Assembly (NCBI GenBank): GCA_016926735.1
Contig: JAFGOA010000036.1
Coordinates: 33,821-97,820, forward strand
DNA from: Promethearchaeota archaeon
GTDB taxonomy: Archaea > Asgardarchaeota > Lokiarchaeia > Sigyniarchaeales > SOKP01
DNA: 64,000 bases
Direction: 5' to 3'
The position numbers were made by a program, and so were the translations under genes. Below, piece after piece: positions 1 through 64,000 of the stretch. The stretch's first letter is position 1; each line of letters begins with the position of its first letter. The notes under the pieces were generated by a model, which was not told where the DNA came from, did no database searches, and saw only the letters and a list, made by a program, of their open reading frames with translations.

Positions 1-86
1 AAACTGAAATACACTGCAATAAACAGGATTATTATTGAACCAATTCCATATATCAGATTATTAACTAATTGTGCTTGATATAACAT
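1..86 (-). CDS. Partial CDS running off the window edge; N-terminus of a probable membrane protein (MLYQAQLVNNLIYGIGSIIILFIAVYFS...)
   Basis: ATG at 86-84, open frame to the edge, hydrophobic TM-like stretch, same orientation as the upstream genes. Confidence 0.6.
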   Translation of the reverse strand, partial: MLYQAQLVNNLIYGIGSIIILFIAVYFS

Positions 87-159
87 TTTTATATTGAATA
101 TTTTTTTATGTATTTAAATAGACTCTTAATTTTTTAAATATAACTATTTATGGAAATTG

Positions 160-1050
160 TTACAATCCTTTTAATAATTCTGAGAAGTTGGGTTCTTTGA
201 AGTAATTGTTATATTTTTTTAATAATTCTATATTAACCAAGTGGATTTTCTTTCCAGTATTATTTTTTGCTGATTTTATAAGGTCTAATTCTTTCATTTT
301 TTTTATATGATATTGAATAGTTCCAGGATATACATCCAATTTAGTAGCAATATCCGAAATTGCTATTGTATCATCTTTAAAGAACTCTTCAATAATTTTT
401 GGAATTAAATCATTTATAAAAACTACTTTATATTTATCAAAATCATTTGGAATATCTTTTAAAAAATAATGTAGCGTTTTTCCAATTTTTTCTGATCTTA
501 TTAATCCAAAATTTTCCAAGGTCATTACATGTTTAAGAAAAGGAGTTCTAGTTATCTTTAAAAGCTCCTCGATTTTTTCATCTCTAGCATGAATTCCTGG
601 ATTATCACGAATAAAATCCAAAATTGTGACTAATTTATCATTTTGGAGAATTTCTAATTTAGTTCTTCTTTCATTGGTAACAATCCAATTTTTTTCTTCT
701 AAACTTCTAATTGATAGAAAAATATCTTCTTTACTATATCCTTTTTTATATGATAATTTTGCTATGCAAGTGGCATAGAGTTTTTCTATAATTGGGAATT
801 TTTGTATTTGAGTTTCCGATTCAACTTCAAATTCCGTATCGTATCGTTTTAATTTGAGAATTTCTTCGGCTATTATTAAAATATCTTTCTCAGCTTCAGA
901 TAATTCATCAATTAATTGTTCTGTCTTTTTTAAGGAAATTGATTCTTTTTTGATTTCTAAAGGTGTGAAATCATCTTGTCTAAATGAGCTATCTTCAAGA
1001 GTTGTTACTTTTTTTTTTTCTTTCGAGTCTCTTTTTTTCTCTAATGACAT
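160..1050 (-). CDS. Winged-helix transcriptional regulator with tandem wHTH domains (ArsR/COG3398-like)
   Basis: Motifs ILDFIRDNPGIH, HVMTLENFGLIRSEKIG and ISDIATKLDVYPGTIQYHIKKM. Confidence 0.75.
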   Translation of the reverse strand: MSLEKKRDSKEKKKVTTLEDSSFRQDDFTPLEIKKESISLKKTEQLIDELSEAEKDILIIAEEILKLKRYDTEFEVESETQIQKFPIIEKLYATCIAKLSYKKGYSKEDIFLSIRSLEEKNWIVTNERRTKLEILQNDKLVTILDFIRDNPGIHARDEKIEELLKITRTPFLKHVMTLENFGLIRSEKIGKTLHYFLKDIPNDFDKYKVVFINDLIPKIIEEFFKDDTIAISDIATKLDVYPGTIQYHIKKMKELDLIKSAKNNTGKKIHLVNIELLKKYNNYFKEPNFSELLKGL

Positions 1051-1065
1051 GATAATTTCTTTTTT

Positions 1066-2769
1066 CTAAGCATGTTTTTCTAAAAACTCAACAAATTGAT
1101 ATTGTTCTTCAGAGTCCATATATTTTAATTGTTCTATAATTTTTTTATACTGTTCAGGTTTCACATTTGGAAGTTTTCTAATTTTTTCTACTAAGATACG
1201 AGGAATTTTTTCTTGATAAAGGTTTATTATAGCATCAATATATTTAACTTGTTGCTCTTTTGTTAAGAAAGCTAATTCTTTTAATAATTCTTCTTTTTCA
1301 TTTTTTGGGATATTTAATTTCTTTATTTTTTCCCTTATATCATTTGAAAGAAGATTAAAAATTTTGGAGAAATATTCTTTGACTAATTTTTGATCTTTTT
1401 CATTTTTCACTGGTAGAATTGATTCATGTAATTTAAGTTCAATATCCTCTTCCTTCTGTTTTAAAAATTCTTTTTCTTCCTTTTCAGATACTATTTCTTC
1501 AGATTTTTTCAATTCTTTTATCTGTTTTTCTTTTATATCAGGTACCCTTAACGTAGATTCTTCCTTTATTTTTACAATTTCCCTTTGAATATCTTCTTTT
1601 TTTGATTCAATTGGTTTTTCTTTAATTTGTGTTATTTTATAAGGATTAATTATTGGAATAGAAGTTTGATCCTTTTTTATAATTTCTTGCTCTTTCTTTT
1701 CTCCTTGAGCTAATATCGAAGGTTCCAAATTAGTTGGTAATTTTTCTTCCTTATAATCTGTAGGTTTAATTATAATAAGGATATACATTGTTATTGCTTT
1801 TAATAAAATAAATATACCAACAGAAAAGAAACACGTGGCAATTATACCGAAAATAAATGTTCTTAATGCAACTACTCCGTCACAAGTTTGAATCTTTTGT
1901 ATACTATCTCGATAAGCATAGTCTATAATTAAAAATATAGTAGCAAGAACAAAAAGTCCAATACCTATAACAATAAATATATTGTTAATAATTACATTCT
2001 TTAATTGTTCGATATCTATATCTTTAATATTATTTATAAAATCCTCTATAAAGGCTTGAATTTGTAAATATGTTCCCTCATTGAAAAAAGTATAACCAAT
2101 GTATAAAAATAGTATAAATCCTATCAAGGAAGAAAATTGATTGAATGAATTTTTTATGTATAAAAAAATTCTATATGTCCCTTTTTTATTTCTTTCACGA
2201 GTAAGGATAATATAAAAGAATATTAATATTCCTTTTAGTGTTATGAAAAATCCAGCACCATAAACAAAAGATCCTAATATACCTATCCAGAAACTATGAA
2301 CAATGACACTCCCTAAATCTCCTTCTTTTATTTTCTTTTTTATTATGATTTTATCATATAATGCGATTAATATTCCAAAAATCCCTAATAATGATTGTCT
2401 AATAAGATAAATATACCAAGGAATTATTGGATTAAAAAAATATTCTAAACTTAAAGCTATTGAAAAAATCGATACAACTAGAAGGGGAATATATGAAAAA
2501 TCATTTAATCTTTGAATAGCATTATATAAGGATGGATATGATTTTGTCTTTTTATGTGAATATGTATACTTTTTTTGATTTTCCCATTTTTGCCATCTTT
2601 CTGTCTTTTTTTCAGGTTTGAACTTTCTCTCAGTAAAGTTAATTCCTGATATATTGAAAGGAGTCCCACATTTTTCACAAAATACTCTTACATTATTTTC
2701 AATTAATCCTGATAATTGACTGGGAAAATGATATCCACATTCATTACATATATATATTTTTTTAGACAT
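1066..2769 (-). CDS. Membrane protein: N-terminal zinc ribbon, multi-TM core, charged linker, duplicated helical C-terminal repeat
   Basis: CNECG...CEKCG ribbon and about 8 hydrophobic helices; ATG at 2769 (MSKKIYIC) preferred over the TTG at 2832. Confidence 0.7.
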   Translation of the reverse strand: MSKKIYICNECGYHFPSQLSGLIENNVRVFCEKCGTPFNISGINFTERKFKPEKKTERWQKWENQKKYTYSHKKTKSYPSLYNAIQRLNDFSYIPLLVVSIFSIALSLEYFFNPIIPWYIYLIRQSLLGIFGILIALYDKIIIKKKIKEGDLGSVIVHSFWIGILGSFVYGAGFFITLKGILIFFYIILTRERNKKGTYRIFLYIKNSFNQFSSLIGFILFLYIGYTFFNEGTYLQIQAFIEDFINNIKDIDIEQLKNVIINNIFIVIGIGLFVLATIFLIIDYAYRDSIQKIQTCDGVVALRTFIFGIIATCFFSVGIFILLKAITMYILIIIKPTDYKEEKLPTNLEPSILAQGEKKEQEIIKKDQTSIPIINPYKITQIKEKPIESKKEDIQREIVKIKEESTLRVPDIKEKQIKELKKSEEIVSEKEEKEFLKQKEEDIELKLHESILPVKNEKDQKLVKEYFSKIFNLLSNDIREKIKKLNIPKNEKEELLKELAFLTKEQQVKYIDAIINLYQEKIPRILVEKIRKLPNVKPEQYKKIIEQLKYMDSEEQYQFVEFLEKHA

Positions 2770-2999
2770 ATCCTTTACACTAATAATATGTATTTTATTT
2801 TTTAAAATATTTTTTTTTTCACACAAACTCAATTCTATTTAAATTTCTTTGAAATAATTTCTATACCATTATATATACTTAAGTATATAACTAATGTATT
2901 TATACCTTTTTTCTGTATAAACTATTTTTATCCTATAAAATAAAAAAAACTTTTAAAATTTAAAAAAATTGGAGTCCAATTATTACTAATACAGAATTA

Positions 3000-3500
3000 T
3001 TAAATTAATTCTAACCATTTTAGTGATTTGACAGTGTTGTGTAATTGATGATCATCCTCAACCATATAAAACATTAGGTTATTAAAAATCAAGTAAGCTT
3101 TATTTTTATTATCTTCAATAGGGATTACTTTATCATTTCTCCCATGATATATTTTTACTGGAATCTCGATAGGGTTAATATTTTTTGGGAGTAATTCCTC
3201 TCTCAGTAAAAAAGGCGCTAATAAAATTAATTTTTCAATTTTTTCAGGATTTTGAATAGCATATAGCGTTGCCATTAGTCCACCAAAAGAAGAAGCAATT
3301 ATTATCCATTTTTCTTTTTTATTTAAAATTTGATTTAATTGTTCCATTCTTTTATTCAATAGTGTTTTCATAGGTATTCTTTCATGATATTTTTCAAAAT
3401 CTGGAGTTAAACAATTCGGAAAAACGCTTTTAAAGTATTCACCTTTAAAACCTTGTCCAGAGCTTATCAAACCATGGATAAAAATAAGATTATCAGTCAA
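3000..3500 (-). CDS. Alpha/beta hydrolase, YqiA/UPF0227-like esterase
   Basis: FIHG oxyanion motif, ASSFGG nucleophile elbow, HGRND and DDH acid/His; TTG at 3500 lies 7 nt after GAGGAG. Confidence 0.8.
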   Translation of the reverse strand: MTDNLIFIHGLISSGQGFKGEYFKSVFPNCLTPDFEKYHERIPMKTLLNKRMEQLNQILNKKEKWIIIASSFGGLMATLYAIQNPEKIEKLILLAPFLLREELLPKNINPIEIPVKIYHGRNDKVIPIEDNKNKAYLIFNNLMFYMVEDDHQLHNTVKSLKWLELI

Positions 3501-4581
3501 GAAAAATCTCCTCTCCATCATACAGATTATCATCATCAGTTTCCATACGTTTCAATTCTAATTTATATCCAATATACATCAGTAAACCTACTATTGATAA
3601 ATAAAAAATCACTAAAAAAATAATAATTGGAGAATAACTTCCACCAAAAGAGATAGCATAGAGAGATATACCAATAATAAAACCTGTTATTAGCCTTGAT
3701 TTTGTATTACTTTCTCTAATAAAAAGCCTTTGTATGCCCCAATCGATAATACAAGGAATAGGAAAGATAATACAAATTATGAGAGCACTTTCAGGAGTTA
3801 AAATAAAACCAGTAGTTCTAAATAGAATGTACATTGTGAAAAATGTAAATAACGCTCCTAATAATGTACCCGAGCATCGTGAACAAAAATAAATATATGT
3901 TTTCCCAAATTTAAGATAAAAAGTATGGTCACATGCATATTCTGGATGATGTGTTAAAGTCATATTATAAAAATGATATTCCTTCTCTGCTAAAATATAA
4001 TCATACATAAAAATTAAAAAAGGAATTATTAATGGTATTGATATAATAAATTGAATCAGAAATTTTAATCCATAATTATATATAATATCCTCTAATATAT
4101 TAGTTGGTTCTACAATAATTTGAAAAATTATAATAGATAAGAAAATAATAATTGAAAATGTTATTGATAATATAGAATTATACAGTAAATTTAGCTTTTT
4201 TTTATATTTCAAAGGGTTATATTTATATAATCCTATAAAAAATCCAATTAAAGCAACAATTAAACACCATTGTATTTGTAAATCATTATAATAAATAATT
4301 TGATATAATAATTCTCCGAAAAATCCAGCTATAGCACTTCGAAAGGACCCTGCTAAATTTGATAAAAAAATAAAAGATAATAATGTAAAACCAAATTGAA
4401 ATGTTGAAAATTTATTTATTATATAATAAGAGGAGATTGATCCAACTGATTCAGAAAAATAGAAATAGATAATGATTATAAAAAATATTATAAAAAGATT
4501 CAAGAAAATTTTTTTTATTGTAGTATTCTCTTCTCTTTTATTTTGTTCTGATTGAGAATAACAAATATCTTCATTGTTCAT
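3493..4581 (-). CDS. Polytopic membrane protein: ECF S-component-like N-half plus DUF2085-like C-half
   Basis: About 10 TM helices; HH...C.H...FCSRCSG and IDWGIQ...RESNTKSRLITG resemble DUF2085. Confidence 0.6.
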   Translation of the reverse strand: MNNEDICYSQSEQNKREENTTIKKIFLNLFIIFFIIIIYFYFSESVGSISSYYIINKFSTFQFGFTLLSFIFLSNLAGSFRSAIAGFFGELLYQIIYYNDLQIQWCLIVALIGFFIGLYKYNPLKYKKKLNLLYNSILSITFSIIIFLSIIIFQIIVEPTNILEDIIYNYGLKFLIQFIISIPLIIPFLIFMYDYILAEKEYHFYNMTLTHHPEYACDHTFYLKFGKTYIYFCSRCSGTLLGALFTFFTMYILFRTTGFILTPESALIICIIFPIPCIIDWGIQRLFIRESNTKSRLITGFIIGISLYAISFGGSYSPIIIFLVIFYLSIVGLLMYIGYKLELKRMETDDDNLYDGEEIFLD

Positions 4582-4624
4582 TATAATGCCTTTTTAATGA
4601 TATTTAATATATCAAGGATGTTCC

Positions 4625-5290
4625 TTAAGTATAGATTATATCTAAATATTCTAATAATTCCTTTTTAGTATATTCAAATCCCTTTCTTAATAATCTAAGA
4701 ATAATTTTTTTTCCTATTGGTACTTTAAGAAGGTTTGGATTGTTTTCAACAAGTGTTATTGCTTCATCATTATAATCTATATTTTTAATTAATGCGTCAT
4801 ACGCTTCTTTCTTAGTTTTAAAGACTACTCTTGTTAATTCATCATAGTTGTTAACATCTTCTTTGGTCTGTATCATTTTTATAACATCATTTACCTGGAT
4901 GATAAATAATTTCTTATTTATTTCCAGAAGCGTCTTAAATTTCTTATTTTTTTTATCACAATGAATATATGTCTGATCTCCTTCTAAATATTCTTGAAAA
5001 TTATCTTCAATCACAATATTGAATTTATCTTCATTTGCTCCATTTTGAACGAGTAGTTTACCACAATTTAATGTTATATTTATTTGTTTTAATGTTCCTA
5101 CTTTAGCATTTTTATTACTCCATGACTCATAAAATGTTTTAATTAGTGGTTTGATAACAGGATTTAATAATCCTGCTTTTAATTCTGTATCTATTAATTT
5201 TTTGCCATAATCAAGGGCGTTATTCATTCTCTGAATCATTTCATCTTTTAATATATTGTAATTCCGTTCTAAATGGTTCAATTTAAGCAT
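4625..5290 (-). CDS. Hypothetical helical protein
   Basis: 221-aa ORF with typical composition and no recognised motif. Confidence 0.6.
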   Translation of the reverse strand: MLKLNHLERNYNILKDEMIQRMNNALDYGKKLIDTELKAGLLNPVIKPLIKTFYESWSNKNAKVGTLKQINITLNCGKLLVQNGANEDKFNIVIEDNFQEYLEGDQTYIHCDKKNKKFKTLLEINKKLFIIQVNDVIKMIQTKEDVNNYDELTRVVFKTKKEAYDALIKNIDYNDEAITLVENNPNLLKVPIGKKIILRLLRKGFEYTKKELLEYLDIIYT

Positions 5291-5438
5291 TCCCCAATTT
5301 TTTTGATCTAGTAATATTAAAATTAAGAATAATTTTATATTAAATTATTTAATAGTAATGTTGTTCTATTATATTATTGAATTTATGATAAGAAAATAAC
5401 TTTTGTAATTTTATATTTTTTAATTGAGTTGTCTAACT

Positions 5439-8400
5439 ATGCGTTATATTTTTAAAATAATCGTTTTGGGAAATTCCGATGTTTCCATACCATATTTATC
5501 AATAGCCATTAATGAAATAGGTGAGGAGAAAGAAAAATATATAGAATGGAATCATGAATTAGCGGTTTTAGATAATGTTTGTGAAATTGAAACGATTGCA
5601 ATAACAGATTTAACCATAGATATTGATCAAATTATTCCAAGTGTTGATGGCATTGTATATTTTCTGAATCCATTAGTTCCTGAAGAAACCGAATTTTTTC
5701 AAATGATTCTTGATATTTTAGAAAAAGTAAAACGAAATATTCCTACTATTATGATTTATTATAATGAGGATGGTATACTTCCTATATCTGTAATTGACCT
5801 TTTAGAGGATAATTGGATTAAATATCCTGATTTTGAAGTATTTATAAATCTTAAACCTATACAATTCAGACAAGGTTTACACTGTTTATGCTTAGCTATG
5901 ATCTCTGGAGATTATCCCTTGGATATAGAGAATGCATGGTTAAGATATCCTATTTTAGTTATGCAAGCAAATTTTTATTATAATCGAAAAGATTTTTATA
6001 ATGCTGCTAAAACAATGAAAAAAATAGCTTTTATAAGAAATTTATATAATAAAGAAAACGTTTATATAGCCAGTGAACAAGCAGCTTATCTTTTTTCAAG
6101 AATAGACCTTTATCAAGAAACAGCAAATATTTTATCTTCGATTGATAAAAAAAGGGCTCATAAATATAAAAAAGTATATGCTAGAGCTATGATTAGAGAG
6201 GGTAATAAATTATTTGCAAAAGGAGATTATAGATTTGCTGCTAAACAATATGAAAATGCAGCTCAATGGGTTTTAATTGAATTAAAGGAAAAAGAGCTTA
6301 TTGTTGAATGTTTTAAATTAGCGATTAATTCTTGGATTTCTGCATGTGAAATTGAGAATGCATTCACAATTCTTGAAAGATTACCTCATGAAGATATAAA
6401 ACCAACTTTGGAAGAAGTTGCTGATAAAGTAATTGCTGCTGCAGATTTTCTCGTATCATTAGGAAATATAGAAGAAGCAAGAGAAGAATTATATGTTGCT
6501 ATAAACACATATCAAAGAGAAAACCTACCCAAAGTATTAAAAAAATTTGCAAATAAGCTATTTGAAGTCTTGATTCAATTGATTAAAGTTTACATAACAG
6601 AAAAAAAAAATAATTCTGCTAAAAGATGTTATGATGAAATAGTTAATTTATGGACTTCTTTTGAAGTAAAAAAAAGCAATTTAGATGATATTTTAGAACC
6701 ACTTATAATACAATTTTTAGATAAATTTAGATTTGGTAAAGCAACACATTTATTAAACGAATTAAATTCCTTGGATATAAAGAAAAAATTAACAGAATAT
6801 TCATCTAAGGCAGAAGAAAAAAGTAAAGAAATTAAAAAATTGGAGAAAGATATCAATATTAATTATGGAATTCAATGTCTTATTAGCTATATTGAGCTTG
6901 AAAATGAAATAATAAATGATTACAACGCAATAAACTTAGAAAAAGCGATAGAATTAGTTGGTAAAAATCAGTACATTCGAGCAGCAGATATATTACAAAA
7001 ATATACTGAATATTTAAAATCTATCGGTGAAATTAACGAGGCAGATAGAATTTTATGTGAATTATTAGATATTTTAATAGAAGGTAATAGATTAGAAGAA
7101 TTCCTAAATTATTTTGATAAAATAACTGGAAAGCGAATTATAAAAAATTATTTAAAATATATCTTTCCGTTCTTTATTGAACGATATAAAACAGTTTCTA
7201 AAAATTATAGATTTGAAAAGAATTTAAAAATATTCGAAAAAATGAATTCATTTCTAAGAAAGGAAATGTTATATACACAATCAAGAGAAATAAGTAAAAT
7301 TTTTATTGAAATTTTGGGAAAAGAAGCATTATTTTTAATTGGGATTGAAAAAAATACAATCGGAATTGAAGGTGCAATAAATTTAATCAAAAAAGCTTCA
7401 AATATTGCAAAATCATATTTAGAAAATTATATAATTCAATTTGATGAGGTTTATAAAGCTATAGCTGATATTTATATGAATTTAGGAGATTTATCCGCTG
7501 CTTTAAGTAATATTGATCAAATTATCGATAAAGATATAAAGAAAGAGGTTTATAGGAGAATGACAAAAAAGGAAGAAACAAAGATTTCTCAAGAATCTAA
7601 AAAGATTAAAGCGTCACTAGAAGCACAATCAATAAAAGAAGGATTATCAGATATAATAAAGCTTGCTAATGAATCCAAGGCAGAAAAAGAATATTATCTT
7701 AAACAAAGAAAAGGATTCAAACGAGCCTTTTTTGGAGAAGCATTAAAAAATATAAATGAAGAAAACTTTCAAGCAGCCCTTGAAAAATATAAAGAGAGTG
7801 TAAATCGATTAGAAAACATAAAACAATATTATTTGGTAGGAGTTAATATTGTAATGATTCTTCTATTGTACCTTAAAATTCAGAAAAAAAAGGAGCTTAT
7901 TGATTATATTGAAAAGAAATCTTATTCTGATAACATTTATTACAATACTTTTCCTATAATTTTAACTGAATATATTGTTAACTTAATAAAATTACATGAA
8001 GAAAAAAAAGTTAATGAATCTTTAATATTTGTAGAAAATCTTCCACTATTTGGGAAAGAAAAGAAATTATTATATGAACTTATGGAAGGTACCATTGAGA
8101 TGGGGGAAATAAGAGCACATACCAAAGAAGATAGGTTAAAAATAGAGGTAGTAAAAGAAAAAACTTCTCAAAAATTTTTAGAATTAGAACAAAAGGTCGA
8201 TATATTAGAGCAAAAACTTAAAGATCATAAAACAATCTTTCAAGAATTATTTAAAAAGCGAAAAGCTTTAAAGAAAAGATATTATAACGAAATATTAGAA
8301 TTATTAGCCAGAAATAGCTATTTAGAAGCATCTAAAAAATATTATGAGCTTACAAATGCTTTTTTAAAAAGAAAAGATTATGAGAATTCCGCTCTTTTAT

Positions 8401-8654
8401 TACTATTTTACGGATTATCTTGTATTAAAGCAAAAATACCAATAAAAGATATAAAATTAAAAATTAATGAATTATTATCAAATTTAGGTACTTCAAAAGG
8501 CCTTGTTAGCGAAATTTTTCAAATAGATCTCTTGTTATTTATTATTGATATATTTGAACTTTCAATAAATCAATATATTCCTCAGATTAATAGTATGTTA
8601 TCTAAAATACCGTATTTTGAAGAGGAGCAAAACCTTTTATCTATTAAGTTATGA
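5439..8654 (+). CDS. Degenerate Ras-like GTPase domain fused to a long TPR/alpha-SNAP-like solenoid
   Basis: N-terminal YIFKIIVLG and VDGIVYFL strands of the small-GTPase fold without GKS/T; TPR-like AAKQYENAA helices; ATG at 5439. Confidence 0.6.
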   Translation: MRYIFKIIVLGNSDVSIPYLSIAINEIGEEKEKYIEWNHELAVLDNVCEIETIAITDLTIDIDQIIPSVDGIVYFLNPLVPEETEFFQMILDILEKVKRNIPTIMIYYNEDGILPISVIDLLEDNWIKYPDFEVFINLKPIQFRQGLHCLCLAMISGDYPLDIENAWLRYPILVMQANFYYNRKDFYNAAKTMKKIAFIRNLYNKENVYIASEQAAYLFSRIDLYQETANILSSIDKKRAHKYKKVYARAMIREGNKLFAKGDYRFAAKQYENAAQWVLIELKEKELIVECFKLAINSWISACEIENAFTILERLPHEDIKPTLEEVADKVIAAADFLVSLGNIEEAREELYVAINTYQRENLPKVLKKFANKLFEVLIQLIKVYITEKKNNSAKRCYDEIVNLWTSFEVKKSNLDDILEPLIIQFLDKFRFGKATHLLNELNSLDIKKKLTEYSSKAEEKSKEIKKLEKDININYGIQCLISYIELENEIINDYNAINLEKAIELVGKNQYIRAADILQKYTEYLKSIGEINEADRILCELLDILIEGNRLEEFLNYFDKITGKRIIKNYLKYIFPFFIERYKTVSKNYRFEKNLKIFEKMNSFLRKEMLYTQSREISKIFIEILGKEALFLIGIEKNTIGIEGAINLIKKASNIAKSYLENYIIQFDEVYKAIADIYMNLGDLSAALSNIDQIIDKDIKKEVYRRMTKKEETKISQESKKIKASLEAQSIKEGLSDIIKLANESKAEKEYYLKQRKGFKRAFFGEALKNINEENFQAALEKYKESVNRLENIKQYYLVGVNIVMILLLYLKIQKKKELIDYIEKKSYSDNIYYNTFPIILTEYIVNLIKLHEEKKVNESLIFVENLPLFGKEKKLLYELMEGTIEMGEIRAHTKEDRLKIEVVKEKTSQKFLELEQKVDILEQKLKDHKTIFQELFKKRKALKKRYYNEILELLARNSYLEASKKYYELTNAFLKRKDYENSALLLLFYGLSCIKAKIPIKDIKLKINELLSNLGTSKGLVSEIFQIDLLLFIIDIFELSINQYIPQINSMLSKIPYFEEEQNLLSIKL

Positions 8655-8656
8655 TT

Positions 8657-9574
8657 TCATACAACATCTGCAAATTTCTGAAGGTCTTTAACACGCATTC
8701 TCAGTGTTACCTCAGTTACTTTTGCTAGTTGAGAGATTTCTTTTTGAGTTCTATTCTCATTACATATTTTAGATCCTATATAAAGAGCTGCTGCTGCTAT
8801 ACCTTTTGGGTCTTTTCCAGCAGAATTAAATCCATTTTCTTTTGCTTTTTGAATTAATTTTACTGCTATATTTCGACAATTCATTGAAAGTTTTAATTCA
8901 TCATTAAATTTATCCACATATCTATCTGATGAAAAATATTGTACTTTTAAATTAAGTTTGGGTAAAACTTCCATTAATATTAGTCGATAACTTTTAACCA
9001 CTTTTTTTTTTGGAATTTGGGCAACTTTTGTAATTTCTTCGATCGTTCTAGGAATACCATGTACTCTTAGAGCACAAAAAATTGAAGCTGATAATAATGT
9101 ATCAATACTTCTTCCCATTGTTAATTTTTTTTTTACAGTCTGAGTATATATTCTTAATGCATCCTCGGCAACAGTATCTGGAACACTTAACCGCTTCTGA
9201 AGTCTTTGTAAATTGGGTAAAGCTATCCATAAGTTCCTTTCAAAACTTGTTGTAAGAGATCTATGAATTTTAGCTAATCTATTAAATTGAGATTTATATT
9301 TTGGACTTAAAAGGCTTCCTCTAGCATCTCGACTTCCTTTTATAATAGTTCTCGGACCAATAGGGCTATATACTCTCTCATTACTCTTCCTTTTTTGAAT
9401 TTCTTCTTGTGTAAAAGCCCTTCTTGGAGAATCATCAAATATTCTTGAAATAACTAAACCACAATTAAGACATACATAAAAACCATCTTCCTCTGATACT
9501 TTTGGAGAATCACAACATGTTTCTGGTGTATCTTCTTCAAAAAATTGATCATTTTCGATTTTAGATGGCATCAT
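8657..9574 (-). CDS. tfb: Transcription initiation factor IIB (TFB) paralog
   Basis: Zn ribbon CC...CLNCG, two cyclin repeats (GRSID, GKDPKGIAAAALY), EVTLR helix. Confidence 0.9.
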   Translation of the reverse strand: MMPSKIENDQFFEEDTPETCCDSPKVSEEDGFYVCLNCGLVISRIFDDSPRRAFTQEEIQKRKSNERVYSPIGPRTIIKGSRDARGSLLSPKYKSQFNRLAKIHRSLTTSFERNLWIALPNLQRLQKRLSVPDTVAEDALRIYTQTVKKKLTMGRSIDTLLSASIFCALRVHGIPRTIEEITKVAQIPKKKVVKSYRLILMEVLPKLNLKVQYFSSDRYVDKFNDELKLSMNCRNIAVKLIQKAKENGFNSAGKDPKGIAAAALYIGSKICNENRTQKEISQLAKVTEVTLRMRVKDLQKFADVV

Positions 9575-9985
9575 AATCAGATAAAAAATGAACTTTATGG
9601 AGTTTTTGCTTTATATAGAAAATTATGATAATATTTAAATGCTATTATTTTCAAAATAATTATCCCATATATCCCTATGATAATAATCAAAATAAGAATT
9701 TAAAAATCTTTACTTAAAAAAGGTTGAATGTAATATCCTTTTTTTTTAAATTTAATAATTTTTAAAATATTTCCTCTCTTTGTATTAGATTTTATATTTA
9801 TTTATCAAAACATTTTTTTAATTTTAAACTTTCATATATATGAGGGTAATTTTGAATTTACTCAAAATTTCTTAAATTCATATATATATTTAAAAAAAAA
9901 AAATCATTACAATTAAAATAGAGAAATCAGATCAAAATATTATGAAAATTTTATAAATTAAAATAAAATTATTTGTTGATTAATT

Positions 9986-11230
9986 ATGGCAAAAAAACCC
10001 AATTTGAAAAGCGAAGATGTGATTACAGAATCTGATAGTAACACAATTGAATTTATTCTTAAATTCTTTAGAGCTAAATCTCTTAATATTGATAAAGAGA
10101 AAAACGTAGTTATTATAAAAGGAATTTTAAATAATCCTATTGAATCCTTTAGTTTCTTAAATAAAAAAGAAGTAGATTTTATTAAAAAAAGTTTAACTGT
10201 AACAAATCTCAAAGATCTATTGGAATATAAGAATAAAAATCTCTATGATTATATCTCATTTGATAATCTCAAATCAACAGAAAAAGCAGGTATTGAGATT
10301 AAAGAATTAGAAGAAAAAATACAGAAAGCAATAAATATCACAGTAATTGCTGATAAATTAAAAGAAAATTCAGTCTCTTTGGATAAAGAACAACAAAAAA
10401 TAATAATCGCAGGATTAGATCAAGCAGGTAAAACAGCCATCCTAACTAAGTTTGGAGGTAGATTTGGTCTTAATGAATTAGCAAAAATTAAACCAACTAA
10501 AAAAGTAGAAAGAAGAGAAATTAATACAGATAGTTTTACAATATTTCTTTGGGATTTTGGAGGGCAGAGTATTTATCGAGAAGAATATCTTGAAAATCCA
10601 GATACTTATTTTATAGGTGTAGATTTATTAATTTATGTAATTGATATTCAAGATCCAGACAGATTTGACGAATCATTTACATATTTAAAAGGAATTGTTA
10701 ATGCTTTAAAAAATTTAGAAGAAAATCCTTACATATTGATTTTCTTACATAAATATGATCCTGATATAAGACAAGATCCAAAAATAGAACTTAATGTCGA
10801 ATTTGTAAAAGATAAACTTAAAGATTTCTTTGCAGAATCGACTTTTTCTCATGAAACATACTTATCCTCCATATATTATTCTGTTGCAAGAGAACCCCAA
10901 TTTGCTAAATATATGAAAGAAATGATAGCTAATGTTGGTAATTCTGTTGATAATCCTACAATTCAAAAAGTTGAAGGTTTAGCTAAGACATTAGAACAAA
11001 CCCTTAATGCTGTAATACGTCTTTCAGAAAGTATGTCTCTTGAATTAAACCAATTAGATACACGATTAAGGGCTCTCGAGTCTGGAGCTGTTCATATGGC
11101 TCAGCAAGGGGTCCCCATAGAAATTAGTCCAACAGTGCAAACAAAAGAAATAGGAGGAGGAAATGTTCGAGTTAGAGTTCTTGATGAATTAAAGGACTTA
11201 TTTGCAAAAAGAAAAAAACTCGATTTTTAA
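9986..11230 (+). CDS. Arf/Rag-like small GTPase with N-terminal extension and C-terminal coiled coil
   Basis: G1 GLDQAGKT, G2 PT, G3 WDFGGQ, G4 HKYD. Confidence 0.85.
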   Translation: MAKKPNLKSEDVITESDSNTIEFILKFFRAKSLNIDKEKNVVIIKGILNNPIESFSFLNKKEVDFIKKSLTVTNLKDLLEYKNKNLYDYISFDNLKSTEKAGIEIKELEEKIQKAINITVIADKLKENSVSLDKEQQKIIIAGLDQAGKTAILTKFGGRFGLNELAKIKPTKKVERREINTDSFTIFLWDFGGQSIYREEYLENPDTYFIGVDLLIYVIDIQDPDRFDESFTYLKGIVNALKNLEENPYILIFLHKYDPDIRQDPKIELNVEFVKDKLKDFFAESTFSHETYLSSIYYSVAREPQFAKYMKEMIANVGNSVDNPTIQKVEGLAKTLEQTLNAVIRLSESMSLELNQLDTRLRALESGAVHMAQQGVPIEISPTVQTKEIGGGNVRVRVLDELKDLFAKRKKLDF

Positions 11231-11235
11231 AGATC

Positions 11236-11952
11236 TTATTTCATTTCTTTTTTTCTCTGATTTTTTATATGTTTATATAATGCTAATAGAAGAATAGAAC
11301 CAAATGCTCCTATACAAAGAATAACATACCATATATTTTCAAATAATAAAGGATTGATTTCATAAGGTATCATATCTATTTTTAAACTATTCTCAATTTG
11401 AACTAACAAATCAATTAACAATGGAGAAATAAAAAATACCGTTATGGTAAATCCTACAATACCTAAACTAAAACCAACAATCACATCTGAAGGATAATGA
11501 ACTCCTAATTGAACCCTAGAAAAAGCTATTAATCCAATTAATATACAAAATACCAAAAGAATATAAGGTGAATTTGTTAAAAAACTAATAGTTAATCCTT
11601 GAGAAACAATATTATATGTATGCCATGAAGGAAAACTTCTTGAAAAAGGTTTTCGCGCGAAAACTTTAATATTATCTATTTTTCTAAAAGGTCTTTGCCT
11701 TTTAATTAATATTTTTATGAAAACTATTGATACTAATCCAAATAAATAAGCAAATCCAATATTTGATAAATAAAGAGGATCATACCAAATCAATAAAAAA
11801 AAACCTATTAATATACACCAGATAGTCTCTTCTCCTAAAAATGAGAGGTTTCTTAGTAAAGCTGTAAATATATTGCCTCCAATACCATTATATTTTACGA
11901 CAATTTTACTATCCCATTCATTTATCTTCTCAAACCAATTTTTGATTTCCAT
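11236..11952 (-). CDS. PAP2-family membrane phosphatase
   Basis: KxxxxRxRP, SFPSWH and SRVQLGVHYPSD motifs. Confidence 0.9.
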   Translation of the reverse strand: MEIKNWFEKINEWDSKIVVKYNGIGGNIFTALLRNLSFLGEETIWCILIGFFLLIWYDPLYLSNIGFAYLFGLVSIVFIKILIKRQRPFRKIDNIKVFARKPFSRSFPSWHTYNIVSQGLTISFLTNSPYILLVFCILIGLIAFSRVQLGVHYPSDVIVGFSLGIVGFTITVFFISPLLIDLLVQIENSLKIDMIPYEINPLLFENIWYVILCIGAFGSILLLALYKHIKNQRKKEMK

Positions 11953-11961
11953 AGTTTTTAC

Positions 11962-12759
11962 TCAGCTATTCAATTGTTCAATAAATTTATACTCTTTTTT
12001 TACTGTTAATGATTTTTCCTTAAAATATTTTAGATTATGGGAATCTGATCCAATAAAAATCTTTGCCCCTAATTTTTTTAATTGAATAATTATCTCTCTT
12101 GAAGGAAATGATCTCCCATAAGAATATTTTAGACCTGAAAGATTATATTCGATATTAATTCCATTTTTTATACATAATTTTCCTAAATTGAGTATTCTTT
12201 CATCTGAAATGTCACAATCTTTACTCGGTTTTAATTCATTATTATTAATATATCGAAAAATTGTGTCAATATGACAAATATTTTGAAATATTTGAGATCT
12301 AATCATTTTTTCAACAGAAATAAAATATTCATCAATTAATTGTCCTGTTGTTTTTTTTTTTAAAAGCTCAATAATATAAGATTTTTCCGTAATTGGAAAT
12401 CCTATATCGCATTCATGAACACTTCCAGCAATGAAATCCATTTTTTTATCATAATCGTCCATGAATTCTATTAAATCGACTTCTCTTTCCTTATAATAAT
12501 CGACTTCTAACCCGCTAAGAATAAAATCATAGGTTTCTTTTAATTCATCGATTTCTTCCAAATAATTTTCAATATTACCATTATAAAATGGATGAGAAAT
12601 ATCATTCTCAACTTTATAAAGCTCATAGTGCTCTAAAAAACAAATATTAATTTTTTTTTTCTCAGCAATTGTGATATAATCTTCAAAATTAGGACCATTT
12701 TGAACAATATCGGAACTCCATTTTGTATGCACATGATAATCTGTATATTTGAACCGCAT
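11962..12759 (-). CDS. PHP-family phosphoesterase (histidinol-phosphatase HisJ/HisK-like)
   Basis: DYHVHT, EH, GLEVD, GSVH, HID and GSDSH metal motifs. Confidence 0.85.
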   Translation of the reverse strand: MRFKYTDYHVHTKWSSDIVQNGPNFEDYITIAEKKKINICFLEHYELYKVENDISHPFYNGNIENYLEEIDELKETYDFILSGLEVDYYKEREVDLIEFMDDYDKKMDFIAGSVHECDIGFPITEKSYIIELLKKKTTGQLIDEYFISVEKMIRSQIFQNICHIDTIFRYINNNELKPSKDCDISDERILNLGKLCIKNGINIEYNLSGLKYSYGRSFPSREIIIQLKKLGAKIFIGSDSHNLKYFKEKSLTVKKEYKFIEQLNS

Positions 12760-12882
12760 ATGTCTATAAAAATTATTAATTAATGAATTATTCATGAAAT
12801 ATAATTTATCAAATTAGAAAAAATTATTTAAAAAATGCATTAGAAACTCAAATAGGGAGAGAAAAAAACTAAAATTGGGAAA

Positions 12883-13683
12883 TTAAATATTATTGCGTAG
12901 ATATTCAAGTGCTTCTCCTCTAATTTCCCCATAAGTTCCTATTCCAATTTTTTTGATCTCATCTACAATTTGGGGTGTTTTAATATTTCTTAAAGTATTA
13001 CGCCAAAAAAGAGTTTCAAGATTTTGAAATTTTGCAAGACTTTTTGGAAATTTTTCCATATGAACGTTAAATAAAGCAATTGTCTTTAATGAAGGATGAC
13101 TTGCTAGAAATACAGGGATGTCATCAATAGTAGTTCGACAAAAGTCAATTTTATTCAGGTTGGATGCATTTAAGAGAGTCTCTGGAAGGTAGAAATCTTT
13201 AGGTGTTTCATATAGTCTTATATTTTTTAAATTTTGAAGATTTCCAATAGATTTAGGTAAAGTTTTCATTAATTCACAAGTGAACTGTAATGATTCTAAA
13301 CTCTCCATTTCTCCTATTGATTGGGGCAATTCAGTTATTACCTTACTCTCGATTGTCATTATTTTAAGTTTTTTTAGTTTACCAATTTCTTCTGGAAGAT
13401 TTCCCATAAGTGCATGTCTCCACCCAATTGTTTCCAGATATTCTAATTTTCCTATTTCTGTAGGCATATATCTAATCTCATTCTTTTTAATCTCCTCTGC
13501 TGGTATTTTATTATAGATAGGTCTCTCCTCTTTATCCATTTCAAATGAAATTTTAGTTATGTGTTTTTTTGTTGTTTCATATTTGGGACCTAAAAGAGAT
13601 GCTTTTTTCTTGGGAAGGATATTGATTTTTAATGCATTATTTATTAATTGAATTATTTCCTTTTCTTCTTTAAAATTAATCAT
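12883..13683 (-). CDS. Leucine-rich repeat protein
   Basis: About 23-aa LPxxIGxLxxLxxL repeats (LPEEIGKLKKL, LPQSIGEMESL, LPKSIGNLQNL). Confidence 0.9.
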   Translation of the reverse strand: MINFKEEKEIIQLINNALKINILPKKKASLLGPKYETTKKHITKISFEMDKEERPIYNKIPAEEIKKNEIRYMPTEIGKLEYLETIGWRHALMGNLPEEIGKLKKLKIMTIESKVITELPQSIGEMESLESLQFTCELMKTLPKSIGNLQNLKNIRLYETPKDFYLPETLLNASNLNKIDFCRTTIDDIPVFLASHPSLKTIALFNVHMEKFPKSLAKFQNLETLFWRNTLRNIKTPQIVDEIKKIGIGTYGEIRGEALEYLRNNI

Positions 13684-14121
13684 TTTATATCATTTTAAAT
13701 TTAAAATATTCCTAAGGTTCTTAATAATTTTTAGAATTAAAATAATGCTAAAATTTCTAAGTAGAAATCTCGCTAAAATTATATATATAATCTTAAAATA
13801 TCTATTTCGCAATATTTCTAATACATTTTCAATTATTCGGATATTTTTTCCAACAATGGTTTTTTAAAGAACATATTCCATAGAAAATGTATAGATTTTA
13901 ATAGAAATCTGAATTGAAGATGTTTTTCACGATCTCCTTATACTAACTTCACATAAATACTATATCAGAATCATGATAAATAATTGGTTTTCTTATTTAT
14001 CAATATTTACAATGGATTTTCTGTTCATTTAAAAATGTAGAGTATTATGATATAGTAAATTCTATGTATATTCATCCATACTTTAAAGAACATGGGTTTT
14101 TGCTATAAGATTGTAAAAAAA

Positions 14122-14511
14122 TTAGCAATTATCATTTATTCTATCAAAATATACATTCATTTTTTCCAAAAAAGAATCTACTCTTGAAAATTCATCAATA
14201 ATCAATGTTAGGAACACTTTATATTCATTATTTTTAAAAATCATAATAGAAATATCTTCTATTTGAGCGATAATTTTTTGCAATGATCTATCTCCAATTG
14301 TTTTCCCCAAACCATCAGCACTTTTTAAAACAGAGGCAATCATCGGGATTAATTCTTTATAATTATAATCTTCTTTCGTTTCTTTAATTAATAATCTACC
14401 ATCTAAATAGGAAAGAATCACTCCCAGAAAATTACCTTCTTTTTTGATTTCTTCAAGTATCTTTGATAATTTTTGATAGTTAGGACTATTTTGGATTTTA
14501 TTTTCACTCAT
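14122..14511 (-). CDS. Roadblock/LC7 domain protein
   Basis: 129 aa; GVILSYLDGRLL and MIASVLKSADGLG pattern. Confidence 0.75.
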   Translation of the reverse strand: MSENKIQNSPNYQKLSKILEEIKKEGNFLGVILSYLDGRLLIKETKEDYNYKELIPMIASVLKSADGLGKTIGDRSLQKIIAQIEDISIMIFKNNEYKVFLTLIIDEFSRVDSFLEKMNVYFDRINDNC

Positions 14512-14586
14512 GATTTTAAGAAAGCATGTTCAATATCTAAAATAATTAATATGCATTTAATTAATTAATGTTATAGTGAAAAAAAG

Positions 14587-15975
14587 TTGGAAAATAAAGA
14601 TTTAGTAGAATTAATAAAAGAGAGTAATAAATTCTTTATTATAAATGAATTAATCCCATTTTTAAAAATTCCTAGTTTTACATTAAATAAGGAAGGAATT
14701 AATCAAGCTATTAATTTTATAATTAAATATATCTCTGAATTTAGTGATGATATCCAGAAAATTGAAGGAGAGGTAAACCCTTTAATAATAGCAAAAGTTT
14801 CAGGGAAAATTAAAACGCCTATCCTAATTTATATGATGTATGATACTCAACCTGTTAATGAATTAAAAAAATGGGAATCTCAACCTTTTCAAGCAGATAT
14901 AAAAAAAATTCCAGAATTTAATAATTTAGGAAATTGTATTATTGCTAGAGGAGCATATAATTCAAAAACTCCTTTATTATCATTTCTCAATATTATAAAA
15001 ATTCTTAAACAAAAAGAAAACTTACCTATTTCATTGTTTCTTGTATTTGATGGAGAAGAAGAAATAGGATCCCCAACATTTTTAAAATTAATATCTACTA
15101 AAAAATCATTATTTGAAAATTGTACACATGCTTATTATCCTTCAACTAAACAAGATATAGATGGTAAAGCTATTATTAAATTAGGATATAAAGGATTAAT
15201 TTCATTTTCTTTAAGAACTACCTCTAAAAATAAACAAGTTCATTCTGCTTATAATAATATCATACCAAATCCTTGTTTGGATCTTTTGAGATTAATAGAT
15301 ATTATTTTTAAAGATAATAAAATACAAATAAAATCTTTATCTGAAGAATATAAACCTTTACAAAAAGAACAGGAACTTTTAGAAAAATTATCTTTAAATA
15401 AAGATCTTGGAAATATCTTGTTAAAAGCAGGAATTAATCAATATTCAGCTCAAGACTCTTATCAATTATTTTTTAATTATTTATTCAAACCCACATTCAA
15501 TATTTCTACATTAAAATCTGGATATTTAAAAGAGGGTATAAAAAATTCAATTCCGAATAGTGCTCTTTGTAATATTGATATTAGATTTGCACATCAACAA
15601 TCTGTAGATATTATCTTTGATGAAATTTCAAGACTTATTCTTTCATATTCTCGTAATCTAAATTCTGATGTTGAAATTATAAAAAACAGTGCTATTGAGA
15701 GTTCACGTATAGATATTGATTCTGTCCTAGTAAAGAGTATTCTAAAGAGTTATGATAAATTAGAAATTCAATCTGAGATCTGGCCAATTAGCGCAGCAGC
15801 AGCCCCGTTAAGTAAAATAAATACTGATTTAGGAATGGAATACATTGCAGCAGGTTTAGGAATAGGAGGTAATGCTCATACTTATAATGAATTTATACAA
15901 TTTGATTCAATAATCGACGCTAGACTATCTTATTTTTATTTTCTTTTTTTCTGTTCAGAAGACCTTAATTTTTAA
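14587..15975 (+). CDS. M20/ArgE-DapE family metallopeptidase-like protein with atypical metal ligands
   Basis: YDTQP, ARGA, DGEEEIGS, GYKG, NAHTYNE motifs. Confidence 0.85.
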   Translation: MENKDLVELIKESNKFFIINELIPFLKIPSFTLNKEGINQAINFIIKYISEFSDDIQKIEGEVNPLIIAKVSGKIKTPILIYMMYDTQPVNELKKWESQPFQADIKKIPEFNNLGNCIIARGAYNSKTPLLSFLNIIKILKQKENLPISLFLVFDGEEEIGSPTFLKLISTKKSLFENCTHAYYPSTKQDIDGKAIIKLGYKGLISFSLRTTSKNKQVHSAYNNIIPNPCLDLLRLIDIIFKDNKIQIKSLSEEYKPLQKEQELLEKLSLNKDLGNILLKAGINQYSAQDSYQLFFNYLFKPTFNISTLKSGYLKEGIKNSIPNSALCNIDIRFAHQQSVDIIFDEISRLILSYSRNLNSDVEIIKNSAIESSRIDIDSVLVKSILKSYDKLEIQSEIWPISAAAAPLSKINTDLGMEYIAAGLGIGGNAHTYNEFIQFDSIIDARLSYFYFLFFCSEDLNF

Positions 15976-16117
15976 AGATGTCCTATAGTATTACATATAT
16001 TATATCACAAAAATTTTTAAAAAATTATTTTATCTAAATTATATCTGAAATAGAAAATAAGAATATTATACAATAGTTTTTTTTATAAATTTACAGTTAT
16101 CAGGTTCCAAAATAACA

Positions 16118-16681
16118 ATGAGTAATTCAAATATTGATATTGTTTTTAAAATATGTATTTTTGGGGATGGTGGTGTTGGTAAAACAACATTAATTAAGAG
16201 ATATTTAACTGGTTTATTTGATGATTCTACAGCTATGACTATTGGATTAGATTTTCATACAAAAAGAATCAAAATTAAAGATTTAAATATCGCACTTCAA
16301 GTATGGGATTTTGCTGGAGAAGAAAGATTTCGTTTTTTATTACCTTCTTATGTAGGAGGTGCAAATGGAGGATTATTTATGTTTGATATTACTCGATTTA
16401 CAAGTCTAAAAAACTTCCCTGATTGGTTAGAAATATTCAGAAATGGATATAATAAAAACAACAGTACAAATAATGTAGATTTAAAACTACCCGTGATTAT
16501 GGTAGGTGGAAAATCAGATCTAAATGATAGTCGAGCAGTTTCAATAGAGGATGCTGAGGAAATAGTGCAAAATGAAAATCTATATAGTTATATTGAATGT
16601 TCTTCAAAAACGGGTGAGAATATAGAGGAAATTTTTAATCAAATTGTATTATATCTGCTGAAAGTCTCAAATATATTTTAA
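16118..16681 (+). CDS. Rab-like small GTPase
   Basis: G1 GDGGVGKT, TIGLDF, WDFAGEERF, GGKSD, ECSSKTG; no C-terminal prenylation Cys. Confidence 0.92.
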   Translation: MSNSNIDIVFKICIFGDGGVGKTTLIKRYLTGLFDDSTAMTIGLDFHTKRIKIKDLNIALQVWDFAGEERFRFLLPSYVGGANGGLFMFDITRFTSLKNFPDWLEIFRNGYNKNNSTNNVDLKLPVIMVGGKSDLNDSRAVSIEDAEEIVQNENLYSYIECSSKTGENIEEIFNQIVLYLLKVSNIF

Positions 16682-17319
16682 TGTGTATATTAGTTGAAAA
16701 AACAATACTCATTTGAATTATTATTATATTAATAATATATATTAAATTATTAATACAAAAATAATATATTGAAGTTTACTTTCTAATGTTCCATAATTTA
16801 ATTCTAATTTATTTGTTTTTTAAATCAGAAAAGATTATAATAAACGTTCTATAAATTCATACAAGATTTTAAAACCACTATTTCGTCTTAAGCGTTAAGG
16901 AGCGATATGTATCATCTTTCATAGACTATTTCCAATTATATTAGAGGAGATTGTCATTCTCCTTTTTTGTCGAAATCACTATAATTATATTCATTGTTTT
17001 AGAGGGAATTTGATTAATTTTCTCCTTTGAATATGATGCTATTTAAATAATTTTCGATATAACTGATTTATATACAATTAAAAATGATAAATGTCTATTT
17101 TAATCAATAATTAGACTTATTCCCTTTTACAAAACATAGAATTTCTTCTATTCTTTTTTTGAACTTTATTGAGATTTTCTTTTTTTATATCAATGCGTTA
17201 ATATTTTATTATTGTTATTAATTATGAAAATTACAAAGAAGATTAATAAACACCTTATTTATATATTATTATTAAGTTAGCATTAACTTTAGATTGAGAT
17301 TAAAAGGTATTGGAATAAA

Positions 17320-17667
17320 GTGCCAATTGGTTCATTAGTTATTAAATGGGACACAAGAAGCGGAATTGATATTTTAGCAAAAAACCCAGAAAATATAGCT
17401 GATAAAATTTCAAAAAAAACTTTATTACAGCTTTATAATATGCATCAATATTTAGTAGATGAAGGAGTTGTATGGTTACAACTAGATCATCTAAATCTTG
17501 TATCTTACTTTTCTGGAATTGATTTTTATTTTATAGTTGTTCTTAATATGCTTGAAAATCCTGAAGAATTTGAAGAAAAAACCTTTTATTGTGGAAAAAA
17601 ATTATCAGAATATACAGAAAATGATAATTTAAATGAAATAATGATAATGATGTGCAAGGATTTATAG
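17320..17667 (+). CDS. Stand-alone longin/uDENN-like domain protein
   Basis: 115 aa; LVIKWDTRSGIDILAKNP resembles the uDENN F(D)xxxGxxxxxxYP hairpin; GTG start. Confidence 0.55.
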   Translation: MPIGSLVIKWDTRSGIDILAKNPENIADKISKKTLLQLYNMHQYLVDEGVVWLQLDHLNLVSYFSGIDFYFIVVLNMLENPEEFEEKTFYCGKKLSEYTENDNLNEIMIMMCKDL

Positions 17668-17691
17668 CTATAGCACTAATTTTTTGATATC

Positions 17692-18534
17692 CTAAGATAT
17701 AAATATATCATCTAATTTTTCTATAATAAGATTTGGTAATAGATCTTTATCATTTTCTGCATTATTTAATGTAATTCTTATATTTTCTATTTCGCTTCTA
17801 GTCGTAACACCTGTTAGAACAGCTATAGTAGTAATACCTGCTCTATTACCCGCTAAGATATCAGTATTGAGTCGATCTCCAATCATAACCGCATATTCTT
17901 TCATTAACGAATTATCTTCTAATATCTTATTAATACCAAATGGATTTGGTTTTCCATAAATCACTTTTGGATATTTACCAGTACAAGTAGTAACAGCATT
18001 TACCATTACACCTGCTCCGGGTTTAATTCCTTTTTCTACAGGCAAAGTTGAGTCTGAATTAGTCGCGATAAATTCGGCCCCTTTTTCAAGTATACATTTC
18101 TGAGCAGAATATAATTTATTATATGTTAGATCTCGATCAAGACCAACTACCACATAATCTACATTATCAACTTCCTCATCTTCCTTTAAAATAATGTGTC
18201 CACTATTCTCTAATTCTTTTTTTAATCCTATCTCTCCAATTACAAATACTTTAGAATTTTTCTTCATTTTTGTTATCTCAGAAGTGGTAATTGAAGCGCT
18301 TGTATAAAAATCTGAAATTTTACTTTCTATTCCTAATTTATTTAATTTATCTACATACATTTCACGAGTTATCGTTGAATTATTTGTATTATATATAACT
18401 TTAATGGACATTTCTCTTAATTCCTTGATGATTTTATTAACATTTTCTATTAATTTTTTACCTCTATAAATTACCCCATCTAAATCAAATATAAAAAGTT
18501 TTTTCTTCTTTAAATCATCAATTAATTCTCGCAT
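17692..18534 (-). CDS. HAD-IIA (NagD-like) phosphatase
   Basis: FDLDGVIY, TNNS, GKP and MIGDRLNTDI motifs. Confidence 0.92.
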   Translation of the reverse strand: MRELIDDLKKKKLFIFDLDGVIYRGKKLIENVNKIIKELREMSIKVIYNTNNSTITREMYVDKLNKLGIESKISDFYTSASITTSEITKMKKNSKVFVIGEIGLKKELENSGHIILKEDEEVDNVDYVVVGLDRDLTYNKLYSAQKCILEKGAEFIATNSDSTLPVEKGIKPGAGVMVNAVTTCTGKYPKVIYGKPNPFGINKILEDNSLMKEYAVMIGDRLNTDILAGNRAGITTIAVLTGVTTRSEIENIRITLNNAENDKDLLPNLIIEKLDDIFIS

Positions 18535-18629
18535 AGTTATTTAAAATAATAATAACTGATATTAAAAGATAATTAGAACACAAAATATCTTTAACTCTGC
18601 TAAATAAAAAGAATAATAATAAAAATTAT

Positions 18630-19769
18630 TTATAAAAATCCAATGGGTAAGTTAAAGACATAATAAAAAATAGTAATACCAAGGGTTATAAGAATTGGAT
18701 TTAATATATTATCTGCTATATATGTTGGAAAAAAATCAAGCAAAAAGAATATGATTGCAGCAATTATCGCATATATAGGTCCTACAGTAAATACCCCTAT
18801 TAAATATGCACTACCTACTCCTGCAATAAAACCTTCAACAGTTTTTTTCTGACCTCTTGGACAATTGATCCTATATTTACCTAATCCCCTTCCAACTAAA
18901 GCAGCAGCAGCATCAGAAAAACATGCTATTAAAATTCCTGCAGTAAGAGCATTTAAAGGAACTATACCCTCTAAATACAAGATATAAGAAAATATAGCTC
19001 CAGCCAATAAATATATTTGAGGCCCAACTGCATTATATTCCTCATTTCGTAGCACTGAGCGTGTTAAAAAATTTAACATAGAATATTCTGGTCCCCATAA
19101 TATTCTTATCAATTCAGATACAATTGTAAATACTAATATAGCAATAAAAGCAAATAACGTAATATATTGTATCGCAATAAAATCACCTATTGCATATGGA
19201 TATGTTGATATATCCCCCCAAAGAAAATTATATGTAGGTTCAGTGGTTTTTATAAAATAGATTATACCTTCATTTACCATTCCTGCTAGAGGAGGGAATA
19301 TCATATAAATTCCATAAATTGCAAAAATGAACAAAAGTCCACCTAAATGAAAGGTTTTTCTAATTAATTCCATTTTTATGGAGATTTGTTCTCTATATGG
19401 GCTTTCTTTTTTCATTGCAATAATATATCTTTTAATAAGAGAGAGATCTTTTATGTTATTTGATACTTTATCAAAATCTATTTTTTTACTGATTTTAGAG
19501 ATTAATAGACTAAAACTTAGAAAAACTATCAACATAATTCCAATCCACCATACCATAAATCCATTGTAAGGATAATGGGCTAATCCTTTGATTGAATTAT
19601 AATAAGCAAAAAAAATAAATAAGAAAGCACATACCAAAGTAGAACTACTTCCATATCTATTTTCTTTATATCCCTTATAAGCAATATAAAACATAAGAAA
19701 TGATAATATAAAGAAGAAATAAGTTAATGTTGTATTATAGAGTTCTGGTATAATATTCAAATTAATCAT
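18630..19769 (-). CDS. CTP-dependent polyprenol/dolichol/phytol kinase family membrane protein
   Basis: RKTFHL, DAAAALVG..LG and KKTVEG motifs; multi-TM. Confidence 0.8.
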   Translation of the reverse strand: MINLNIIPELYNTTLTYFFFILSFLMFYIAYKGYKENRYGSSSTLVCAFLFIFFAYYNSIKGLAHYPYNGFMVWWIGIMLIVFLSFSLLISKISKKIDFDKVSNNIKDLSLIKRYIIAMKKESPYREQISIKMELIRKTFHLGGLLFIFAIYGIYMIFPPLAGMVNEGIIYFIKTTEPTYNFLWGDISTYPYAIGDFIAIQYITLFAFIAILVFTIVSELIRILWGPEYSMLNFLTRSVLRNEEYNAVGPQIYLLAGAIFSYILYLEGIVPLNALTAGILIACFSDAAAALVGRGLGKYRINCPRGQKKTVEGFIAGVGSAYLIGVFTVGPIYAIIAAIIFFLLDFFPTYIADNILNPILITLGITIFYYVFNLPIGFL

Positions 19770-19858
19770 ATATTCTCTTGATTCTATTAATATTATATTG
19801 AATATTATATCCTATAATTATTCTTCGGAATATTCTATTAAAATAAGTAGATCTCTAG

Positions 19859-20926
19859 ATGATAAAAATTGAAAATAAAAAAATGAATTTACTTAATACT
19901 CTTATGAGAATAGAAAGCAATGAAATACCTGTTTATTGTACGGGATATCCAAAAGAGAGTTTTATGAAATTATATCAAAATAAATATAACATAATCTCTG
20001 AAAATAACAATATGTTTATTCTAAAAGGAAAAGATTATTCTCTTATTGATAAAATGGGATTTGATGCTATTTCAATCTGGGACTTTAGAAGAGGCATAGG
20101 AGGGTATAGACTTGATTTTCGAACAGAAATAGATGGATGGGGGAGAATTATGACAAATAATTGGTATACTTGGGATGGCGTCTTCAAAGATGAAAAAATA
20201 ATTAATAATTGGAATCATTTAACCTTACCTTCAGAAAGGGATTTAATATTATTAGCTCGATTTCTTAGGTATAACAATAAGATGGGTTATGTCTTATCTT
20301 TACCCGGATTATTTGAAAAAACCTGGCAATCTATGGGATTTATCTTTTTTTCCAAATGTTTAAAAAAAAACATTGAATTCATTAGAAGAATTATTGATTT
20401 TTTTTATGATTATATAATAAAATTAATAAAACTCCTACAGAAATATGGCGTCAATATTTTTTTAATTGCAGATGATCTTGGTTATAATAATCGTTCATTT
20501 ATTCAGAAGAATATATTTTTTCAATTATTTTTAGATAAATACAAAAATCTTGTGAATTTTATTCATGATAACAAGAATTATGTAATTATTCATTCTGATG
20601 GATATATATCAAATTTTGTTGATCTTTTAATTGATATTGGATTTGATGGGATACAAAGTATTGAACCTAATGCCGGTAATAATATATTTGAACTTTTTAG
20701 GAAATTCGGTGATAAAATCTGTTTTATTGGTAATCTTGATAATGGAAAATATTTAACTTTTGGGACCACCTTAGAAGTTAGACAATATGCAGAAAAATTG
20801 ATAAAAAAAGCGAAAAAATATAATTCTTTTCTAATAATATCTCCTACCCAACAAATTAATGAAATTACTCGTCCAGAAAATATATATCATATGATAAAAA
20901 TTACAAAATTACAATCTCGTAATTGA
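19859..20926 (+). CDS. Uroporphyrinogen decarboxylase / MtaA-CmuA methyltransferase family protein
   Basis: DGWG, ADDLG, HSDG, GNLD and PENI motifs. Confidence 0.8.
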   Translation: MIKIENKKMNLLNTLMRIESNEIPVYCTGYPKESFMKLYQNKYNIISENNNMFILKGKDYSLIDKMGFDAISIWDFRRGIGGYRLDFRTEIDGWGRIMTNNWYTWDGVFKDEKIINNWNHLTLPSERDLILLARFLRYNNKMGYVLSLPGLFEKTWQSMGFIFFSKCLKKNIEFIRRIIDFFYDYIIKLIKLLQKYGVNIFLIADDLGYNNRSFIQKNIFFQLFLDKYKNLVNFIHDNKNYVIIHSDGYISNFVDLLIDIGFDGIQSIEPNAGNNIFELFRKFGDKICFIGNLDNGKYLTFGTTLEVRQYAEKLIKKAKKYNSFLIISPTQQINEITRPENIYHMIKITKLQSRN

Positions 20927-21163
20927 AATTAAATATTTCACACATAAAGGTTTTTTTTAAATCAGATTGATATGAAAAATTATTTATTTTTTTTTTGTCA
21001 TTAAAATTTATAAAATTAATAATCTAATAATATATTCAAATCAAAAAAAATAAAAGATATAATAAAAATTAAATAATATCAATCTAAGTTTAAATATAAC
21101 TTTTAATGTTATAATATTATAACTTTATTATTCAAATTAAATAATTATTGGAGTTATTTTCTC

Positions 21164-21535
21164 ATGGCACAATCAACAGGAGGAACACTTGATAGTATAC
21201 TGAAGCAATTACTAGCTTCTATTCCAGAAGTCAAATCTGCAGCTATTGTATCCGTTGAAGGGCTTCCTATTGCCTCAGCTCTTCCACAAGGAGTAGATGA
21301 AACTCGTATTGCTGCTATGACGGCTGCAATCCTTTCCCTCGGAGAAAGGGCAGCCCATGAAATGCAAAAGGGAGATTTAGAACAAATAATGGTTAAAGGA
21401 AGCGATGGGGTACTTTTAGTATTAGCTGCGGGCCCAAATGCGGTTTTAACTGTCTCTACAACAAAAGATGTGAGATTAGGATTAATATTTCTCGACTGTA
21501 AGAGAACTTGTGAGAAAATAGCAAAATTAATATAA
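21164..21535 (+). CDS. Roadblock/LC7 (MglB-like) protein
   Basis: AAIVSVEGLPIAS, IAAMTAAILSLGERA, LGLIF; GGAG SD; higher GC than the flanks. Confidence 0.92.
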   Translation: MAQSTGGTLDSILKQLLASIPEVKSAAIVSVEGLPIASALPQGVDETRIAAMTAAILSLGERAAHEMQKGDLEQIMVKGSDGVLLVLAAGPNAVLTVSTTKDVRLGLIFLDCKRTCEKIAKLI

Positions 21536-21784
21536 CTCTTTGATTAAATCACTATTTTAAGAAATCCCCTTCTGTTCTGTAATTCTTTTTTTTTTGATTA
21601 AAATACGGAAATTATAGGAGATAATTCTCGATTAATTGTTATAAATTAATAATCATTAAGGGAGGAATAATTTTTATTAATAAATTACTATTTTAGAAAC
21701 ATTACTAATATATTAATTAAATTTTCTGTTTAAAAACATAAATAATTTTATTATAATTCACCTTAAATCGTTTATCTTGTAAAA

Positions 21785-24700
21785 ATGTGTGCTGAAAATT
21801 TTAGTAAACAACTGATCTCAAGATTTGCTGAACTGGAGTGTGAAAGACAATTATTTTTAGACATAGCTCGTAAATTTCCTGAGAAATGGTATATTGATCA
21901 AAGAAAAATTGAACCGGCCAAACATATTCGTAAAAAGGTTGAATTATTAAAAAGATTAGGAAAAGAATATGAGGATATTGTTTATTCTTATTTGTTAAAA
22001 CTAGAAGGTGTACAATATAATGACAGTGGCCCAAGAATAGTTGAGGATACCTATCTTAATCCTTTTTTATTTAAACAATTATATGAAGAGAAGAAAAAAG
22101 CTCATAATATAGATTTTATATTACTTGAATTTCAATATGAAATACCTGAATCATTTTTTCTCGATCTCTTTCCTTTAAAAAACAAAAATGATACAATACC
22201 TGTAAGTTATGCGGAACAAAGACCTGATATTATAGTTATAGGAAATTCTCTATGTAAAAATCAAGATTCTATTTTTGAATTAAAACCTAAAGGAATAATT
22301 AGAGAAGTTCCTAAAGAAGAATTAAACTATCGATATGGAATAAATATTATTGATATTAAAAATGTAAGAGAAGACCACATTGGAAAAAAACAATTTGTAG
22401 AGATTTTCTATTATCTTTATACCTTAAGTTATTATTTAGAGAATTATAATTTAGAGAAAAAATTCTTTATTAATATCGAATTCAATGGAATTTTTCCCAA
22501 ATATGATAATAAAATTTTAAAAGATATTCATTATCTAAATGATATTATAGATTTAACAATTTTAATTCATTGGAAAGAATCACATCAACTTTTTGTGGAT
22601 ATTATCGAAAAGATTAAGAATTTATGGTTAAAATCTCCAGTTTTAATTGATTCTATACCTGTGAATATTCAAACAAATTGTGGTTATTGTTTTTTCTTAG
22701 AGGATTGTAAAAAAACACTCGGATTTGATGGTATAAAAGAACCTAAAGATTGGTCATTAAAATTGTTACCGCACACATCTAATTCTATTTCCCAAAAATT
22801 AATTGAAATGAACTTTAATACTATTGCTGATGTTGCGAATAATATATATAAAATACCCATCAGTAGTACTCCTGAACCTATATATTCAGAAATACCTCTT
22901 CTAGAATTAAGAGCTAAATCTCTTTTATTGAATGAAGAAATTAATCCAAAATCAGGACTTATTTATACTTATTCACTCCCTAAATTTTCATCTTTCTCAG
23001 TTATTTTTGCAGTAGAAACTGATCCGGCTAATGAAAGAGTGTATGCAGCAGGTTTTCTTGTTGAAATGACAACTTCACCAAATGCCCCCTTTAGCACAGT
23101 ATTTGATAATTGGTGGTCTATTTGGAAAAGATCAATGATTAACAATACATCCCTTTCAGAAATTCAAAATGATCTAAATAGATATCTTATAAGAGAAATA
23201 TCAATAGAAGAGGTTAGTTGGTTTTTCAATCTTCTCAAAAAACTAAAAAATATGATTATACTTCTAAATGGTGAAGAAACAAAAAAAGGAAAAAAAAGAA
23301 AATCTACGTATGTTTTATATCAAATTTCTGCTGTTAATGAAGATCATACAAATAAGTCTGAAGCAAAATTTACGAAAGAAGTAATAAAAAAACTTCATTA
23401 TATCCTTGAGTTATGTAATACCGTGGAAAATTACGTAGTTGTTGAAGGTTTAAATTCAGGGGATTATTATGGACCATCAACTAGCTTTTTTTATTGGTCT
23501 AAGAGACAATTAGATAATTTTCAAGATATGTTGGAAAGAAATTTAGAGGAGATAGTCAAAGATATTCCTATATTCCGAAAATATCTCAAGATTTTATTTT
23601 TGTTTAATCCTTCTGACTCAGAGGTTACCAATCCATACCAACCAAAAAAATTATTTAATGTTCAAAAGTTTTGTGAAACAATTTTAGGAGTCCCTCTTAT
23701 TATTGGTTATACTTGGCATGAAATTGCATATAAACAATTGGGATTACGTTCTAATAAAGATTATTGGATTCCTCATTTTAATTATATGGATTTCAATAAT
23801 TGGTATGAAATGATATTAGAAGAAGATCCAAATAAGGTTGAAGAAATTAAAAATGAAATACGTAAACAAATTATGCATAAAATCAGAACAATTAATCGGC
23901 TTAGATTTAAATTTCAAACTGAAAGTAAACATGTAATTTCTAAACATGCCAATATTATTAGTAGAAATGTGATAAAAAGAACAATTTTAACCTCTGATTT
24001 TCATCCTATCGCAAAAGTTTGGTATTTATTCTCAAGATTAACAGGTGCTATAGATCAAATTGAAAAAACAGAAATTCGTACTACTTATCCTGAATTCAGT
24101 ATAGGTAAAATGGATGCTGCTAAAGTTAGTAATCTAAAATTGCATAAAATAAGTAATAAAACATACAATACATTTGAATTAAAGGACTTATCCAGTAATA
24201 TGAAAATTGATATTGGTGATAGATTACTATTGATTCCAGAGTTTAAAAGAGATATTAGCTCTAATAGACGATTATTTCCTTGGATAATTACTATAGATGA
24301 AATATTATGGTCCTCAAAAATTAATGGATATAGAGTAAAAACTAAACTTATTTTTAGTGAGAATAAAGGAGAAGATAAAATAAATGAACTTAAATTTGCA
24401 AATATAGAGACTCTAGATTGGTATCTATATCCTTTATCATTAGATGCTTGGTCAAGTAAATTATATAGCAATAATGGTTTATTAGAAAGAAATAATATTG
24501 GAAAATCATGGCTTGGCCATCTACTATCATATATATGGAATATTCAATCAAAAGACAAATTAAAATGGCCTGAGAACTGGGTTTTTTCTGGACCTTCTGT
24601 CTATCTATACACGCCACTCCAATTGAATAGAATTAAAGATAAAAATACAAAATTAGATAGTGTAGATTTATTATCTAAAATTTATCCGAATCCAGATCCA

Positions 24701-26272
24701 TCACAAAAAAAAGCTATTAATTTAGTATTAGAAAATATAATATCTGCCATTCAGGGACCACCTGGAACAGGAAAATCTCAGACAATTACAACTTTAATTG
24801 ATGAATACTATGAAAGATGTTTATTAAATAAAAAACATTCAATACGGATATTGATAACTGCATTCTCTTATGCGGCTCTAAGAGTTATAATAGACAAAAT
24901 TCGAAATGCTAAAGATACTTTTGGTAATCCCACAAGTATATCCAAGCTTCAAATGGTCTTTTTAAGATCAAAATACCAAAAACCTATTAAAAATAAAAAT
25001 GATGAGAGAAAAGTTGATGATCTTGTACGTGTTGGAAATTCATGGAAATTTAATGAGGAATCACGTATAGTCACAAATACAAATCCTCTTGAAAACTCCT
25101 TGGAAGATAATTTTATTATGTTTGCAAATGCTCATCAATTATATTATTTACCTGAACGAGTTAAAGATAATTTTTATTTTGATTTAATATGTGTTGATGA
25201 AGCAAGTCAACTCCCTGTTGATTATTTTATATCAAGTTTACAATTTTTAAAAAATAAGAAATTTTTTATGAAAGAACCAGAAAAGACATTAAAAACTAAA
25301 ATTGAGTCAAAAAATAATGAAATTCTTGGAGAACTAGAATTAAATTATGATGAAGATATAATTCCTACAAAAGTAATTATTGTAGGGGATTATAATCAAT
25401 TACCTCCTGTTCAACCTGTGCCTCCTCCTAAAAACCTCAAAATAATATTAGAAAGTCTTTTTGCTTATTATGTTAAAAATCACAAAATTCCTAATGTACA
25501 ACTCCAAATAAATTACAGATCGAATAGAGATATTGTGGAATATACATCCCAACTTGGTGTCTATAAGAATTTGAATGTAGATAAAAAAAATATTAACAAA
25601 TTACTTTTAGGTGATTTAGAAAGAGTTAAAAAAGATTGGGTTAAAAAAATGTTAGATCCAAAAAAAGCAGTTATCACTATAATACATAATAGAAATTATG
25701 AGATTGGAATAAGTACTTTAGAATCTAAAATTGTAGTAAATCTCCTTAAAGGTTATTTTTCGATGATTAATCCTAAAAATGAAGAAGAGGAAAGAATATT
25801 TTGGAAAGAGTATGTAGGAGTTGTAGCACCTCATAATGCTCAAGGAAGATTAATTATTCGGCAGATACACGATGAATTAACAAATAATATTGAGCCTATT
25901 TCAAATCTTGAACATTCAGAGTTAATGTTCCTATTAAAAAACTCTATTTATTCCGTAGAAAAATTTCAAGGTTCTGATAGAGAACTAATCATTTCATCAA
26001 TTGGCCTTTCAGATCGAGATCAAATCTCTGCTGAAAGTGAATTTATTTATGATCTTAATAGATTCAATGTTCTTACTTCAAGAGCAAAGTCTAAAATTAT
26101 TTTAATAGCTAGTAAAAGATTTCTTAAATTTATTCCCAATAATAGAGAAATTATGAAAGAAGCTGCTCAAATAAGAAGATTTGCGTACGAATATTGTAAT
26201 AATTTTATAAATATTCAATTAAAAAATGAAAAAAATAAGAATGAAAAAGTACAATTAAGATATAAACATTAA
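21785..26272 (+). CDS. Fe-S PD-(D/E)xK nuclease plus RNase H-like domain plus SF1 (Upf1/Dna2-like) helicase fusion
   Basis: C19 and C299-xx-C302-x5-C308; RPDII and IIDIK nuclease motifs; QGPPGTGKS, DEASQ, GDYNQLPP, NYRS, VAPHNAQ, VEKFQGSD, RFNVLTSRAK helicase motifs. Confidence 0.88.
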   Translation: MCAENFSKQLISRFAELECERQLFLDIARKFPEKWYIDQRKIEPAKHIRKKVELLKRLGKEYEDIVYSYLLKLEGVQYNDSGPRIVEDTYLNPFLFKQLYEEKKKAHNIDFILLEFQYEIPESFFLDLFPLKNKNDTIPVSYAEQRPDIIVIGNSLCKNQDSIFELKPKGIIREVPKEELNYRYGINIIDIKNVREDHIGKKQFVEIFYYLYTLSYYLENYNLEKKFFINIEFNGIFPKYDNKILKDIHYLNDIIDLTILIHWKESHQLFVDIIEKIKNLWLKSPVLIDSIPVNIQTNCGYCFFLEDCKKTLGFDGIKEPKDWSLKLLPHTSNSISQKLIEMNFNTIADVANNIYKIPISSTPEPIYSEIPLLELRAKSLLLNEEINPKSGLIYTYSLPKFSSFSVIFAVETDPANERVYAAGFLVEMTTSPNAPFSTVFDNWWSIWKRSMINNTSLSEIQNDLNRYLIREISIEEVSWFFNLLKKLKNMIILLNGEETKKGKKRKSTYVLYQISAVNEDHTNKSEAKFTKEVIKKLHYILELCNTVENYVVVEGLNSGDYYGPSTSFFYWSKRQLDNFQDMLERNLEEIVKDIPIFRKYLKILFLFNPSDSEVTNPYQPKKLFNVQKFCETILGVPLIIGYTWHEIAYKQLGLRSNKDYWIPHFNYMDFNNWYEMILEEDPNKVEEIKNEIRKQIMHKIRTINRLRFKFQTESKHVISKHANIISRNVIKRTILTSDFHPIAKVWYLFSRLTGAIDQIEKTEIRTTYPEFSIGKMDAAKVSNLKLHKISNKTYNTFELKDLSSNMKIDIGDRLLLIPEFKRDISSNRRLFPWIITIDEILWSSKINGYRVKTKLIFSENKGEDKINELKFANIETLDWYLYPLSLDAWSSKLYSNNGLLERNNIGKSWLGHLLSYIWNIQSKDKLKWPENWVFSGPSVYLYTPLQLNRIKDKNTKLDSVDLLSKIYPNPDPSQKKAINLVLENIISAIQGPPGTGKSQTITTLIDEYYERCLLNKKHSIRILITAFSYAALRVIIDKIRNAKDTFGNPTSISKLQMVFLRSKYQKPIKNKNDERKVDDLVRVGNSWKFNEESRIVTNTNPLENSLEDNFIMFANAHQLYYLPERVKDNFYFDLICVDEASQLPVDYFISSLQFLKNKKFFMKEPEKTLKTKIESKNNEILGELELNYDEDIIPTKVIIVGDYNQLPPVQPVPPPKNLKIILESLFAYYVKNHKIPNVQLQINYRSNRDIVEYTSQLGVYKNLNVDKKNINKLLLGDLERVKKDWVKKMLDPKKAVITIIHNRNYEIGISTLESKIVVNLLKGYFSMINPKNEEEERIFWKEYVGVVAPHNAQGRLIIRQIHDELTNNIEPISNLEHSELMFLLKNSIYSVEKFQGSDRELIISSIGLSDRDQISAESEFIYDLNRFNVLTSRAKSKIILIASKRFLKFIPNNREIMKEAAQIRRFAYEYCNNFINIQLKNEKNKNEKVQLRYKH

Positions 26273-26290
26273 ATTTACTTTGAGAATTAT

Positions 26291-27784
26291 ATGACGAATA
26301 TAAAATTCCTACATATTGCTGATATTCATCTTGGTAAAAGGCAGTATAATCTTAAAGAAAGATATTATGATTATTTCCGTGTTTTTAAATCAATTTTAGA
26401 AAAATCCATTGAAAAAGAAGTGGATTTTATTTTAATTTCAGGAGATCTGTTTGATAACAGAAAAATAGGTCCTATTGTTTTAACTGATGTTTTTAATATC
26501 ATATCTAAATTTAAAGAGAGAGCTAAAAATAAATTAAATCGAGATATTCCTCTAATCTGTATTGAGGGGAATCATGATAATCCTATTTATTCAACTCAAT
26601 CTTGGATGACATTCCTCGCAGATCTAGAACTAATTATCCTTCTATCTGGAAAATATGATAAAAATACAAAAAAAATAATTTTTGACCCATATGACTCTAA
26701 AACTCGACGAGGAGGAAAAATAAAAATAAAAAACATAACAATATATGGTCTCCCATTTTTTGGCAGTTCTACCGCTCATATTTTTCCTCAAATCTATGAT
26801 GCAATAGAACAAAATAATGAGCAATCTAATATTTTAATGATGCATTTTGGAATTCAAGGAAATGATCCTATAAAATCAGGAATAGAAATATCTGAAAGCT
26901 TAAATAAATTAAGAGAAAAAATAGATTATCTTGCTTTAGGTCACTTTCATAAACAATATATACTTCCTAAGAAAGATCCTTGGATCTTTAATCCGGGAAG
27001 TCTAGAAATTAATGATATTAAAGAATTATTTGAAAATTATGAAAGGGGAGCCTTTATAGTAAAAATTTTAGGAAAAGAGATTTATCATGAAGAACTAATT
27101 TGTGAAATAGGAGATAATAATAGTAATATGATTTCTAATAGAAATTTTAAACTTCTTTCTCCAATAGATATTGGTGAAACAAAATCATTTAAAGAAACAA
27201 TTGTTTTAATATTAGATTCCTTGATAAAAGATCTCCCTGAAAAAAAATCCAATTTATCAAAATCAAAAGATGATCTCAACTGTCCAATCGTTATTTTTTC
27301 TATAAAGGGACAAATTCCATATTCAAGATTGGAAGTAAATATAAATCAATTAAAAGGGGAAATTATGAATAAATTTTCAATTCTTGATGTAAGAATTTTT
27401 TCAACATATCTCATATCAACATTAGATGATATTATTATATCTGAAGAAAAAAAAACTATAGAAGAGATTGAAACGGATGTATTTAATGCAATTTTAAGTG
27501 AAAATCCTCTCTTTAAAGGTATTGAAAGTGACACAATAGCATTAATGAAAAATATAAAATTTGGTCTAATTGAAAAATCTCCAAATTATTTTGAAATAAA
27601 AGAGTCTATAAAAGATTGGTTTATGTCGTATGTTGATAAATTCGACTTACCAAAAATTAATATTTTTACAAAGAGTAAAAAAATCAAGGAAGAATCATCA
27701 GAAGAGAATAATGAGGAGGAGATAGAAGAGAATATTCAAGATGAATTCGATTTGGATGAATATATAGATGATATTGACAATTAA
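26291..27784 (+). CDS. mre11: Mre11/SbcD nuclease
   Basis: DIHLG, GDLFD, GNHD, MH and GHFH phosphoesterase motifs; acidic tail. Confidence 0.92.
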   Translation: MTNIKFLHIADIHLGKRQYNLKERYYDYFRVFKSILEKSIEKEVDFILISGDLFDNRKIGPIVLTDVFNIISKFKERAKNKLNRDIPLICIEGNHDNPIYSTQSWMTFLADLELIILLSGKYDKNTKKIIFDPYDSKTRRGGKIKIKNITIYGLPFFGSSTAHIFPQIYDAIEQNNEQSNILMMHFGIQGNDPIKSGIEISESLNKLREKIDYLALGHFHKQYILPKKDPWIFNPGSLEINDIKELFENYERGAFIVKILGKEIYHEELICEIGDNNSNMISNRNFKLLSPIDIGETKSFKETIVLILDSLIKDLPEKKSNLSKSKDDLNCPIVIFSIKGQIPYSRLEVNINQLKGEIMNKFSILDVRIFSTYLISTLDDIIISEEKKTIEEIETDVFNAILSENPLFKGIESDTIALMKNIKFGLIEKSPNYFEIKESIKDWFMSYVDKFDLPKINIFTKSKKIKEESSEENNEEEIEENIQDEFDLDEYIDDIDN

Positions 27785-27800
27785 AGAGGAAAAACATAAA

Positions 27801-30512
27801 ATGCTTATAACTAAAATTGAATTAAAGAATATTACAACTCATAAAAAAACGTTAATTGAATTTCAGAATGGATTGAATTTATTATTTGGAAATAATGGTA
27901 CTGGTAAATCAACTGTTCTTAATATGATTGGATATGTACTATTTAATTATCTTCCAGGGAAGCAAGAGAGCTACGTTCGTCAAGCTAAACGTGGAGAAAT
28001 AAAACATGGGATGATAAAAGTCTGGGTTGTTGGTTTAGATGATGAATTATATATAATAGAAAGAACATTAGGAAAATCTAATCCTAAAATTCAGATTAAA
28101 TATGGATATACAGATTTAATTGTTCCCGGAGTAAATAATAAAATGGATTTAGAAGAATGGGTAAAAATTCAATTAAAATTAAATCCAGAAACTAATTTAT
28201 CCGATCTTTTTAAAACATCTATTGGTGTACCTCAAGGAACATTTACACAACCTTTTTTAGAAACCCCTCAAAACAGAAAGAATTTTTTTGATCCTATTCT
28301 AAAGGTTGATGTATATAGGAAAATTTGGAAGAATTTTTTAAATATTATTAAAGAATTAGATAATGATATAGTTGAAATAAAACTTAAAAAAGAAAAATTA
28401 GAAGGACGATTAGAACCTATAGATGAGATAAAGAATGATAATGACCAATATATCTTAAAATTAAAAAAATCAGAAAGACAATTAACCAATATTAAAAAGG
28501 AATTAGAATTATTAGAAAGAAAAAACAAGGAATACAAAAAAATAGATGATGAATTAAAAGAAAAAAATATTCTGAAAGATCAGATATTAAATCAAAAAAA
28601 TGAATTATATGAAAATCTAAAATCAATAAAAAATAAATTAGAAACAGCTCGAAAAGCTGGTGCTATTTGTGATAAAACCTTAAATGATTATGAAAAATAT
28701 GAAGATTATCTAAAAGAGGAACAAAAATTAAAAAAATTAAATGAAGAACTAATTGATTTGAATAAAAATTATAATAAATTAAACCAAAAATTAATTCAAT
28801 TGAAGAGTAATAGAGAAGAAAATCTTAATGAAATATCTGAAATAAACAAACAAAAAAAATCCTTTTTAGAGTTAGAAAAAAATTATGAATTATCACAACA
28901 CCTAAAAGGAGAATATGAGACTTTAATGGGAAAAAAAAAAGAAATTATTATCTATGAAAAAGACCTTGAAGATTTTAAAATAAAAAATGTTGAAATTACT
29001 AAAAAAATAGATGAAATTGAAAAGAAATATGATAATTACTCTGAATTAAAAAAAAAAAAAGAGATATTAGACAATAAGAAAGAATTAAAACATACATTAG
29101 AAATCAATATAAGTAAACTCGAAACTAGAATAAAACAGCTTGAAGAGAATAAGATTCAATCCAAGGGAGGTATTTGTCCAATATTAAACGAACAATGCCG
29201 TAATATAGGAAGTAAATCTTTTAATGAAATATTTCAAAAAGAATTAGATGTATTAAATAAAGAATTAAAACCCGAATTAAAAAAAAGAAATGAAATTGAT
29301 AAGGAATTAAAAGAATATGATATAATAAATAAAGAAATTAATAAATTGGATGAGCTAAAAGTACAATTAGATCTTCATAAGGAAACAAAACTTGAGATTG
29401 GAAAAAACATAAGACATCTTATTGATAAAACAAAAGAAAAGCAAGAAATAATAAGTAAATTAGATGATTATAAAAAAAAAAAAGATGAATTGGAATCAGA
29501 TATCGAAAAATTTAATGTATATAAAGAAAAACTCTATGTTGATTTACCAAAAAGGAAAAAAAAAATAGAGGATTTGAACAATAAAATCATCCCATTACAA
29601 GAAGAACTAAAACCTCTCAGAGAAAGAATTGAACATCTTGAAGAAAATCCTGAGAAATTAAAACTTATTAATATAAAATTAAATTCATTGAAAGAAAATC
29701 ATGATCTATATTTATCTAATAAGGATATTGCCAGAACTGTACAAGAACTAGAAAAAGAACAAAATATTATAGAGGAGAAATACAATAAATTGGAAAAAAA
29801 AAATCAAGGAATAATGAGTGAAATAGAAAAAATAAGTAAGACATATGATAGAAACGATAAAGAAAATGTAGAAAAAAGATTTTTGAGTCTTAAAGAAGAG
29901 CAAGGAAAGATCTTAGAATCAATTAATGATTCAAAAGATAGATTAAAGGAGATTAACAAAAAATTAGAACAACTTAAGAAGATTGAAGATAATTTAAAAA
30001 TTACTATGGATAAATTAAAGACATTAGATTTTATTAAAGATATTTCTGAAAAAATTCGCTCATATTATAAAATAGCAGGTCCAAAAATTGCAGAAACGTT
30101 ATTAAAACATATTAATGCCGAAGCTACTAACCATTATAGGTCTATTATGGAAGATCATAATGTAATTTTAACATGGGAAGATGATTTTCTCATAAAAATA
30201 AAAACAAATCAAAACGAAAAAGAATTTACTCAATTATCAGGTGGAGAACAAATGATCGCTGCTTTAGCAGTACGATTGGCAATCTTGAATGTACTCTCTA
30301 ACGCAGAATTTGCTTTCTTTGATGAACCAACAATGAACTTAGATCCTGAGAAAAGAGAGAATTTAGCTAAAATAATCCCAAGAATAAAAGGCTTTAGACA
30401 ACTCTTTTTAATTACTCATGATGATACCTTTGAGGAAAATGTTGATAATGTAATTAAATTCTCTAAAGATGATAATGAAATAACACAAGTAGAATGTTTC
30501 ACAAAAAATTAG
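27801..30512 (+). CDS. rad50: Rad50/SbcC SMC-like ATPase
   Basis: Walker A GNNGTGKS, Q-loop VPQG, long coiled coil with central CPILNEQC, LSGGE, FDEP, ITHD; ATG at 27801 after GAGGA. Confidence 0.93.
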   Translation: MLITKIELKNITTHKKTLIEFQNGLNLLFGNNGTGKSTVLNMIGYVLFNYLPGKQESYVRQAKRGEIKHGMIKVWVVGLDDELYIIERTLGKSNPKIQIKYGYTDLIVPGVNNKMDLEEWVKIQLKLNPETNLSDLFKTSIGVPQGTFTQPFLETPQNRKNFFDPILKVDVYRKIWKNFLNIIKELDNDIVEIKLKKEKLEGRLEPIDEIKNDNDQYILKLKKSERQLTNIKKELELLERKNKEYKKIDDELKEKNILKDQILNQKNELYENLKSIKNKLETARKAGAICDKTLNDYEKYEDYLKEEQKLKKLNEELIDLNKNYNKLNQKLIQLKSNREENLNEISEINKQKKSFLELEKNYELSQHLKGEYETLMGKKKEIIIYEKDLEDFKIKNVEITKKIDEIEKKYDNYSELKKKKEILDNKKELKHTLEINISKLETRIKQLEENKIQSKGGICPILNEQCRNIGSKSFNEIFQKELDVLNKELKPELKKRNEIDKELKEYDIINKEINKLDELKVQLDLHKETKLEIGKNIRHLIDKTKEKQEIISKLDDYKKKKDELESDIEKFNVYKEKLYVDLPKRKKKIEDLNNKIIPLQEELKPLRERIEHLEENPEKLKLINIKLNSLKENHDLYLSNKDIARTVQELEKEQNIIEEKYNKLEKKNQGIMSEIEKISKTYDRNDKENVEKRFLSLKEEQGKILESINDSKDRLKEINKKLEQLKKIEDNLKITMDKLKTLDFIKDISEKIRSYYKIAGPKIAETLLKHINAEATNHYRSIMEDHNVILTWEDDFLIKIKTNQNEKEFTQLSGGEQMIAALAVRLAILNVLSNAEFAFFDEPTMNLDPEKRENLAKIIPRIKGFRQLFLITHDDTFEENVDNVIKFSKDDNEITQVECFTKN

Positions 30513-30652
30513 TATCTATATTTCATCTTATACTTTTTTCTGAAACATGAATAAAAATAATAATACAGTAATCCTAGCAAACCACAAATTATTAATTTTA
30601 TAGTTCATTTTTTTCTTTATCTATATTTTAGCTTCATTATTGGTGTTCTGAT

Positions 30653-31252
30653 ATTTTTAAACTAATTACACTCCAAAGCAAAATTGAAATACCTCCTTTC
30701 TTATTTGATCAAGATAAGGCAGTCTCAGCAAGAATTATTTTAAGTGAAGATTATGAAGGAATTATAACAAGAGATTATGGTTTTATAATAGCTGTTGTCG
30801 ATGTTCTTTCTGTCTCTAGAGGACAAATAATTCCTGGAAATGCAAACACATTTCATGAAGTACAATTTACAATTTTATCATTCCGACCTACAATATCTGA
30901 GGTTGTTGAAGGAGATGTTGTAGAAATAGTAGATTTTGGAGCTTTCATTCGTCTAGGTCCTTTGGACGGACTTGTGCATGTAAGTCAAATTACGGATGAT
31001 TTTATTTCATATGAACAAGTTGGAAATAGATTTATTGGAAAAGAAACTGGTAAAGTTTTAGAAGTAAATGATAGTGTAAGAGCAAAAGTTATTGCTGTAT
31101 CACTAGGAGGAGGAAGAAGTGGAAAACTTGGTCTTTCTATGCGCAGTCCATTCCTAGGAAAACTTGATTGGATTGAAGAAGATATTGAAAAACTTTATTC
31201 TGATGAGAAATCAGAAGAAGAAAAAAAAAAGAAATCTGAGAAAGAATCATAG
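30653..31252 (+). CDS. rpo7: RNA polymerase subunit Rpo7 (RpoE'), full length 199 aa from an ATT start
   Basis: Open frame (I/M)FKLITLQSKIEIPP...GQIIPG...EVVEGDVVEIVDFGAFIRLGPLDGLVHVSQI; in-frame TAG at 30629-30631; GGTG 7 nt before ATT at 30653. Confidence 0.93.
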   Translation: MFKLITLQSKIEIPPFLFDQDKAVSARIILSEDYEGIITRDYGFIIAVVDVLSVSRGQIIPGNANTFHEVQFTILSFRPTISEVVEGDVVEIVDFGAFIRLGPLDGLVHVSQITDDFISYEQVGNRFIGKETGKVLEVNDSVRAKVIAVSLGGGRSGKLGLSMRSPFLGKLDWIEEDIEKLYSDEKSEEEKKKKSEKES

Positions 31253-31560
31253 AGAATTAATTTAATAAGAGATAATATTCTTATTTTCAAATTAAAAATT
31301 TCTTCTTAATTATTTAATTTTATTAGCCTTATTTGAATCTCAACTTTTTTAAACGGGAAATTAATCTTATTTTTCATTTTATTCTTCAAAAAATTAATGA
31401 ATCTCGTTATTTTCTTTTTTTAATGATTTTAGATGGATAGTTAAGATTATAATATATCCAATATAGCTGGTATAATGAAAAGACTTAAATATATCTAATC
31501 ACTCTAAATATATAATAATAAAATAAAAAATTCATAAAAATAATAGAAAAAAAAAATAAA

Positions 31561-40808: not shown

Positions 40809-42167
40809 ATGCCAAGTAAAAATGACTTTTTTATTGGAGAAGCTTTAATGGGAGAAGCACCAGACCTTGCACACTTGGATGTTATGATCGGTTCAAAACA
40901 AGGACCTGTAGGATTTGCTTTTGCCCAATCACTTAGTCAACCATCTAAGGGACATGGAAGTCTATTAGCCGTAATCAGGCCTAATCTATGTCCTAAACCA
41001 CAAACAATAATAATTCCAAAAGTAACTATTGCTAATTTAGATCAAGCTAATAAGATCTTTGGTCCAGCTCAATCTGCTGTTGCTAAAGCTGTAGCTGATT
41101 GTGTTGATGAAGGGGCAATACCTGAAAGTAAATTAGATGATTGGGTTATAATTGTTAATGTTTTTATCCATCCTGAAGCAAAAGATTATAGAAGAATTTA
41201 TCAATACAATTATGGTGCTACAAAATTAGCAATTAGGAGAGCTTTAGATAATTATCCCCCTCTTAAGAAGATTCTTTATGATAAAGACAGAGCTAAACAT
41301 CCAGTTGCAGGAATTAAAGTACCAAAACTATGGAGACCGCCTTATCTCCAAGTAGCTCTTGATCATCCTTCAATGGAACACCAAGCTAAAGTAATAAAGC
41401 AACTACCTAATAGTGATAGGATTATATTAGAAGTGGGTACTCCATTCTTAAAAAAATATGGAATGGATGCTATAAGGCAAGTACGTGAATTAGCACCTAA
41501 TAAATATATTGTTGCTGATCTCAAAACATTAGATGTTGGAAAACTAGAAGTAGATGATGCTTTTAAAGCTACTGCTGATGGTGTTGTAGTAAGTGGTTTA
41601 GCATCAACATCGTCAATCGACAAATTTCTGCTAGAAGCTGAAAGAATGGGAATTGATGGAATAATTGATATGATGGAAGTTGAGGATCCTGTTGCAAAAT
41701 TAAAACGATTAAAACAAATTCCACGTGTTGTAATTTTACATAGAGGTATTGATTCTGAACAATCAGTTTCTGTATCTGGATCTAATGAAACGCAGCGTAA
41801 AAAATGGGGTTTTGTACCAATGATTAAAGAATTATATAAGAACGATAAATTACTAAGTGGAAAAGATCGAGTATTAGTTGCTGTGGCAGGAGGTATATCT
41901 CCAGAAACTGCATTTAATGCCGTTGATGTAGGTGCTGATATATTAATTGTTGGAAGATATATCACTTCAAGTAAAGATGTAAAGAATTCGACCAGAAGAA
42001 TAATTAATATATTACCAGGGTATTCAGATATCGATTTAACAAGAATTCACGAAGAAGATGATGATGATGCTGCTTTACAAAAACAATTAGAAGATAATGA
42101 TTCAACTCCTAAAATTCCAAAAAAAAAACTACTTGAAGAAAAGAAAATAGTAAGAGACGTTCAATAG
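40809..42167 (+). CDS. fae-hps: Bifunctional formaldehyde-activating enzyme / 3-hexulose-6-phosphate synthase
   Basis: Fae: IGEAL.G...AHLD, GPAQ.AVA, YNYGATK; Hps: LQVALD, LEVGTP, ADLKTLD, LHRGID, AVAGGI, VGR. Confidence 0.93.
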   Translation: MPSKNDFFIGEALMGEAPDLAHLDVMIGSKQGPVGFAFAQSLSQPSKGHGSLLAVIRPNLCPKPQTIIIPKVTIANLDQANKIFGPAQSAVAKAVADCVDEGAIPESKLDDWVIIVNVFIHPEAKDYRRIYQYNYGATKLAIRRALDNYPPLKKILYDKDRAKHPVAGIKVPKLWRPPYLQVALDHPSMEHQAKVIKQLPNSDRIILEVGTPFLKKYGMDAIRQVRELAPNKYIVADLKTLDVGKLEVDDAFKATADGVVVSGLASTSSIDKFLLEAERMGIDGIIDMMEVEDPVAKLKRLKQIPRVVILHRGIDSEQSVSVSGSNETQRKKWGFVPMIKELYKNDKLLSGKDRVLVAVAGGISPETAFNAVDVGADILIVGRYITSSKDVKNSTRRIINILPGYSDIDLTRIHEEDDDDAALQKQLEDNDSTPKIPKKKLLEEKKIVRDVQ

Positions 42168-42218
42168 GTTTTATTATTTAATTCTCCAAATCTATTATTA
42201 ATAGATTTATTTTTTATT

Positions 42219-42674
42219 TTATTTATTAAATTTGACTAATAAAGAACAATTATTCCCTCCTCGGAGAATAGATGTTTCCAATTGAACATCAACAGATTTT
42301 CCTAAAACAAACTCTAAATTTTCTTTTAGATTAAATTTTGAACAATCACATAAGTATGGTCCTTTTAATAAGTTTAATAAAACCAAATCACAATAACATT
42401 TTGGATAAATAAATCTTATTTTTGTATCGTTTATTTTTTCGATTATTATTCCTCTATTAAATTTTACACTGATTAAATCAAGAAATGAATTAAAATCAGT
42501 ACTTTCTTCATATGCTTCTTTGAATTTATTTGCAGTAAATGAATGAGAACAAGCAATACCACACTCTTTTAAAATCTTATCTCTTGCATCTTTATCTATC
42601 TCTTTTAATCCCTTCTTTAGCCCGGAGAACCAATGTTTGAAGAAATTTATACAATCATCGTTTAATTCTGTCAT
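42219..42674 (-). CDS. Cys-rich small protein (DUF6144/V4R-like)
   Basis: CG.AC, CYC, CDCS and SILRGGNNC pattern. Confidence 0.6.
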   Translation of the reverse strand: MTELNDDCINFFKHWFSGLKKGLKEIDKDARDKILKECGIACSHSFTANKFKEAYEESTDFNSFLDLISVKFNRGIIIEKINDTKIRFIYPKCYCDLVLLNLLKGPYLCDCSKFNLKENLEFVLGKSVDVQLETSILRGGNNCSLLVKFNK

Positions 42675-42881
42675 TTTTTTCTTTTTTTCTTTTAAAATAA
42701 ATAAATTAAATAAATACTTCAAGTCATTTCTTATTTTTTAACTTTAGTCAATTATTTTCATATACTTTATTTATCCTTCTTTTTTCTCCTATTATACTAG
42801 GTATATTTATCTAGTTAACTTTAGTCATATTTTTTTTTTTTTATAAATGAATTCTGTTAAATAAAGTATTAATCCAAAAAG

Positions 42882-42924
42882 TTTAAATATAGTTCATCAT
42901 TGAATAGTTCAGCACTGAACTATT
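42882..42924 (+). promoter_or_regulatory. TATA box followed by a perfect palindromic operator (probable MarR site)
   Basis: TTTAAATA at 42882-42889; AATAGTTCAG-CA-CTGAACTATT at 42903-42924; degenerate copy ATAGTTCA-TCAT-TGAATAG at 42889-42907. Confidence 0.75.
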
Positions 42925-42971
42925 AATAATTATTTAAAAAAATCAATAAGTATAATTAAGAGAAAAATAAA

Positions 42972-43745
42972 ATGAATGAAGTAATAAAAACTATTAATAA
43001 TTTAAGGTCTATCAGGAAATTTTCAGAAGAAATAATTAATGATGATAAATTAAAAATAATTCTTAATTCAGCAATTAGAGCCGCTAATGCATCATCAATG
43101 CAAAGTTATTCTATGATAGTGGTAAAAGAAAGGGAGATTATGAAATCATTAACGGGTTATACTGGAAGTGTTGCTATAGTCTATTGTGTCGATTATTTTA
43201 GATATCTTAAATTAGCAGAATATTTAGATCATTCTTATGATGTCTTTGATATTATATCATTTATTACTGGAACAATTGATACGATATTAGCTGCTCAAAC
43301 ATCTGTAATTGCTGCAAAATCAATGGATATTGATTCTTTAATTACTAATGGAGTTAATAGAATGGGTTTAGATAATGCCTTCGAAATTTTAAACTTACCA
43401 GAAAAAGGTTGTTTTCCTTTGATAACCGTTATATTTGGTTATTCTAATGAAAAATCTAAAAAAAAACATGGAAGATTAAATGATAGTTCTATAATCCATT
43501 ATAATAAATACAGTAAATTAACTGAAGAAAATATTAGGACTTTAGTAGAAACCTATAATAATTATGATAATCCATTAGGATTGATAAATAATTGGGAAGA
43601 ATTAGGATTGAAGAATTATTTAGATTGGCTTTTTACTAGATGGTTAGGAAGTAATAATCTTAATTCTACTAATGATGGATTAAAGAGCTTTTATGATATA
43701 TTAAAAAAAATAGGTTTTTTAAAATATTCAAATTTTAAAATGTGA
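42972..43745 (+). CDS. Nitroreductase (NfsA-like)
   Basis: RSIRKF, AANAS.MQSYS, D..LAAQ, LNLP...FP..GY. Confidence 0.88.
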   Translation: MNEVIKTINNLRSIRKFSEEIINDDKLKIILNSAIRAANASSMQSYSMIVVKEREIMKSLTGYTGSVAIVYCVDYFRYLKLAEYLDHSYDVFDIISFITGTIDTILAAQTSVIAAKSMDIDSLITNGVNRMGLDNAFEILNLPEKGCFPLITVIFGYSNEKSKKKHGRLNDSSIIHYNKYSKLTEENIRTLVETYNNYDNPLGLINNWEELGLKNYLDWLFTRWLGSNNLNSTNDGLKSFYDILKKIGFLKYSNFKM

Positions 43746-43746
43746 G

Positions 43747-44220
43747 ATGATTATAATTAAAGAACAGGAAGTTAAAGATATAGTTAGAAACATAATTGAG
43801 AATGCAGAATTTGTACATTTAGGTACAATAGATAAAGAAGGGTATCCAAATATACGATTAATGATGAATCTTAAGGATAAAAAAAGATATCCAGAAATAT
43901 CTGATATCATTAAGCATTATAATGAGGGATTTGTAACCTATCTAAGCACAAATACATCTTCAAATAAAATACAACATATTAAAGACATTGAAAAAGCATC
44001 TTTATATTATGAATCGACATCAGATGTATGGCAAGGAGTTATGTTTTTAGGAACAATTGAGATTGTAAATAATATCGATATTAAAAATGATTTATGGGAA
44101 GAAAGTTGGGTTATGTATTATCCCAAAGGACTGAGTGATCCAGATTTTACAATTCTGAAATTTAGTCCCCATTTCTTAAAATACTATGCTAAATTAAATA
44201 ATTATTGTTTTAAATTATAA
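43747..44220 (+). CDS. Pyridoxamine 5'-phosphate oxidase-like FMN-binding protein
   Basis: LGTIDKEGYPNIR.M, STNTSS.K, W...YY..G..DPDF. Confidence 0.85.
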   Translation: MIIIKEQEVKDIVRNIIENAEFVHLGTIDKEGYPNIRLMMNLKDKKRYPEISDIIKHYNEGFVTYLSTNTSSNKIQHIKDIEKASLYYESTSDVWQGVMFLGTIEIVNNIDIKNDLWEESWVMYYPKGLSDPDFTILKFSPHFLKYYAKLNNYCFKL

Positions 44221-44245
44221 AAGAATATATTATTATCATTTTACC

Positions 44246-44704
44246 ATGTCGACTTTAAAAGAACAACGTAAAGCAGGATTTTTGATATCTCAAATTCAAC
44301 AAATTTCAAGTAGAATTCTTAATAAAAAATTAAAAGAAAACAAAATATATAATATAACTGCCTCTAAAGGCAGAATTTTATTTACTCTTTGGAAAAAAGA
44401 TAATATTACACTTATGGAATTAGCTAAAAAAACCTCTTTAAGTAAATCAAATTTATCAATGACTCTTGATAAAATGGAAAAAGAAGGAAGAATATTAAGA
44501 AAGAATTCTCCTGATAATAGACGTGAAATTAGAATTGAATTATTAGAAAAAGGACTAAATGATCTAAATAAAAAATTTTTAAAAATTTCTATGGAAATGA
44601 ATGAATTATTTTTCAAAGGATTTGATGAAAAAGAAATTGATGCCTTTGAAAATTATCTTGATAGAAGTTTACAAAATCTAAAGAATTATAACTTGAAAAA
44701 ATAG
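44246..44704 (+). CDS. MarR-family regulator
   Basis: IL..LW, ELAKKT.LSKSNLS..LDKME..G.I.R..SP.NRR. Confidence 0.92.
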   Translation: MSTLKEQRKAGFLISQIQQISSRILNKKLKENKIYNITASKGRILFTLWKKDNITLMELAKKTSLSKSNLSMTLDKMEKEGRILRKNSPDNRREIRIELLEKGLNDLNKKFLKISMEMNELFFKGFDEKEIDAFENYLDRSLQNLKNYNLKK

Positions 44705-44738
44705 AAAATTAAAATAAAGGGAAAAAAAAAACTTATTA

Positions 44739-47006
44739 TTACTTAATTGGTCTACTGTTTGCTTGAAAGATAGGTCCAACAAACTGAGAATAGAGCTTAG
44801 CATATTGCATTTGATCACTTACTATACTAATCAATTCAGATTCATCATCTGTGAGTGGTGCTAAAATGATTTCTTCTGCATCTCGAGTTACAGCAAAGAA
44901 TTCTCCAGCTTGGGATAATTGACGAAATTGTATATTTCCTAATTGTTTCATTTTATTAATAATTCCTCCATATGCGTTCATATCCCAGTGACTAGTTAAC
45001 ATAAATCGAGCAGCTTTCTTTTGGAATGCTATTTCTGATATAGTTTGTAAAATTTCAGGTACAACAATTGGAGTAACAATTATAATTGAAGATTTTGTTC
45101 TATATATTGCATCTTTTATACATGATACTAATGCTTGTCTTCCAACAGTATGCCAAGTAGTACTTCTAGATATTTCAGGAATCTTTTTTGAAGCTGTAAA
45201 AATATCTGTAAGTTTTTCTTCTGTAGTATTAGCTTTTTCAGTTGCATCATCAATAGAATTCATAAATTCAAGTGTAAAGTCTGCGATAGCATCTTTTGTA
45301 TTTTGAGTGTTATCTTTTATAGTATTTGAAAGACTGTTTTGTAATGTTGTTGCGTTTAATTTATATTTTGCTTTATGATCTTCAAGCATTTCACTAAGAT
45401 TTTTATTCATATCGATAGATTCTTTATCCCAAAAAGTAATACTACCACTTATTTTTTCTGTTACATTTTTATTTGCATTAGTGAATTTTGTGTTAACATC
45501 TCCAACCCATCCATCATTCTTTTTCTTAATTTCAGTATCAAAAGCAGTGTAATGTCTTAAACTGTTGTCTTTATGTTGATTAATTGCATTATCATATTGA
45601 TTATGATGAGTTTTAATAGATTTTTCTAATGAATCTTTTAATTTTACCGTAGTATCTGAACAATCATCGATACCTCCCTTTAGAGTATTATCAATCTCCT
45701 TATTTAAATCTGTTGCTAGATTTTCTAATTGAGCATTCAGCGTTTCTTGAGCTTCTTTATCGAGATTCTTTGTTTCTGAAGCAAGACCATTATTTTCATT
45801 AGAAATAACATTTTCTATATTTGATTTTCCTTCTTCTGTAGAACCTTTGTTTGTTTTAATGAAATCTTCACTTTCTTTGATAAACTCTTTTTTTAAAGGT
45901 TTAGAATATTTTAGGATATCTTCTTTAACTTGAGAGTATCTTGCTTTGTATTTTTTATGTTTTCCTAAAAATAAAGACTTAAAGGCTGAACCTCTACTAG
46001 CTAGATCCTCTGAAAGGTCACTAAATCTATTTGAAATTTCTAAGAGATTATCTATTATTTTTAAAGATGTTTCTTTAAAGTTTGTTGTTTGTTTTGATAT
46101 AATATCATGACGATCATCTAATTTTGATTTAAGATCTTTTTGTAAGTTGTTTGTTGTATTCAGTAAATGATCAATATGAATACCTAACAACTTTGATATC
46201 TTATTTTTTAATTCTTTTATAATCTTATCCATTCTTTCAAGATATTTTTCAAGAATCATTTCCATTTTTGGTTTCAGATCATTTGCAATCGCTTTATGTC
46301 TATCAACATGTCCATCTAAATCTTTTTTAAGTTCGCTATCTAAATTTTTTACTCTTTCAGAAAAGTCACTCAATAAATTTGTAACTATTTTGGTAATATC
46401 ATCTTTGGATTTATTAATTTCAGATTCGTTTCCAGAAACGAAATTAGTAGAAATATTTTTTAGATCAGAATTTAATGTATTCATTATTTCATGAAGATTT
46501 TTCTCTAAATTCTTTTCTGTATCTGTAAATTTCTGTTTACTACTATTAATTCTAGTATCTTTATTTTTATTTTTTAAATCAGAATCTTCAAAAAAATGAG
46601 TTATTTGCGATTTTACAGCACTTTCAACTTCAGTTATACTTTTAGATTGGATTTGCTCAAGTTTTCCAAATCTATCTGATTGGTCTTTAAAAACTCTATC
46701 TTTAATATCAGCAATTGCTACTCTAAAAGTCTCAGATTCTGTATTAAATAACTCAAAAAAAGGTTCAAGAGGAATATATCTCTTTATAATTCCATCAATT
46801 TCTTTAAGAAATCCATTCCCTACAAATTTATTCGTTATTTCAATAACTCTATCAAATGTAATATCTTTTCCTTCAGCATCTTCTAAATGATAAAAGACCT
46901 CACTTGCGGTAGCTCTTGGAACTCTTAGATATACTAAATAAACATCTATTTCATCCTCTGTAAGGCCATATCGTGTAAAAATCTGTTTTGTAAATTCTTT
47001 TAACAT
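44739..47006 (-). CDS. TrmB-like wHTH plus about 500-aa coiled coil plus TrmB/PLD-like C-terminal domain
   Basis: YGLTEDEIDVYLVYL...TASEV N-terminus, heptad-rich middle, C-terminal AI..TKSSIIIVTP...TRDAEEIILAP. Confidence 0.7.
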   Translation of the reverse strand: MLKEFTKQIFTRYGLTEDEIDVYLVYLRVPRATASEVFYHLEDAEGKDITFDRVIEITNKFVGNGFLKEIDGIIKRYIPLEPFFELFNTESETFRVAIADIKDRVFKDQSDRFGKLEQIQSKSITEVESAVKSQITHFFEDSDLKNKNKDTRINSSKQKFTDTEKNLEKNLHEIMNTLNSDLKNISTNFVSGNESEINKSKDDITKIVTNLLSDFSERVKNLDSELKKDLDGHVDRHKAIANDLKPKMEMILEKYLERMDKIIKELKNKISKLLGIHIDHLLNTTNNLQKDLKSKLDDRHDIISKQTTNFKETSLKIIDNLLEISNRFSDLSEDLASRGSAFKSLFLGKHKKYKARYSQVKEDILKYSKPLKKEFIKESEDFIKTNKGSTEEGKSNIENVISNENNGLASETKNLDKEAQETLNAQLENLATDLNKEIDNTLKGGIDDCSDTTVKLKDSLEKSIKTHHNQYDNAINQHKDNSLRHYTAFDTEIKKKNDGWVGDVNTKFTNANKNVTEKISGSITFWDKESIDMNKNLSEMLEDHKAKYKLNATTLQNSLSNTIKDNTQNTKDAIADFTLEFMNSIDDATEKANTTEEKLTDIFTASKKIPEISRSTTWHTVGRQALVSCIKDAIYRTKSSIIIVTPIVVPEILQTISEIAFQKKAARFMLTSHWDMNAYGGIINKMKQLGNIQFRQLSQAGEFFAVTRDAEEIILAPLTDDESELISIVSDQMQYAKLYSQFVGPIFQANSRPIK

Positions 47007-47261
47007 GGAATTTTCTCCGTCTTTCTAATTCAAAATAGTATAAATGAATATTAAATTTATATAAAGAGAGAATAGTTATTAATATTTTTAAATTTATCAT
47101 TTAAAATTTTTAATTTAAAGCATTTTTTTACACTTCTTTAGCAAAAAAAATACTTTTGATATTATTTTATCACTGAATTATCTTAAATTGGGAAAATTTA
47201 TCCCTCAATGCTTTATAAACACAATTTATTCTATTTTATTAAACAAATATAGGTTAATAAA

Positions 47262-47930
47262 ATGAAAAAAAAAAATATATTATTAATAATGGTCTTGACA
47301 AGTATTAGTATATTATCAATGTTCTCTATGATAAATTTGTCTAGTGCGGCACCATTGGGTTTTGAACAACAAACATTTCAAATAGAAGCGCAAAATCAAA
47401 ATAGTTTTCAATTTCAACAACAAACTAGAATTAACATAACATCTGAGGTAGATATTGAAGGTACGATTCTATGTGAATCCTTAAAAATTGAAAATAAGGA
47501 TTTTGTGTTAGAAATAACATCTGCTGAAGGAGATATGAATTTAAATATGACTTGTACCGAAGAACAAGCGGAATTAGGTTTATTAAATGGAGAAAGAATT
47601 ACAGCAAGAAATAGAAATCGTTTAAGATATCAAGAAGGATTTTGTATATGTATAGATGCTAATTGCTCAGAAATTCAAGCAAGATTAAGAATAAAAGCTA
47701 CAGAACAAAATAAAGACGGTACATGGGCTTATTATAATGAGACCTCAGAGGAATGGATAACATCACCAACTACAGTTAAAGATGGATATCTTGAAACTAT
47801 TACAGATCATTTCTCTTATTGGACAATTTTTATTTCAGAACAAGATTTTACAATTCTTTACGTCGGAATTGGTGCTACGGTTATTATATTATTAGGTGTT
47901 ATTGGATTTATATACTATAAAAAAAGATAA
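47262..47930 (+). CDS. Secreted surface protein with a C-terminal membrane anchor
   Basis: MKKK plus hydrophobic signal peptide, beta-rich ectodomain, TDHFSYW, C-terminal TM plus KKR. Confidence 0.75.
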   Translation: MKKKNILLIMVLTSISILSMFSMINLSSAAPLGFEQQTFQIEAQNQNSFQFQQQTRINITSEVDIEGTILCESLKIENKDFVLEITSAEGDMNLNMTCTEEQAELGLLNGERITARNRNRLRYQEGFCICIDANCSEIQARLRIKATEQNKDGTWAYYNETSEEWITSPTTVKDGYLETITDHFSYWTIFISEQDFTILYVGIGATVIILLGVIGFIYYKKR

Positions 47931-47977
47931 TTAATATTTTTTTTATTTTTTTAATTTAATTATAAAAGGAAAAATAT

Positions 47978-49243
47978 ATGAAACAAAAAAAACAAATTAA
48001 AAAAAAAATTTTTATCATTTCATTTTTCATGTTAATTTTATTTGAATTTAACTTTATTTTTACTCTTTCCTTATCAGAAACAAGAGTTATATCTGGGACC
48101 CAAGTCTATGATGATATAGTAAATCCTAACCAAACAGTCATTTATAATTTTTCAGATAATAATATCTTGTTTGGAATATCAACAAACTCTGAAATCAATA
48201 TGAATTTAGATATTGGATCAACTATCTTTAATAGAGAGTCATTTATAATAGTGAATAATAACAATAATTCTATATATTTTAATTGCTCTTTAAGATCGAA
48301 CATGGAGCAATATGATATGCAACAAAAACCAAAAGGTCCTCCTAGTACTAATTTTCAATACAGATATTCATATAATAATATTATAAGAATAAGATCAAAT
48401 ATAACCATTCAGAACTTAACAATTCAATTTAAAAAACTTTCACAATTTGGATTAGCAAATAATCTCAACCATAAAATAGGCATATATGAAAATAATCTTG
48501 AATCCTGGACAATTGTTCCTACTTATAACAAAATTAACCAGTCCAGTACTGAACCCTATATTGAAGGAGAATTTCTTAATCTGGAAGGAGAACAAGATTA
48601 CTTTATCACTATTTTTGAAATTATAAATATAAATTATAACTGGATATGGATTTCTATAGTATCTATAGCCATTGCTTTATTTGCAATTATAATTGTTATT
48701 TCAAAAAGAGAATATATTCATCTCTTACGAACACGTATGATTCCAATAGATAAAGGGGTTCATAATCTGACATTAGATGATGTATTAGAAAATGAGAATA
48801 GAAATAAACTTATTGATCTAATATTAAATGAACCAGGCATACATTTTAATGAATTATTGAGAAAAACTAATCTATCTGCTGGAAACTTAGCTTGGCATTT
48901 AGATATACTCGAAACGTATAAAATAATTGGAAAAAAAAGATTTGATCATTATCTTGTATATTTCCCATATTATCAAAAAAACCCAATTTCAAATATAGAT
49001 CTGAAATTGCAGAAGAGTGAACTTACAATAAAGATTTTAGAAATGATTGAAAATAATCCTGGGATTTATAACCAAAAATTAGCTATTGAGTTGGGAGTGG
49101 ATCATAAAACTATTACATATCATGTTAATAAATTATTTAATTTAGAACTAATCTATATACAAAAACAAGGAAGGAAAAAGAAATTTTTTCCTAATTTAGA
49201 TGCAGAATATTTTTTAAACAATCATGAAACTAATAATAATTAA
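47978..49243 (+). CDS. Membrane-anchored tandem-wHTH regulator with extracellular domain
   Basis: Signal/TM, Asn-rich ectodomain, TM WIWISIVSIAIALFAIIIVI, then NEPGIHFNEL...LAWHL and NNPGIY...ITYHV. Confidence 0.8.
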   Translation: MKQKKQIKKKIFIISFFMLILFEFNFIFTLSLSETRVISGTQVYDDIVNPNQTVIYNFSDNNILFGISTNSEINMNLDIGSTIFNRESFIIVNNNNNSIYFNCSLRSNMEQYDMQQKPKGPPSTNFQYRYSYNNIIRIRSNITIQNLTIQFKKLSQFGLANNLNHKIGIYENNLESWTIVPTYNKINQSSTEPYIEGEFLNLEGEQDYFITIFEIININYNWIWISIVSIAIALFAIIIVISKREYIHLLRTRMIPIDKGVHNLTLDDVLENENRNKLIDLILNEPGIHFNELLRKTNLSAGNLAWHLDILETYKIIGKKRFDHYLVYFPYYQKNPISNIDLKLQKSELTIKILEMIENNPGIYNQKLAIELGVDHKTITYHVNKLFNLELIYIQKQGRKKKFFPNLDAEYFLNNHETNNN

Positions 49244-49248
49244 AATTT

Positions 49249-50649
49249 TCATAGATTAAACAACCAATTATTAATATCATTAGCAAAAATTGCAACCAAA
49301 ATAATACATAATATCATAACAAGACAGAAAAGTGCACCTTTTGTAATACCTCCTTTCTGATGTATATTTTTATACCTATATCTAAATTCTCTTGATTTTG
49401 CTTTATAGAAATATTTCAATCCTTTTAATGTAAGGATTAATTTTTCATCCAATTCTTCTATAAATCCTCCCTTTATTAGTCTTTCTAAGTGTTTTTCTAT
49501 TACTTTTGTACCCAGTTCTTTATAAAAAAAATCAGCAAATCCTTCATAGTATGTTCGACCGATATCAAGTCCCTTTTTAAAATTATTTATTAGTTCTGAA
49601 TGATTTATAGATTCACGTCTTATACTCGCAAGAATATATCCAGTTAATCTATTATTATATATTTGATCTGCCATTACTTTTATCTCTGTTATATCAAAAT
49701 TCTCCTCATTTTTCAATAAATCCATTAAAATTTCTCCACCTTCTTTAATTACAAATAAAGCAATAATTAATCCTACTATTGCATCCATAAAATAAAAGTT
49801 GAAAATAGAAAATGTAAATCCAATAAGAACTCCTGTGGAGATATATATATTCATCTGTGAATCTTTAGAATCACTTAATATTGACAAGTTTCCAGATATT
49901 CTGCCTACCATACTTTTTAAATACATTAATCCTCCATTTATAATAATTGAAAAAAATCCAATTAGATATGCTTGTATAGTTGGTATAATCTCAGATGGAT
50001 TCATTAATGAATTAATACTTGTCCATAATAAACTTAATCCTGTTATTAACATGAATCCTATAATTATAATACTTGATAACTTATCTTTTTTCAATTTTAG
50101 ACATAATACTACAATTATAGCAACTTTTACCAAATCAATAAAATTTTCAAATCCCTCATTTAACATCCCCTGAGAACCTAATGATATACCAACGATAATC
50201 TTTAATATTGAGAGGAAAATCAATGATATTGTTGTAGCAATCATTACAGATTTTTCTGAAAAAAACTTTCTCATCCAGTAGGTATTATGAAGAGTTATAT
50301 AATAACATAATTCTACAAGCTTAATACCCTCATGTGTTAATTCAATAAAGATATTTTCTTTTATTTTTATTAATTTCCTTTTTTTTGCATATTGAAGGTA
50401 TTCTTCAATATCTTGATCTTCTACAACAAGATGTTTTGTTGATGAAATAAAAATCAATCGCATTTTCTTTCTAATTGCCTCTAAATTATTTTCGCCATCG
50501 TATATAAGACCAAGAAAACCATAAAAATAATCTGTATGTGGTTGATGTTCTGAATTTTTAAATAATTCTGGAAATTCCTTTTTTATCGTATGAGGCCCAT
50601 AAAGAAGTTCTTTTTTGGAATATTTCTCTTTTAATTCAGATAAATGCAA
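49249..50649 (-). CDS. Cation diffusion facilitator TM domain flanked by wHTH-like domains
   Basis: LKIIVGI.LGS.GML.EG..NF.D and D.IVGLIIA TM core; LT.EG and LTLKG wing motifs on both sides. Confidence 0.7.
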   Translation of the reverse strand: MHLSELKEKYSKKELLYGPHTIKKEFPELFKNSEHQPHTDYFYGFLGLIYDGENNLEAIRKKMRLIFISSTKHLVVEDQDIEEYLQYAKKRKLIKIKENIFIELTHEGIKLVELCYYITLHNTYWMRKFFSEKSVMIATTISLIFLSILKIIVGISLGSQGMLNEGFENFIDLVKVAIIVVLCLKLKKDKLSSIIIIGFMLITGLSLLWTSINSLMNPSEIIPTIQAYLIGFFSIIINGGLMYLKSMVGRISGNLSILSDSKDSQMNIYISTGVLIGFTFSIFNFYFMDAIVGLIIALFVIKEGGEILMDLLKNEENFDITEIKVMADQIYNNRLTGYILASIRRESINHSELINNFKKGLDIGRTYYEGFADFFYKELGTKVIEKHLERLIKGGFIEELDEKLILTLKGLKYFYKAKSREFRYRYKNIHQKGGITKGALFCLVMILCIILVAIFANDINNWLFNL

Positions 50650-50809
50650 ATTCTACTTTTCCTTAAAGAATAATTGATATAATAAAATTTAATATGATAC
50701 AAAATTTATATTTTTAGGTACAACTAAGACAAAAAATTTTTCATTTTTCATTATTCTTATTATTTGAAATATTAAAAATTAAATATTATCTCCAGTTAAT
50801 ATATTAACT

Positions 50810-51316
50810 ATGATAGAGCCAGATTTATTTCTTAATTTCATAAAAAATAGGAGAAGTATAAGAGATTTCACAGATAAAAAAATCTCTTCTAAAGAGATTG
50901 AGATGATTCTTGAAGCAGGACGATGGTCACCTTCAGCTTCTAATCGTCAACCTTGGAATTTTATTATTATTAGGAACAAAGAAATCATAGTAGCATTATC
51001 TAAATTAACAAAATATGGACAATTTATAAAACAATCATGCATTGTTATAGCAATTGTGGGAATTGTAAGAGAGAATCCTAATTGGTATGTTCAAGATACT
51101 AGTTTAGCATCGATGAATATGATGCTAATGGCATGGAGTTTAGAAATAGGAACATGTTGGATAGGAGATTTAGATCGCGAAAAAGCAAAGGAATTATTAG
51201 GAATAAAAAAGGAAGATTCTTTGTTGACAATTCTACCATTAGGATATTTTAAATGGGATAATCCCAAAAAAACATACAGAAAAGACTTAAAAGAAATAAT
51301 AAAAGAAATCAAATAA
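50810..51316 (+). CDS. Nitroreductase family protein
   Basis: RRSIRDF, SPSASNRQPW, NMMLMA..L.IGTCW, PLGY. Confidence 0.92.
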   Translation: MIEPDLFLNFIKNRRSIRDFTDKKISSKEIEMILEAGRWSPSASNRQPWNFIIIRNKEIIVALSKLTKYGQFIKQSCIVIAIVGIVRENPNWYVQDTSLASMNMMLMAWSLEIGTCWIGDLDREKAKELLGIKKEDSLLTILPLGYFKWDNPKKTYRKDLKEIIKEIK

Positions 51317-51392
51317 AACTATTTTTTTTTACAATTATTTTTTATATTAGTTCATTCTATTATTTTTAGTATAACTATTTTATTTTATTATT

Positions 51393-52904
51393 ATGGATAA
51401 AATCAAAAAAAAATATCTTGAACTTGACAAACAATTAAAGGCTATAATTGACATAATTCCTGGATTAATATATTGCAAAGATAATAATGATACAATAACT
51501 TTTGTCAATCAAAATTATGCAAATTTTCTAAAAAAAGAAAAAAAAGATATAATTGGAAAAAAAACCTATGATTTATTTCCCGAAAAATATGCTAAAGAGT
51601 TCTCAAATCTTGATAAAGAAATTTTAAAAACGCGTAAAGCGAAATTGGATTATGAGGTAATATTAGATTATCCTGATGATAAAAAATATTTTTTAACCAG
51701 TAAAGTACCTCTTATTAATGAAAATAATAAAATAGATGGAATTTTAGGTTTATCAATTGATATAACTGGAAGGAAGAAAATAGAGGAGAAATTGAAATAT
51801 TCTGAAGAAATGTTCTCAAAAGCATTTTATACAAATCATATGGTAAATTCCATTTCGGAATATAATACAGGACGTTTTGTAGAAATTAGTGATTTAGCGT
51901 GTAAAAATTTGGGAATGAAAAAAGAGGATATTCTTGGTAAAAGTCCCGTTGAATTAGGATTATGGCCTGACAACAGAGATCATGATACAGAAATTCGAAA
52001 AATTTTAGATGATGAAGGTAGTATCATTAATATGCCTATTAACACTAGGACTAAAGATGGACATATCCGTCATGGACTTATGTCTGTGTATAAAATAACC
52101 ATAAATAATAAACCCTACATGCTTAATATGGTTTTAGATATCACTGATCGCGTGAGGATGGAGAATAAATTAAAAAAATCTGAGGAAAGATATAGAATGG
52201 CATTTGAACATGAAAACTTTTATAAAACTCTATTTACTCATGATATGAATAATATTTTACAAACTATGCTTTTATCCTTAGAACTAGCGGAAATAAATTT
52301 AGAAAACTTAGAGAAAAATGGTGAAATAGAAATAAATTTAAATGATATAAAGGATCAGATTATTAGAGGGGCAAATTTAGTTGAAAATGTCATTAAATTC
52401 TCAGAGCTTGATTATTCAAAGGAAGATCTAATAGAAATGGATATTATTGAAGTATTAAAAAAATCTATTAATATTGCAAGAAAAATTTCAAAAAAAAAAA
52501 TAGAAATATCAATCCATAATGATAAGAAAAAGATTATAATTAACGCTGATGAATTTCTTTTAGATGTTTTTGAAAATATTTTAATAAATTCAGTTAAACA
52601 TAACATAAATGAAATAATAAAGATAGAAATTAAAATAATTGAGTTTTCAAAAAATCGAGATAAATTCTTAAAATTAGAATTTAAAGATAATGGTAGAGGA
52701 ATAACCCAAGATAATATTAATTCTTTGTTTAGTAAGATGAATTATTCTAATGATAGATCTGTATGTGGAATGGGATTTGGATTAAGGTTGGTGAAAAGAA
52801 TATTAGATAGATATAATGCATCTATAGAAGTTAGAAATAATAATCAAGACAATCTATCTGAAGGGACAACATTTATATTAACATTTCCTCTATGTATAAA
52901 ATGA
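51393..52904 (+). CDS. PAS-PAS sensor histidine kinase; no response regulator nearby
   Basis: Two PAS/PAC domains ending in DIT, H-box HDMNN, N-box ENILINSVKH, DNGRGI, GMGFGL. Confidence 0.92.
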   Translation: MDKIKKKYLELDKQLKAIIDIIPGLIYCKDNNDTITFVNQNYANFLKKEKKDIIGKKTYDLFPEKYAKEFSNLDKEILKTRKAKLDYEVILDYPDDKKYFLTSKVPLINENNKIDGILGLSIDITGRKKIEEKLKYSEEMFSKAFYTNHMVNSISEYNTGRFVEISDLACKNLGMKKEDILGKSPVELGLWPDNRDHDTEIRKILDDEGSIINMPINTRTKDGHIRHGLMSVYKITINNKPYMLNMVLDITDRVRMENKLKKSEERYRMAFEHENFYKTLFTHDMNNILQTMLLSLELAEINLENLEKNGEIEINLNDIKDQIIRGANLVENVIKFSELDYSKEDLIEMDIIEVLKKSINIARKISKKKIEISIHNDKKKIIINADEFLLDVFENILINSVKHNINEIIKIEIKIIEFSKNRDKFLKLEFKDNGRGITQDNINSLFSKMNYSNDRSVCGMGFGLRLVKRILDRYNASIEVRNNNQDNLSEGTTFILTFPLCIK

Positions 52905-52997
52905 TAATATATCTGAATTAAATCAAAATTATCTGATCGAATTAAAAAAAGTAATTATTTTTGATTAAAACCTTTTACTTTATAATTTGAAAAGTAG

Positions 52998-53020
52998 TAT
53001 TGGTACATAAAGTACCAATA
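52998..53020. repeat. Perfect inverted repeat (candidate operator or hairpin)
   Basis: TATTGGTAC-ATAAA-GTACCAATA, immediately followed by the palindrome GCAATTGC. Confidence 0.55.
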
Positions 53021-53768
53021 GCAATTGCATTATTAATAAATTTCATAAGTAAGAGAGAAGAACATATGAAACCTATCAATATGAAAATAATGTTTTATAT
53101 ATTTAAATAAATGTAATTAGATCAAATTAATTTAATAAAAAAAAGAACGGATTTTAATAATCTCTATAGAGCAATCTTTAATTAATTTTTACTGATTATT
53201 TAAAGAAAGAGATCTCTAATAATATTTTAATTTTTAGAAAGGATTTTTATGATATTATAAATTTATATCTTATTAAATTTATCGAATATATCAATAACTC
53301 TGATCTTAACAAAATATTTATAATCTTTAAATCTCTTAAGGTGGATACTTATTTTTTAACAAAAAATTTCTATACTTTTTAGCAATAAAAATCTATAATT
53401 TATGACATTCATGTATAAATACAATATTAGTGATTAGCTCCTAAAAAAGCTAATAATTTAAAATTTTTGTAAATAATTCTAACAGAAATTCTATTTTTAT
53501 ATTTTTTTTATATATAAGTAAACTCTTTATAATAATTATTTAGGGAGATAATATAACCTTATAATATATATAACTTTAATTAATGATAACAATAATGAAT
53601 CTCTCTATTCTTTTCATAGAATACTAATATTCCTAAGATTTAGATTCCCATTTCTGAACCCAACAATAAAAGATAGGTTTAAATATATTATTACATATAA
53701 ATGCTATTTGAAAATATATAAATTAATCAAAGATATTAAAAGAATTAAAATTTGGAGGAATTAAAAAA

Positions 53769-53891
53769 ATGGTTCATACTTTGCATGATGGTCCAAAGAA
53801 GAAAAAGAAAGAAAAGGATTGGGATGATGATGATGACTATAATGAGGAAGTTGAGTATGATGATGGTTATTACAAAGAATTTGACTATTAA
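53769..53891 (+). CDS. Unannotated 40-aa peptide with a Lys block and Asp/Glu/Tyr-rich tail: MVHTLHDGPKKKKKEKDWDDDDDYNEEVEYDDGYYKEFDY
   Basis: GGAGG SD at 53754-53758, TTTAAATA at 53678-53685, coding-like purine and GC content inside a very AT-rich spacer. Confidence 0.7.
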   Translation: MVHTLHDGPKKKKKEKDWDDDDDYNEEVEYDDGYYKEFDY

Positions 53892-54264
53892 ATCATCATA
53901 ATTATTATTCTAAGAAGAATTTAGATTCATGCAAATTATAAATTTAAGTTTTTTTTTATAATATTAATTCTGCAATTATAATTATTTACCTTTTAAAGAA
54001 TGCTCTAATTTATCAAAAATAATAATTGAAGGTTAGAATCTTTCTTAATTCAATATTTGGATTATTTCCTTTAAAAATAAATTATTAAAATATAAAATCA
54101 CATCTTTAATTGAAAAGAAAATAATATATGAATAGATATTTATTTCCTTATTACGCAAAAATTCAAAATAAGATTAAGAAAAGAGAAGAGTTTATAAATA
54201 TTTTCTGACTTTATAAATCTCAAAATAAAAAGAATATTTATTTACTATTTTAAAGTAAAACTTA

Positions 54265-56211
54265 ATGAGGGAAAATAGTTCAGAACTAGAATCTGATGTC
54301 TCAACTAATAATTTAAATTTAAAAAATAAAAAAACTCTTGGTCCGATAAAGAATTTAGAGTCTTATTTAAATTTAAATTGGTGGTGTGAAATATTCAACT
54401 CTAATTATTTAAAAACTGATGGAGATATTGTGAATGATAATCAAATCACCACCCAAGAAGTATCCAACATTATCGAAATTTTAGGAATTGATGAAGATGA
54501 TAAAATTTTAGATTTATGTTGTGGTCATGGCCGCCATTCCTTAGAATTTGCTCGAAGAGGATTCAAAAATATTTATGGATTTGATAAATCTTCTTATCTA
54601 ATAAGAAAAGCTCGTCAATCAGCATTAAAAGAGAATCTAAATTCCCAATTCAGAGAAGGAGATGCTCGAAAGATCAGTTATTCAACTGATACATTCGATA
54701 TTGTCTTATTATTAGGCAATAGTTTTGGGTATTTTGAGTCTATTCAAGATGATTTTAAAGTCTTAGAAGAAATTATACGGATTTTAAAACCATGGGGAAA
54801 AATCTTTTTAGATTTAGCAGATGGTGAATTTTTAAAAAATAATTATCAACCTCGGTCTTGGGAATGGATTGATAAAAATCTATTTGTTTGTCGAGAACGT
54901 TCATTATCCTTGGATAAAGAACGATTAATAACAAGAGAAGTGATAACCAATGTGAATAAGGGCGTTATTGCTGATCAAATCTATGCTGAAAGACTCTACA
55001 CATTAAAAAAAATAGAATCTATTTTGAAAAAGATAGGTTTTTCAAATATTATATGTCATGGGGATTTAATATCATCTACTCATCGTAATCAAGATTTAGG
55101 AATGATGGAAAGAAGACTTCTTATATCGGCACAAATTAAAAAAGAATGGACTCCAAAAAAACCTAAAAAAGTATTGAAAAATATTGCAGTACTTATGGGT
55201 GATCCTAAAAAAATCGATAATGTGAAACCAAATAACAGTTTTGATGAAGATGATATATACACAATAGACCAATTAAAATCTGCTTTAAAAGATCTTGATA
55301 GTTTTAATTTTATGTTTTATAATAACCATGATATCCTTATTTGGGAACTTATTAAAAATAAAAAAAAGATTGATTATATATTTAATTTGTGTGATGAAGG
55401 ATTTAACAATGATGCTCGAAAAGAACTTCATATTGCTGCTTTATTAGAAATGTTGGATATTCCTTACACGGGAAGTGGTCCTCAATGTTTAGCTTTCTGT
55501 TATGATAAATCTTTAGTTAGAGGTATAGCTAAAGAAATGGACATACCCGTAGCTGATGGCATCTATATTAAAGAAGAAGACTTGGCTTATACATTTCTCC
55601 CTTTTAATTTTCCTGTTTTAGTAAAACCTAACTTAGGAGATTCTAGTTACGGTATCACTCAGAGAAACGTAGTTAATAATAAAGAAGAATTAATCAATGT
55701 AATATCAGAATTAAGGGTACAATTTGGATATTCAAATCCATTATTAATTGAAGAATATTTAACAGGAGCAGATATTTCTGTTGGAATCATAGGAAATCCT
55801 CCTGAATTATACAAAGTATTACCAATAATTGAAGAAGATTATTCTTCTTTACCAGATGATTTACCTCGTATATGTGGTTATGAAGCAAAATGGATGCCTA
55901 ATTCTCCTTATTGGAAAATAACCTCAAAATTAGCTCAAATTTCAGAAGAATCTAAGAATTTAATTATAGATTGTTGTTTAAAATTATTTAAGAGATTAGA
56001 ATGTAGAGATTATTGTAGATTTGATTGGAGATTTGATAAAGAGGGTAATCCTAAATTACTTGAAGTAAATCCAAATCCAGGTTGGTGTTGGGATGGACAT
56101 TTAGCAAAAATGGCAAAATTTGATAATCTTTCTTATTCGAAAATGATTGAAGAAATCCTTTTAGCTACAGAAAATAGAATTGGATTTATGCAAAATAATC
56201 AAAGAGATTAG
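54265..56211 (+). CDS. Class I SAM methyltransferase fused to a Ddl-like ATP-grasp ligase
   Basis: LDLCCGHGRH, GDAR, NSFGYF; then FNLCDEG, PYTGS, DK, VKP..GDSS.GI, EEYL.G, RFDWR, LEVNPNPG. Confidence 0.88.
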   Translation: MRENSSELESDVSTNNLNLKNKKTLGPIKNLESYLNLNWWCEIFNSNYLKTDGDIVNDNQITTQEVSNIIEILGIDEDDKILDLCCGHGRHSLEFARRGFKNIYGFDKSSYLIRKARQSALKENLNSQFREGDARKISYSTDTFDIVLLLGNSFGYFESIQDDFKVLEEIIRILKPWGKIFLDLADGEFLKNNYQPRSWEWIDKNLFVCRERSLSLDKERLITREVITNVNKGVIADQIYAERLYTLKKIESILKKIGFSNIICHGDLISSTHRNQDLGMMERRLLISAQIKKEWTPKKPKKVLKNIAVLMGDPKKIDNVKPNNSFDEDDIYTIDQLKSALKDLDSFNFMFYNNHDILIWELIKNKKKIDYIFNLCDEGFNNDARKELHIAALLEMLDIPYTGSGPQCLAFCYDKSLVRGIAKEMDIPVADGIYIKEEDLAYTFLPFNFPVLVKPNLGDSSYGITQRNVVNNKEELINVISELRVQFGYSNPLLIEEYLTGADISVGIIGNPPELYKVLPIIEEDYSSLPDDLPRICGYEAKWMPNSPYWKITSKLAQISEESKNLIIDCCLKLFKRLECRDYCRFDWRFDKEGNPKLLEVNPNPGWCWDGHLAKMAKFDNLSYSKMIEEILLATENRIGFMQNNQRD

Positions 56212-56253
56212 ATTCAATAGAGAATTAACAAAATTAAATAAAAAAAGATAATT

Positions 56254-57471
56254 ATGGAGTCTCAATCTAGTGATAATAATCAACGAAAAGAATTAAAAGA
56301 CAATGAATCAGAGAAATCATATATAGATTACTTAGAAAAAAAGATTAGTATACTTGAAAATAAACGTCAAAGAAAAAATATTAAAATTCAAAAAAAAAAG
56401 CAAGAAATTAAGAATCTAATAAATGAGATAACCCATCTAAAAGAACTACCCCTTCAAACGGGAACAATGTTAGAAATTCTGGAAAGTGAGAATGCATATA
56501 AAGCAATCATAGCAGATTCATTAGGGCATGAATTCGTGGTTAATGTTAGTTCAAATATCTTGAGAGAAAATCTAATGCCTGGAAAAATGGTAGCTTTAAA
56601 TCAACGTAACATGACTATAATTGAAATTCTACCCGATAATATTGATCCATTTATACAAGCTATGGAATTGGTAGATAATATTCCTGATATTTCATATGAA
56701 AATATTGGAGGATTAAATAATCAAATACAAGAGGTAAGAGAAACTGTAGAATTACCTTTAATTAATCCGTTATTATTTAAAAAAGTAGGTATTGATCCTC
56801 CAAAAGGAGTTCTTTTTTATGGCTCTCCTGGGACAGGGAAGACATTATTAGCTAAAGCAGTAGCTCATGAAACAAAAGCAACCTTTGTTCGAATAGTCGG
56901 ATCTGAATTAGTTAATAAATTTATTGGAGAAGGTGCGCGAATGGTAAGGGATATATTTCTTCTGGCAAAAAAAAAAGCACCAACTATATTATTTATTGAT
57001 GAATTAGATGCGTTAGCGGGAGAAAGATTGGAAAGTGATTATGGTGGAGATCGAGAGGTAAATAGAACTTTAATTCAGTTAATGGCAGAACTTGACGGAT
57101 TTAATAATCGAGAAAATGTTAGAATTATTGCTGCTACTAATAGAATAGATATAATCGATCAAGCTTTATTAAGACCTGGTAGATTCGATAGACTAGTATT
57201 TTTTCCAATTCCTAATAAAGATACAAGAGAGAAGATATTTCAAATATATCTTAATCGATTGAATATAGAAGAGAATTTTGATTTAAAAAAAATAATTAAC
57301 TTGACCGAAGATATGACTGGTGCTGATATAAAGGCTATATGTATTGAAGCTGGCATGTTTGCAATCAGGGATAATAATGATATTATTAAGGATGAATATA
57401 TTTTCAAAGCAATTAATAAAATTAAGGATATAAGGAAAATAAATAAAGAAGAGAAAAAAATATATTCCTAA
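56254..57471 (+). CDS. pan: Proteasome-activating nucleotidase (PAN), possibly a paralog
   Basis: N-terminal coiled coil plus OB fold, IGGL, ELPL, GSPGTGKT, KFIGEG, FIDELD, ATNR, RPGRFDR; C-terminal HbYX motif (IYS). Confidence 0.92.
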   Translation: MESQSSDNNQRKELKDNESEKSYIDYLEKKISILENKRQRKNIKIQKKKQEIKNLINEITHLKELPLQTGTMLEILESENAYKAIIADSLGHEFVVNVSSNILRENLMPGKMVALNQRNMTIIEILPDNIDPFIQAMELVDNIPDISYENIGGLNNQIQEVRETVELPLINPLLFKKVGIDPPKGVLFYGSPGTGKTLLAKAVAHETKATFVRIVGSELVNKFIGEGARMVRDIFLLAKKKAPTILFIDELDALAGERLESDYGGDREVNRTLIQLMAELDGFNNRENVRIIAATNRIDIIDQALLRPGRFDRLVFFPIPNKDTREKIFQIYLNRLNIEENFDLKKIINLTEDMTGADIKAICIEAGMFAIRDNNDIIKDEYIFKAINKIKDIRKINKEEKKIYS

Positions 57472-57498
57472 ATTCTGATCAAAATATATTGAATATTG

Positions 57499-58047
57499 TT
57501 ATAAAATAAATACAGCTGCAGATAAAACTGTTGCCCACTCATTTTCTTCTCGTACTGTTGCACTAGAAGTAATATTTTTAGTTTCAATAATTTTTCCATT
57601 CATTCTAAAGATTTCTTGTTTTTCATCATAATCCGCTTCTGGATTAAAAGGAACACCAAGTGTAGTAGCTAACATCTCTGCTGCTAGATCCTCTGCAATA
57701 TCTCCTGCTTTCTCAGGTTTTACACCAAAAGTATGATGTTCACTTAAGTATCCATATTGTCCCTTATCAGCAGGTTTTGCTACACCGATAGAAGAACATA
57801 TTAATCGATTAAATTCATTTGAACTTGCTCGTGCAATTACGGCAAACACAATTTGACCTGATCTTAATTGTTTTAATCCATCTTCCTGAGATATTTCAAT
57901 ACAATAAGGAGGGAATATAGAAGATACTGATACTAAATTAAATCTTTCAATACCTGCGTCTCTCAATGCTTGTTCGAAAGATGCAAGTTTAGATCTATGA
58001 AATCCTTTACCTTTCACGAAAAAAATCTTTTTAGGAACAAGAGACAT
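57499..58047 (-). CDS. pdaD: Pyruvoyl-dependent arginine decarboxylase
   Basis: SFEQALRDAGI..FNLVSVSSIFPP with the Ser-Ser self-cleavage site; GYLSEH. Confidence 0.92.
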   Translation of the reverse strand: MSLVPKKIFFVKGKGFHRSKLASFEQALRDAGIERFNLVSVSSIFPPYCIEISQEDGLKQLRSGQIVFAVIARASSNEFNRLICSSIGVAKPADKGQYGYLSEHHTFGVKPEKAGDIAEDLAAEMLATTLGVPFNPEADYDEKQEIFRMNGKIIETKNITSSATVREENEWATVLSAAVFIL

Positions 58048-58370
58048 GATTAATCTTAACCTTCATCCTTATACGGTTATAATTTATTATATATATTCAA
58101 TATATATAAACTTAACTCATTATGGTTAGGGATTATAAATTATTTCAGCTAAAATACAATCTAATTATTATATTAGCATTAAGATTATATATTTTTTATT
58201 TAACCTATAATTTAAGCTATTATAATTATCATTATCAGATATTTCTTACTTCTCTTAATTCTTCTCTTGATAATTATTTACCTAATCTACTATATTCAGA
58301 AATATTTATATTAGAAGGATTTTTTTTACTTTATACAATAAAATATAAAATATATTTTTTGAAATAAAAA

Positions 58371-59360
58371 ATGTTAAATCACAACAGTAAAAATTATTTA
58401 GATAAAAAAATTGTACCTTTTAATATTAAAAGCGTTAAAAATGTAGAAGATTTATTAGTTAATCTACAAAATTGTGGTTTTCAAGGAAAAAACCTTGGAA
58501 TAGGATTAGAAATACTATACAAAATGGTTTCTAATAAAGATATTTTAACAGTATTAACACTAAGTGGTGCAATGGTACCAGCGGGTATGGGGGATATAAT
58601 ATGTTCACTTATGGAAAATAAATTAATTGATGTATTGATCACAACAGGAGCAAATATAATTCATGATTTAGTAGACGTATTTTCTAATATAGGACATTTT
58701 ATTGGTAGTTCTAATATTGATGATAATGAATTATTTAATAAACGAATAAATAGAATTTATGATGTATTTCTCCCTGAAGATAAATATACAATAGCTGAAA
58801 ATGAGATCTTAAAAAGAATTCATACTCTTTACCCAAATAAAAATATTAAAACAACCCCTTCAGAACTCTTTAAACTGCTTGGAGATAAAATAGAAAATAG
58901 ATGTATTGTATCTATTGCTGCAAAAAACAATATTCCTATTTTTGTACCGGCATTTTCAGATTCTGAATTTGCGTTAAATCTTATTAAATATTCTGTTAGA
59001 GAGGGTTATGATTTTCAATTTGATATTTTAGAAGATGTAAAAAAATATGCGGAAATTATTAAAAAGTCGAAAAAAAATGGTACTATAATTATTGGAGGGG
59101 GCGTTCCAAGAAATTGGGCTCAACAAGTATTTCCTTTGTTAGATCAAATTGGTGAGATTAAGACAATGGGATTTAATTATTCTGTTAGAATACATACTGC
59201 TACAGAATATGATGGGGGCCTTTCAGGATGCACTGTATCTGAATCAAAAAGTTGGGGAAAATATGCTTTAGATTCTCGCTTTATAAGTATTTGGTGTGAT
59301 GCAACAATTGCTTTACCAATTTTAATAACTGGATTATTTCAAAGATTAGAATTATTATAG
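58371..59360 (+). CDS. dys: Deoxyhypusine synthase or DHS-like (homospermidine synthase-like) protein
   Basis: GFQG, LSGAMV.AG, TTGAN..HD, NRIYD, GGGVP, DGGLSG...E..SWGK with catalytic Lys, DAT. Confidence 0.85.
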   Translation: MLNHNSKNYLDKKIVPFNIKSVKNVEDLLVNLQNCGFQGKNLGIGLEILYKMVSNKDILTVLTLSGAMVPAGMGDIICSLMENKLIDVLITTGANIIHDLVDVFSNIGHFIGSSNIDDNELFNKRINRIYDVFLPEDKYTIAENEILKRIHTLYPNKNIKTTPSELFKLLGDKIENRCIVSIAAKNNIPIFVPAFSDSEFALNLIKYSVREGYDFQFDILEDVKKYAEIIKKSKKNGTIIIGGGVPRNWAQQVFPLLDQIGEIKTMGFNYSVRIHTATEYDGGLSGCTVSESKSWGKYALDSRFISIWCDATIALPILITGLFQRLELL

Positions 59361-60161
59361 TTTGTTAATTTCTTTTTTGCTTTTTAGATTTTTTATATCC
59401 CTATCCGTCCATTTTCTTAATATCTTATTCCAATCAATATATATTATCAAAAAGATAATCAATATAATAGAAATCCAAGTAAATGAACTTATTAAAAGAT
59501 CAATTGGAGTACTTTTAGTGACTATTCCTGTTTTAGCAGCTTCAAGGTCTATACCAATCAGATTAAAGAGAAATTCGCCTAAAGGAGTGTTTGCCAACCA
59601 GATAGGAAGAGTACTACAAAGGAAACATAAAATAAATTTCCCAATAAAACAAAATATAAGTGTTTTTATCAAAGAATAATTCATAATACCTAAAACGATT
59701 AAAAAAGCATCATCAGGAAGAGGTGTCGCTGCGAAGAAGATAATTAAAAGTGGTGCCCAACCTCTTTCAATATATTTTTTCATTCTTTCAAACTTTTCAT
59801 TATTTTTTATCAATTTTTTTGAACGATTACCAATTATCCATGAAAGGGTTTCACCAATACATGCACCTATACCAGCAACAAAGCCTAATAAGATTGGGTT
59901 TACGGGTAATATAGCTGAGATAACAACTAATGCTATTAAATAAGGAACTGGAAATACTATTGTAACATTTCCAAAAATACTAATAAAAAATAATCCTAGA
60001 TATATTCCCCATTCTCCATATATATCATAAAAATATATAACTGTATCCGCTAGCCATTGTCCAATATTTATTCCAATTAGAGCAATAATTATAAAAAACA
60101 AAATAATCGAAGTAATAATTATTATTGCACTATATTTTTCTAAGAAATACTTAATTTTCAT
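59355..60161 (-). CDS. DedA/VTT (SNARE-associated domain) membrane protein
   Basis: FPVPY, GA.IGE..SW.IG and AATPLPDD motifs. Confidence 0.85.
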   Translation of the reverse strand: MKIKYFLEKYSAIIIITSIILFFIIIALIGINIGQWLADTVIYFYDIYGEWGIYLGLFFISIFGNVTIVFPVPYLIALVVISAILPVNPILLGFVAGIGACIGETLSWIIGNRSKKLIKNNEKFERMKKYIERGWAPLLIIFFAATPLPDDAFLIVLGIMNYSLIKTLIFCFIGKFILCFLCSTLPIWLANTPLGEFLFNLIGIDLEAAKTGIVTKSTPIDLLISSFTWISIILIIFLIIYIDWNKILRKWTDRDIKNLKSKKEINKL

Positions 60162-60278
60162 ATCTAATCCTTATTTAGAATAATATTATAGAAAGTTTTT
60201 AAAATTGAAAAGAAATTTACTTTACTAAATAATATGAATAGGTGGGAAAAAAAGAACATTATTCTAATTAAAAAAATG

Positions 60279-61760
60279 TTAATAGCTCTTGGCGATATAT
60301 ATTGTACATGTTGCTGGCTTTCCACAGATTAAACAAGTTGCAAATTCATGTTTTTCATGATCTACTCGTTTTCCCCGAACAAATGCTCCTAAATCTTTTT
60401 CTATCTTTTCAGCACATTGATATGCTTCCATATCAATTGAGCAAAATCCACAACATACTATTTTTCCATTTTCTATAGCTTCTTTTGCTGAATCTTGTTC
60501 ATAGCATACCTCTATCTGACTTTCAAAATCTAACAATGTTTTTTTCTTTAATTCATTTGTATATTTTTTTGAGACATCTTCAAGATATTTATCTAATTCA
60601 TTCTCTTTTATAAACGCTTTTTCTCCATCATGTCTTTTAACAGTAACAATTTGTTTTTTTTCAATATCCCTAGGGCCTACTTCAATTCTTAAAGGTACAC
60701 CTTTTAATTCCCATCTATAATATTTACTACCAGGAGACTCCTCTAAATCATCAAATTTTACCCGATATATATCTTTTAATTTTTTATAGATCTCTCTGCA
60801 CTTATTCATAACAATTTCTTCTTTTCCTTTAATCAAAATTGGAATAATTACTATTTGTATTGGTGCTAAATCAAAAGGTAAGATTAAACCTTTATCATCT
60901 CCAAGATATGCTATCATAGCTCCATAAATTCTACTAATTGCCGGTCCATAGCATGTTTGATAACAAAATCTCTCTTCACCATCTTTATCAGTAAATTTTA
61001 CATTAAATGGTTTGGAAAAATTCTGACCAAGAAGATGAGTTGATGGAAGTTGTAATACCTTTCCTGAGCCCATAAGAGCATCTGCAGCGTAAGTATTAAC
61101 TGCGCCACTAAATTTATCCCATTGTGGGCGTTCAAAGAAGATTATCGGTATACAGAATTCATCTTGAAGCATTTTATAGGTCATTTCCATATCTTCTTTT
61201 ACTTGTTCTATTGCTTCTTCTTCTGTTGCAAAACAATTATGAGCTTCAATCCAATGAAATTCTCTACCTCTAAAAAAGGGTCTTGTCATTTTTCCCTCAT
61301 AACGCCAGACTTGACATGATTGATATCTTTTAAAAGGTAAATCGTTATAACTCCTAATCCAATAGCTATACATCTTATATAAAGCAGTTTCACTAGTAGG
61401 TCTTAAAGCTAATCTCTCCGATAATCTTTCACCTTCACTTCCTGCTTCAGATACCCAAAATACTTCTGGTGCAAAGCCTTTTACATGATCTGCTTCTAAC
61501 ATAAAATTACTTTCTGGTATAACAGAAGGCATTATTAATGGTAAATGACCCTTTTTATCAAGTAATTCTTCATATTTTTGATACATTTTTTTTATACTAA
61601 TTGTAGCCCAAGGTCTATACACAACAAATCCTTTCACATTGTATCGTATATCAGCTAATTCAGCTTTATTGATTATTTCTGTATACCATGCTGAAAAGTC
61701 TTCATCTTTCGATACGGTTATACCCGTGATTGGAGTTTTATTCTTTTTAACCATAAACAA
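60279..61760 (-). CDS. proS: Proline--tRNA ligase (archaeal/eukaryotic type)
   Basis: FSAWY, LRPTSET, FFRGREF.W.EAH, HLLGQNF, GVPLRIEVGPRD, C-terminal AKSY. Confidence 0.97.
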   Translation of the reverse strand: MFMVKKNKTPITGITVSKDEDFSAWYTEIINKAELADIRYNVKGFVVYRPWATISIKKMYQKYEELLDKKGHLPLIMPSVIPESNFMLEADHVKGFAPEVFWVSEAGSEGERLSERLALRPTSETALYKMYSYWIRSYNDLPFKRYQSCQVWRYEGKMTRPFFRGREFHWIEAHNCFATEEEAIEQVKEDMEMTYKMLQDEFCIPIIFFERPQWDKFSGAVNTYAADALMGSGKVLQLPSTHLLGQNFSKPFNVKFTDKDGEERFCYQTCYGPAISRIYGAMIAYLGDDKGLILPFDLAPIQIVIIPILIKGKEEIVMNKCREIYKKLKDIYRVKFDDLEESPGSKYYRWELKGVPLRIEVGPRDIEKKQIVTVKRHDGEKAFIKENELDKYLEDVSKKYTNELKKKTLLDFESQIEVCYEQDSAKEAIENGKIVCCGFCSIDMEAYQCAEKIEKDLGAFVRGKRVDHEKHEFATCLICGKPATCTIYIAKSY

Positions 61761-61844
61761 TCAATTAAAGAAATAATTGAAAAAATAAATATTTTATTAG
61801 GTACTCTTGTAATTTTATTATTTATTCCTTTTGTATTGATAATA

Positions 61845-62585
61845 TTATTCTAAAAAGAGTTCTGCATTTGTAAAAATATTGTTTGAGTTTACCTCAACAT
61901 GATAATTTTTAGATTCTAGATAATCCTTGATCTTTTTTATAATATCTTTTAGTAATTTCTTATCTTGCATATCATCAATAATAAAAGAAATGATGGATTT
62001 TACCCATCCAAACAGTATCGTCTCTTCCTTTCCAGGAGCTTTAAATAATATTTTTTTTACTCCATTTATTGTAGCAATTTTTTTGATTTCTTCTTCCAAT
62101 GAACCAAAAGTAAAATATTCATTTGAATTAACTTTTAATTTAAACTCTAGTATTTTTTCAAGATTTTCCCTAGACTTTTTATCATAAAAACTAGTGAATT
62201 CTTGAGTTGCTATAGGTTTGTATTTATCTATAATGAGATTATCTTTATTTTTAATGAATTTAATAAGAGTGTTAAAATATTCACTATCTATTTTTTGGAA
62301 GTTTTCTGCCTTTCTTACAAGATCTGTAAGCGAATCTAAAAGATCATAATAAAAATTCATTATAGATTTAACTTTGAGTTTATCTTGGATATTTTTAACT
62401 TCTGGATAATATTTTTTTAGAATAAGATTCATATCTTTATTCAGCGATGAACATTCTTTAGCAATATCATCAATCTTTTTGATATCTTTAAGTTTTATAA
62501 GATGTAAAATATTATCTTCTATTAGAGAGAGGTTATCAAATATCTTTATTATTTTACTCAGATATTTTTTCTCAATGAAAGACAT
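61845..62585 (-). CDS. Hypothetical protein
   Basis: 246-aa ORF with no recognised motif. Confidence 0.6.
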   Translation of the reverse strand: MSFIEKKYLSKIIKIFDNLSLIEDNILHLIKLKDIKKIDDIAKECSSLNKDMNLILKKYYPEVKNIQDKLKVKSIMNFYYDLLDSLTDLVRKAENFQKIDSEYFNTLIKFIKNKDNLIIDKYKPIATQEFTSFYDKKSRENLEKILEFKLKVNSNEYFTFGSLEEEIKKIATINGVKKILFKAPGKEETILFGWVKSIISFIIDDMQDKKLLKDIIKKIKDYLESKNYHVEVNSNNIFTNAELFLE

Positions 62586-62728
62586 TATAGAAATTATAAA
62601 AATTTGACCTTTTATTCTTAACTAACAAGAGAATAAAATAATAATCTAACAACTAAACATAGAAAATGAAATTCTTTGATTCTTTAGATTTGCATCCAAA
62701 ACCTTTCTTGATTTTCTATATCCTCAAT

Positions 62729-63352
62729 TCATAATAGTTGATCAATATTCTTTTTTAATATACCCAAATTAGTTTTCTTTACAGCAGAGAACTCTAAATA
62801 AGGTATTTCCATTATGTTATTTTCATTATATTCATTTATAGGAATAAGGTGAAGATTATATAGCTTTGCTGTTGTAATAAATAAATTTATTATCCGTTTT
62901 TTTTCCAAATTTGTGACTTTATCTATTTTATTTATTATAATTAAGATTGAAATTGAGAATTCTTTTAAAAAAGAAATTAGTTCAAATGTTAAGGGGATAG
63001 TCTTAAGATTTTTGATATGGTATTTTTTGATTTCATCTTCTATTCTTAAGATATTTAGAACCATTAAACAATAGAAGTATTTATCATTATTTTTTTCAAT
63101 ATGAGTAACAATTAGATCTTTAATATGTTTTTCTCTGCGTTGGCTAGATCCTTTCGCATATCCAAATCCAGGTAAATCAACTATTTGATAAGGCATATTT
63201 TTTTGTATTATAGGTTTGATAAGTAATGTACTACCAGGATTTTTCCCTATTTTACCTTTGAAAGCACTTGCATCTTTTAAAAGTAATTTAGTTATAGAAC
63301 TTTTTCCAACATTTGAATTTCCAATGATAAGTAAAGATGGTTTTTCTTCCAT
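62729..63352 (-). CDS. engB: EngB/YihA family GTPase
   Basis: GNSNVGKSS, PGST, DLPGFG, NKID, SA. Confidence 0.88.
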   Translation of the reverse strand: MEEKPSLLIIGNSNVGKSSITKLLLKDASAFKGKIGKNPGSTLLIKPIIQKNMPYQIVDLPGFGYAKGSSQRREKHIKDLIVTHIEKNNDKYFYCLMVLNILRIEDEIKKYHIKNLKTIPLTFELISFLKEFSISILIIINKIDKVTNLEKKRIINLFITTAKLYNLHLIPINEYNENNIMEIPYLEFSAVKKTNLGILKKNIDQLL

Positions 63353-63420
63353 TATAAGTGATATAAATTAATTTATAATATGTATTTTTATCTATTCCTT
63401 TTATAAAAGAAAGGAAGAAG

Positions 63421-63924
63421 TTACCAGCTGAATTTTTTACATAGTTCTGGATATAATTTCTCTAAATCATCTTCTTCCCAATATTCACCCTCTGGTTCAT
63501 CAGGAAATTTAGGATATCGATCTATAAAATTAATTAAATCTTCTCCAGTTTTTTCTTCATAAAGATATCCCGCAACATAATATATTTCCTCAAAAAAAAT
63601 ATCTTCACCTATATTAATAATTTCACCAAGCTTCTTTGGATGAATCAAAGCTTTTTTAAAAAAATCTTTTCCTCTTGAAATTATCCAATTACGAAAATCG
63701 GTAAATGAGTCATCACTACAACCTTTATTTATAATATATGCTATTGCCCATAAGTCCCAATTATACAAATCATTACTTTTTTGAGTAAAAATTAAATCAA
63801 AAGATACAATATCATCTGGACTATAATTCTTTAAAATTAATTTAAGTTTTTCATATTGTTTTGTTTGATTATTTTCTCTATTTCTACTTTCATCAATTAT
63901 AGACCAAAATTCAGTTTCATCCAT
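63421..63924 (-). CDS. DUF4240 family protein
   Basis: MDETEFWSII, LWAIAYII..GCSDDSF.DFR.WII..G and YPELC pattern. Confidence 0.85.
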   Translation of the reverse strand: MDETEFWSIIDESRNRENNQTKQYEKLKLILKNYSPDDIVSFDLIFTQKSNDLYNWDLWAIAYIINKGCSDDSFTDFRNWIISRGKDFFKKALIHPKKLGEIINIGEDIFFEEIYYVAGYLYEEKTGEDLINFIDRYPKFPDEPEGEYWEEDDLEKLYPELCKKFSW

Positions 63925-64000
63925 AAATTATAATTAGATTTAGATATAAAAAATTTTTATAAATCTAAAAAAAAAAAAAAAAGAAAAAAAAAAATAATAA

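Follow-up and report, generated by a model that had tools for sequence, protein, structure and literature searches.

Three adjacent genes of a Lokiarchaeial genome, encoding a 1495-residue nuclease-helicase (P0001), Mre11 and Rad50, are best read as a module for DNA-end resection, with the nuclease-helicase in the role of HerA-NurA. We put the probability of this reading, which combines a predicted helicase polarity, a predicted resection activity and a predicted contact with Mre11-Rad50, at about 60 %. Resection is the task of HerA-NurA in other archaea and of Dna2, together with a RecQ helicase, in eukaryotes. The reading is argued for by the tight operon, the order of its genes kept despite changing flanks, the single copies of Mre11, Rad50 and the AAA_12 helicase in the genome, the exchange of herA and the helicase beside orthologous mre11-rad50 genes, the invariant residues and an independent linkage in a Heimdall lineage. 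No paper describing this operon was found in the literature. The locus belongs to a Promethearchaeota archaeon (Lokiarchaeia; Sigyniarchaeales; SOKP01; assembly GCA_016926735.1), and all positions are those of the window, the whole stretch of 64,000 nucleotides analysed (contig JAFGOA010000036.1, 33,821-97,820, forward strand).

Operon layout and domain architecture

The intergenic gaps, 18 nt (26273-26290) and 16 nt (27785-27800), were recovered from the ORF list with the lengths given in the original prediction, and the four-Cys PD-(D/E)xK nuclease, inserted RNase H-like domain and Upf1/Dna2-type SF1 helicase that it had described are all borne out by the comparisons below. The second gap presupposes that Rad50 starts at ATG 27801, which is preceded by an AGAGGA ribosome-binding site and yields a product of the orthologues' length. 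Across 25 linked loci the median gaps are 21 and 5 nt. Neither herA nor nurA occurs within the operon, and no RecQ partner is encoded near it.

Table 1. Features of the operon, with positions in the window
Feature	Position	Strand	Basis
Gene 1, nuclease-helicase P0001	21785..26272	+	ORF and translation, 1495 aa
Cas4/RecB-type PD-(D/E)xK nuclease, residues 1-330	21785..22774	+	Model, fold comparison, residue conservation
Short helical linker, residues 333-382	22781..22930	+	Model helices 333-341, 347-356, 367-382
DEDD/DnaQ-fold (RNase H-like) exonuclease-type domain, residues 400-730	22982..23974	+	Structural alignment
Predicted beta-barrel and helical stalk before the helicase core, residues 740-950	24002..24634	+	Model strands 779-853 and helices
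Upf1-like SF1B helicase core, residues 960-1460	24662..26164	+	Pfam, PDB profile, motifs
Gene 2, Mre11	26291..27784	+	ORF, 497 aa; all phosphoesterase motifs
Acidic C-terminal tail of Mre11, motif DLDEYIDD	27692..27781	+	Motif comparison
Gene 3, Rad50	27801..30512 (ORF opens 27768)	+	903 aa from ATG 27801
Non-canonical Rad50 zinc hook C-P-x5-C (CPILNEQC)	29175..29198	+	Rad50 comparison

P0001 comprises five parts, of which the nuclease is modelled with a pLDDT of 91. The nuclease region has no Pfam match at E<=10; its best Foldseek match is Cas4 (probability 0.98), structural alignment gives Z scores of 10.8 and 9.5 for Cas4 and 7.4 for Dna2, and the best 20 structural matches are all RecB-like nucleases. 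The Cys quartet (C19, C299, C302 and C308) and the motif residues E115, D148, D190-x-K192 and Y210 are invariant or nearly so in alignments of 41 and 51 homologues. The linker that follows is putatively HhH-like, judging by the appearance of its sequence. Residues 400-729 align by VIA-align with PolB exonuclease domains (Z 12.4-11.5), MrfB (11.4) and RNase T (10.6), and E411, D413, E526, E548, H664 and D669 of the DEDD domain are kept. At the first DEDD motif position, 409, 19 of the 51 homologues have Asp and P0001 has Ala, and with this catalytic Asp replaced the domain may only bind DNA here.

The barrel and stalk, predicted from the model, have weak Foldseek matches to Sen1/Setx, Dna2, Upf1 and Aquarius. 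The helicase core matches Pfam AAA_11/AAA_12 (SF1, Upf1/Dna2 type) at residues 970-1450, and its Walker A motif (GPPGTGKS, 991-998), DEAS (1138-1141) and motif VI R1433 are invariant in 51 rows; the helicase profile scored 70 bits against IGHMBP2, 68.8 against Dna2 and 61 against Upf1 among PDB entries. Homologues from Asgard archaea and Myxococcota share the nuclease, Fe-S and helicase residues without variation.

Gene 2 matches Pfam Metallophos (60.5 bits) and, among NCBIfam models, Mre11_Pyroc (107 bits), Mre11_Sulfo (104 bits) and sbcD (43.6). Gene 3 matches the NCBIfam archaeal Rad50 model PRK03918 with 181 bits over positions 1-868 of 878, and sbcC with 41.8. The acidic tail of Mre11, a putative docking peptide, carries the motif D[LI]D.[YFIL]IDD in 15 of 25 helicase-linked Lokiarchaeial Mre11s; the motif is absent in canonical herA-linked Mre11 and in the genus Promethearchaeum, where the operon is also interrupted. 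The C-P-x5-C hook occurs in 20/21 Lokiarchaeial operon Rad50s and in one herA-linked Rad50 of the same taxonomic order, and the Rad50s of Harpocratesius and of the Heimdall type have a CPxC hook. The genome, which is 99.3 % complete, holds one Mre11, one full-length Rad50 and one AAA_12 helicase, all of them in the operon.

Conservation of the gene order and exchange of the HerA partner

In the helicase tree, 26 Lokiarchaeial members form one monophyletic clade (support 99), which takes in Promethearchaeum syntrophicum MK-D1, Lokiarchaeum ossiferum and Harpocratesius and within which helicase identity drops to ~40 %. Of these members, 25 have the order helicase-mre11-rad50; the possibility, raised along with the original prediction, that no relative would conserve the linkage thus falls away. 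Loci fetched from the same taxonomic order showed the trio order in 14/14 cases, in addition to two loci cut by contig ends, and the order is also seen in 24 named Promethearchaeota records. What flanks the trio changes from genus to genus (UvrD, BacA, glycosyltransferase, ABC transporter, ribosomal S3Ae), so that only the three genes themselves stay together. Exceptions are one genome with the helicase alone (G229) and one with a second mre11-rad50 without the helicase (G254). In a Heimdall lineage (L151), a homologue has been placed independently ahead of canonical mre11-rad50. The helicase, the linked Mre11 type and a long Rad50 are all missing from many complete genomes of Lokiarchaeia, which indicates that the module is dispensable.

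In two genomes of the same order without the helicase (G280 and G134), herA adjoins mre11-rad50. The Mre11 of G280 shares 30-36 % identity with the linked type, and the unusual CPx5C hook recurs in the Rad50 of this genome, indicating that the mre11-rad50 genes are orthologous and the partner gene is different. The nuclease-helicase operon and herA-linked mre11-rad50 are complementary in their occurrence. The absence of HerA and NurA, as originally proposed, holds for the operon but not for the genome: contig C147 carries nurA and herA as a pair, and C110 has a nurA by itself; a second mre11-rad50-herA-nurA locus, for which a search had been suggested, is not present in this genome. 'Replacement' therefore applies to the operon and not necessarily to the function.

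Full-length homologues stand alone in Myxococcota, where the neighbours are unrelated (symporter, esterase, HipA, ClpB), and in most Heimdall/Kari genomes, and one Lokiarchaeial paralogue clade is unlinked to mre11-rad50; Mre11-Rad50 thus appears dispensable for the basic activity of the family. Such homologues would fit a general genome-maintenance enzyme that acts alone on flaps, R-loops, stalled forks or ssDNA gaps and is merely co-regulated with mre11-rad50 in Lokiarchaeia, for instance through a DNA-damage regulon common to both, with no joint resection machine. The similar closeness of the helicase to IGHMBP2, Dna2 and Upf1, whose substrates vary, agrees with this, as does the status of P0001 as the genome's only Upf1-type helicase in a setting where family f1 has a Dna2-type protein in 0/134, so that P0001 could also cover Dna2-like replication roles. 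However, the adjacency has outlasted deep divergence and the turnover of flanks, gaps of ~20 nt are tighter than loose co-regulation implies, and the herA exchange at orthologous mre11-rad50 genes points to the resection step; we consider it unlikely that P0001 acts only in this solitary manner.

Evidence bearing on a defence role

The original prediction had offered anti-virus defence as its second option. In that case foreign DNA ends would be sensed by a Rad50/Mre11-like component, which would call in the nuclease-helicase to shred invader DNA, after the models of RecBCD, Lamassu and the single-protein Prometheus system. The helicase family is patchily spread, occurring in 52/400 Asgard genomes with whole genera lacking it; a Schlafen/AlbA_2 gene is the neighbour of one paralogue, and HipA that of one Myxococcota copy; and partial PADLOC matches were obtained to MkoA (111 bits) and DpdJ (76 bits) in the helicase core and to LmuB (93 bits) in Rad50. 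The LmuB match, however, covers the head only, whereas Rad50 matches the archaeal model end to end, and Mre11 has no PADLOC match at all. Prometheus (ProA) is likewise a large protein with a Dna2-type nuclease and an SF1 helicase, and a 2026 survey reports variants without DUF4011 or DUF3320 in Lokiarchaeales (PMC13700489). Yet P0001 scores 38 bits against the ProA model NF058533 (cut-off 1500), through the P-loop only, and has no DUF4011 or DUF3320, and the genome is without ProA. Further, the operon holds the genome's only Mre11 and Rad50, the helicase differs from typical defence genes in being present once per genome, with a tree that agrees with taxonomy, and inheritance is seemingly vertical. 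Housekeeping genes and genes of eukaryotic signature proteins (ESPs) surround the operon here and in other genomes, with housekeeping flanks in five other genera, and GC content is even along the window. A defence role is accordingly improbable and less likely than the resection module.

Relation to Dna2 and other known systems

It is hardly credible that eukaryotic Dna2 has its direct Asgard orthologue, or its ancestor, in P0001 and that the MRN-Dna2 pathway descends from the operon. The layout is the same, with an Fe-S PD-(D/E)xK nuclease N-terminal to a barrel/stalk and SF1B helicase, and eukaryotic Dna2 has been related to 'some Asgard homologs' (PMC12680538). However, separate Asgard proteins of ~1000 residues with Pfam Dna2 and AAA_11/12 occur in families f13 (31/31), f15 (10/12) and f16 (11/22), and one of them, from a genome also holding the 1500-residue family, matches mouse Dna2 with 185 bits. 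P0001 reaches only 35.6 bits with Dna2, a tie with Upf1, and has no PF08696 match; its helicase core is 21 % identical to the Asgard Dna2-type core, its nuclease is structurally nearer Cas4, and its inserted DEDD domain has no counterpart in Dna2. Orthology was rejected because the Dna2-type proteins are separate and the similarity is weak and non-specific; the analogy suggested in the original prediction stands, so that, of its interpretation overall, the linkage, domains and Dna2 analogy are retained, whereas the absence of HerA/NurA is true of the operon only and the defence role finds little support. Eukaryotic MRN/MRX with Dna2, which performs long-range resection, thus offers a like layout, Mre11-Rad50 with an Fe-S nuclease before an Upf1-like 5'-3' helicase, differing in the non-orthologous P0001, the extra DEDD-fold domain and the RecQ partner.

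The archaeal herA-mre11-rad50-nurA operon (Sulfolobus, Pyrococcus, Thermococcus) likewise encodes archaeal-type Mre11-Rad50 with a motor and a nuclease, there a hexameric FtsK/HerA ATPase and a NurA dimer, here an SF1B motor and a Cas4-type Fe-S nuclease in one polypeptide. AddAB, AdnAB and RecBCD, which resect DNA ends, also fuse a helicase motor to a RecB-family nuclease, with Fe-S in AddB, and AdnAB and AddB are among the structural matches of the P0001 nuclease (Z 7.4-7.5). Unlike P0001, they have SF1A (UvrD-like) motors and C-terminal nucleases, and act as heterodimers or heterotrimers without Mre11-Rad50. The TM0106 family (TIGR03491; Cas4-like nuclease and RNase_H_2) has the same order of nuclease and RNase H-like/DEDD domain, and a protein-language-model search placed TM0106/RNase_H_2 clusters among the nearest to P0001 (scores 0.93-0.95), in line with the resemblance noted originally; with no sequence-level match to TIGR03491, PF13482, PF12705 or PF01930, this kinship is a lead. 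P0001 is ~900 residues longer, with the barrel/stalk and SF1B helicase.

In the resection module as proposed, Mre11-Rad50 would be the ordinary complex of the lineage, finding and clipping DNA ends. P0001, touching it possibly through the acidic tail of Mre11, would load on the 5' strand, translocate 5'->3' by its SF1B motor and feed this strand to the Cas4-type Fe-S nuclease, so that a 3' tail remains for RadA, while the DEDD-fold domain would trim or hold the 3' strand. P0001 probably provides another means of trimming the ends of broken DNA, Dna2-like in its layout and not an orthologue of Dna2.

Organisation and conservation of the operon

We read the trio of nuclease-helicase, mre11 and rad50 genes in the window as a module that processes break ends, with the nuclease-helicase occupying the place of HerA-NurA in the operon and probably also performing their role, and we put the probability of this reading at roughly 0.6. 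The window lies on contig C16 of a 3.88 Mb assembly (G000) that is 99.3 % complete, and its GC content is ~25 % throughout. The ATG at 27801 was taken as the most likely start of rad50, since it is preceded by an AGAGGA ribosome-binding site and yields a protein of 903 residues as in the orthologues; with this start, the ORF coordinates agree with the gaps of 18 and 16 nt given in the original prediction. A T-rich stretch occurs after the stop codon of rad50. Neither herA nor nurA adjoins mre11-rad50 in the window, which thus does not show the canonical herA-nurA-mre11-rad50 arrangement; the same genome has a nurA-herA pair on contig C147, and contig C110 carries a solitary nurA. Full-text searches of the literature found no description of the operon.

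Upstream of the operon are Roadblock/LC7 and URO-D genes and downstream are small ORFs, DUF359, Kae1 and Bud32, with a Ras-family GTPase and a HAD hydrolase also encoded in the window. These genes are of housekeeping type or encode eukaryotic signature proteins, and do not constitute a defence island. The Ras-family small GTPase and Roadblock/LC7 genes just upstream are typical signature proteins of this kind in Asgard archaea, and they also flank the operon in a genome of the same genus (G158).

Searches with the N-terminal region of the 1495-residue nuclease-helicase, P0001, detected 77 full-length relatives, all of them Asgard or marine-sediment sequences, and when 1.84 billion representatives were scanned exhaustively with HMMER, only 149 matches emerged. 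The helicase core as query detected 381 proteins at E<=1e-20, the best 120 of the 381 all belonging to the P0001 family, which is present in 52 of 400 genomes of the phylum. The helicase gene is followed by mre11 and rad50 on the same strand in all 14 fetched loci of the same order, and in two more loci the C-terminal end of the helicase occurs at the contig start, ahead of mre11-rad50. A scan of named genomes provided 63 loci, with the trio in 24 Promethearchaeota records that include P. syntrophicum MK-D1, L. ossiferum and Harpocratesius repetitus. Over 25 loci, the median gaps are 21 and 5 nt. Two genes are inserted in the trio of MK-D1, where mre11 and rad50 are separate genes, 11 nt apart.

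The original prediction depended on this three-gene linkage being conserved in relatives, and conservation was indeed found. A FastTree phylogeny of 51 full-length proteins groups the linked genes into a single clade (26 rows, support 99); 25 of these rows are linked, and the unlinked exception (G229) is nested inside the clade. The flanks of the operon vary among genera and include UvrD, BacA, glycosyl hydrolase, glycosyltransferase, ABC transporter, amine oxidase and ribosomal S3Ae genes, which argues that selection holds the trio together rather than the region. In one genome (G227), a UvrD/Rep-type SF1A helicase gene precedes the nuclease-helicase gene in the same orientation, and an extra repair association is possible in its genus. 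An ORF of 838-863 residues, weakly Rad50-like, occurs ~300 nt downstream of the operon in one Lokiarchaeial subclade and is absent from the window.

The unlinked proteins on the tree comprise a Lokiarchaeial paralogue clade, a Myxococcota clade and Heimdall/Kari sequences; one Heimdall genome has independently come to carry its copy in front of a canonical mre11-rad50 whose hook is CPVC. The Myxococcota homologues, from MAGs that include Myxococcaceae, Polyangiales and Bradymonadales, are full-length, share 24-29 % identity with P0001 over all domains, keep all catalytic and cysteine residues and form one clade with a support of 100. They are encoded on contigs of up to 432 kb with 47-73 % GC, always as stand-alone genes with unrelated neighbours. 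These homologues, together with stand-alone ones in Heimdall-type Asgards, favour a looser association, the main rival explanation, namely that the nuclease-helicase is a stand-alone maintenance enzyme merely co-regulated with Mre11-Rad50; we regard it as unlikely.

Coordinates of the operon and related features (G, genome; L, locus; C, contig)
Feature	Location	Strand	Remark
Gene 1, nuclease-helicase P0001 (1495 aa)	window 21785-26272	+	ORF
Gene 2, mre11 (497 aa)	window 26291-27784	+	ORF
Gene 3, rad50	window 27768-30512	+	ORF; likeliest start ATG 27801
Rad50 hook	window 29175-29198		C-P-x5-C
Ras-family small GTPase	window 16118-16681		
Roadblock/LC7	window 21164-21535		
UvrD/Rep-type helicase	L050:2558-4714		G227
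Second Rad50-like ORF	L101:19104-21695; L105:19123-21639; L143:19086-21626		
Myxococcota homologues of P0001	L120, L123, L126, L129, L131-L134, L139, L142, L144, L147, L150		
Dna2-type proteins of ~1000 aa	L165:3890-6874; L167:1531-4521; L168:2076-4976	L167 and L168: -	Heimdall-related families f13, f15, f16
Solitary Mre11-like genes	L067:9639-10802; L068, L071-L074, L080, L081		
Rad50-like ATPases of ~700 aa	G206:C15; G188:C1:3339736-3341799; G204:C17; G249; G147:C25; G000:C41:78255		Several in G249
Mre11 matches in long frames	G141:C262:8500-9861; G140:C244:4410-5777		

Domains of the nuclease-helicase and its relation to Dna2

Recognition of the N-terminal half of P0001 relied on structure. 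No Pfam or NCBIfam match was found in residues 1-950 and separate N-terminal pieces gave only noise in Pfam; residues 1-330 matched no Pfam family at E<=10, including Cas_Cas4 (PF01930) and PDDEXK_1 (PF12705), and a profile of 19 N-terminal domains found none of the PDB sequences at E<=10. An AlphaFold model based on 41 homologues is of good confidence (pLDDT 86, pTM 0.83), and Foldseek with this whole model of 950 residues detected nothing below an E-value of 0.001. When the nuclease domain was modelled alone (pLDDT 91), the best Foldseek match was Cas4 with a probability of 0.98. Residues 3-318 align structurally to Cas4. The separately modelled domain matches Cas4 with Z scores of 10.8 (rmsd 4.8, 199 residues aligned) and 9.5, followed by MGME1 (8.0), RecE (7.8), AdnAB (7.5), AddB and Dna2 (both 7.4) and Exo5 (7.1), and RecB-type nucleases fill all of the top 20 rows. 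Residues E115, D148, D190-x-K192 and Y210 are invariant across the Asgard and bacterial homologues, D148, D190, K192 and Y210 correspond to the D...D-x-K and Q/H-x3-Y motifs of PD-(D/E)xK nucleases, and C19, C299, C302 and C308 (C...C-x2-C-x5-C) are kept in 47-51 of 51 rows, the gaps being truncated rows. The 'iron-staple' nuclease of the original prediction is thus confirmed in its fold and motifs, with a putative Fe-S cluster judged by motif.

Residues 400-729 adopt a DnaQ/DEDD (RNase H-like) fold, matching PolB exonuclease domains (Z 12.4-11.5), MrfB (11.4), RNase T (10.6) and also 3'hExo, within an overall range of 12.4-10. Residues E411, D413, E526, E548, H664 and D669 of this domain are conserved, and no clear position could be assigned to the Exo II Asp; the domain may cut DNA or may only bind it. 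The Asp of the first motif is Ala409 in P0001, and this position is Asp in 19 of 51 homologues; a possible link between its loss and Mre11 linkage was rejected as weak, since Asp is present in 5/25 linked and 14/26 unlinked rows that are not independent. The order of a Cas4-like nuclease and then an RNase H-like domain is also that of the TM0106 family, whose fusions the original prediction had compared with the inserted RNase H-like domain. A protein-language-model search agrees as a lead, in that TM0106-family/RNase_H_2 clusters were the nearest ones to the first 760 residues, but TIGR03491 and RNase_H_2 (PF13482) are absent from the NCBIfam and Pfam matches of P0001.

Residues ~740-950 are modelled as a barrel and stalk weakly resembling Sen1, Dna2 and Upf1. 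The C-terminal part (residues 970-1450) is an SF1 helicase of the Upf1/Dna2 type, as seen from Pfam AAA_12 (69.6 bits) and AAA_11 (56 bits), in which motifs I, II, III, V and VI are intact and K997, D1138, E1139, Q1205, R1245, R1399 and R1433 show no variation across 51 rows. P0001 is the sole AAA_12 helicase of its genome.

P0001 has the layout of Dna2, an Fe-S-type PD-(D/E)xK nuclease placed N-terminal to an SF1B helicase; this layout alone is insufficient for orthology because it is common to other families. Pfam Dna2 (PF08696) gave no match in P0001 at E<=0.1, nor at E<=10 when residues 1-330 were searched. Against mouse Dna2, P0001 reaches 35.6 bits, the same as against yeast Nam7/Upf1, and the profile of its family scores 70 bits with IGHMBP2, 68.8 with Dna2 and 61 with Upf1. 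Among Asgard archaea, PF08696 is found in proteins of ~1000 residues at 52-66 bits, with a family-wise distribution of 31/31 in f13, 10/12 in f15 and 11/22 in f16, which are Heimdall-related families, and 0/134 in f1, a Lokiarchaeial family. These proteins combine Dna2, PDDEXK_1 and AAA_11/12 domains, often with a C-terminal RING finger (2/3 scanned), a feature that to our knowledge is not known in eukaryotic Dna2.

Both helicase families co-occur in f15 genomes. In G053, which also encodes a member of the 1500-residue family, the ~1000-residue protein scores 185 bits against mouse Dna2 and is 21 % identical to the helicase core of P0001. The coexistence of the two families indicates that the ~1000-residue one is the Dna2-type protein. 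P0001 was accordingly rejected as a Dna2 orthologue, given the missing PF08696, the tie with Upf1 and the separate Dna2-type family. The original prediction had considered analogy, and not orthology, plausible, and the scores of 35.6 and 185 bits bear this out. Eukaryotic Dna2 has been described as related to 'some Asgard homologs', with no more stated (PMC12680538).

Mre11 and Rad50 of the operon and of related genomes

The genome holding the window has a single Mre11 and a single full-length Rad50, both encoded in the operon. Mre11 is of the archaeal type, a calcineurin-type phosphoesterase with Mre11 motifs (Metallophos, 60.5 bits), with Mre11_Pyroc (107 bits) and Mre11_Sulfo (104 bits) as best families, below their equivalog cut-offs of 500-600, and sbcD at 44. 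Rad50, likewise of the archaeal type, aligns with positions 1-868 of 878 of PRK03918 at 181 bits (cut-off 700; sbcC 42), and has a split ABC head with Walker A, signature and Walker B, a long coiled coil and a central hook. These scores do not support a likeness to a bacterial SbcC subtype. This hook is C-P-x5-C and not C-x2-C, as in 20 of 21 operon Rad50s, and the same form occurs throughout Lokiarchaeales, including the herA-linked Rad50 of G280 (L084). Harpocratesius and Heimdall-type Rad50 hooks are CPVC, CPTC or CPKC.

Heimdall-type genomes retain herA-mre11-rad50. Within the order of the window, two genomes have arrangements without the helicase, namely herA-mre11-rad50 in G280 and mre11-rad50, two ORFs and then herA in G134. 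The Mre11 of G280 shares 30-36 % identity with the linked type (E-values of 1e-58 to 1e-75), and this similarity along with the common C-P-x5-C hook indicates that the mre11 and rad50 genes are the ordinary ones of the lineage, the difference lying in the partner gene. When a small sample of helicase-linked loci was compared with the herA-linked locus of G280, Mre11 alone matched and no flanking genes were shared, so that a common chromosomal site was not seen in this sample. Linked Mre11s of f1 carry an acidic C-terminal tail, D[LI]D.[YF]IDD, which neither the herA-linked Mre11 nor the genus Promethearchaeum, with its interrupted operon, possesses; one may speculate that the tail serves in docking. 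The helicase and operon-type Mre11-Rad50 are both missing from many complete Lokiarchaeial genomes, which implies that the module is dispensable.

Other Mre11- and Rad50-like proteins were also observed. Most Lokiarchaeial genomes encode a solitary Mre11-like phosphoesterase of ~395 residues, 35-39 % identical to the operon Mre11 and absent from G000, whose gene adjoins a PHP-domain gene (f1) or a HerA-like ATPase gene (f3, another Asgard family) and never rad50. Lokiarchaeial genomes without Mre11-Rad50 contain Rad50-like ATPases of ~700 residues, with up to four copies in G249, whose heads match positions 1-330 and 660-857 of the Rad50 model. In two MAGs of the Promethearchaeum genus, the Mre11 match lies inside open frames of 1367 and 1297 residues, which suggests a fusion of Mre11 with Rad50 or the loss of a stop codon.

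Functional interpretation and implications

A defence system, also raised in the original prediction, is improbable: it would fit the patchy distribution and generic PADLOC matches, but Mre11-Rad50 is the sole copy in the genome, inheritance is tree-like, the flanks are housekeeping genes, Mre11 has no PADLOC match, and the Prometheus ProA model NF058533 reaches 38 bits where its cut-off is 1500, and neither DUF4011 nor DUF3320 is present. P0001 was rejected as ProA itself, as NF058533 covers residues 970-1007 only, with the same outcome in a genome-wide search. Prometheus 'variants' without DUF4011 / DUF3320 are reported in Lokiarchaeales (PMC13700489), and these might correspond to the P0001 family.

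Under break-end processing, the mechanism would be Dna2-like, with 5'-3' translocation feeding the 5' strand to the Fe-S nuclease. A more detailed proposal, which we put forward tentatively, is that Lokiarchaeales may possess a third kind of end-resection machine. A single polypeptide would carry two nuclease-type domains on one SF1B motor, the Cas4-like Fe-S nuclease acting on the 5' strand and the DEDD domain on the 3' strand. It would dock physically on Mre11-Rad50, perhaps via the DLDDYIDD tail of Mre11, and would have displaced HerA-NurA from the operon. Such a machine would be parallel to eukaryotic MRN-Dna2 and not ancestral to it, and its family would have passed between Asgard archaea and Myxococcota.

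Asgard resection is described as 'completely uncharacterized' in a NurA review from 2026, which asks whether Exo1 or Dna2 replaced NurA (PMC13748450). Our analysis identifies an Asgard order, with the cultured P. syntrophicum MK-D1 and L. ossiferum among its members, that pairs Mre11-Rad50 with a Dna2-style nuclease-helicase and not with HerA-NurA. As this pairing occurs in cultured species, the question of resection becomes testable using recombinant proteins and damage-response transcriptomics. Two easily confused things are also set apart, namely a parallel Dna2-like solution in Lokiarchaeia and true Dna2-type proteins in Heimdall-related lineages. The distribution common to Asgard archaea and Myxococcota adds one more family to the debate on gene flow between these groups.
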